Under the pieces are notes generated by a model. It had not been told where the DNA came from, searched no databases, and saw only the letters and a list, made by a program, of their open reading frames with translations. A stretch of 38,339 nucleotides of DNA from Clostridia bacterium (lineage in GTDB: Bacteria; Bacillota; Clostridia; Oscillospirales; CAG-272): positions 1 to 38,339 of the forward strand of contig JAKSPQ010000003.1 in the NCBI GenBank assembly GCA_024404665.1, read 5' to 3'. Shown here piece after piece: positions 1 through 38,339 of the stretch; position 1 is the stretch's first letter; every line of letters starts with the position of its first letter. The position numbers and the translations under genes were made by a program.

Positions 1-363
1 CACTGCGTCATAAATGACGACGCCGCGGCAATCGCGGAGAAGGTGCTGAACTCTGATGTCGTCGCCTGGGCTACCCCGATTTATTACTATGAAATGTCCG
101 GCCAGATGAAGACTCTCATCGACCGTATGAACTCTATGTACGGAAAAGACTACCGCTTCCGCGATGTCTACCTCATGACGACGGCCGCGGACGACGCGCC
201 GCAGACACCGGAGTATGCTGCCGGAGGTCTTCAGGGCTGGATCGACTGCTTCGAAAAGGCATCATTCAGAGGACAGCTCTTCTGCGGCGGCGTGAACGCC
301 CCTGATGACATCATCGGCAACGCGAAGCTGAATGACGCTTACGAAATGGGCAGAAACTGTTAA
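1..363 (+). CDS. Flavodoxin family / NADPH-dependent FMN reductase (5' partial)
   Basis: Frame is open from base 1 (HCVINDDAAAIAEKVLNSDVV). Contains ATPIYYYEMSGQMKTLIDR, typical of multimeric flavodoxin WrbA-like proteins. Confidence 0.85.
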   Translation, partial: HCVINDDAAAIAEKVLNSDVVAWATPIYYYEMSGQMKTLIDRMNSMYGKDYRFRDVYLMTTAADDAPQTPEYAAGGLQGWIDCFEKASFRGQLFCGGVNAPDDIIGNAKLNDAYEMGRNC

Positions 364-375
364 GGAGGTCCGCAA

Positions 376-537
376 GTGATTTACCGTAAGTTTAAAGACC
401 TGTCCCTGTCCGCACTCGGCCTCGGAATGATGCGTCTGCCGGTCATAAACGGCAACGACAGCGAAATTGACGAGAACGAAGCGGCAAAAATGATTGACCT
501 TGCCTACCGCAGCGCATCCGCATCTCCGAAGTCATGA
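376..537 (+). pseudogene. Truncated aldo/keto reductase N-terminal fragment (53 aa)
   Basis: SD AAGGAGG at 362-368 and GTG at 376 give MIYRKFKDLSLSALGLGMMRLPVINGNDSEIDENEAAKMIDLAYRSASASPKS*. This matches the AKR N-terminal LS.LG.G.MRLP motif and stops just before the expected G(I/V)NY(F/Y)DTA motif. Not in the ORF track. Confidence 0.8.
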
Positions 538-567
538 GCGATTTTTCCGGCATGATCGGTATGTGAT

Positions 568-1164
568 ATGAGAAAAGCACAGTTTTTTCTGCTTATCCTG
601 CCAGCCCTGTGCCTGTGTGCCTGCTCGGCGGAGACCGGCGCGGAAACGGAAAAAAACGCCGCGCCGGGAAGCAATCCTTCCGCAAGCGTGACAGTGAATA
701 CCTCAGAGCACCAAAAAGGCCCGGCCACCGAAGTCCCACACACGGCCGCAGACGGAGAACCGTCCGACACGGAAGGAGATAATACGGACATGATAAGATT
801 AACCGTAGGCAATCACATCATCACCGCGGAGCTATCGGACACCACTGCCGCCCGCGCATTGGCCGAACTGCTGTCTCACGGCCCCATCAGAATGACCGCC
901 TCAAACTACGGCGGCTTTGAAAAGGTCTGTGAGCTCGGAACACGCCTGACGTCGGATGACATTCAGACCGTGACGCAGCCCGGTGACATAATGCTCTACA
1001 GCGGAGACAAAATCGTTATTTTCTACGGAAGCAACACATGGGCTTATACGCGTCTCGGCCGCGTCGTCAGCGTCGACGGAAACGATATTTCCGGGCTGCG
1101 CGAGGCGTTGAGCGGAAAAGAGTCTGAAATTGTCATCGAACTTGCCGTCGACTGTCCCGCCTGA
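568..1164 (+). CDS. Cyclophilin-like fold lipoprotein
   Basis: Signal peptide with lipobox-like LCLCAC, a low-complexity linker, then a domain with M..YGGFEKV and PGDIMLYSG..IVIFYG motifs. Confidence 0.8.
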   Translation: MRKAQFFLLILPALCLCACSAETGAETEKNAAPGSNPSASVTVNTSEHQKGPATEVPHTAADGEPSDTEGDNTDMIRLTVGNHIITAELSDTTAARALAELLSHGPIRMTASNYGGFEKVCELGTRLTSDDIQTVTQPGDIMLYSGDKIVIFYGSNTWAYTRLGRVVSVDGNDISGLREALSGKESEIVIELAVDCPA

Positions 1165-1279
1165 GAATTGCAAAGGTGTCCGTCGGCATACCGCTTAAGG
1201 GACGTTGTCCGTCTTTCTGAAAAATGTCCGCGAAGACGGCGCCAACACAAAAAACGTAATTAACTGAAGATTCGGAGAA

Positions 1280-1975
1280 ATGAAAATGAAAAAAATACTG
1301 TTGATAATGCTGTCCTTTGTACTGACGGCAGCCCTGACAGCCTGCGGAGGAACCGGAACCCCATCCGGAGGCGAAGCCGGCTCCCGTCAGGAGTCTGACG
1401 CAATACACGCGTCCGACAGCATCGGCAGGACGGAGGCCCCGGAAGGCACTGACGCCCCTGAAGCCTCCGGTACCGATAAGGAACCCGAAACGGACGTCAC
1501 GTCAAAAACGCTTGTAATCTTCTTCTCCGCGACCGGCACGACCAAAGCCGTGGCTCAGAAAATCTCAGCCATAGAAGGCGCGGATCTTTACGAAATCAAG
1601 GCGGAGGTCCCCTATACGAGCGCGGATCTTGACTGGACAAACAGCAATAGCCGTTCAACCAAAGAGCAGAACGATTCCTCTGCCCGTCCCGCGATTGGCG
1701 GTGAAAAGCTCTCTCTTCAGGGATATACAAAAGTCTATATAGGCTTTCCCATCTGGTGGGGCGAGGAGCCGCGCATTATGGACACCTTTGTCGAGAGTTA
1801 TAATTTTGACGGAATAACGGTGATTCCCTTCTGTACCTCCTCAAGCAGCGGCATCGGACGGAGTGACAAAAACCTTGCCGAAAAGGCCGGAAGCGGAAGC
1901 TGGAAGAGCGGCAGACGTTTCGGCGGAAGCGTATCGGATTCAGAGCTTCGCGCCTTCATAGACGGTCTGAAATAA
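1280..1975 (+). CDS. Flavodoxin lipoprotein
   Basis: Lipobox LTAC and an acidic linker. Flavodoxin motifs FFSATGTT, IGFPIWWG and PFCTS.SSG. Confidence 0.88.
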   Translation: MKMKKILLIMLSFVLTAALTACGGTGTPSGGEAGSRQESDAIHASDSIGRTEAPEGTDAPEASGTDKEPETDVTSKTLVIFFSATGTTKAVAQKISAIEGADLYEIKAEVPYTSADLDWTNSNSRSTKEQNDSSARPAIGGEKLSLQGYTKVYIGFPIWWGEEPRIMDTFVESYNFDGITVIPFCTSSSSGIGRSDKNLAEKAGSGSWKSGRRFGGSVSDSELRAFIDGLK

Positions 1976-1994
1976 CCAGATCCGATAAACATAA

Positions 1995-2036
1995 CGGTGC
2001 CGTCAAAAAAGCATTTTTGCTTTTTTGACGGCACCG
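1995..2036. terminator. Bidirectional intrinsic terminator between convergent genes
   Basis: Perfect 19-bp inverted repeat cggtgccgtcaaaaaagca / tgcttttttgacggcaccg with a 4-nt loop. Confidence 0.8.
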
Positions 2037-2042
2037 GCTTTA

Positions 2043-2684
2043 TTATTCACATTTTTCAGTTTTTTCCTGAAGGTGGCGCATGATTTTGGATAATACGATA
2101 TCAAGCGCAACCGAATTGTGGCCGCCCTCCGGAATCACTATGTCGGCATAGCGCTTTGTCGGCTCCACAAACCTCTCGTGCATTGGCTTTACCGTATCGA
2201 GATACTGCCTGATTACGGAATCGATTGTTCTTCCGCGGTCCCTGACGTCCCGCTGAAGCCTGCGCAGAATGCGGACGTCGGCATCGGTATCGACATAGAT
2301 TTTGATATCGAAAAGGTCGCGGAGCTCCTTTTCGTAGAAAATCAGGATACCGTCGACGATGATAACCGGGTTCGGTTCAACCCTTCGGGTCTTTTCGCGG
2401 TCTCTGTTGTGCACGGTATAATCGTAAACGGGACAGTCGACGGTCTCTCCGGCGCGGAGCTTTCTGAGATCCGAGACCATAAGCTCGGTATCGAAGGCGT
2501 CCGGGTGATCGTAATTCAGCGCAGAGCGCTCCTCGTACGTCATTCCGTCATGTGCTTTATAATAGCTGTCGTGATATACAACGCTGACCTTGCCGTCATA
2601 AACCGATGCGATTCTGTCCGTAATCGTGCTTTTTCCGGAGCTGGTTCCGCCCGCTATTCCTATGATGAGTGTCTTTCCTTCCAT
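2043..2684 (-). CDS. udk: Uridine kinase
   Basis: IIGIAGGTSSGKST P-loop, NYDHPDAFD, DVRILRRLQRD and FVEPTKRYAD motifs. Confidence 0.95.
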   Translation of the reverse strand: MEGKTLIIGIAGGTSSGKSTITDRIASVYDGKVSVVYHDSYYKAHDGMTYEERSALNYDHPDAFDTELMVSDLRKLRAGETVDCPVYDYTVHNRDREKTRRVEPNPVIIVDGILIFYEKELRDLFDIKIYVDTDADVRILRRLQRDVRDRGRTIDSVIRQYLDTVKPMHERFVEPTKRYADIVIPEGGHNSVALDIVLSKIMRHLQEKTEKCE

Positions 2685-2820
2685 TTTTGTTCTCCGCTCA
2701 GATTATTAAAGATATCCTGTCTGAATTTACTCATTCTTTCTGTCCGAAAAGCCCCCGTACCCTTTATCCGCACTTACGGAACGGATATGGATTTCGCGCC
2801 GTACTTTCCGCTTACGGATT

Positions 2821-2849
2821 ATTGTATCATAAACCGCGGCGAAAATCAA
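2821..2849 (-). promoter_or_regulatory. Sigma-A-type promoter for udk
   Basis: Minus strand TTGATT-17 nt-TACAAT with an extended -10 TG. Confidence 0.6.
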
Positions 2850-2894
2850 TTGTTTTTTGTTTTCTTTTTCCCGTCGCTCACTTTAACGGTAATT

Positions 2895-3050
2895 CTTCTC
2901 ATGTTAACTTCCGCATTAATTCTCACCGCAGAAGTTTCTTTGATAATTTGCACATTCGGATTTTCAGGCTGAGTTTTGCCGCAAAATCCTTCTCATGTTA
3001 ACTTCTGCTCTTCTTTCTACTGTAGAAGTTACTTTGAAAAATTACATATT
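2895..3050. repeat. Two imperfect 62-bp direct repeats (2895-2956 and 2989-3050), each with an internal inverted repeat
   Basis: Both begin with the identical 17-mer cttctcatgttaacttc. By hand they are 47/62 identical without gaps, and each contains aacttc(c/t)gc...g(c/t)agaagtt. Confidence 0.75.
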
Positions 3051-3083
3051 TAAGGCAGTTTTATTCGGGAAGCAAAAAAACAG

Positions 3084-3112
3084 TTGACTTTGGAGTTGAT
3101 TTGCGATAGAAT
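3084..3112 (+). promoter_or_regulatory. Sigma-A-type promoter for the MBOAT gene
   Basis: TTGACT-17 nt-TAGAAT preceded by an A-tract. Confidence 0.65.
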
Positions 3113-3231
3113 ATAATAGAATATCTGTATACATTATTATACGGAAAAACCGGCATTCCGAAAAATCCTTACGGCCGGATTTGCCGCTTTACGTTCGCAA
3201 CAATACACAAAATTCAAACGGGAGCTCTGTT

Positions 3232-4617
3232 TTGAACTTCAACAGTCTCGAATTCATATTTATCTTTCTCCCCATGTTTCTGGCGGCCTACTACGTTATG
3301 CCCGCCGGACGAAGGAACATCGTGCTTCTGGCCGGAAGCATTCTGTTCTATCTCACGGGAGTCTGGAATGCGCCTCAGAACCTGCTTCTCATGGTTCTGT
3401 CCGTTATCGTCAACTGGCTTCTAGGCATTGCGATAGAGCGCTTCTGCCTGCAAAGAAAAATCTGGCTGTGTGCCGGTATCATATTCAATTTCGGAATTCT
3501 CTTCTTATACAAGTACGCCGGCCTTTACGATTCGCTTACGGATGGCAGCCTTGTTTCTTCGCTGAAGCTTGTATTCCCTCTCGGAATAAGCTTCAACAGC
3601 TTCAGAGCCGTTGCCTATTTGGCCGACGTCTCGCATGCGAAATGCTTTGCGGAGGATTCCCTCACGGACTTTGCCGCCTGGTATATGATGTTCCCCACCG
3701 TAACTGCCGGACCCATTACCGAGTACTCCGTAATGAGGAAGGAGCTGCATGGGCGCACCGTCGATGTCGACTCCTTCATAAAAGGCTTCCGCGATTTCGT
3801 CTTCGGCCTGGGCTTCAAGGCGCTGCTCGCCGGACAGCTGGGAGCGATGTGGTCCGGAGTCTGCGCCATCGGCTGGGACTCGGTTTCATCGGCGCTGGCA
3901 TGGCTGGCAATAATTGCGTATTCCCTTTACATCTACTTTGATTTCGCCGGATATTCGCTTATGGCAATCGGCATAGGACGTATGCTGGGCTTTACTCTTC
4001 CGGAAAACTTCAGAACACCGTATATGTCAAAAAGCATGACGGAATTCTGGAGGCGCTGGCATATCACTCTCGGCACCTGGTTCAGGAAGCATATATACAT
4101 TCCTCTCGGCGGCAACAGAGTAGGCAGGGTAAGACTGATTTTCAATCTGCTGGCCGTTTGGGTATTTACCGGCATCTGGCACGGATCAACGCTGAATTTT
4201 CTGCTGTGGGGCCTGTTTCTCTTTGCCGTTCTCATGCTCGAGAAATTCGTAATCAAGAAATATCTTGACAAATATTCATGGCTCGGACATATATACATGG
4301 CGCTTCTGATTCCGCTCTCCTGGACGCTGTTTGCTTTCACGAACATGCGGGAGCTCGGAGAATCCATCGTCCGTCTCTTCCCCTTCCTGCCGCAGGGAGA
4401 AACATACCCCATATGGCACGATTGGCTCGATTATTTCCTCAGATACTGGAAATATCTTATTCCGGGCCTCGTTTGCTGCACGGGACTTCCTTTTTACATA
4501 AAGAAAAAGCTCGAGGGAACCATCGTCTGGGATATAATAATCGCCGTAATCTTCGTGTTCTCTGTGTGGATCATAACGAAAATGGACGCCGACCCGTTCA
4601 TGTACGGACAATTCTGA
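3232..4617 (+). CDS. MBOAT family O-acyltransferase (AlgI/PatA/DltB-like)
   Basis: Multi-TM protein with PLGISF, YFDFAGYS, FWRRWHITLG and catalytic GIWHG motifs. Start placed at TTG 3232 after GGGAG (ORF track starts at 3181). Confidence 0.92.
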   Translation: MNFNSLEFIFIFLPMFLAAYYVMPAGRRNIVLLAGSILFYLTGVWNAPQNLLLMVLSVIVNWLLGIAIERFCLQRKIWLCAGIIFNFGILFLYKYAGLYDSLTDGSLVSSLKLVFPLGISFNSFRAVAYLADVSHAKCFAEDSLTDFAAWYMMFPTVTAGPITEYSVMRKELHGRTVDVDSFIKGFRDFVFGLGFKALLAGQLGAMWSGVCAIGWDSVSSALAWLAIIAYSLYIYFDFAGYSLMAIGIGRMLGFTLPENFRTPYMSKSMTEFWRRWHITLGTWFRKHIYIPLGGNRVGRVRLIFNLLAVWVFTGIWHGSTLNFLLWGLFLFAVLMLEKFVIKKYLDKYSWLGHIYMALLIPLSWTLFAFTNMRELGESIVRLFPFLPQGETYPIWHDWLDYFLRYWKYLIPGLVCCTGLPFYIKKKLEGTIVWDIIIAVIFVFSVWIITKMDADPFMYGQF

Positions 4618-4711
4618 CCGGGGATTTTTACAAAGCTCCGGGCCCCCCTGCTCCGCAAAGCAGGGACCGCTGTAAATTATATTACAAATTCAACTGTTTC
4701 ATTGGTATATT

Positions 4712-6313
4712 ATGAAAAAAGAAACGATAAGAAGCATTATTTCACTTCTGATATTCGCCATAGGCGCCGCGGTAACATTGCCGATGGCGACCGGTGTCTT
4801 TATCGACAAACTGAAGCCGGGGCCCGATATCGGCCTCGATACCGAGGAATGGGACTTCCCTACCGATCCCGAGGATACCGACCCGCCCGAAACGCCGGAC
4901 AATCCGTCCGACACGACGGCTTCTCCGGAGAATCCCGGCACTGAGCCGGAGGACCGTACGTCATCGCCCTCGGATAATACAACGTCACCTGAGGATACCT
5001 CCGCGCCGTCCTCCGATGTTACGACATCGACGGTAACGACAGTTCACGTGACAACCGAATCGAAAACCCAGGCGCCGACAACCGTCGCGCCGATCACGAC
5101 ATCATCGTCTTCTCAGACCGTTCCCGTGTATTTCGGACAGGGTTACGCTTATAAGAAGGTTGACAAATCATTTTTCGCAGACGCGCTCTTCATCGGTGAC
5201 TCAAGAACCGTGGGTATTAGAAATGCCAGCGCAGGCAGGTTCGACAATGCGGTATTCTTTGCCGACATAGGCGTCAGTGCCGCCAAAGCGATGGCTAACA
5301 AATACGAGGCATCATACGGAGCGGATACAAACGGAAAGCGAGTAAGCTTAGGCACGATGACGCTGAAGGATCTTCTTGCGAAACAGAAATTCGGCAAGAT
5401 TTACATTATGGTCGGCGTAAACGAGCTCGGCGGAAGCATTACGGGAATAACCAATAACATCATAAAGCTCAAGGATATGTGCCTGCAGTACGCTCCCGAC
5501 GCAAAAATCGTCATCGAGTGCAATCTGCATTTCACCGCGGCCGCCGAGAAAAACTATATTGCCAAGGGCTCCACATGGATGACCAACGACCGAATGAATC
5601 AGGTCAACGCAAAAATAGCCGCTCTTGCCGATTACAAGCAGATTTTCTGCATAGATATCAACGAAAAGTACGATATTCCGAGCGGCACCTTCAATCCCGA
5701 CTACTCCGGAGACGGCGTCCACCCGACATCGAAATACTACAGGGAAGGGATTCTGATTTTGAGAATTGAGAAAAGAATATATGACTTGAACGGGCATACC
5801 CTGACGCTTCGAAATGCCGAAAAAGAAGATGCCGAAATACTGCTGCCATACTTAAAAAGAGTATGCGGAGAGACAAGATTTCTTCTTCGCGAAGCGGATG
5901 AATGTCAGGAAATGACCGTTGAGCAAGAAGAGGCTTTTATCAGCAGTCACACAGAAAATGACCGTGCATGCCTTGTCCTGGCAGAGCTGGACGGCGTATA
6001 TGCGGGGAATGCATCTTTTGAAACTGCCGGCAGAAGCAGACGGAATGCTCACAGGGCGGAAATCGGTATAGCGCTGTACGCGGACTATACCGGCATGGGA
6101 ATTGGTAAAAAGTTGTTTTCCTTTATCCTTGAACTAATCGGGAAATGCGGATTTGAATCTGCCGAGCTTACGGTCGTGGAGGGGAATACACGTGCCATAC
6201 ATATGTATGAATCCTTTGGATTCACGGAAACGGGACGCATTCCCAAGGCGAACAAATACGATGACGGCACCTATGCAGACAATATTTTTATGGTCAGGAC
6301 GATGAAGCCCTGA
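4712..6313 (+). CDS. Membrane-anchored SGNH/GDSL hydrolase-fold protein, fused in frame to a C-terminal GNAT acetyltransferase
   Basis: N-terminal TM helix and D/P/E/T/S-rich linker. SGNH blocks FIGDS, GVNE and DGVHP, then a GNAT (YTGMGIGKKL, N.RAI.MYE.FGF). An internal TTG at 5759 is preceded by AAGGGA. Confidence 0.8.
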   Translation: MKKETIRSIISLLIFAIGAAVTLPMATGVFIDKLKPGPDIGLDTEEWDFPTDPEDTDPPETPDNPSDTTASPENPGTEPEDRTSSPSDNTTSPEDTSAPSSDVTTSTVTTVHVTTESKTQAPTTVAPITTSSSSQTVPVYFGQGYAYKKVDKSFFADALFIGDSRTVGIRNASAGRFDNAVFFADIGVSAAKAMANKYEASYGADTNGKRVSLGTMTLKDLLAKQKFGKIYIMVGVNELGGSITGITNNIIKLKDMCLQYAPDAKIVIECNLHFTAAAEKNYIAKGSTWMTNDRMNQVNAKIAALADYKQIFCIDINEKYDIPSGTFNPDYSGDGVHPTSKYYREGILILRIEKRIYDLNGHTLTLRNAEKEDAEILLPYLKRVCGETRFLLREADECQEMTVEQEEAFISSHTENDRACLVLAELDGVYAGNASFETAGRSRRNAHRAEIGIALYADYTGMGIGKKLFSFILELIGKCGFESAELTVVEGNTRAIHMYESFGFTETGRIPKANKYDDGTYADNIFMVRTMKP

Positions 6314-6471
6314 CATCTGAGGCAGCCGGAATTCCGAATATTGCAGATGCTGCCGTGTATACGGCGGATTCATCGACACGGTTCCGACGTAGGGGAGCTT
6401 CAGCTCCCGATCAAATCAGCTTTAAACAGCTGCCGCTGTTTGAATAAATATTATTTACAGGAGTGTGCTTT

Positions 6472-6571
6472 TTGATTAAGTACAACACAACGGAGATTGC
6501 AGCGTAACCGGGAGGTTGCGAATACAATCACACACAACCTCCCAGTATTGCAGTCAACAATCATCAGGAGG
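6472..6571 (+). promoter_or_regulatory. Candidate leader peptide plus hairpin (translational attenuator) upstream of the GNAT gene
   Basis: AGGAG at 6459-6463 and TTG 6472 to TAA 6507 give MIKYNTTEIAA. Stem gggaggttg (6510-6518) / caacctccc (6535-6543), whose 3' arm is also complementary to the SD AGGAGG (6566-6571). Confidence 0.45.
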
Positions 6572-6579
6572 AAAAATAA

Positions 6580-7215
6580 ATGAATAAAAATGACTACATA
6601 ATTCGTTTGGAGAAGAAGGAAGATTACCGTGAGGCAGAAAACCTCGTAAGAGAAAGCTTTTGGAACGTGTACCGTCCCGGATGCCTTGAGCATTACGTTC
6701 TGAAAAGCCTTAGAAGCGATCCGGATTTTGTGCCCGAGCTCGATTTCGTCATGGAAAAGGACGGAAGAATTATCGGACAGAATATCTTTGTAAGGACTGT
6801 CATCCGTGCAGACGACGGCAGAGAGATTCCCATTATGACAATGGGACCTATCTGTATTGCGCCTGAGCTGAAGCGACAGGGATACGGTAAAATACTGCTC
6901 GACCATTCGCTTGAAAAAGCAACGGAAATCGGCTGCGGTGCTGTCTGCTTTGAGGGAAACATTCAGTTTTACGGAAAAAGCGGCTTCAAATACGCAAGCG
7001 AGTACGGTATCCGTTATCACGGGCTCCCGGAGGGAGAGGACGCATCCTTTTTTCTCTGCAAGGAGCTGATTCCGGGATATCTTGAAGGAATCACCGGAGA
7101 ATATTCAACTCCCAAAGGTTATTTTGTCTGCGACGAAACGCCTGAGGAGTTTGCTGCTTATGAAGCGACATTTCCCTGCAAGGAAAAGCTGAAGCTTCCC
7201 GGACAGCTGATCTGA
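6580..7215 (+). CDS. GNAT family N-acetyltransferase (YhbS-like)
   Basis: Strong SD. MGPICIAPELKRQGYGKILL acetyl-CoA motif and GN..FYGKSGF. Confidence 0.9.
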   Translation: MNKNDYIIRLEKKEDYREAENLVRESFWNVYRPGCLEHYVLKSLRSDPDFVPELDFVMEKDGRIIGQNIFVRTVIRADDGREIPIMTMGPICIAPELKRQGYGKILLDHSLEKATEIGCGAVCFEGNIQFYGKSGFKYASEYGIRYHGLPEGEDASFFLCKELIPGYLEGITGEYSTPKGYFVCDETPEEFAAYEATFPCKEKLKLPGQLI

Positions 7216-7223
7216 ACGAAAAA

Positions 7224-7257
7224 ATGCCCCATGGCTGCATTTGCGGCCGTGGGGCAT
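7224..7257 (+). terminator. Hairpin / probable terminator after the GNAT gene
   Basis: atgccccatggctgc / gcggccgtggggcat stem with G-U pairs. The U-tract is weak. Confidence 0.5.
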
Positions 7258-7512
7258 GATTCCATTCAGCAAACGAAACTTATGTTATATGAATCGGGAA
7301 AAGATTTCATCCGCATGGATTACCTTTTCCTGTAAAAGCTCGCTTTTCGTTGCATTATATACAGGCTTATCTGCCTATTGATGGATATAAGTCCGATGAT
7401 ATATTCAGATTGTGGGTAAATGCGGAAGGTAAAGTTACATCTTTTTCGGAATTTAATTATAACAGATACGCAAATGTTGACATTGCAGCAGACAAGTATG
7501 CCCGACACACCC

Positions 7513-7558
7513 AAAAAACACCGGCACCCGAAAACAAATTCGGGTGCCGGTATTTTTT
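7513..7558. terminator. Bidirectional intrinsic terminator downstream of leuS
   Basis: 13-bp stem accggcacccgaa / ttcgggtgccggt flanked by A6 and T6. Confidence 0.85.
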
Positions 7559-7632
7559 GTAATTTCAAAATGAACTGCCCTGCGCATCGGTGCAAATGCC
7601 TTTGGCATTCAGCCGAATCCGACAGTATTTTC

Positions 7633-10047
7633 TTATTTTACGACAAAGTTGACGATTCTGTTCGGAACCGCAATCTCCTTGACCACGGTCTTTCCGGCAA
7701 ACATGGACGCAAACGCGGGATCCGCCTTAACGGCAGCGATGGCATCGTCCTTCGGGCAGTCCTTGGGAAGAGCTATCGTGCCCTTGAGCTTACCGTTGAA
7801 CTGAACGGCAACCTCAACCGTGGCATCGACGGTCTTTGCCTCGTCATATGTCGGCCATGAAGCAAATGCAAGCAGTTCGGTGTTGCCAAGACGCTCGTTG
7901 ATTTCCTCGCAGAGATGGGGAGCTACGGGGTTCAGCAGTCTGATGAATGTGTAAAGCTCGTCTCTTGTAAGATGACCGAGAGCTGTAATCTCGTTGATAA
8001 GGCCCATCATGGCAGCGATGGCGGTGTTGAACTTCATTGCCTCAAAGTCCTCGGAAACCTTCTTCACGGTCTTGTGGAAGGAGGTCTCAAGCTCGGGAGT
8101 CACTCCGTGGCCCTTGGCCAGGACAAAGAGGTCGTCGACTCTCTGGAGGAATCTCTGGCAGCCCTTAACCGAGTTCTCGGACCACGGAGCGGCAGCTCCG
8201 TAATCACCCATGAAGAGGATATATGTTCTGAGAACATCGGCTCCGTATTCGTCGATAACGTCGTTCGGGTCTACGACATTGCCCTTGGACTTTGACATTT
8301 TTTCGCCGTCGGGGCCGAGGATAAGGCCCTGAGCGGTACGCTTTGCATAGGGCTCGGCGCAGGGAACGACGCCGATGTCGTAAAGGAACTTATGCCAGAA
8401 GCGGGAATAAATCATGTGTCTCGTTACATGCTCCATTCCTCCGTTGTACCAATCGACGGGAGCCCAGTAAGCGAGCTTTTCGGGATCGGCAATGCATTTG
8501 TCGTTGTTGGGATCGATGTAGCGGAGGAAGTACCAGGAGGAACCGGCCCACTGAGGCATGGTATCCGTCTCGCGCTTTGCGGGGCCTCCGCACTGAGGGC
8601 AGGAGCAGTTGACAAAGGAATCGATTCTGGCAAGCGGTGATTCTCCGCCCTGACCGGGAGCAAACTCCGTCATCGGGGGCAGCTTCAAAGGAAGCTCCTC
8701 CTCGGGTACTGTTACCATGCCGCATTTCGGGCAGTGTACAATCGGAATAGGCTCGCCCCAATAACGCTGACGGTTGAAAGCCCAGTCCTTCATCTTGAAC
8801 TGAACTCCGCCCTCGCCGGCGCCGATTTTTTCAAGCTCTTCGATCATCCTTGCAATGGATGCCTTCTTGCCGGACATGCCGTTTAAGAAGCCGGAGTTGA
8901 TCATTTCGCCCTCTCCGGTATAAGCCTCGGTTTCGACATCGCCGCCCTTGATTACGGGGATGATGTCAATTCCGAATTTCTTTGCGAACTCCCAGTCTCT
9001 CTGGTCGTGAGCGGGAACGGCCATGATGGCTCCTGTTCCGTAGCCCATCATTACGTAATCGGCGATATAAATCGGGATTTCCTTGCCTGTGATCGGATTT
9101 ATTGCGGTAATACCGTCGATGCGGACACCTGTCTTGTCCTTGACAAGCTGTGTACGCTCGAATTCCGTCTTCTTCGCGCACTCGGCACGGTAAGCTTCGA
9201 TTTCTTCCATATTGGAAATCTTATCGGCATTTGCATCGATGAGAGGATGCTCGGGAGCCATTACCATAAAGGTAACGCCGTAGAGGGTATCGGGACGTGT
9301 TGTGTAAATCTTAAGCTTCTCATCGATGCCGCTGAGACCGAAGTTTACGAAAGCGCCTGTCGATTTGCCGATCCAGTTCACCTGCTGCTGCTTTACGTTG
9401 GGCAGATAGTCAACAGTTTCAAGACCCTGAAGGAGCTTGTCGGCGTACTCGGTTATACGGAGATACCATACGTCCTTGGACTTCTGGATAATATCGCTGT
9501 GGCAGATGTCGCACTTGCCGCCCTGGGAGTCCTCGTTTGAAAGAACCACCTTGCAGGAGGGGCAGTAGTTTACGAGAGCGGTATCACGGAAGGCGAGGCC
9601 CTTCTTAAAGAGCTGAATAAAAATCCACTGAGACCACTTGTAGTAGTTTTCATCCGTGGTGTCGATGACTCTCGACCAGTCAAACGAGAAGCCCACGCGC
9701 TTAAGCTGCGACGTAAACTTCGCAATGTTGTTATCGGTTACCTGACGGGGATGAATACCTGTCTTGATGGCGTAGTTTTCCGTGGGAAGACCAAAGGCGT
9801 CAAAGCCCATGGGGAACATTACGTTGTAGCCCTCCATACGGCGCTTGCGGGAAATGACCTCAAGTCCTGAATAGGCCTTGATATGTCCTACGTGCATTCC
9901 GGCTCCGGAAGGATAGGGGAACTCCACGAGGCCGTAAAATTTCTTTTTCTCGGAGCCCTTCTCGCCGGGGTCGGCAGCTCTGAAGGCTTTCTCGGCTTCC
10001 CAGCGATTCTGCCATTTTTTCTCAACAGAGAGATAATCGTACTTCAT
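7633..10047 (-). CDS. leuS: Leucine--tRNA ligase
   Basis: FPYPSGAGMHVGH (HIGH-like), KMSKS and editing-domain TTRPDT / GTGAIMAVPAHDQRD motifs; 804 aa. Confidence 0.98.
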   Translation of the reverse strand: MKYDYLSVEKKWQNRWEAEKAFRAADPGEKGSEKKKFYGLVEFPYPSGAGMHVGHIKAYSGLEVISRKRRMEGYNVMFPMGFDAFGLPTENYAIKTGIHPRQVTDNNIAKFTSQLKRVGFSFDWSRVIDTTDENYYKWSQWIFIQLFKKGLAFRDTALVNYCPSCKVVLSNEDSQGGKCDICHSDIIQKSKDVWYLRITEYADKLLQGLETVDYLPNVKQQQVNWIGKSTGAFVNFGLSGIDEKLKIYTTRPDTLYGVTFMVMAPEHPLIDANADKISNMEEIEAYRAECAKKTEFERTQLVKDKTGVRIDGITAINPITGKEIPIYIADYVMMGYGTGAIMAVPAHDQRDWEFAKKFGIDIIPVIKGGDVETEAYTGEGEMINSGFLNGMSGKKASIARMIEELEKIGAGEGGVQFKMKDWAFNRQRYWGEPIPIVHCPKCGMVTVPEEELPLKLPPMTEFAPGQGGESPLARIDSFVNCSCPQCGGPAKRETDTMPQWAGSSWYFLRYIDPNNDKCIADPEKLAYWAPVDWYNGGMEHVTRHMIYSRFWHKFLYDIGVVPCAEPYAKRTAQGLILGPDGEKMSKSKGNVVDPNDVIDEYGADVLRTYILFMGDYGAAAPWSENSVKGCQRFLQRVDDLFVLAKGHGVTPELETSFHKTVKKVSEDFEAMKFNTAIAAMMGLINEITALGHLTRDELYTFIRLLNPVAPHLCEEINERLGNTELLAFASWPTYDEAKTVDATVEVAVQFNGKLKGTIALPKDCPKDDAIAAVKADPAFASMFAGKTVVKEIAVPNRIVNFVVK

Positions 10048-10475
10048 TCTTCTTCATCCTCTTTTTCTTCAGTCTCAGGACCAACCTCGATAATCTCCGC
10101 ATCGGGGTAAAGTCTGTCAAGATTATAGAACTGCCTTGCTTCCTCGCTAAAAACATGAAGCATTACATTTCCGTAGTCAATTACTATCCATGAGTTTCCG
10201 TCGCCCTTGCCCTCGCGGTTGTCGGGCTTTACTCCGGCAAGCGACAGTCTGTACTCGGCCTCGTCGGCCAAAGCTCTGACGTGGGTTGACGATCTTGCGC
10301 TGCAGATTACAAAGTAATCCGAAAGACTTGAGTTTTCTCCGAGATACATGAGAGAAAGGCGGGCCGCGTTACGTCTGTCAAGCACGTGCCAGATAGCTTC
10401 TCCGAGCGAACGGGGAACGGCTTTGCCTTCTTCGTCAAATTCAACCTTCGGACGGTACTCCTTACTTTCTTCCAT
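10044..10475 (-). CDS. rsfS: Ribosome silencing factor
   Basis: DYFVICS..S..HV.AL, WIVIDYGNVMLHVF and R.FYNLDRL motifs. Confidence 0.93.
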   Translation of the reverse strand: MEESKEYRPKVEFDEEGKAVPRSLGEAIWHVLDRRNAARLSLMYLGENSSLSDYFVICSARSSTHVRALADEAEYRLSLAGVKPDNREGKGDGNSWIVIDYGNVMLHVFSEEARQFYNLDRLYPDAEIIEVGPETEEKEDEEE

Positions 10476-10532
10476 TCTGAATTCTCCTTTATTCTGATAT
10501 CATAAATCAATTCTATGCGCGGCTTCCGGGCT

Positions 10533-11627
10533 TCAATCGAGTATTTCCCCCGGATTTATAACCGCATATGTGTAAACCCTTTCGAAATCATCGTCGCCGT
10601 TTCTTAAAAACGCACGGTTCCTGTCAAAGATGCCGTCGGGGATTTTTTCTTTGTAAATATTGAGCAGTCGGTTTACCGTGTCGAGCGACGCGTTCCTTCC
10701 GAGAACGTAATACGAGGATTTCAGCTTCTCCGAATAGACCGCTTTCCCGGGCATGGTAGTCATAGAAAGGCCTTCCGTCCCCGGCGACGAGGGACTCAGG
10801 ACCAGCTCCGTAAACCACAGGCAATCCTTCAGGCTCAGATCCGCAGATACGGCCGGAAGCAGCTTTTCGGCAAGTTCGGCGGCTTTTTTCGGTCCTACGT
10901 TTTCCTTAAGGGTTTTAAGCAGCGACCGCATGAACAGCTTCTGCGCCTCAAGTCTTCCGAGGTCGCCGGTTGCATAACCGGATCTGAACCTCACAAAGCC
11001 CTCCGCCTGTTTTCCGTTCAGCGTCTGCTTCCCTGCCTTTATATGTATATACAGATCCTGCTCGGGATCCTCGTAGTCCATATCGCACGGTACGTCCACC
11101 TCCACTCCGCCGATAGCGTCTATGGCATCGGCAAACACATCCGTGCCTATTACGACGGTGTAGTCGAGCTTTACGCACAGCGTTTTTTCCAGGAACGATT
11201 TCATCCCGTTCACGCCGAGCGACGCATACAGGCTGTTGAGCTTCACGCCTCCGCTCACGGCAAAGCCGACGGCCGAGGGTTCGGTATACGTATCGCGAGG
11301 CAGCTGAACGACGTTTATTTCGCCCCTGTGCGAGACTGAAACCATCATCACGGTATCCGAGAGCCCCGCAACCCTGTCAACTCCGAGAACCAAGAAGTTA
11401 TAGCTTCCCGGAGTGCCTGTTTCCGGATTTTTGTCTCTCTCGAAATCCTTCTGAAGGGTCTCGGAAGCATCCGTAAAGGGCGGAGCGTCATCAGGGACCG
11501 GAACATACCTTCTCTGCCGGATGACCAGCAGAACGCCTGTCAGGACCGTCAGAGCCAAAAATACCGCTATAGCTGTCCTGTAAATTCTGTCAAATGCAGC
11601 GTCACCTGCGGATTGAAGCCTTTTCAT
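10533..11627 (-). CDS. LCP (LytR-CpsA-Psr) family protein
   Basis: N-terminal TM, then NFLVLGVD, SDT.M, PRDT, KLNS, FVRFR and GDLGR motifs. Confidence 0.92.
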   Translation of the reverse strand: MKRLQSAGDAAFDRIYRTAIAVFLALTVLTGVLLVIRQRRYVPVPDDAPPFTDASETLQKDFERDKNPETGTPGSYNFLVLGVDRVAGLSDTVMMVSVSHRGEINVVQLPRDTYTEPSAVGFAVSGGVKLNSLYASLGVNGMKSFLEKTLCVKLDYTVVIGTDVFADAIDAIGGVEVDVPCDMDYEDPEQDLYIHIKAGKQTLNGKQAEGFVRFRSGYATGDLGRLEAQKLFMRSLLKTLKENVGPKKAAELAEKLLPAVSADLSLKDCLWFTELVLSPSSPGTEGLSMTTMPGKAVYSEKLKSSYYVLGRNASLDTVNRLLNIYKEKIPDGIFDRNRAFLRNGDDDFERVYTYAVINPGEILD

Positions 11628-12255
11628 ACTCTTTTTTGCTGAGTATCAGCTCGTTTCTCGCCTCCGACGTTGCCGGATGAATCGGCAGGCCGTCATCGAT
11701 GAGGCCTCTGACCGTCACGTCGTAGGACTCGATGAGGACGTCCGTAAAGTGTTCGTCAAGCTCCGTCGGGGTCATCGATGCGGGATCAGGATCCCAGAAC
11801 ATCCCGCGGAGTCTCACGCAGTCCGGAAAGGTTCTGCTTTCATCGATGTAATCCGCAAAGTATATGATTTTTTCAAACATTGTCATTCCGGCGCGGCCCG
11901 TTGTGTGGAAGCGGACGCCTGAGATGATTTCGTCATCGGCAAATTCCGGATATCTGACAGGAATTGACGCCGCGGCGGTTATGGCGTGAAGTGTTTTCGG
12001 CGCAGCCTTTTCTATATCGGAGAAAACGATTCCGAGAGCCTCTCCGACGCTCAGCTGCCTGTCGTAGGAGTATTCCTTGGTTATGTCGTGAAGCAGGGCG
12101 GCCGCGCGGAGCTTCATTCGTTTCTCCGGCATGAAAAGGCCGCCGAGCCTGTCGGCCATTACTTCAACCGCCAGAATATGACGGAGTCGTTTGGGAGATA
12201 TGAAATCTCCCAGGGAATTTCTGAGAGCCGACAGTCTTTCCTCGGTAATTTCCAT
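11602..12255 (-). CDS. yqeK: HD-domain Ap4A hydrolase YqeK family
   Basis: R..H...V, ALLHDITK, HTTG and ADYIDE.R motifs. Start placed at ATG 12255, immediately after yhbY. Confidence 0.88.
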   Translation of the reverse strand: MEITEERLSALRNSLGDFISPKRLRHILAVEVMADRLGGLFMPEKRMKLRAAALLHDITKEYSYDRQLSVGEALGIVFSDIEKAAPKTLHAITAAASIPVRYPEFADDEIISGVRFHTTGRAGMTMFEKIIYFADYIDESRTFPDCVRLRGMFWDPDPASMTPTELDEHFTDVLIESYDVTVRGLIDDGLPIHPATSEARNELILSKKEYEKASIRR

Positions 12256-12257
12256 GA

Positions 12258-12551
12258 TTACAGTTCTATCTTTTTGTGATTTATCGATTCTCTGTAGAGC
12301 ACGAGCTTTCTGCCTATGGTGCAAACCACGGTGGCTCCCGTCGCATCGCTCAGCTCATCTGCTGCCTCAGCGGGAGTAAGACCGGCTGTTTCAAGCACCG
12401 AAAGCTTTATGAGCTCTCTGGCCTCAAGGGCATCGGATACGGTTTTAACAAGATTTGATGTGACTCCGTCCTTGCCGATCTGCATTATTGTCGGCTGTGC
12501 CGCCGCAAGTCCGCGAAGATAGGCGCGCTGTTTTGAATTAAGCTTTATCAT
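12258..12551 (-). CDS. yhbY: RNA-binding protein YhbY (CRM domain)
   Basis: LNSKQRAYLR, QIGKDG, ELIK and IGRKLVLYR motifs. ATGA overlap with the rdgB stop codon. Confidence 0.93.
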   Translation of the reverse strand: MIKLNSKQRAYLRGLAAAQPTIMQIGKDGVTSNLVKTVSDALEARELIKLSVLETAGLTPAEAADELSDATGATVVCTIGRKLVLYRESINHKKIEL

Positions 12552-13192
12552 ATTTCCAATTGTCTCCAAAGTTTTTCCTTTGCAGCCTCGATTCTCATTT
12601 CAAGCGAAGCCGCAAGCTTTCTTACCGCCTCGCCTCTGTGGCTTACGGCATTTTTTTCCTCCTGGCTGAGTTCACCGAAAGTTTTTCCGAACGGATCGAA
12701 CCAGAAGAGCGGATCATATCCGAAACCGCCTTCTCCTCTTCTCGCGCAGAGGATTTCTCCTTCACAGGTGCCTGTCACGACTATAGGAGCGCCGGATAAG
12801 ACATTGCCCTCCGGAAATACGCAGGCCATGGCGCACACGTACGCGCACTCTCTGTTTTTCACTCCCTGAAGCTCGGATAAGAGCTTGTCGTTGTTGGCTT
12901 CGTCGTCGCCGCCCGAATATCTGGCGGAGTAGATGCCGGGGGCACCGCCCAAGGCTTCGACGGTCAGACCGGAATCGTCGGCAACGGTAATGAGTCCCGT
13001 CGCGGCGCAGCCGGCTTTTGCCTTTATGAGAGCGTTTTCTTCAAAGGAATTTCCGTTTTCCTCTATTTCATCGGTGAAGCCGATGTCATCGAGAGAAACA
13101 AGCTCGACCTTCTCTCCGGGAATATATTCCGCGAGAAGATTGTTTAACTCCCTGATTTTTCCTTTATTTCTGGTAGCCATCAGAATTTTCAT
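12548..13192 (-). CDS. rdgB: Non-canonical purine NTP pyrophosphatase (RdgB/HAM1)
   Basis: ATRNKGK, ENALIKA, ADDSGL, GFGYDPLF and KNAVSHRG motifs. Confidence 0.96.
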   Translation of the reverse strand: MKILMATRNKGKIRELNNLLAEYIPGEKVELVSLDDIGFTDEIEENGNSFEENALIKAKAGCAATGLITVADDSGLTVEALGGAPGIYSARYSGGDDEANNDKLLSELQGVKNRECAYVCAMACVFPEGNVLSGAPIVVTGTCEGEILCARRGEGGFGYDPLFWFDPFGKTFGELSQEEKNAVSHRGEAVRKLAASLEMRIEAAKEKLWRQLEI

Positions 13193-13218
13193 TGTGACAG
13201 ATTCCTTTCAAATCGAAT

Positions 13219-13860
13219 TTAACCGGCTTTTTTTCTTCGGAAGCCGACGGCGACAAACCAGAACACCGCATTAACGGCCAGCTCCGCAGCACTTATCACC
13301 CATGATACCGCAAACGAACCTATATCGATATTTTTTCCGATGATCGCCTTCGCAACCGTCAGAGTTGTCATCGCGGTAAACGCGATGCTCAGTATCACTG
13401 CGACATCCGCCGTGATATTCAAGGGCTTAATTCTGAAATTCCATGCGCCGGCGAGAATAAAGGCCGCGTCAATAAACAATTGCAGTACCAAAAGAAGAAG
13501 ATTTTCTGCGCGGTCCGCGGGCGAAACCGTAACACCGACGGATTGGACCGATATGTTCGAGAACAGAATCACAATGACGGAGATGCTACGGGAAATAACA
13601 AAAAATATGTTTGCACGCCTTAAAAATGGCGCGGTGAACAGAAAAATAACCCAAAGAATTCCGGATACCGTCCCAACCAGCGAAGCAATATAGCTTGAGA
13701 GCGCAAGCATAGATCCAGTCGATGCCGTATTACCGTAATTCTTTATAAAAGAAAGAGCTCCGATTACGGTTCTCGTGCCGCTGAAGCCTGTTGCAAGTGC
13801 GGCAACCGTTCCGAGTATTACAAACAAATCTCTTTTTTTGTCAAAACCGTTTACAAACAT
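13219..13860 (-). CDS. Hypothetical multi-pass membrane protein
   Basis: About six hydrophobic segments. Co-oriented in the operon between ftsY and rdgB with an SD upstream. Confidence 0.7.
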   Translation of the reverse strand: MFVNGFDKKRDLFVILGTVAALATGFSGTRTVIGALSFIKNYGNTASTGSMLALSSYIASLVGTVSGILWVIFLFTAPFLRRANIFFVISRSISVIVILFSNISVQSVGVTVSPADRAENLLLLVLQLFIDAAFILAGAWNFRIKPLNITADVAVILSIAFTAMTTLTVAKAIIGKNIDIGSFAVSWVISAAELAVNAVFWFVAVGFRRKKAG

Positions 13861-13885
13861 CCGAAGTACCCCTTCATAAAAGCGA

Positions 13886-14794
13886 TTATTCTCTGAAAAG
13901 GGCGTCTATGAAATCGGAGGCGACGAATTCCTGCATATCGTCTATTTTCTCTCCGACTCCGATAAACTTGACGGGAATGCCGAGCTCCTCCTTTATGGAA
14001 AGCACGATTCCGCCTCTCGCGGTGCCGTCAAGCTTGTTGAGCACGATTCCGGAAAGATCCGAAACCTTTGAGAATTCCTTCGCCTGGCTTATGGCGTTCT
14101 GTCCCGTAGTCGCATCAAGCACAAGCAGATTTTCCCTCGAGCAGCCGGGAAGCTCTCTGTCGATTACGCGGTTGATTTTGGCAAGCTCGTTCATAAGATT
14201 CTTCTTATTGTGAAGTCTGCCGGCGGTATCGACGATGAGCACGTCGGCTCCGTGAGTTCTCGCGTAGTTGCAGGCATCGAAAACAACCGCTGCCGGATCC
14301 GAGCCCTCGCTCTGTTTAATCAGCTCGACGCCGGCGCGCTCGCACCACACGGCGACCTGATCGATTGCAGCGGCTCTGAAGGTATCGGCTGCGGCAACAA
14401 CCACCTTTTTTCCGCTTTTTTTCAGAATATTCGATATTTTACCGACCGATGTGGTCTTTCCGGCGCCGTTTACACCGGTAACGAGAATGACGGCGGGCTT
14501 AGTATCTAGCTTCAGGGGCTCTCCCTCGCCGATCATGCCGGTAATGATTTCCTCGAGAGCGGACATTACGTCTTCCTTGCTTTTGATTCTGTCGTCCTTT
14601 ATTCTCTCGCGAAGATCGTCTATGATTTTTTCGGAGGTTTCCACGCCGACGTCGGCGCAGATCAGTGTCTCCTCAAGCTCCTCGAGCATGTCCTCATCGA
14701 CTCTCACAAAATTTCTGAGCATGCCCTTTATGGAGCCGATGAATGCGTTTTTGGTCTTTGCAAGACCGTTTTTCAGTTTTTCAAGAAAGCTCAT
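13886..14794 (-). CDS. ftsY: Signal recognition particle receptor FtsY
   Basis: GVNGAGKTT, DTFRAAA, DTAGR, DATTGQN and KLDGTARGG motifs. Start at MSFLEKLK after GGGAG. Confidence 0.97.
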   Translation of the reverse strand: MSFLEKLKNGLAKTKNAFIGSIKGMLRNFVRVDEDMLEELEETLICADVGVETSEKIIDDLRERIKDDRIKSKEDVMSALEEIITGMIGEGEPLKLDTKPAVILVTGVNGAGKTTSVGKISNILKKSGKKVVVAAADTFRAAAIDQVAVWCERAGVELIKQSEGSDPAAVVFDACNYARTHGADVLIVDTAGRLHNKKNLMNELAKINRVIDRELPGCSRENLLVLDATTGQNAISQAKEFSKVSDLSGIVLNKLDGTARGGIVLSIKEELGIPVKFIGVGEKIDDMQEFVASDFIDALFRE

Positions 14795-17700
14795 CCCAGA
14801 ATTCTCCCTTTCTTCCGGCAATATCCTGAACGTTGAGGGTCAGGACCTTTGAAATGCCGGACTCCGGCATCGTAACGCCGTAAAGTCTGTCCGCGGCATT
14901 CATCGTACCGCGTCGGTGAGTAATGACGATGAACTGCATCTCACCGGAATAACGCCTGATATAATTGGCGAATCTGTCGACGTTGACCTCGTCGAGCGCG
15001 GCCTCAACCTCGTCGAAGATTGTGAACGGGGGCGGATTCACCTGCAGAATCGCAAACAGAAGCGCGACGGCGACGAAGGACTGCTCGCCTCCGGAGAGCT
15101 GAAGCAGCGATTTGATGATCTTGCCGGGAGGAGCCGCCTTGATTTCGATTCCGCTTTCGAGCACATTGTCGGGATCCGTCAGCTGAAGCTCGGCCGAGCC
15201 TCCTCCGAAGAGTTCCGTAAATGTCTTTTTAAAGTTTTCGTTGATCTGATCGAAGGCGGTGACGAATACCTTTTTCATCTCGGATTCAAGCTGTGAAATA
15301 ACCTTGAGCAGCTCGTTTTCGGCCTTTTCGAGATCCGTCATCTGAGACATGAGCTCGTCGTATTTCGCTTTTTCGATTTCGTACTGCTCAATCGAAGCGG
15401 GATCGCAGTTGCCCACGTTTCTGATCTTGTTGCGGTATTCGGTCTGGATTTCAAGGACAGAGGGTCTCTCCTCCTTTGTCAGAGGAGGATAGTTGCAGGC
15501 AACAGCCTCCGCTCTTGTCATGCCGTGCTCTTCCCAGAATTTTGCGGAGAGCGCGTCAAGCTGGGAACGAAGCGTTGCAAGCCCGGTTTCTCTTGTCAGC
15601 TTTTCCTGCATGAGTCTGTCGCGTCTTGCGCTTACGTCCGCAACCGAACGGCGAAGCTCCGCGCTGTTCTTTTCGAATTCAAGGCCCGAGGCCTCGGCGG
15701 AATTCCTTTTCTCGTTAAGCTCACCGAGATCCTTCTGTCCCTCGGTGAAGCTTCTTATCGCTTCGTCAAGACGTTCCTTAAGCTCCGCGGCGGCGGACGC
15801 AAGCTCCATAAGTCTTTCGTCCTTTGCCGCGGCATCGGAGAGGAGCTCCGCGGCCTTGCCGTCGGAAAGCTCCGCCATGGCGTTGCAGCTCTCTATGTCG
15901 CGTCTGAGTCCCGTGATTTTTATCGTTACCGCCGTTGCGGCATTCTGCTTTGCGTCGCGCTCGTTGAGTGCGTCGCCTCTCGCAATATCCGCATCGGTTC
16001 TGAAGGCTTCAAGCTCCGCAACCTTTTCGGAAAGCTCCTTCTTTCTGACGGTAAGAGCCTCTATTTCGGCCTCTCTTCTTTCCTTTTCGTCTTCCGAGGA
16101 CGCAATGTCCGCCTTAAGCTTCTCGAGAAGCTCGATGCTTGACGCAAGCGCCTCGCGCTGCTTGTCGAGTCTGGCCTTTTCAACCTCGCAGAGGGTTTCC
16201 GTGAGGTGAAGCTCGTTGTCGGCATCGGAGATTTCTCCCGACAGTGCTCCGAGCTTTTCGTAAAGCTCCGCCTTGGTTTTTTCCGTGACCGCGATTTTCT
16301 TTTTCAGCGCCTGAAGCTCATTCTCCATGCGCTTGATTTCATCGGCTCTCGTAAGAATTCCGCTTCCGGTTCTCACGGAACCTCCGGTAAAGGAGCCGTC
16401 GCGGTTAATCTGCTGTCCGTCGAGAGTAACCGCTCTTACGCTGTATCCGCAGCTCTTTTCCATTGCCGTGGCGTTCTCAAGGGTATCGAAAACGACGGTT
16501 CTGCCGAGCATGGAGCTGATTACGGGGGTGAATTTATCATCCGTTACAGCGAGCTCGGATGCAACGCCGATGTATCCTCTGCAGCTTTCAGCCTGTCTCA
16601 TCTCCCTCGTGGGGGAAGAGGGCTTCACCGATGTAAGCGGGAAGAACGTCGCTCTTCCGGCATTGTCCCTGCGAAGAACCTCAATGGCCGCTCTCGCGGT
16701 CTCCTCGTTGTCAACGACGATGTTCTGTATCGCGGCTCCGAGAGCTATCTCGACCGCTGTGACATATTCGGATTTTACGTGAATCAGCGACGATACCGGG
16801 CCGAAAATCTTACCGCATCTTGCGCGCGTACCGGTTATTCCTCCGGCCGAGTATGTCTGCATTATATGCTTTACGCTGTTGTTATAGCCGTCAAAGTGCT
16901 GTTCCATTCTGCGCAGCGCTTCAATCCGTCCGGCGCCCGTATCGTATTTTACGGTTGCGGCGGCAAGCTCGTTAACAGCTCCGTTATACTCCGCGGTAAG
17001 GGCGGAATGGCGGCTTCTGCGGCTTTCGAGAAGCTCCGTCAGGGACATTATTCTTGCGGTATATGCGGAAATGAGGTCCTCACTGTCGGAGCATTCCGTC
17101 TGTGCCCTCTCAACCTCGGCCTCGCGCTCGGAAAGGTCCTTTCTTGCTGCGTCGTCCCTGTTTTCCTCGGCGTCCCCGGACTTTCCGAGAAGGTCGAGTC
17201 TCGCGTCTGCATCTGATATTTCGGCTCTGCTCGCGGATATTTCGTCAAAGGCAGTCGCTATCGCGTCCTCAAGGCTGTCTGCCTTATCGGCGGCTATGGC
17301 CGCCGCCTTTGTGAGATCGGCCTCCTCTGACGTGAGCTTTTTGATTTCCTCCGCCATGGCTGCCGCTTCCGCTCTTTTTCCCGCAGCGTTTTTCTTTTCC
17401 TTCTCCGCATTCGCTCTGAGAGCGGCGGCGTTATTCTTCTCGGATTCCGCTGTAGCCTCCGAGTTCTCTATTTTTGTCTTTGTAACTCTGACAAGGGAAT
17501 CCAGCTCGTGGTTTTCCTGGGTTCTCTGTCTGATGCTGTCGAGCAGCACGGAGGCCTCGCGCCTGTTTTCGGCAGTCAGCTCCTCCAGTCTGTCCTGGCG
17601 GCTCTTCAGAGTCGCAAGGGACTCCTCTGCCTCAGACAGCTCCATTTCCGCCATCGAACCCGATGACTCCGCCGAGGAAATATCATTTCTCAGCTTTTCG

Positions 17701-18407
17701 GTATCGTAAAGCCAGAGTCTTACGTCAGCCTGCTTTTTGATTTCGCTGTACTCGACAAAGCGGCGGGCCCTGATGCTCTCTCTCTGAAGAGAGGCCAGAT
17801 GGCCGTTCATGATATTCAGTGCGTCACGGACTCTGTCCATGTTCGCTCTGGTGGCATCCAGATTTCTTTCCGCCTCGTTTTTGCGATGACGGTATTTGGC
17901 GATTCCTGCGGCATCCTCAAAGATGTCGCGTCTGTCGTCGCTCTTTTTTGATATTATTTCGGCAATCCGGCCCTGTCCGATGATGGAGTATCCGTCGCGG
18001 CCTACGCCGGTGTTTAAGAACATTTCGTAAATATCGCGGAGTCTGCAGGCCGAACGGTTGATAAAATACTCGCTGTCTCCGTTTCTGTGATAGCGGCGGG
18101 TTACGGTGATTTCGTCGTACGGAACGTTCAGATGTCCGAAATCCGATCTGTTGTCAAAGGTCACCGAAACCTCGGCATAAGTCATGGGCTTTCTGCTGTC
18201 CGAGCCTCCGAAAATGATATCCTCCATTTTGGTACCGCGCAGGCTCTTGGAAGAGATTTCTCCGAGAACCCAGCGCATGGCATCGGAAATATTCGATTTT
18301 CCGCTTCCGTTGGGTCCGACGATTACTGTTGCGCCGGGCTCAAATGTCAGCTTGGTTCTGTCGGGAAACGACTTGAAGCCCTGAAGCTCTATTTGCTTTA
18401 AGTACAA
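14781..18407 (-). CDS. smc: Chromosome segregation protein SMC
   Basis: GPNGSGKSN Walker A, long coiled coils, hinge GRATFFPL, LSGGE signature and DEVEAALD. Confidence 0.98.
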   Translation of the reverse strand: MYLKQIELQGFKSFPDRTKLTFEPGATVIVGPNGSGKSNISDAMRWVLGEISSKSLRGTKMEDIIFGGSDSRKPMTYAEVSVTFDNRSDFGHLNVPYDEITVTRRYHRNGDSEYFINRSACRLRDIYEMFLNTGVGRDGYSIIGQGRIAEIISKKSDDRRDIFEDAAGIAKYRHRKNEAERNLDATRANMDRVRDALNIMNGHLASLQRESIRARRFVEYSEIKKQADVRLWLYDTEKLRNDISSAESSGSMAEMELSEAEESLATLKSRQDRLEELTAENRREASVLLDSIRQRTQENHELDSLVRVTKTKIENSEATAESEKNNAAALRANAEKEKKNAAGKRAEAAAMAEEIKKLTSEEADLTKAAAIAADKADSLEDAIATAFDEISASRAEISDADARLDLLGKSGDAEENRDDAARKDLSEREAEVERAQTECSDSEDLISAYTARIMSLTELLESRRSRHSALTAEYNGAVNELAAATVKYDTGAGRIEALRRMEQHFDGYNNSVKHIMQTYSAGGITGTRARCGKIFGPVSSLIHVKSEYVTAVEIALGAAIQNIVVDNEETARAAIEVLRRDNAGRATFFPLTSVKPSSPTREMRQAESCRGYIGVASELAVTDDKFTPVISSMLGRTVVFDTLENATAMEKSCGYSVRAVTLDGQQINRDGSFTGGSVRTGSGILTRADEIKRMENELQALKKKIAVTEKTKAELYEKLGALSGEISDADNELHLTETLCEVEKARLDKQREALASSIELLEKLKADIASSEDEKERREAEIEALTVRKKELSEKVAELEAFRTDADIARGDALNERDAKQNAATAVTIKITGLRRDIESCNAMAELSDGKAAELLSDAAAKDERLMELASAAAELKERLDEAIRSFTEGQKDLGELNEKRNSAEASGLEFEKNSAELRRSVADVSARRDRLMQEKLTRETGLATLRSQLDALSAKFWEEHGMTRAEAVACNYPPLTKEERPSVLEIQTEYRNKIRNVGNCDPASIEQYEIEKAKYDELMSQMTDLEKAENELLKVISQLESEMKKVFVTAFDQINENFKKTFTELFGGGSAELQLTDPDNVLESGIEIKAAPPGKIIKSLLQLSGGEQSFVAVALLFAILQVNPPPFTIFDEVEAALDEVNVDRFANYIRRYSGEMQFIVITHRRGTMNAADRLYGVTMPESGISKVLTLNVQDIAGRKGEFWDELS

Positions 18408-18449
18408 GGGGAAACCTCCGGTTGATAGTTGGTGCCGAAAACGGCGGGA

Positions 18450-19610
18450 TTAATACTTAATGTTTAATAATATATTATAACCTATAATGTCGTTTTTTTC
18501 AAGAATTTTTATCTTCCCGATGCGGTATTTTTCTCTTATAAACGACATATTGCTTTTATGCTGTCCGCAAACCTTGGACTGGCAGCCCTGCGGCACGTAA
18601 ATAACGAGCTCAGGCAGCCTTTTCTCAGTCCGTCCGACTCCCGGGCTTCCGGCCGTATCACCGACGGTTGCCGGGACGTTTTCATCTCCTTCCGGGGCGT
18701 CGCCGGCCGTTTTTACGGATATTTCCTTTAGCGCCCTGTCAAGTCTTCTCCTGAAAACCTCCGACATAGCCATCTCGCCTATTGCGGGATGCGATGCGCC
18801 TCCGTAAACCTCCTCGGGCGACGAAAGCGATTCTCCCGAGCAAAGTCCCGTTCTGATTACGGGCACGCCCGCGGCATCGAAGATTTCGAGCAGGTCTGCA
18901 GTCCGCTCAACGGCCTCCGCATCAGTAAGAGGCACATAGGCGCCGGCCTTAGCCATATCACAGAGCTCCGTTCTGGTAAACACGACCGTCGGATAGATTC
19001 TGGCTCCGTCCGCGCCCTCTCCGCAGATAAATTCCGCGGTTGCGCGCTCGCTCTCCGGCGTCGATCCCGGCAGTCCGACCATCATCTGTCCTATCAGCCG
19101 AAAGCCCGCCGCCCTGACGGCTCTGCAGGCCTTCACCGTCATCTCCGCGGTATGTCCGCGTCTGCTGGCGGCAAGTACGCCGTCGGATATGCTCTGGATT
19201 CCGAGCTCTACGGTTTCCACACCGTATTTTTTCAGAACTGACAGAATTTCCCCGTCGATGTAATCCGGACGCGTGGAGCATCTTACGGATTTTACGGGAC
19301 ACCTGGGATCCGCAAGAAAGGCGTGTGCCGTTTCGAGCAGTCTCACCATCAGCCCGCGGTCGATGCCGGTAAACGAGCCTCCGAAGAAAGCAATTTCGGC
19401 ACAGTCCTCCGGATTAAGGGTGGAGCAGGCAGTCCTTATCTGTTTTTCCACATCGTTCTCATCAAAAAACTGTCTGCCCGAAATAACTCTCTGATTGCAG
19501 AAGACGCAGTTATTCGGGCAGCCGAGATGAGGTATGAAGACCGGAATGTTTTTGTGTCTGCCGGTCCTGTTTTTTTCGGCTTCCGAGCCGGCCGTGAAGT
19601 CAGATCTCAT
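18450..19610 (-). CDS. Radical SAM protein (Elp3-like)
   Basis: CPNNCVFC motif, FFGGSFT, STRPD and VELGIQS. Lies next to rnc. Confidence 0.9.
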   Translation of the reverse strand: MRSDFTAGSEAEKNRTGRHKNIPVFIPHLGCPNNCVFCNQRVISGRQFFDENDVEKQIRTACSTLNPEDCAEIAFFGGSFTGIDRGLMVRLLETAHAFLADPRCPVKSVRCSTRPDYIDGEILSVLKKYGVETVELGIQSISDGVLAASRRGHTAEMTVKACRAVRAAGFRLIGQMMVGLPGSTPESERATAEFICGEGADGARIYPTVVFTRTELCDMAKAGAYVPLTDAEAVERTADLLEIFDAAGVPVIRTGLCSGESLSSPEEVYGGASHPAIGEMAMSEVFRRRLDRALKEISVKTAGDAPEGDENVPATVGDTAGSPGVGRTEKRLPELVIYVPQGCQSKVCGQHKSNMSFIREKYRIGKIKILEKNDIIGYNILLNIKY

Positions 19611-20409
19611 CGTTTTCGGAGGACTCTATGACGCCGCACTTGATAAGCGCCTGTCTTGCGGCATTCTGTTCCGCTTTTTTTCTTGAGCTGCCGGTTCCCC
19701 TGCCGAACACGTTTGAATCTATTCTGGCTTCAACCGTGAATATTTTGGCGTGGTCCGGGCCTTCTTCTTCAACGAGGACATATTCGAGATGCTCTCCCTT
19801 GGAATCGGCCTGAACCGTTTCCTGAAGCAGCGTTTTATAGTCGATGACGGGCTTTCCGGTCATCATTCCGCCGAGTCTCTTCATGACGGAGGGCATGACA
19901 TATTCAGCCACCGCGGTCTTGCCCGCATCACCCTCTCCGGAATCGATGTAAACAGCCGCCAGGAGGGCCTCGTAAGCGTCGCAGAGGAGCGAGGGCCTCG
20001 TGCGGCCACCGTTCTTCTCCTCTCCCTTGCCGAGCAGCAGAGAGTCTCCCAGGCCTATCTCCGTCGCATATTCCGAAAGTGCCCTCTCGCATACGAGCTC
20101 GGCTCTGCATCTTGTGAGATCCCCTTCGGGAGAATCCGGATAATTTTCAAAAAGATATTCGCTTACAATGACGGAGAGCACGGAATCCCCTAGAAACTCG
20201 AGTCTTTCGTTGCAGGGACAGACCTTCTGTCCGCCGTGCTCGTAGCTGTATGAAGAATGGGTCAATGCCTCGTGAAGAAGCATTTTATCGTAAAACTCGT
20301 AGCCTATGGACTTCTCCACGCGGCTTGTGACAGCCTTGCGGATTTCGCCCTCCTCATTCTGACGCCCCGTCTCTTCTCTTTTTTCTTTCATATTGCCGTT
20401 GTTTTTCAT
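19600..20409 (-). CDS. rnc: Ribonuclease III
   Basis: ALTHSS, signature NERLEFLGDSVL and a C-terminal dsRBD (DYKT.LQE...KKAEQNAA). Confidence 0.97.
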   Translation of the reverse strand: MKNNGNMKEKREETGRQNEEGEIRKAVTSRVEKSIGYEFYDKMLLHEALTHSSYSYEHGGQKVCPCNERLEFLGDSVLSVIVSEYLFENYPDSPEGDLTRCRAELVCERALSEYATEIGLGDSLLLGKGEEKNGGRTRPSLLCDAYEALLAAVYIDSGEGDAGKTAVAEYVMPSVMKRLGGMMTGKPVIDYKTLLQETVQADSKGEHLEYVLVEEEGPDHAKIFTVEARIDSNVFGRGTGSSRKKAEQNAARQALIKCGVIESSENDEI

Positions 20410-21443
20410 TTCGATGAATTATTCTGTGAATTATTCTCCGTGTTCTGTGCCGGCGTAAAAACCTTTATTTCCTTTGCGATGCTGACGATTGCGCCGGACG
20501 ACGCGTAGTTTATGGCCTGTCCGATGGCGTTCTTTACCGCCTTGGCGTCGGATGCTCCGTGTGCCTTGATAACCGGCTTTGAAATACCGAGTATCGGCGC
20601 TCCTCCGAGCTCCGAGGGATCGAATTTTTTCTTTATTCCTGAAAGTTTATTCCTGACAAGCACTGCCGAAAGCTTGGTGAAAATATCCGACATGAACATC
20701 TTCTTCATCACCGAGAGAGCGTACTTGCCTATGCCCTCTATGGATTTCAGCAGAATGTTTCCGGTAAAGCCGTCCGTAACCAGAACGTCGCAGGCATTTC
20801 TCGGAATCTTGTCGGCCTCAACGTTTCCTACGAAATTGATGCCGGGAAGGTTCTTGAGCAGCGCGAATGTCTTAAGCTGCAGCTCGGTTCCCTTGCACTC
20901 CTCCGAGCCGTTGTTGAGAAGACCGACTCTGGGGTTTTTGATTCCGTAAAGCTTTGACATATATATGCTTCCCATAACGGCGAACTGCTCGAGGTATTCC
21001 TCGTTGCAGACGGTGTTTGCGCCGGAATCAAGCAGAAGCACCGGGGGATCCATGGGCAGCATCGTGCCTATGGCCGGCCTCTTTATGCCCTTGATTTTTC
21101 TTACGATGAGCGTGGCTCCGGTATACAGGGCTCCGGTGTTTCCGGTGCTGACCACGGCATCGCCCTCTCCCGCCGCCAGCATCGACAAAGCCTTGTTCAT
21201 GCTGGAATCTTTCTTCTGGCGTATTACCGTAAGGGGATCGTCGGTCATTTCGACCGTCTCGGGAGCGTCGATGATATCGAAGCGCGAGAGATTCAGGCCC
21301 TCGCTTTCTCCGATTTTCTCTATGGCAGCTCTGTCGCCGACAAGTATAAAGCTTGCGTTATATTCAAGCGATGCGGCGTATGCGCCCTTTACGGGTTCAA
21401 GAGGAGCGCGGTCTCCGCCCATGCAATCAACTATTATTCTCAT
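20406..21443 (-). CDS. plsX: Phosphate acyltransferase PlsX
   Basis: IVDCMGGD.AP, STGNTGA, DGFTGNILLK and KAHGAS motifs. Confidence 0.96.
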   Translation of the reverse strand: MRIIVDCMGGDRAPLEPVKGAYAASLEYNASFILVGDRAAIEKIGESEGLNLSRFDIIDAPETVEMTDDPLTVIRQKKDSSMNKALSMLAAGEGDAVVSTGNTGALYTGATLIVRKIKGIKRPAIGTMLPMDPPVLLLDSGANTVCNEEYLEQFAVMGSIYMSKLYGIKNPRVGLLNNGSEECKGTELQLKTFALLKNLPGINFVGNVEADKIPRNACDVLVTDGFTGNILLKSIEGIGKYALSVMKKMFMSDIFTKLSAVLVRNKLSGIKKKFDPSELGGAPILGISKPVIKAHGASDAKAVKNAIGQAINYASSGAIVSIAKEIKVFTPAQNTENNSQNNSSK

Positions 21444-21455
21444 TTTATTTCACCG

Positions 21456-22793
21456 TTATTCACAGTCCGGAAAAAGAACCTTTTTCAGACTGTCTGCCGC
21501 GGCCAGGGATCTTTCGGCGTAAACCGCGTATTTGGCCTGTTTTCCGCCCTTTACCCTATGCTCGAGAGGTGCGATAATTCCGAAATTCGCATTCATCGGG
21601 ACAAAATTTCCGAGCGATCCGTTCGACACATAGGCGGCCATTGCGCCGAGCATCGTCTCCGCAGGGAAAACCACTCTTTCAAGGCCCAGAGCATATCTTG
21701 CCGCGGATATTCCGGCAACCAGACCGGAGCCTGCGGATTCAACGTAGCCCTCGACACCCGTCATCTGTCCGGCAAAGTAAAGGCCGGGACGCTTCTTCAC
21801 GGAATAATCCGAATCAAGAAAGCCGGGAGAATCAAGGTATGTGTTTCTGTGCATGATGCCGTATCTCAGGAATTCCGCGTTTTCGAGTCCCGGAATCATT
21901 CGGAAAACCCTTCTCTGCTCGGGGAAGGCAAGATGTGTCTGGAAGCCCACGAGATTGAACATGGTTCCCTCGGTGTTCTCCTTGCGGAGCTGAATAACGG
22001 CATAGTATTCTTTTCCGGGGTATCTGGGGTCCTCAAGACCCACGGGCTTCATCGGTCCGAATCTGAGGGTATCGTAGCCGCGGGCAGCCATCACTTCAAC
22101 GGGCATGCAGCCCTCGAACACCTTGAGATCCTTCTGATCCTCGGCATCGAAATCGTGAAGAGACGCGCAGCGGGCGTTTATAAGTTCGTTATAAAAAGCA
22201 TCGTACTGCTCCTTTGTCATGGGGCAGTTGAGGTAGTCCGCATCGCCCTTGCCGTATCTGGAGGCAAAGAAGGCAATCGACGTATCCACAGTGCTGCCGT
22301 CAACTATCGGAGCGGCGGCATCGAAGAAATGAAGGCCGGGACAGCCGAGCGAATTTTCGATTTTGTCCGCAAGACCGTCCGATGTGAGCGGTCCCGTGGC
22401 AATTACGGTCACGCCGTCATCGGGGATCGATGTTACCTCTCCGCGGATGAGCTCGATATCGGGGCAGGACATGACGCGGTCCGTAAGAAAGGCGGAGAAA
22501 AGGTCTCTGTCAACCGCAAGAGCGGAGCCTGCGGGGACCCGCGTGGCATCGGCAGCCTCCATGACGGCGGAGCCGAGGCGCCTCATCTCCTCCTTCAGAA
22601 GTCCGACAGCGTTTGTCACGCTGTCGGATCTCAGAGAGTTTGAACATACAAGCTCGGCAAAGCCGGGCTTTTTGTGAGCGGGTGTGTATTTGTCGGGCTT
22701 CATTTCGTAAAGTCTGACATTTACGCCGGTTCTTACGGCGGCAAGCGCCGCCTCGCAGCCGGCAAGACCCGCTCCGATTACGTTTATAGTCAT
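21456..22793 (-). CDS. trmFO: tRNA (uracil-5)-methyltransferase TrmFO
   Basis: VIGAGLAGCEAA, ELVCSNS, FEGCMPVE, GFQT and AGQMTGVEGY motifs. Confidence 0.97.
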   Translation of the reverse strand: MTINVIGAGLAGCEAALAAVRTGVNVRLYEMKPDKYTPAHKKPGFAELVCSNSLRSDSVTNAVGLLKEEMRRLGSAVMEAADATRVPAGSALAVDRDLFSAFLTDRVMSCPDIELIRGEVTSIPDDGVTVIATGPLTSDGLADKIENSLGCPGLHFFDAAAPIVDGSTVDTSIAFFASRYGKGDADYLNCPMTKEQYDAFYNELINARCASLHDFDAEDQKDLKVFEGCMPVEVMAARGYDTLRFGPMKPVGLEDPRYPGKEYYAVIQLRKENTEGTMFNLVGFQTHLAFPEQRRVFRMIPGLENAEFLRYGIMHRNTYLDSPGFLDSDYSVKKRPGLYFAGQMTGVEGYVESAGSGLVAGISAARYALGLERVVFPAETMLGAMAAYVSNGSLGNFVPMNANFGIIAPLEHRVKGGKQAKYAVYAERSLAAADSLKKVLFPDCE

Positions 22794-22858
22794 ATTATTT
22801 GCCGTATCCGATCAGTCGGTCCGCATGTGACCGACAGTATTTTTTCGGGGACCGAAAA

Positions 22859-25282
22859 TCAGTTCCCGGATGCGGGAGCGTCATCGTCGGATGGCATAGG
22901 AACATTCTCTCCCTCGTAGTCGAGAGAGGGCACGTCGGTGAAGAAGGATGAAAAGTCGGTGTTCTCCGCATTCTCATCCGCCTTGCGCTCCACGGTGGAA
23001 TAGCCGCATTTTGCATCCGAGCACTTGAAGCCTCCGCCCTTGCCCTTGCGCTTGAAGAGCATGGCTCCGCACTCAGGGCATTTTTCGGATGTGGGCTCCA
23101 TCCAGCTGGAGAAATCGCATTCCGGATAGTGCTCGCAGCTGTAGAAGGTTGTCTTTCTCTTTCCGTGACGGATGATAACCCTTCCGCCGCACTTAGGACA
23201 GGCAACGTTTTCAAGGGCCAGCTCCTCCGTCTTTGAGAAGCGGCAGGCGGGGAAATTGATGCAGGCAAAGAAGGTGCCGTACGGACCCTTGCGTCTTACC
23301 ATTTCGCCGCCGCAGAGCTCGCACTTGAAGCCGGCAAGCTCCGGCTCGGCCTTTGCGGTTTCGGCAGCAGCGGGATCAACGGGCTTGCCTTCGCTGTCGA
23401 GAGACCTTGTATTGCGGCATTTAGGATAATTGGGGCACGCAGCGAACTTAACCTTGCGTCTTGAGGTTTTCACTACCATTCTGGCGCCGCACTTGTCGCA
23501 GATAATATCGGTTTCCTCGAGAACGGGAGCCTTTTTCTCCTCCTCCTTCTCGCAGGCGGCATTCAGCTCCTTTTCAAAGCCGGACCAGAAGTCGCTGAGC
23601 AGATTCGACATTTCATCGGTGCCGTTTTCTATTCCGTCAAGGCTGTTTTCCAGGTTGGCGGTGAAATCGTAATTGACGATATCGGCAAAATCGTTCTCCA
23701 TAAGAGCGGTGGTATCAAAGCCGAGCTCGGTGGGAACAAGGGATTTTCCGTCGCGCTTTACGTACTTGCGTCCGACAATGGTCGTAATCGTGGGAGTAAT
23801 GGTTGAAGGACGTCCGATGCCCTTCTCCTCGAGAGCCTTGATGAGAGTGGCTTCGGTATATCTTGCGGGGGGCTCGGTAAAGTGAGAAGCCGCATCCGCG
23901 GTCTTAACCGAGAGCATATCCCCTTTCGTAAGCTGCGGGAATCTGAGATTCTTGACAAGGCTGTCGGCATCGTCCTGCGCTTCGTCCTGAGCGCCGATGT
24001 CGGAAAGGCTTCCTCCGACCGCGGAATATCCGCGGAACACAACGGTGTAGCCTCCCGCTCTGAACACATGGCCCGCGCATTCGAAATCGACGCTGACGGT
24101 ATCGAGCTTGGCGGAAGCCATCTGAGACGCGACAAAGCGCTCCCAGATAAGCTTGTAAAGCTTGTACTGGTCGGGTGTGAGCTGCTTCTTAATCGATGCG
24201 GGCTCCAGAGCCACCTGCGTGGGTCTGATGGCCTCGTGCGCGTCCTGAGCGCCGGAACGGGTCTTGTAAACCCTGGGAACGGCGGGATTGTATTCGGGTC
24301 CGTAAGCGGAGGCGATATAGTCAGCCGCCGCGCTCTGAGCCTCGGCGGAGACTCTGAGGGAGTCGGTTCTCATGTATGTGATAAGACCCTGAGTGCCTCC
24401 GAGAGCGGCTCCGAGGTTGATTCCCTCGTAAAGCTCCTGGGCAATGGTCATAATCTTGTCCGATCTGAAGCCTAAGCGTTTGGAGGCCTCCTGCTGCATC
24501 GTCGATGTGGTGAAGGGGGGCTGAGGATTCTTTTCCTTGATGCCGTGCTTTACCAGAGCGACCTTCATGCTGCCGTTCTTAACGTCATCGGCGACCTTTT
24601 CCGCAAAGGCACCGTCTGAAATTCTCTGTCTGCCGTTGCCGTCGGTTTCTCCGACATATCTTACGGCAAGCTCGCCGGCTCCGTTCGAAAGCGTCGCCGC
24701 AACGGTCCAGTATTCCTCCGGAACAAAGGCGGAAATCTCACGTTCTCTCTCGACAACGAGCCTTGTTGCCACCGACTGGACTCTTCCGGCGGAAAGGCCG
24801 TTCTGAATCTTGAGCCAGAGCAGCGGGCTCAGCTTGTATCCGACGATTCTGTCGAGGATTCTTCTCGTCTGCTGCGCGTTGACAAGGTTCATATCGATGG
24901 CGCGCGGATTCTTAACGGATGTCTTTATTACGCTCTTTGTGAGCTCGTTGAACGTGACTCTGAGCGCGTTTTCGGGCTCGATGCCGAGCACGTTGGCAAG
25001 ATGCCATGAAATCGCTTCACCCTCGCGGTCGGGGTCGGTTGCAAGGAAGACCTTGCCTGCGGCCTTGGCTTCCTTCTTAAGCTCCTTGATGGTGTCGCCC
25101 TTGCCTCTGATATTTATGTAGCGGGGCTTGAAGCCGTCATCGATATCGATGCCGAACTGACTCTTGGGGAGGTCTCTGACATGACCCTTTGACGCGATGA
25201 CTTTATAACCCGATCCGAGCGCCTCCTGAATGGTATGGGCCTTGGAGGGGGACTCGATGATAACTAAATTCTTCTTAGCCAT
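22859..25282 (-). CDS. topA: DNA topoisomerase I
   Basis: IESPSKA, ATDPDREGE, SAGRVQS, catalytic ITYMRTD and C-terminal Cys4 zinc ribbons. Confidence 0.98.
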   Translation of the reverse strand: MAKKNLVIIESPSKAHTIQEALGSGYKVIASKGHVRDLPKSQFGIDIDDGFKPRYINIRGKGDTIKELKKEAKAAGKVFLATDPDREGEAISWHLANVLGIEPENALRVTFNELTKSVIKTSVKNPRAIDMNLVNAQQTRRILDRIVGYKLSPLLWLKIQNGLSAGRVQSVATRLVVEREREISAFVPEEYWTVAATLSNGAGELAVRYVGETDGNGRQRISDGAFAEKVADDVKNGSMKVALVKHGIKEKNPQPPFTTSTMQQEASKRLGFRSDKIMTIAQELYEGINLGAALGGTQGLITYMRTDSLRVSAEAQSAAADYIASAYGPEYNPAVPRVYKTRSGAQDAHEAIRPTQVALEPASIKKQLTPDQYKLYKLIWERFVASQMASAKLDTVSVDFECAGHVFRAGGYTVVFRGYSAVGGSLSDIGAQDEAQDDADSLVKNLRFPQLTKGDMLSVKTADAASHFTEPPARYTEATLIKALEEKGIGRPSTITPTITTIVGRKYVKRDGKSLVPTELGFDTTALMENDFADIVNYDFTANLENSLDGIENGTDEMSNLLSDFWSGFEKELNAACEKEEEKKAPVLEETDIICDKCGARMVVKTSRRKVKFAACPNYPKCRNTRSLDSEGKPVDPAAAETAKAEPELAGFKCELCGGEMVRRKGPYGTFFACINFPACRFSKTEELALENVACPKCGGRVIIRHGKRKTTFYSCEHYPECDFSSWMEPTSEKCPECGAMLFKRKGKGGGFKCSDAKCGYSTVERKADENAENTDFSSFFTDVPSLDYEGENVPMPSDDDAPASGN

Positions 25283-25389
25283 ATTTATAAACTGTTGTTC
25301 CTTTCGGACCGCCCGGCAGCGCCGGGAAAAGCATCGTTACGCCTTTTCCCGGACCGCCGCCCTGCGGGTGATTCGTTTATCTGAAATTT

Positions 25390-26670
25390 TTACAGCACAT
25401 AAAGGCCTCCGGGAACTCCGGTAATGTAGCCCGAAATTTCCAGCAGTGTCAGAAGCTCCATTGCCCGCCGGGGCGAATAGCCTCTGTCCGCAAAGAAATC
25501 GGCTCCTACACGTTCTCCGCGCGGAATGAGAAGATAAAAATCTCTCTGCTCTCCCTCGGGAGGAAGCCTGCCGCGCCCCCTGTCCGCGGCCGCGGGCTGA
25601 GCGCTCTGTTCTGTTTTTGGGGTTGTCTGCCGTTTTTTCGGAACCGTAACCGAAACGGCGGGCTCCGGAGGAGCCGGATAGATATTTCCCGTGCAATCGT
25701 CGACGACTGCCTTTACGCCGTATTCCGCCAGAATTTCGGTGGTAACGGCTGAGGAAACGGTGGCCCTGGCATATGACTCGCTGTTGAGCGAGGACGGATA
25801 TTTCTCCAGATAAGGCGACAGAATATCCGCTCCGGAAAGACAGATTCCGGCACCCATTCCCAACAGAGAATTCGGTCCCTCGGAGGACGGATCCTCCGTT
25901 CTGCCCGGTACGGCAAATATATTCTTCCCCTGATTCAGAGCTATGTCCGCTGTGAGCATGGCTCCGCTTTTTCTTCCGGCCTCCACCACGAGCAATGCGT
26001 CCGACAGTCCCGCAATCAGTCTGTTTCTGACGGGGAAATGTCCCGCAAGAGGCGGCGAACCCGGAGGATATTCACTGATAACCGCTCCGCTTCCCGCAAT
26101 CGCTTTCATCAGCGCGTCGTGCTCTGCGGGATATGCGGCATCAAGGCCGGAGCCTGTCACCGCAACGGTTGTTCCGCCGGCCTCCAATGCGCCGACAGCC
26201 GCGGTTCCGTCGATTCCGCGGGCCATTCCGCTTACGATAACCGCTCCGGCAGCAGCGGTTTCGTACGCCGTTCTGTAGGCCGTACGCATGCCGTATCCCG
26301 TCATATTCCTCGAGCCGACAATACCGAGGCCGAACCTTCTTTCAAAGTCCGGCAGTCTTCCCGAGACGTAAAGCAGATACGGCGGAGTATCTATGGCGGT
26401 CAGCGGTCCGGGATAGCCGGGCTTTCCGTAAACGGTAATTTCAATGTTATGCTTTTCGCAGAAAGCGGCGATTCTTGCCGCTTCCCCGAGATCTTTGTTT
26501 TTGAGCTTACGGATCATGCCTCCGGGAAGCCCCGTTTCGTCCAGGTCCCCGGCGGTTGCAGAATAAATACCGTAAACGTCACCGAATGTGTCAAACAGTT
26601 TTCCGAACGCTCCGCCGGGACCTATCCCGAGCGAAAGCCAGATTTCATGAACTGTTTCCCTCATCAGCAC
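25390..26670 (-). CDS. dprA: DNA-processing protein DprA
   Basis: IVGSR, VSGMARGID, FPVRNRLIAGLS and VVEA..KSG motifs. Canonical position upstream of topA. Confidence 0.95.
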   Translation of the reverse strand: MLMRETVHEIWLSLGIGPGGAFGKLFDTFGDVYGIYSATAGDLDETGLPGGMIRKLKNKDLGEAARIAAFCEKHNIEITVYGKPGYPGPLTAIDTPPYLLYVSGRLPDFERRFGLGIVGSRNMTGYGMRTAYRTAYETAAAGAVIVSGMARGIDGTAAVGALEAGGTTVAVTGSGLDAAYPAEHDALMKAIAGSGAVISEYPPGSPPLAGHFPVRNRLIAGLSDALLVVEAGRKSGAMLTADIALNQGKNIFAVPGRTEDPSSEGPNSLLGMGAGICLSGADILSPYLEKYPSSLNSESYARATVSSAVTTEILAEYGVKAVVDDCTGNIYPAPPEPAVSVTVPKKRQTTPKTEQSAQPAAADRGRGRLPPEGEQRDFYLLIPRGERVGADFFADRGYSPRRAMELLTLLEISGYITGVPGGLYVL

Positions 26671-27485
26671 CTCTTTCTTTCGGACATAATGACCGATGCC
26701 GCCACGGCCGCATTGAGCGCTTCGACGCCCCGTCCCGCCGGCATCGGAATGAAGACCGTTCCGTTGCAGGCTGCAACTACCGCTTCGGAAAGGCCGTGTC
26801 CCTCATTGCCTATAACGAATATATCGCTCCGTTTTACGCTAATGTCCGACAGACGGACAGCGTCGGAGGACAGCGCCGCACCGAGCACCCTTCTTCCCGA
26901 TGACGAAAGAGATTTTAAGGCTCCGGGAAGATCCGATGTTCTGATTATCCTTCTGGAAAAGACGGCACCCATGGCAGCCCTTACCGTTCTCGGATGGTAA
27001 ATATCCGCGCAATCGGAGGACAGCAGAAGGGTACCGACGCCGAAAGCTGCGGCCGAGCGTATCACCGTGCCCAGATTACCCGGGTCCTGCACCGATTCAA
27101 CGGCGATGACGTCCTCGTCCGCGGCAGCGGCCGCGGCATCACTGTTATTATCAAAGCTTTTGTGAAGTCTGTCGATGTACCCGGCAACGCATATTATGCC
27201 CTGAGGAGCTTTCTCCTCCGTTATCTTGGAGAAGGCGGGTCCCGAAAGGATAACCGGCTGTGCAGACGGGGTTTTATCTGCTATCAGGGGCAGATATCTG
27301 TCGGCGATATCTTCACGCAGCAGCACATATTCCGGACTGATTCCGCATGCCGCCGACTCTTCGAACAGCTTTAAGCCGTCAAAGCGGAAAAGGCGTTCAC
27401 TGTCGCGGTATTTTTTGTCCGACAGCGAGTGCATACGGATGACAAACTGATTTGTGCGGGAAGAAATGTATATTGCTTCCTTCAT
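26664..27485 (-). CDS. TrmH/SpoU family RNA methyltransferase
   Basis: VQDPGNLGTVIRSA, IGNEGHG and EALNAAVAA SPOUT motifs. Start placed at MKEAIYI. Confidence 0.92.
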   Translation of the reverse strand: MKEAIYISSRTNQFVIRMHSLSDKKYRDSERLFRFDGLKLFEESAACGISPEYVLLREDIADRYLPLIADKTPSAQPVILSGPAFSKITEEKAPQGIICVAGYIDRLHKSFDNNSDAAAAAADEDVIAVESVQDPGNLGTVIRSAAAFGVGTLLLSSDCADIYHPRTVRAAMGAVFSRRIIRTSDLPGALKSLSSSGRRVLGAALSSDAVRLSDISVKRSDIFVIGNEGHGLSEAVVAACNGTVFIPMPAGRGVEALNAAVAASVIMSERKRC

Positions 27486-27539
27486 TTTTACTGAAAAACG
27501 TCCTATAAAAGCACCGGCAAAAGCCGGCTTAACATAGAC

Positions 27540-27574
27540 ATATGAGGCTGCGGCATAAGCACGCAGCCCCATAT
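27540..27574 (-). terminator. Hairpin after rplT (probable terminator or processing stem)
   Basis: Minus strand atatggggctgcg / cgcagcctcatat stem. The U-tract is weak. Confidence 0.5.
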
Positions 27575-27581
27575 ATTAAAA

Positions 27582-27935
27582 TCAGAGAGCAGCCTTGGCC
27601 TGGTTGCAGAGGGCAGCAAATGCTTCCTTGTCGGCAACGGCAATCTCGGCGAGCATCTTGCGGTTAAGATCTACGCCGGCTTTCTTGAGGCCGTGGATAA
27701 GGGTGGAATAGTTCATTCCGTTCACCTTGGCCTGTGCATTGATTCTAGCAATCCAGAGAGAGCGGAAATCTCTCTTCTTGAGCTTGCGTCCGATATATGC
27801 GTAATTTCCGCTCTTCATTACAGCCTGCTTGGCTGTGCGGAAATGCTTGCTCTTTGCACCGTAATAGCCCTTAGCGGCCTTAAGAACGGCGTTTCTTCTC
27901 TTGCGCGCCATAATCGCGCCCTTTACTCTTGCCAT
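27582..27935 (-). CDS. rplT: 50S ribosomal protein L20
   Basis: [25 protein letters not shown] and [10 protein letters not shown] motifs. Confidence 0.98.
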
Positions 27936-27969
27936 TTTTCTTTCCTCCTGTTATTCCGGTCGATCCGCT

Positions 27970-28164
27970 TCACTTATTGATAAGTGCACGAATGTTGGAC
28001 GCGACCTTGCCCTGAACGAAATCGGCAGTGCGAAGGTGTCTCTTTCTCTTCTGGTCCTTAAGTCCGAGCTTGTGACGATGATGAGAATGGTTCATTTTTA
28101 CCTTGCCGTTAGCGGTTACGTCGAAACGCTTGGCAGAGGCTCTGTGAGTCTTGATTTTTCCCAT
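27970..28164 (-). CDS. rpmI: 50S ribosomal protein L35
   Basis: MGKIKTHRASAKRF..T..GK; lies between infC and rplT. Confidence 0.97.
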   Translation of the reverse strand: MGKIKTHRASAKRFDVTANGKVKMNHSHHRHKLGLKDQKRKRHLRTADFVQGKVASNIRALINK

Positions 28165-28233
28165 AGCGGTTTATCTCCTGCAAATTAAAATATACTTTTC
28201 TGTACTCCGCAGACGTGCGGAGCATGATTTCGG

Positions 28234-28818
28234 TTATGATTCGGAAGTGACTTCCTCGGTCTTTACTTCCGCAGTCTGGTTCTTATCCTTCTTTGAAGAG
28301 TCCTTCCTGGCAATCGGTGAGACAATCATGGTCATAAGCTTGCCGTCGAGAACGGGGGCCTTTTCGACCGTTCCGCTTTCCTTTACGGCTTCCTTGAACT
28401 GATCAAGGATGTCCTTGCCGAGCTGCTGATGGCTCATCTCACGACCGCGGAATCTGAGAACAACCTTAACCTTGTTTCCGTCTCCCAAGAAGCGTAAGGC
28501 GTGGTTGACCTTGGTTTCAAAGTCGTGTGTTTCGATGCGGCAGGAAAGCTGAACCTCTTTGACTTCGATGATGTTCTGCTTCTTCTTGGCTTCCTTTTCC
28601 CTCTTGTCCTGCTCGAAGCGGTAGCGTCCGTAATCGGCGATTCTGCATACGGGGGGCTGGGCGTTGGGAGAGATGAGAATCAGGTCGAGGCCGGAATTGT
28701 AAGCGATGCGGAGTGCGCTTTCGGGCGCCATGATCCCCAGCTGCTGACCGTCCTGATTAATGACTCTGACTTCCTTGCATCTGATGTTTTCGTTGATAAG
28801 AGTTTCCTTGGTTGCTAT
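28234..28818 (-). CDS. infC: Translation initiation factor IF-3 (ATA start)
   Basis: The frame extends upstream of the track start with the conserved INENI...EVRVI...G.QLGIM motif. SD GGAGGTG (28832-28826) lies 7 nt before an in-frame ATA (28818-28816). Confidence 0.95.
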   Translation of the reverse strand: MATKETLINENIRCKEVRVINQDGQQLGIMAPESALRIAYNSGLDLILISPNAQPPVCRIADYGRYRFEQDKREKEAKKKQNIIEVKEVQLSCRIETHDFETKVNHALRFLGDGNKVKVVLRFRGREMSHQQLGKDILDQFKEAVKESGTVEKAPVLDGKLMTMIVSPIARKDSSKKDKNQTAEVKTEEVTSES

Positions 28819-28864
28819 TGTTGTTCACCTCCGGGTTAAACGGGCAAATTGTTAATGGATTTGG

Positions 28865-28988
28865 AAAAAAATAAGCACGGAGAATCTCCGTGCGCACGTC
28901 TTCCCCGGGGTGTATCCGCCGGGAAACAGTCTTATCAACGCCTGCGCGCCTCTGCGGCAGGGTGAGAACGGAGAGTTCTGCTTAATTC
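28865..28988 (-). promoter_or_regulatory. L20 leader-type ribosomal protein attenuator
   Basis: 5' UTR of infC-rpmI-rplT with AAGCAGAA...CCGTTCTCACC, ending in a terminator stem gcacggaga / tctccgtgc plus a T-run. Position and architecture fit the Firmicutes L20 leader. Confidence 0.75.
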
Positions 28989-28994
28989 CGAGAC

Positions 28995-29023
28995 ATTATA
29001 TCACTTTTCAGGGCTTTTGTCAA
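28995..29023 (-). promoter_or_regulatory. Consensus sigma-A promoter of the infC operon
   Basis: Perfect TTGACA-17 nt-TATAAT with an extended TG. Confidence 0.9.
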
Positions 29024-29107
29024 TACTTTTTTCAAAAAATATGAGCTTTGTCAGTTGTTTGTAATTATTGCACATTTTTTGTGTGTGTTTTTTGTGAAAA
29101 CTCATAA

Positions 29108-29136
29108 TTTACAAATCGCTCCGGATGTAGTATAAT
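29108..29136 (+). promoter_or_regulatory. Sigma-A-type promoter divergent from infC, with no downstream ORF
   Basis: TTTACA (29108-29113)-17 nt-TATAAT (29131-29136), with AT-rich sequence upstream. Confidence 0.65.
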
Positions 29137-29142
29137 ATTTTC

Positions 29143-29260
29143 ACTCTCGCAGGTTATCCTGCGTCAGGCCTCGAATGCACAACGGTCACTTTTTTCTCGC
29201 GGAATATCAAGCTAATGATATCAACGCGCGGGGAATCGTCACCGTTGTTGCTTTTTTTTT
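29143..29260 (+). ncRNA. Candidate small RNA (~120 nt)
   Basis: Promoter upstream, hairpin cgcagg/cctgcg, long interrupted hairpin at 29177-29251, then T9. G-U pairs favour the + strand. Confidence 0.5.
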
Positions 29261-29269
29261 GCATTTTTT

Positions 29270-29555
29270 ACGAAAACACCGGCGGTGTAACCGAACCTCG
29301 CACCGGCAATAAGGTTTTTCCGCAAATCCGTCCGCAGCCTGATTGTATATCAATATAATTAATTCCTGTCAACAGTAAACACTGACCGATAAGCAATAAC
29401 AAAAAGAATAATCAATAACATATTACTTTAAACGTTGACTCTTACCGGCTTTTTCTCCGTAAAAGGAAGGGGTGGCTGCGAACCGGGCTGTCCGAAAACG
29501 CCCCGAGGGCGCTTTCGCGGTCCCGCGTTTCGGGGATCCGCGGCGGAAATTCAAT
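29270..29555 (-). ncRNA. Candidate structured RNA / 3' element with an internal 6-7-nt repeat tract
   Basis: Eight TG(n)TTAy-like units at 29368-29420, enclosed by long-range complementary segments. GC-rich hairpins lie next to the upstream stop codon. Confidence 0.45.
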
Positions 29556-29560
29556 CAGAC

Positions 29561-30073
29561 TTAAATATCCACCTCAAATTTCTCGGAGGTATTGAGAGCA
29601 TCGAGAGCAAGCTGGATGTCCGAAATCTCGTCGGAGAGCCTGTCGTAAGCCTCGGCGGCCTTTGCGATGTCGTAGTTTGCGTAGGTATACTCGATAATTC
29701 CGGAAGCCGACGGGCGGTAGGATTCGCCGCCTCTGGTCTTTGGCAGAACGTTCTTCATGGCGGAGAGCTTTTTCAGCTTTTCGCTCATAATCGGGAGAGA
29801 TACGAGTATCTCGTCCACGGTCATGTCGTAGCTTCCGACCTTGTGGGTAGTATTGAAAACATTTACGGCATGCTTTAAGCGTCTGATTTTTTCCGCGGTT
29901 TCATCGAGCTTTTTCTGTGTTTCCTCAAAATCGTAAACGGGTCTTACGGTCTCGATATCCTCTCCGACCGCAGCCACAAAGCTTTTGGACTTTCCTTCAA
30001 GCTCCGTGAGGGATCTGTATTCTTCGTTGAGTTTTTTAAGCAGTTTGTTTGCCTCGGCGCTGGTGATGTACAT
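29561..30073 (-). CDS. Conserved hypothetical alpha-helical / coiled-coil protein (170 aa)
   Basis: SD AAAGGA, ATG start and host-like codon usage. Heptad-rich helices with no recognisable catalytic motif. Confidence 0.8.
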   Translation of the reverse strand: MYITSAEANKLLKKLNEEYRSLTELEGKSKSFVAAVGEDIETVRPVYDFEETQKKLDETAEKIRRLKHAVNVFNTTHKVGSYDMTVDEILVSLPIMSEKLKKLSAMKNVLPKTRGGESYRPSASGIIEYTYANYDIAKAAEAYDRLSDEISDIQLALDALNTSEKFEVDI

Positions 30074-30142
30074 TATTTTATATTCCTTTCGTTTTTTCGG
30101 CTGTCGGCTGCGCTTTCGCGGCCGACTTTTCGGTTCTGAGGG

Positions 30143-31492
30143 TTATCCGTTGTATACGAGGACATAATCCACCCTGGCAATCGATACGGCTCCGCCTCCG
30201 TTGAAGGTAACATATCTGATGCCGTCATAGTTCATCATGGTTTCGGACTCCCAGCTCGTATTCATATGAACGGTTCTGACATATCCGTCGGTCCAGGAAT
30301 AAACCACAATAATGTTGTCGGTCGATTTGCCGGCAGCGGTGGAAAGCGGCATGTAGATATAATCGTCGTCGCAGTCCATTCCCTGTCCCGTGTAATTCGG
30401 CTCGCTGTGGAACGATATTTTCTGAACGACCTTAAAATCGCCGTCGCAGATATTTATGGCGCCTCCGGCCGCGATGACGTACCTGTCGCGGGCTTCGTTG
30501 TACGCGATAGCCCACGGAGTGCCTCCGAGCCAGGTTGCATTAACGGTTTCCTTGAGCTCCAGCGTTTCGGGATCGATGATGCTGATGAGCGTGCCGTTCA
30601 TGTTCGGAGCGACGAGACGGTTTCTCAGCGAATCGTAGCACATGTCGTTGTGGTGATCGGTGGGAAGCTCCGGGCCCAGCATGACCTCCTTGTTTGTACC
30701 GATGTCGATTTTAACGATTTTATTGGTCTCAACTCCGGCGCTTGTCTTCTTGTGGAGCGTGACATAAAAATACTTTCCGTCGGTAGCGGAGCCCTGGGTT
30801 CCGTGAAAATCTCCGTGCGCCGCAATATTTTTGAATCTTTTGAAGGTTGCGATGACTCCGAGAGGAGAATTCATGATTTTTGAAAGCGTAAGCTCCGAGG
30901 TCTTGTATTTTTCAGAGAGGCCTGTCGGCAGCTTCATGGACTTATCGGACACAAAATCCTTATTGAACATATATCTCGCATCGAACGAGCTCAGGGCCAT
31001 GGCGGTAAGCGAATCGTTCTTTCCGGCTATTACAAGCTTGTCGCCGATAACGGCAAAGCCGTATTCGTTCTCTTCCAGCGAATCGATGAATTCCCGGGTC
31101 TCGTCCCTGTCGCACGCGCCGATGAGGATTTCCGGTCCGTTTTTGCTTCCGGGATATGAGGGAGTGCTGAAATCGGTACTGAGGTCGAGCTCGAGCCCGA
31201 CTCTTTTTTTCAGCAATTTTTTAAAGGCCAGGGCGTCCTGAGTGCATGCATCGTTCTCATCGGGTCTGACAATAACGAATTTGCTGGCGCCGTCCTTAAC
31301 TATTTCCAGGAATTCGGGCGCCGGCTCTGTCGTAATTATTGCCTCCGTCGATGACGGCTCCCCCGTCTGCTCCGGCTCGTTTTTTCCGCAGGACGCAGCA
31401 AACAGCGATGCCGCCGCAAGAGACAGACACATTGCCCTTTTCACAAAAATCGATGCTTTATTCTTTTTTGTCGGAATTATCATGGTATTCAT
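30143..31492 (-). CDS. Hypothetical lipoprotein with a probable C-terminal beta-propeller
   Basis: Lipobox FAASC. N-terminal EILIG..DR...E.GF...GDKLVIAG segment resembles the N-domain of GH20/GH67-type enzymes. Repeated QG..TDG.Y.Y / HNDMCYD / QGMDCD..YIY blades follow. Confidence 0.7.
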   Translation of the reverse strand: MNTMIIPTKKNKASIFVKRAMCLSLAAASLFAASCGKNEPEQTGEPSSTEAIITTEPAPEFLEIVKDGASKFVIVRPDENDACTQDALAFKKLLKKRVGLELDLSTDFSTPSYPGSKNGPEILIGACDRDETREFIDSLEENEYGFAVIGDKLVIAGKNDSLTAMALSSFDARYMFNKDFVSDKSMKLPTGLSEKYKTSELTLSKIMNSPLGVIATFKRFKNIAAHGDFHGTQGSATDGKYFYVTLHKKTSAGVETNKIVKIDIGTNKEVMLGPELPTDHHNDMCYDSLRNRLVAPNMNGTLISIIDPETLELKETVNATWLGGTPWAIAYNEARDRYVIAAGGAINICDGDFKVVQKISFHSEPNYTGQGMDCDDDYIYMPLSTAAGKSTDNIIVVYSWTDGYVRTVHMNTSWESETMMNYDGIRYVTFNGGGAVSIARVDYVLVYNG

Positions 31493-31524
31493 ATTGTCAC
31501 CCGTTTTCTTAGGAGGCGAGTGTC

Positions 31525-33597
31525 TCACCTGCCGTGCTTTTTTCGTTTTTTATCACCGGAGCGCTCCGTTCCCCGGGCGTTCCCGGAGTTTATATTTTCG
31601 GACATGCTCCTTTGTTTTTCCCTATTGTCGGCCTGACGCTTTACACTGTTCTTCGGAGCGTTTGAACGGCCTGAGGAAGCCCCTGAAGCGGACCTTCCGC
31701 CTTTTTTTCCTGCATCTTCCTGATTTTTTCCGGAGGTTTCGGAGTGCTTTCCGGCCCCTGCGATCTTTCTCGGCGGAATCAGACAGTTTCTGTCAAAGCC
31801 TATGAGATCGGTTCTTCCGGTTTTTATCAGAGCCTCTTTTACGAGCTCGTAGTTTTCGGGCAGCTTATACTGAATAAGCGCTCGCTGCATCGCCTTCTCG
31901 TGAGGGCTTTTCGGAATATAAACGGGCTCCATCGTTCTGGGGTCAAGTCCTGTGGCATACATGACCGTCGATACGGTCGAGGGGGTGGGATAGAAATCCT
32001 GTACCTGCTCCGGCATATAGCCCATGTCTCTGACAGCCTCGGCGAGCTTTACGGCGTCCTCAAGCGAAGAACCCGGGTGCGATGACATAAGATACGGCAC
32101 CACATACTGCTTCTTACCGATTTTTCCGTTAATTCTGTCAAATTTTTCGCAGAATTCCTTGTAAACGCTGTTCCGGGGCTTGCCCATGAGGTTCAGTACA
32201 TTATCCGAAACATGCTCCGGCGCCACTCTGAGCTGGCCGGATATATGATATCTGCAGAGCTCAGTCAGGAAATCCGTTTTCTTATCCGCAAGAATGTAGT
32301 CGAATCTTATTCCGGACCTTATGAACACCTTCCTGACTCCGGGGATTTCCCTCAATGCCCTGAGAACAGAGATGTAATCGGAATGGTCGGCCTTAAGATT
32401 CGGACATGGCTTGGGGAACAGGCACTGCTTATTCGGACACGCGCCCTTCTTCATCTGCTTGTCGCAGGCCGGACGGCGGAAATTGGCCGTAGGTCCGCCT
32501 ACATCGTTGATATATCCCTTGAATTCGGGATCCTTGGTCATCTTTTCGGCTTCGCGTACGAGAGACTCCCTGCTTCTCGCCTGTACTATTCTTCCCTGGT
32601 GGAAGGTCAGGGCGCAGAAGGAGCAGCCTCCGAAGCAGCCCCTGCAGGACGATAACGAAAACTTGATTTCGGCAAGCGCCGGAACGCCGCCCTCGGCATC
32701 GTACGAGGGATGCCACGTGTTTTTATAAGGAAGCTCGTATACGGCATCGAGCTCAGCCGTCGTCAGAGGACGCGACGGAGGATTCTGAACCACGTATCTG
32801 TTTTCGCCGTATTTTTCTATGAGCTTCTTCGCGTTTGCAAAATCGGTGTTTTCGTACTGAATCGCAAAGCTTTCGGCATATTTTCTGCGATCGGCTGCGA
32901 TTTCATCGAATTCCGGAAGCATGATGCCTTTTATGTCGGAAACGTCTCTTGTCTTGTAAACCGTTCCCGGAACCGACGTTATTTCATTTATCGGAGTGCC
33001 GGACGCGAGCGCGTCGGCTATTGCGGGAACCGAAAGCTCCCCCATTCCGTAAGAGATTATATCGGCGCCGGAATCCAGAAGGATGGATCTCTTCATCGAA
33101 TCGGACCAATAATCATAGTGGCCGAGACGGCGAAGGCTCGCTTCGATTCCGCCGATGATGACAGGCGAGTGCCTGAATTTTCTTTTTATCAGATTGCAGT
33201 ACACAATCGTCGCGTAATTCGGCCTCTTTCCGGTTTTCCCTCCCGGCGAATACGCGTCCTGCGACCTCGTCTTCTTGTTGACCGTGTACCTGTTCACCAT
33301 GGAGTCCATGTTTCCGGCCGAAACAAGGAAGCCGAGCCTCGGCTCACCGAAGACGCAGACCGAGTTCTCGTCCGTCCAGTCGGGCTGGCTGATTATCGCG
33401 ACTCTGTAGCCTCTTGCCTCAAGCGTCCTGCCGATGACCGCAGGTCCGAACGAGGAGTGGTCCACATATGCGTCGCCTATAACGTATACAAAGTCCGGTC
33501 TGTCCCATCCCAGGGCTCTTACCTCTTCCTGCGACATCGGCAGGAAGCCCCGGCACGGCGTCTTTTCCGTTTTTTTATTGTCTTCGTTCTTTTTCAT
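31525..33597 (-). CDS. YgiQ family radical SAM protein (UPF0313)
   Basis: GDAYVDHSSFG, GNMDSMVN.YT, GGIEASLRR, RGCFGGCSFC and APEH motifs. Confidence 0.93.
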   Translation of the reverse strand: MKKNEDNKKTEKTPCRGFLPMSQEEVRALGWDRPDFVYVIGDAYVDHSSFGPAVIGRTLEARGYRVAIISQPDWTDENSVCVFGEPRLGFLVSAGNMDSMVNRYTVNKKTRSQDAYSPGGKTGKRPNYATIVYCNLIKRKFRHSPVIIGGIEASLRRLGHYDYWSDSMKRSILLDSGADIISYGMGELSVPAIADALASGTPINEITSVPGTVYKTRDVSDIKGIMLPEFDEIAADRRKYAESFAIQYENTDFANAKKLIEKYGENRYVVQNPPSRPLTTAELDAVYELPYKNTWHPSYDAEGGVPALAEIKFSLSSCRGCFGGCSFCALTFHQGRIVQARSRESLVREAEKMTKDPEFKGYINDVGGPTANFRRPACDKQMKKGACPNKQCLFPKPCPNLKADHSDYISVLRALREIPGVRKVFIRSGIRFDYILADKKTDFLTELCRYHISGQLRVAPEHVSDNVLNLMGKPRNSVYKEFCEKFDRINGKIGKKQYVVPYLMSSHPGSSLEDAVKLAEAVRDMGYMPEQVQDFYPTPSTVSTVMYATGLDPRTMEPVYIPKSPHEKAMQRALIQYKLPENYELVKEALIKTGRTDLIGFDRNCLIPPRKIAGAGKHSETSGKNQEDAGKKGGRSASGASSGRSNAPKNSVKRQADNREKQRSMSENINSGNARGTERSGDKKRKKHGR

Positions 33598-33744
33598 ATC
33601 GGAATCAGTATCACCCGTTTCACTTAAACAGCGGATATTATCTGCACAGAGATCCGCGTTTTTCCAATGGAGGGTCAGGCTTTGTTTCTCCGCCTTTTAT
33701 ACGGACGGAACCGCCATGATAAAAAATAGAAATGCCTAACCTTT

Positions 33745-35106
33745 TTATCTTGTAAACTTCAGCTTTACGCTTCCGTCGGGCTCATAAAACACGGCATCGC
33801 CGTTGTAAATAAAGCTGTCTATATATCTGAAATAGTCCCCGACCGATGAAAATGCGCAGCTGCTTTCCGCAATAACGCGTCCGGCTGCCGAGGCTCCGTC
33901 GGAGAGGAGAGCGAACAGCGACAGAAGCTGAAGCTTTGCGCTGCCGAGAGCGGCAAGTTCGGGATCGCTGACTCTGAATTCCGCCGTATGAACCCTGCCG
34001 GACGTTCCGCCGAGGAAGGGATGAGCACACGGAATCACCTGGGAAACATCGCCCATATCAGAGCATCCCAGGGCATTTTTTTCGGAATACTTTACGTTTC
34101 CGCGCCCTACAATTTCTCCGGCCGCATCAAGCATGATTCCCGTAAGGTTCGCATCGTTGTGGCGCGGACCGTATCCCGGAGCGTCATGAATGATCAGCCT
34201 GCACCCCATGGAGGCTGCGGAAGCCGCAAAAGCGCGGTTTACCGCGGGATTGAGCGCTCCTATGGCCTTCATCGAGGCTCCGCGTATATATGTTTCCACC
34301 TTTACCCTGTCGGGAATTGTGTTGACGGACTGTCCGCCCTCCGTGATTATCGGATGGAATCTTATGTTTTCCGCATCGTCAAAGGTTTCTCCGAGCGCAT
34401 TTACCGCATTTATTGCGTTTGTAGCGGCATAGAGAGCGTTGTTTGCGCGCCTCGGATCGGATGCATGAGTCGCTTTGCCGATGAATTCGTATGTCTTGAC
34501 AATGCAGCCGTTGGACGAAGCCGTGGCCGATGCCCCGCTTCCGGACGTCTGATGGACCATAAAAGCAAGATCGACGCCGTCGAGGAAGCCGCGCTTCATG
34601 AACTCCTGCTTGCCGCCGTAATACGATATTATTCCCTTTTCTATAAGGCCGGTCCTGTACTCGAGCTCGATCATTTCCTCCGCAGGAACGGCAAAGAGCC
34701 TGATTTTTCCGCACAGACCGTCAGTAACGCCCGGTTCCTTCAGCGCTGCCGCAACTCCGAGCAGAGCCGCGCACTGTACGTTGTGTCCGCAGGCATGTAC
34801 CGCGCCGGTCGTTTTATCGCAGTCGGGATGTCCCGGTATTATCAGAGCATCCATTTCTCCGAATACCACCACGGTCGGGCCGGGGACTCCGGTATCGAAT
34901 TCCGTATAAAAGCCGGGTATATTCCCTGCCTCATAAAGAGAATACCCGAGTTCTTCAAACTTCTCCTTCAGGTAGGCATGGGTTTTCCATTCTCTGTATC
35001 CGCTTTCGGGATTGTTCCATATATGCCTTTCGGCCTCGAGAACCGTTTTTCTGTTCTTTTCGACTGCCGAAAAAAGTCTGTTCTTTATATCCGATGAAAA
35101 TTCCAT
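33745..35106 (-). CDS. M20 family amidohydrolase
   Basis: NPE.G..E..T, EMDAL, HACGH, PAEE and SDMGDVS motifs. Confidence 0.92.
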   Translation of the reverse strand: MEFSSDIKNRLFSAVEKNRKTVLEAERHIWNNPESGYREWKTHAYLKEKFEELGYSLYEAGNIPGFYTEFDTGVPGPTVVVFGEMDALIIPGHPDCDKTTGAVHACGHNVQCAALLGVAAALKEPGVTDGLCGKIRLFAVPAEEMIELEYRTGLIEKGIISYYGGKQEFMKRGFLDGVDLAFMVHQTSGSGASATASSNGCIVKTYEFIGKATHASDPRRANNALYAATNAINAVNALGETFDDAENIRFHPIITEGGQSVNTIPDRVKVETYIRGASMKAIGALNPAVNRAFAASAASMGCRLIIHDAPGYGPRHNDANLTGIMLDAAGEIVGRGNVKYSEKNALGCSDMGDVSQVIPCAHPFLGGTSGRVHTAEFRVSDPELAALGSAKLQLLSLFALLSDGASAAGRVIAESSCAFSSVGDYFRYIDSFIYNGDAVFYEPDGSVKLKFTR

Positions 35107-35271
35107 TTGTTATCTCCCTGGTACAGGTATGATGCCGCTTTCGGAACACGATACCACGGCACGGCGACTGATCACCGTTTTTCCGCCGATGCTATCATGC
35201 GGCGTTTCTCCGCCGTCAGAAAGCTCCGAAGAAGCCGCTGAAATTGCGGGCGGAGCCTTAGGGACTTCTGG

Positions 35272-35733
35272 TTAGGCAAAGAAGCTTCCGTCTCCGTTCC
35301 CAAGATTCTCCGGTCCGAAGCCTCCGGGCAGCAGTTCCTCAAGCGTGTATATTTTCAGTTCGAGCCGTCCGTTTTCTTTTTTTCTTGACAGAATGACCTT
35401 CATTGTCTTGGGGTCGGAGAATTCGCGCATCACCTGCCTGCATATTCCGCAGGGATAGGTAAACTCTCTGTTGTCTCCGCCTCTTCCTCCGGCGATGGCA
35501 ATCGCCTCGATTTTTCTCTCGCCCTCTGAGGCCGCATGGGATATGGCACTTCTTTCCGCGCAGGTGCCCGCGGGATACGAGGCGTTTTCGATGTTCGCGC
35601 CGGTATATATCTTTCCGGAACCGGCCAGCATCGCTGCTCCCACGTAAAATCCGGAATACGGTGCATATGCTTTATCAAGCATCTTAACCGAAAGCTTTGC
35701 GAGCTTCATCGCCATCTTGTTGTCTGTTTCCAT
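35272..35733 (-). CDS. cdd: Cytidine deaminase
   Basis: AYAPYSGF.VGAA, NIENASY, CAERSAI and PCGICRQ zinc motifs. Start at ATG 35733 after GAGGAG. Confidence 0.95.
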   Translation of the reverse strand: METDNKMAMKLAKLSVKMLDKAYAPYSGFYVGAAMLAGSGKIYTGANIENASYPAGTCAERSAISHAASEGERKIEAIAIAGGRGGDNREFTYPCGICRQVMREFSDPKTMKVILSRKKENGRLELKIYTLEELLPGGFGPENLGNGDGSFFA

Positions 35734-35792
35734 TTCTTCCTCCTCTATATGCACATCCGGAGTGACGTTTTTTGTCTTATTAACCATTATAT

Positions 35793-35821
35793 ATTATATC
35801 ATAAAAACAAGAGTAATTCAA
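35793..35821 (-). promoter_or_regulatory. Sigma-A-type promoter for cdd
   Basis: Minus strand TTGAAT-17 nt-TATAAT with an extended TG. Confidence 0.7.
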
Positions 35822-35937
35822 CAGCCAAATTATCTCGCAACAGCTCAATCCCCTTGTCTTCGGCTGACAGTTCCTACTGCCAAGTCTGTAGCGTACTTTC
35901 ATCGCCAAGTGGTTCGCTCATGCCGGGCACACCAAAG

Positions 35938-35967
35938 CCCCGCCGAACCTGATCCGGTTCGGCGGGG
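35938..35967 (-). terminator. Intrinsic terminator after the AT-rich gene pair
   Basis: Perfect 12-bp stem ccccgccgaacc / ggttcggcgggg just downstream of the 35992 stop. Confidence 0.75.
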
Positions 35968-35991
35968 TAGAGTTTTCTATTTATCTTAGAA

Positions 35992-37155
35992 TTATACCTT
36001 TCTAGCCTTAATAGCTATGCCCATGCCGAGAAGCGATACAATGCTTATGACAGCAGCGATAAGAAGTGTGTTATTTGCTTCATCTCCCGTATACGGTGCA
36101 ACATTGGTTTTTCCGTTTACAAGGTCATATACTCCGCCGCCGGTCAAACGCCATGCACCTTTATATGTAATCGTCTCGCTACCGTTCATATATTTTGCCC
36201 TTTCGTATTCATAGTTCTCATCATATGTGAATATTGCATCATATGTTTTTCCGTCAAGTTCATTCACAAATGTGTATATCACCTTTTCTTCACTTGCTGA
36301 TAGTAGAACAAACGAATTGAATTTCAAATTATTCTGATACTTTGCATTTACCTCTTCCAAGCTCATTTCATGCACACTTCCATTTTCATACTTAACACAT
36401 GTTTTATAATTGTAATCCGGATCGGAAGCTTGAGCCGCATAATTTACCATATATTCACTTTGGAAACCATGTAAAAATGGATGCTTACCGCAAACAGATT
36501 CATATTTCAGTTCGGGATTTTCCCATTCAGAGAACGCATAAACCAATGAACCGCCTGAAATTCGCCATCCGCCGGAAGTTTTAGTAAAACTGACATCCAT
36601 ATATACCAATTCGCCTGTACAATCCATTGCCGCCTTATATACTTCAACAACCGCAGAGGCTTGTTGATCGTCTCCGGATAAATTGCGGATTTTTATCTGC
36701 CCCGTGGTCTCGGCAATTTTCTGGTAGTTGTAGTTTTCATATGAATAATCCAAGCACAAATAAAAAACTCTAAAGAACATGGGAAATTCAGATTTTATTG
36801 TTATTGTACCGTCTCCGTTATCCGAATAGCAATATAAATATGTCGGTTCAATTTCATCATATCGCTCCGAATTCCAAAAACACTGATATGACCACATATT
36901 GTCAGCGATATCTTCTGTATAGATTTTTCGAGCCGCTTCCGAAACATAGTGTTTGGTTGTTATAAACGGCTTTCCACGGTCACCGTTATTCAAAAATGAG
37001 CCTACATATCCTTGATATTTGCAATAATAGTTATTTGCTGCAAGAAGAAGGTCCTTGGCTTCCTGTTCGGAAATGGTATTACCGACAGCAAAACAATTTA
37101 CTGATCCCAGTACAATTGCGATCACAAGCGATAGAAATATTAATATTTTTTTCAT
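35992..37155 (-). CDS. Secreted, sortase-anchored hypothetical surface protein
   Basis: Signal peptide MKKILIFLSLVIAIVLGSVNCFA. C-terminal APYTGD followed by a hydrophobic helix and KARKV tail. Confidence 0.8.
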   Translation of the reverse strand: MKKILIFLSLVIAIVLGSVNCFAVGNTISEQEAKDLLLAANNYYCKYQGYVGSFLNNGDRGKPFITTKHYVSEAARKIYTEDIADNMWSYQCFWNSERYDEIEPTYLYCYSDNGDGTITIKSEFPMFFRVFYLCLDYSYENYNYQKIAETTGQIKIRNLSGDDQQASAVVEVYKAAMDCTGELVYMDVSFTKTSGGWRISGGSLVYAFSEWENPELKYESVCGKHPFLHGFQSEYMVNYAAQASDPDYNYKTCVKYENGSVHEMSLEEVNAKYQNNLKFNSFVLLSASEEKVIYTFVNELDGKTYDAIFTYDENYEYERAKYMNGSETITYKGAWRLTGGGVYDLVNGKTNVAPYTGDEANNTLLIAAVISIVSLLGMGIAIKARKV

Positions 37156-37168
37156 GTCACACCTCTTA

Positions 37169-38339
37169 TTATTGATTTATTGATTCTGCCCAGAACAGAG
37201 TATCAATGGAATTGTAAAGGCAGGCAGAGTCCGTAAGATAATAACCAAATACATTATCATAATAATGGCAATTCATCAACACTGCCGAGTCAGAAATCGG
37301 GTCATATCCCGAAATACACACATAATGACCCTCTCCTGGTGAATACTTAAACGGAGCTCCGGCGGTCGATGTCAAGAAAAATGCTCCCCAACCAGTCTGC
37401 AAACTACTCCTTATTAATGATACAAACTTGTCCTTTGTATTTGTTTTTTCATATGAGTGAAAATCGGCAACACTTTGTAATGAAGTCCTGTAGTATCGAT
37501 AATTCAATTTATCAAAAGAGCCATCCGTAAAATTGGTTGTCCCATTAAGACGATTACAGATCTGGTACTGACTCATCCGTGCTCCGGGACCAATTCCATA
37601 AGCATGATTGCTATCTCCGACAACCATCGTCTGATCCCAAAGCGATGTCGAAGAAGTCAGGTTATGAGCAGTTCCCGCTCCGTACATAATCTGCAGGATC
37701 GTTGTGTATCCGCAATATGTTGTCCGCATCTGCTTTATCAGCGGTATGTTGATTCCTATCTCGTTTACATACCAAAGATTGGCAATGACTCTTGAAGAAG
37801 AATCACTGAGCGTCGATACTCCGCTTCCTGCAGTAGTGTTTTTCAGAGCTTTTACAGTCTGTGTACTTCCGCTTCCGCTTACATTTACTATCACATAGTA
37901 ATGCACGTTTGCTTCAGAAGTTGTCCCTCCGTTAAACAGTGTCGATCCTGCATCTATCAGATACCAATTAAGCCCGTTATCAGTGTTTGAAACATTTCCT
38001 GTTGCAGCAGCCGAAGCCGAAGGTATTCCCATCACCGGCTTCCTTCCGCTGAGTCCCCCTCCTACTAGATAAAGTGTGTTAGCCACGTCGCTTTGGTATG
38101 TCATTTCATATGATGAATAATCATGATGATTATACACATTCAAGTCTGTTTGAGGGGAGCATGGTTCAACCCCACGGTATTGCCCCGAACACAGTGTTGC
38201 TGTAATTCTCATTGCACCGTTGTTTCCGGCATCAAGCGTAAATATCTGCGATTTGTTTGTCCATTTGGCGGTATATGCCAGATTGCTTCCTGTTGCTCCT
38301 CCGGCTAAGCCTTCCACACTTATGTTATTGATTTGAACA
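37169..38339 (-). CDS. Protein with a C-terminal papain-like C39-family peptidase domain (5' partial)
   Basis: Frame is open to the window end. IPLIKQ....YCG (Gln/Cys), GHYVCISGYD (His) and a downstream V.MN strand. Confidence 0.7.
   Translation of the reverse strand, partial: VQINNISVEGLAGGATGSNLAYTAKWTNKSQIFTLDAGNNGAMRITATLCSGQYRGVEPCSPQTDLNVYNHHDYSSYEMTYQSDVANTLYLVGGGLSGRKPVMGIPSASAAATGNVSNTDNGLNWYLIDAGSTLFNGGTTSEANVHYYVIVNVSGSGSTQTVKALKNTTAGSGVSTLSDSSSRVIANLWYVNEIGINIPLIKQMRTTYCGYTTILQIMYGAGTAHNLTSSTSLWDQTMVVGDSNHAYGIGPGARMSQYQICNRLNGTTNFTDGSFDKLNYRYYRTSLQSVADFHSYEKTNTKDKFVSLIRSSLQTGWGAFFLTSTAGAPFKYSPGEGHYVCISGYDPISDSAVLMNCHYYDNVFGYYLTDSACLYNSIDTLFWAESINQ

What the first reader, a model, noticed from the sequence alone, without database searches (positions are those of the whole stretch)
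29270..30073. Uncharacterised helical protein followed by a structured RNA-like element with a caged 6-7-nt repeat tract: candidate protein + ncRNA system
Seen in sequence: downstream of the 170-aa gene, ~300 nt have no credible ORF but are highly organised. On the minus strand, two GC hairpins follow the stop codon. An AT-rich tract at 29420-29368 then reads TGTTAT TGATTAT TCTTTT TGTTAT TGCTTAT CGGTCAG TGTTTAC TGTTGAC, eight degenerate units of consensus TG(n)TTAy. Two long-range helices enclose the tract: 29474-29486 with 29328-29339 (12 bp, one bulge) and 29442-29448 with 29303-29309 (7 bp). Each contains a pair that is G-U only on the minus strand, the strand of the gene. The helices are interleaved (A-B-A'-B'), implying a pseudoknot or switch. 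The element ends in a small ACACC/GGTGT hairpin plus T-run. Inference: an oligomeric protein ring or filament could bind one repeat per subunit, as TRAP does on its periodic RNA repeats, forming an RNP or autoregulatory module. From memory only and unverified, the protein's size and helical pattern recall DIP1984-like proteins.
Basis: partly seen in the sequence, partly recalled or inferred. Interest (0 to 1): 0.8.

Follow-up and report, generated by a model that had tools for sequence, protein, structure and literature searches.

The report
Conserved structured RNA behind DIP1984-like gene
A small helical protein gene of gut and rumen Clostridia and their phages is always followed, a few bases after its stop codon, by a large folded RNA with a pseudoknot that matches no catalogued RNA family, which points to an undescribed protein-plus-RNA pair of unknown function.

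Summary
Window 29549-29276 (minus strand, about 274 nt) is a structured RNA domain that starts 12 nt after the stop codon of the 170-aa gene.

- **Linkage to the gene.** A covariance model built on the RNA found it directly 3' of the gene in 87 of 88 bacterial sources and in 18 of 18 viral-contig loci. It hit once in the window's own genome. In a 151-genome family sample it hit only the 6 genomes that carry the gene.
- **RNA-first check.** A metagenome scan with an RNA pattern found the gene upstream in 58 of 61 loci that could be judged.
- **Novelty.** No Rfam 15 family matches.
- **The protein.** It has the DIP1984 fold (3kdq, Z 12.8), is acidic, and is predicted to form a homodimer.
- **Context.** No neighbouring gene is conserved, so gene plus RNA is a self-contained, mobile module.
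- **Sister family.** Bona fide DUF6847 genes carry a different conserved RNA in the same position.
- **Open.** Function, protein-RNA binding and transcription are untested.

The parts
29561..30073 (-). Gene for a 170-aa helical, acidic protein with the DIP1984 fold. The SD AAGGA lies at 30088-30084 and the TAA stop at 29563-29561.
   Evidence: ORF. Weak, sub-threshold DUF6847 and DIP1984_fam matches. AlphaFold2 pLDDT 92.5. Top structural hit 3kdq.
29276..29549 (-). The whole structured RNA domain, read as a 3' extension of the gene's mRNA.
   Evidence: CM R1 hit at 29264-29465, 90 bits. MFE -95.5 kcal/mol, z -3.21, 0 of 200 shuffles as good. The 5' limit comes from the conserved motif and helix P0.
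29541..29549 (-). 5' motif UUUCCGCCG (family consensus UUUCCGUC), 12 nt after the stop codon. In the window's MFE, UUUCCGC pairs with GCGGAAA just before the pseudoknot.
   Evidence: A motif of this kind starts a median 6 nt after the stop in 70 of 80 loci. Window MFE.
29534..29543 (-). P0 outer helix, 5' strand CCGCGGAUCC. It pairs with GGAUUUGCGG at 29329-29320.
   Evidence: Read from the sequence and the MFE. The MFE pairs these strands in a different register. P0 own-versus-other partner test.
29494..29533 (-). Two GC-rich hairpins, a branch inserted inside P0 in this lineage. The second (29516-29507 with 29503-29494) looks like a terminator.
   Evidence: MFE structures. The branch is absent at this position in the 13 other elements folded.
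29474..29483 (-). P0 inner helix, 5' strand GUUCGCAGCC.
   Evidence: Ten contiguous pairs with 29339-29330. The helix covaries across lineages.
29410..29440 (-). Tentative hairpin P1 (AGUCAA 29440-29435 with UUGAUU 29415-29410). Its loop carries the conserved motif GUUUAAAGU at 29433-29425.
   Evidence: The motif GUUNANNGU is invariant or nearly so in 55 sequences. The stem is clear in GC-rich lineages but only weakly supported overall, 16 of 78 against controls of 10 and 4 of 78.
29389..29413 (-). Conserved U-rich tract GAUUAUUCUUUUUGUUAUUGCUUAU (family consensus GUUAUUC-U5-GUUAU-NN-GUUAU).
   Evidence: Conserved columns in A2. No reading frame is kept. No preferred pairing partner is predicted.
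29368..29386 (-). Tentative hairpin P2 (GUCAG 29386-29382 with UUGAC 29372-29368). Its loop carries the second motif copy, GUUUACUGU. The promoter-like TTGACA is its 3' strand.
   Evidence: Motif conservation. Stems in other lineages. Weak overall support, 14 of 78.
29320..29339 (-). 3' strands of P0: GGCUGCGGAC (inner) and GGAUUUGCGG (outer).
   Evidence: (outer-helix register).
29311..29319 (-). A-rich strand AAAAACCUU. AACCUU at 29316-29311 is the 5' strand of pseudoknot stem 1.
   Evidence: In A2, pair 233-270 is UA in 46 and CG in 9 sequences, with none unpaired. The window is a CG case.
29283..29305 (-). Pseudoknot hairpin. Stem is CGGUG 29305-29301 with CACCG 29287-29283. The loop CGAGGUUCGGUUA includes GAGGUU at 29299-29294, which pairs with AACCUU.
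   Evidence: All 7 of 7 stem pairs have double changes and 91% of cells are paired. No shuffle of 500 reached the observed covariation score.
29271..29288 (-). Alternative small hairpin ACACC-GCC-GGUGU with a U-run, overlapping the 3' strand of the pseudoknot stem. Probable end of the transcript.
   Evidence: Terminator-like site. A U-run follows the pseudoknot stem in 32 of 78 elements.

Best explanation
The 170-aa gene and the roughly 274 nt after it form one two-part module.

**The parts**
- The first part is a dimeric, helical protein with the DIP1984 fold.
- The second is a large structured RNA made as the 3' extension of the same mRNA. The fold begins a few bases after the stop codon, which leaves no room for a separate promoter. 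Co-transcription is inferred from this, not shown.

**The RNA fold**
- A long-range helix, P0, closes the domain. This is shown by covariation.
- Inside P0 lies about 150 nt that is conserved in sequence more than in pairing. It holds two copies of GUUNANNGU, which sit in hairpin loops where stems are visible, and a GUUAU-rich tract between them.
- After P0 comes an A-rich strand and a hairpin that together form an H-type pseudoknot. This too is shown by covariation.
- In about 4 of 10 members the hairpin is followed by a U-run and probably ends the transcript.

**Most likely mechanism (inferred, not shown)**
- The RNA is the cognate partner of the protein it follows.
- The two-fold protein dimer recognises the two equivalent GUUNANNGU sites and the tract, forming an RNP in cis on its own transcript.
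- That RNP either feeds back on the mRNA or is the working particle.

The module moves as a unit between genomes and phages.
For: **Linkage**
- CM R1 hits once, directly 3' of the gene and on its strand, in 87 of 88 sources. The one miss, L053, has only 21 nt after the stop. Of the 87, 55 were training sequences.
- R1 also hits in 18 of 18 viral-contig loci whose proteins are 34-50% identical. Sixteen hits are full length and two are split into two pieces.
- It hits once in the window's own genome.
- In 151 genomes of the family, the RNA is found in exactly the 6 that hold the protein and in 0 of the other 145.
- In the RNA-first metagenome scan, 58 of 61 loci with at least 760 nt upstream carry the gene. 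None of the 3 exceptions has the full RNA, and the one exception inspected, L182, is repeat-rich and non-coding.

**Autonomy**
- No neighbouring gene is conserved. The largest neighbour cluster holds 8 of 152 neighbour proteins (78 upstream, 74 downstream), and 121 Pfam families were seen among 150 neighbours.
- Same-genus relatives have the 461-aa gene's homologue next to the plus-strand sRNA with no module between them. Their DNA does not match the RNA region.

**Structure**
- Covariation statistics for the pseudoknot and for P0.
- Further compensatory variants of pseudoknot stem 1, such as GCUU/AAGC and AAUCUU/GAGAUU, were read from sequences.

**Spacing**
- The 5' motif starts a median 6 nt after the stop in 70 of 80 loci.

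**Protein**
- DIP1984 fold.
- The homodimer model supports binding. The ipSAE score is 0.73 against a best control of 0.00.
- In the tool's calibration, that mark was reached by 20 of 30 proteins solved as pairs of one chain and by 1 of 23 solved as single chains.
- The runs agree in at least 94% of contacts, and partner pLDDT is at least 89. A related solved structure (3kdq) exists, so the pass may come from memory.

**Parallel in the sister family**
- All 13 inspected loci of bona fide DUF6847 genes carry a different conserved RNA after the stop; it starts about 10-15 nt after the stop in most of them and about 30 nt after in two. One of its helices covaries, for example AGUAC/GUACU, AGCAC/GUGCU, AGCGC/GCGCU and GACAU/AUGUC.
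- A model of that RNA (R2) gives no full-length hit in the other 143 of 151 genomes.
Against: - Binding is not shown by any result here.
- The protein is acidic, with median pI 5.26 and net charge -5 over 80 members. That is unusual for an RNA-binding protein.
- Many of the most conserved residues lie in the predicted dimer interface rather than on an obvious RNA-binding face.
- Hairpins P1 and P2, which would present the two motif copies, are only weakly supported across the family: 16 of 78 and 14 of 78, against controls of 10 and 4 of 78.
- Single-sequence folding gives no clear picture of the interior.
- Transcription, transcript ends and processing are unknown.
- In the window, a terminator-like hairpin sits inside the domain at 29516-29494.
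- Strict linkage is equally expected for a purely cis-acting 3' UTR element.
Confidence: 0.5

Rival explanations
1. The RNA is a purely cis-acting 3' UTR element that does not bind the encoded protein. It could be a stabiliser against 3' exonucleases, a sensor of translation, or a ligand- or signal-sensing attenuator. In the translation-sensor version, a ribosome terminating 4-7 nt upstream would open the base of P0. In the attenuator version, the pseudoknot competes with a terminator.
For: - The fold begins a median 6 nt after the stop.
- A U-run follows the pseudoknot stem in 32 of 78 elements.
- In the window, a small terminator hairpin (29288-29276) overlaps the 3' strand of the pseudoknot stem.
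- An A-rich strand plus an H-type pseudoknot is a common aptamer architecture. This point rests on my own knowledge.
- The protein is acidic.
Against: - Downstream genes are not conserved and are often convergent. In the window the next feature is a convergent sRNA, so read-through control has no consistent target.
- About 150 nt of invariant sequence motifs is far more than a stabiliser needs.
- The distant DUF6847 clade has a different RNA in the same place. That pattern fits protein-RNA co-evolution better than a common ligand.
Confidence: 0.3
2. The RNA is a functional non-coding RNA in its own right, such as a trans-acting or processed sRNA or a ribozyme-like or scaffold RNA. The protein would be an accessory such as a chaperone, or both would act in the conflict between phage and host.
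For: - The RNA is a large, complex fold with invariant loop nucleotides.
- Family members occur in viral contigs and virome records, and some protein-atlas clusters are about half viral.
- Some neighbours are typical of mobile or defence islands: WYL, MazF, an integrase-like gene, RNA ligase, reverse transcriptase, PD-(D/E)XK and RtcB.
Against: - There are no PADLOC or PHROG matches of any weight.
- Most neighbours are ordinary genes.
- No separate promoter is conserved, and the fold abuts the stop codon.
- No Rfam ribozyme or sRNA family matches.
Confidence: 0.12
3. One reading: a TRAP-like ring or filament of many subunits, each binding one of eight TG(n)TTAy repeats.
For: About seven conserved GUU-containing motifs lie within roughly 90 nt. 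The protein is predicted to self-associate.
Against: - The fold is a helical bundle like 3kdq, not a TRAP-like beta ring, and there is no TRAP family hit in Pfam.
- The motifs are unevenly spaced, and some lie in hairpin loops or stems.
- Only a dimer was modelled. Higher oligomers were not tested.
Confidence: 0.05
4. There is no dedicated RNA. On this view the region is the gene's terminators, an AT-rich spacer with a chance promoter (TTGACA-17-TATACA), or a small hydrophobic peptide gene (MLLIILFVIAY...). This was my first reading.
For: Promoter-like and terminator-like sites were found in the region. A 20-codon ATG ORF covers the tract in the window.
Against: - Conservation and covariation hold across more than 100 loci whose proteins are 34-59% identical.
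- The TTGACA is one strand of a variable stem.
- No reading frame is kept.
Confidence: 0.02

Closest known systems
HutP and the hut operon RNA of Bacillus subtilis (recalled, not tested)
   Same: A small regulator gene is directly followed by the RNA that its own oligomeric product would bind. That RNA carries repeated short motifs and a terminator-type hairpin.
   Different: HutP has another fold and forms a hexamer that reads UAG triplets. It controls a fixed downstream operon. Here there is no HutP family hit, the motifs are GUU-based, downstream genes are not conserved, and the RNA is about 270 nt with a long-range helix and a pseudoknot.
TRAP and the trp leader
   Same: The idea of a homo-oligomer reading repeated short RNA motifs.
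   Different: TRAP is an 11-mer beta ring that reads evenly spaced GAG/UAG triplets in a 5' leader. Here the protein is a helical DIP1984-fold protein predicted as a dimer, the spacing is uneven, and the RNA lies 3' of the gene.
Rsr (Ro60) with Y RNA/YrlA, and type III toxin-antitoxin pairs such as ToxIN (recalled)
   Same: A protein gene and a cognate structured non-coding RNA are inherited together as a patchy, mobile pair. Some neighbours here are RNA-repair enzymes (RtcB, RNA ligase, metallophosphoesterase).
   Different: The protein folds are different. ToxI is a tandem 36-nt repeat array upstream of the toxin. Y RNAs are separate genes. Here a single complex RNA abuts the stop codon, and there is no PADLOC match of weight.
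DIP1984 / DUF6847 family (PF20935, NF038048; structure 3kdq)
   Same: The fold is the same (Z 12.8, 150 of 152 residues aligned) and the size is similar. This family also has a conserved structured RNA after the stop codon, starting about 10-15 nt after it in most loci seen.
   Different: Sequence scores fall below the curated cut-offs: 19 bits against 27, and 19.7 against 70. The RNA of that clade is different: R1 finds it in 0 of 18 loci, and it has its own blocks GGUAGC, GGCGAG-YRC, ACUACC-NN-GYRCUG and GUGAGGGYGGG.
Orphan large bacterial ncRNA motifs such as raiA, OLE and ROOL (listing; Rfam)
   Same: A covariation-supported RNA of more than 200 nt, of unknown function, found by comparative genomics in Bacillota.
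   Different: None of those models matches. This RNA is bound to one particular protein family with a fixed spacing from its stop codon.

Membership tests
DIP1984 / DUF6847 (PF20935; NCBIfam NF038048) | Sequence score over the curated family cut-off | tested here: not met
   PF20935 scores 19 bits against a cut-off of 27. NF038048 scores 19.7 against 70. Only 16 of 80 relatives match PF20935 at E <= 0.01.
DIP1984 / DUF6847 (PF20935; NCBIfam NF038048) | Fold of the solved member 3kdq | tested here: met
   Foldseek on 3kdq_C gives E 8e-4, probability 1.00 and TM 0.57/0.62. VIA on 3kdq_A gives Z 12.8, rmsd 5.4 and 150 of 152 residues aligned, with the next entry at 8.7. An atlas row named 'DIP1984 family protein' has TM 0.68.
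Any Rfam 15 RNA family | cmscan match at the element | tested here: not met
   In window 27000-31000 at E <= 1, the only hit is L20_leader elsewhere. In 19 homologous loci at E <= 1, there were 4 hits and none lies in the element.
TRAP-type attenuation system | TRAP protein family or beta-ring fold | tested here: not met
   No such Pfam hit. The model is a four-helix bundle with a small sheet.
TRAP-type attenuation system | 9-11 evenly spaced (G/U)AG triplets in a 5' leader | tested here: not met
   The conserved motifs are GUU-based, unevenly spaced, and lie 3' of the gene.
HutP-type antitermination | A fixed downstream operon under read-through control | tested here: not met
   Downstream genes differ between loci. 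In the window the neighbour is convergent.
HutP-type antitermination | RNA target directly after the regulator gene, ending in a terminator-type hairpin | tested here: inconclusive
   The RNA abuts the stop codon. A U-run follows the pseudoknot stem in 32 of 78 elements.
Type III toxin-antitoxin (ToxIN-like) | Tandem direct repeats of a roughly 36-nt antitoxin RNA upstream of the toxin gene | tested here: not met
   The element is a single-copy complex RNA downstream of the gene. PADLOC gave no match better than E 0.002 to unrelated coiled-coil models.
H-type RNA pseudoknot | Loop of a hairpin pairs with a strand outside it, with compensatory changes | tested here: met
   Pair 233-270 is UA in 46 and CG in 9 sequences, with none unpaired. 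Pair 234-269 is UA in 52 and CG in 1. The whole structure is 89% paired, against 74% in shuffles and at most 50% with slid partners.
Protein-RNA complex (RNP) of this gene pair | Direct, specific binding | not testable with these tools
   No tool here models or measures protein-RNA binding. Only co-occurrence and the homodimer were tested.

The most novel reading that the evidence does not exclude
Proteins of the DIP1984 fold would be a widespread, unrecognised class of RNA-partnered proteins. The class would include DUF6847 and this family from Clostridia and their phages. Each clade encodes its own cognate structured RNA of roughly 190-280 nt, beginning a few to about 30 nt after the stop codon, so that the dimer assembles in cis on its own transcript. 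The resulting RNPs would be autonomous, horizontally mobile modules. They are often carried by phages or genomic islands, and may act in RNA-level conflict or RNA repair.
Probability: 0.3. Interest if true: 0.85.

Novelty: new variant of a known kind. Interest (0 to 1): 0.72.

Why it matters
**What it would give**
- It gives a first functional handle on a protein family that has had a solved structure (3kdq) since 2009 but no known role.
- It adds a large, covariation-supported RNA with a pseudoknot to the short list of complex bacterial RNAs of unknown function.
- Unlike most orphan RNA motifs, this one comes with an obvious candidate partner and a fixed geometry relative to the stop codon. 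The hypothesis can therefore be tested directly by binding assays, co-purification and structure determination.

**Scope**
- The same arrangement, with a different RNA, occurs in the distant DUF6847 clade. That suggests a general principle rather than a one-off.
- The module is common in gut and rumen Clostridia and in their viral fraction.

Tried and rejected
**Readings tested and dropped**
- Terminators plus a promoter or UP element. This was my first reading. It was dropped after searches showed conservation downstream of homologues.
- A small hydrophobic peptide ORF. No frame is preferred.
- The tract acting as an anti-SD against the gene's own 5' UTR. The mean duplex energy is -9.67 kcal/mol against -9.91 for a shuffled tract, n = 71.
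- A helix between the tract centre and the segment upstream of P1. The own partner is in the best 10% in 6 of 66, which is chance level.
- P1 and P2 as family-wide helices. Support is weak, and base-pair probabilities are diffuse.
- Column-wise mutual information on the CM alignment recovered only the pseudoknot.
- A fixed-offset register for P0 gave no single register.

**Database searches that found nothing useful**
- Rfam.
- PADLOC and PHROGs: nothing of weight.
- Plasmid collection: no match.
- Phage collection: 2 unannotated virome fragments.
- R1 on loci of bona fide DUF6847 genes: 0 of 18.
- Profile search against PDB sequences: no hit below E 0.1.

**Expression**
- No RNA holder is listed among the 21 sequencing runs returned.

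**Literature**
- 'DIP1984' gave 1 paper, seen as a listing only, and unrelated.
- 'DUF6847' gave 0 papers.
- 'DUF2203' gave 1 paper, listing only.
- 'septicolysin' gave 34 papers, of which a listing of 8 was seen, all genome annotations.
- '3KDQ' gave 2 unrelated papers.
- RNA-motif discovery papers were seen as a listing only.
- In PMC11109978, six search terms gave no occurrence.
- Supplementary motif tables of those discovery papers could not be seen. They may list this motif.
Full report
**1. Layout of the region**

On the minus strand the window holds, in order:
- a 461-aa gene at 31528-30143;
- the 170-aa gene at 30073-29561;
- about 540 nt without a credible ORF;
- the infC-rpmI-rplT operon.

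My first reading was mundane. The true infC promoter and an L20-leader-like element lie further down at 29023-28863.

A DNA search in relatives seemed to agree with that reading. In two relatives (L002, L010) the 461-aa gene's homologue sits directly next to that conserved block, with no 170-aa gene between them. The gene and its tail are therefore an insertion in this genome.

**2. The reading changed when homologues of the protein were collected**

The protein is patchy. It is found in 8 of 301 genomes of the family, counting the window's own. A scan of 185,579 species' genomes found 280 relatives, of which the best 80 loci were kept.

Their downstream sequences are conserved although the proteins are only 46-59% identical:
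- a block GUUAUUC-U5-GUUAU-NN-GUUAU lies about 85-105 nt after the stop;
- a block GAGAAAACUUU, then a stem, then (C/G)GAAGUWCGGUUWYA, then the other stem strand, lies about 180-200 nt after the stop.

**3. Covariation**

RNAalifold finds a 7-bp hairpin in which all seven pairs show double compensatory changes.

The hairpin loop (GAAGUU) pairs with the upstream AACUU, which makes an H-type pseudoknot. The key pair is U-A in 46 sequences and C-G in 9, and it is never unpaired. The window is one of the C-G cases, with AACCUU 29316-29311 pairing GAGGUU 29299-29294.

For the 13 pairs together:
- 89% of cells are paired, against 74% in column shuffles and at most 50% when partners are slid;
- the covariation score is 0.441 against 0.180, and no shuffle of 500 reached it.

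Elements that failed my first regular expression carry further compensatory versions, such as GCUU/AAGC and AAUCUU/GAGAUU. I read these from the sequences.

**4.

In each of the 16 lineages printed, the sequence just after a conserved motif UUUCCGUC is complementary to the sequence just before GAGAAAAC, and the helix sequence differs from lineage to lineage. The motif starts a median 6 nt after the stop codon in 70 of 80 loci.

| Test | Own strands, mean kcal/mol | Other elements' strands | Own partner in best 10% |
|---|---|---|---|
| P0 long-range helix (helix A) | -19.3 | -11.1 | 43 of 67 |
| Pseudoknot stem (positive control) | -13.15 | -7.39 | 50 of 78 |
| P0 5' strand vs pseudoknot 3' strand (negative control) | -6.78 | -6.80 | 7 of 67 |
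| Helix B-like pairing | -7.82 | -6.51 | 17 of 78 |

In the window this helix, P0, is split. The outer part is 29543-29534 with 29329-29320.

Its support across the family is only slightly above background (17 of 78). The interleaved A-B pseudoknot is therefore not supported, while another pseudoknot is.

**5. The interior of the domain**

The roughly 150 nt inside P0 are conserved mostly as sequence. Two copies of GUUNANNGU share invariant positions at identical spacing. They flank the GUUAU tract.

In GC-richer lineages both copies sit in hairpin loops whose stems differ between lineages, for example CCUCCG/CGGAGG, GUUUCCC/GGGAAAC and GACCCG/CGGGUC. Over the whole family these stems are only weakly supported, so I treat P1 and P2 as tentative.

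The region is not coding. The TTGACA that looks like a -35 box in the window is one strand of the P2 stem.

**6. Linkage between RNA and gene**

A covariance model, R1, was built from 55 elements.

| Search | Result |
|---|---|
| R1 on 88 sources | One hit in each of 87, always just 3' of the gene on its strand; the miss has only 21 nt of downstream sequence |
| R1 on 18 viral-contig loci (proteins 34-50% identical) | Hits in all 18 |
| R1 on the window's own genome | One hit |
| R1 on 151 genomes of the family | Hits in the 6 genomes that carry the protein, and in none of the other 145 |
| RNA-first pattern scan of metagenomes | 80 loci retrieved; 61 had enough upstream sequence; 58 of those carry the gene |

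The 3 exceptions in the metagenome scan lack the rest of the RNA. The one I inspected, L182, is repeat-rich and non-coding.

No other gene is conserved next to the pair.

**7. The protein**

- AlphaFold2 gives a confident four-helix bundle with a small sheet, pLDDT 92.5.
- The only clear structural relative is 3kdq, an uncharacterised Corynebacterium diphtheriae protein.
- Sequence scores are below the curated family cut-offs.
- The protein is acidic.
- A homodimer is supported by the model, with a score of 0.73 against a best control of 0.00. In calibration, that mark was reached by 20 of 30 proteins solved as pairs of one chain and by 1 of 23 solved as single chains. The runs agree in at least 94% of contacts, and partner pLDDT is at least 89. 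A related solved structure exists, so this pass may be from memory.
- Public records name all relatives 'hypothetical protein'.
- Some protein-atlas clusters are about half viral.

**8. A parallel in the sister family**

Bona fide DUF6847 genes are present in 15 of 301 genomes of the phylum. They are not followed by the R1 RNA.

All 13 loci I inspected carry another conserved RNA. In most it starts about 10-15 nt after the stop, and in two about 30 nt after. It has its own sequence blocks and a covarying helix. Their downstream genes also differ from locus to locus, and Rfam has no match there.

A model of that RNA, R2, gives no full-length hit in the 143 other genomes of a 151-genome sample. 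There was one partial 3'-motif hit in a genome without the gene, G402. The seven positive genomes had supplied the training sequences, except for the second copy in G440.

**9. What it most likely is and how it works**

Shown:
- a large structured RNA domain exists;
- it is strictly linked to this gene at a fixed distance from the stop codon;
- it travels with the gene.

Inferred:
- it is co-transcribed with the gene;
- it is the cognate partner of the protein dimer, whose two-fold symmetry would match the two GUUNANNGU sites.

I put about 0.5 on an RNP of some kind. I put about 0.3 on a purely cis-acting 3' UTR device. One version is a translation-coupled sensor, since a terminating ribosome would open the base of P0. 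The other is a pseudoknot-versus-terminator switch, since a U-run follows the stem in 32 of 78 elements. The remainder goes to an RNA that acts on its own.

Expression could not be examined.

**10. Novelty**

No Rfam 15 family matches. No paper in the searchable library links DIP1984, DUF6847 or DUF2203 with an RNA. The supplementary tables of RNA-motif surveys could not be seen.

The kind of thing, a gene with a cognate structured RNA, is known. This RNA, its pairing with the DIP1984 fold, and its fixed position at the stop codon are not, as far as I could check.

Noticed in passing
window 29108-29261 (+): A small RNA gene candidate lies on the opposite strand and converges on the element. 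It has a promoter TTTACA-17-TATAAT (29108-29136), a variable covarying 5' hairpin, a long conserved hairpin and a U-run. It is conserved in 24 of 24 same-genus genomes. It carries 1-nt and 2-nt indels, so it is not coding. Eight of 33 consensus pairs show compensatory changes. No Rfam hit at E <= 1. It is not always next to infC.
   Followed up: partly
window 28863-29023 (-): A perfect sigma-70 promoter (TTGACA-17-TATAAT with TG, 29023-28995) is followed by an L20-leader-like element (28989-28863). The element scores 27.5 bits against a gathering score of 58.7, and has a terminator at 28893-28875. This looks like a divergent L20 autoregulatory leader of the infC-rpmI-rplT operon.
   Followed up: partly
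window 28816-28818 (-): infC most likely starts at a non-canonical ATA codon 7 nt after GGAGGTG. The frame is open from there (IATKETLINENIR...) and supplies the N-terminal part of the IF3_N domain that the ATG-started ORF lacks.
   Followed up: partly
L107-L119, L123 (downstream of bona fide DUF6847 genes): A second, different conserved structured RNA of about 190-240 nt follows DIP1984-family genes in other Bacillota. Its blocks are GGUAGC, GGCGAG-YRC, ACUACC-NN-GYRCUG and, in 12 of 13, GUGAGGGYGGG-N3-GGGG. Some copies hold a T-arm-like GGUUCAAAYCC hairpin. It is not in Rfam.
   Followed up: partly
L018, L019, L020, L129, L135: In some loci, genes next to the module encode a calcineurin-like metallophosphoesterase or an RNA ligase. 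Elsewhere the neighbours include RtcB, reverse transcriptase and PD-(D/E)XK nuclease. This hints at RNA-repair or mobile-island contexts, but there is no consistent partner.
   Followed up: partly
L025-L041 group and L069 group: In two lineages the P1 stem and the pseudoknot stem have nearly the same sequence, for example CCUCCG/CGGAGG beside CGGAGGUC/GACCUCCG. The strands could therefore swap partners. This may be an alternative conformation or a coincidence.
   Followed up: partly
L036, L070 (downstream of the gene, before P1): Elements from Synergistales-labelled records carry a tRNA T-arm-like GGGGUUCGAMUCCUC just upstream of the first GUUNANNGU motif.
   Followed up: no
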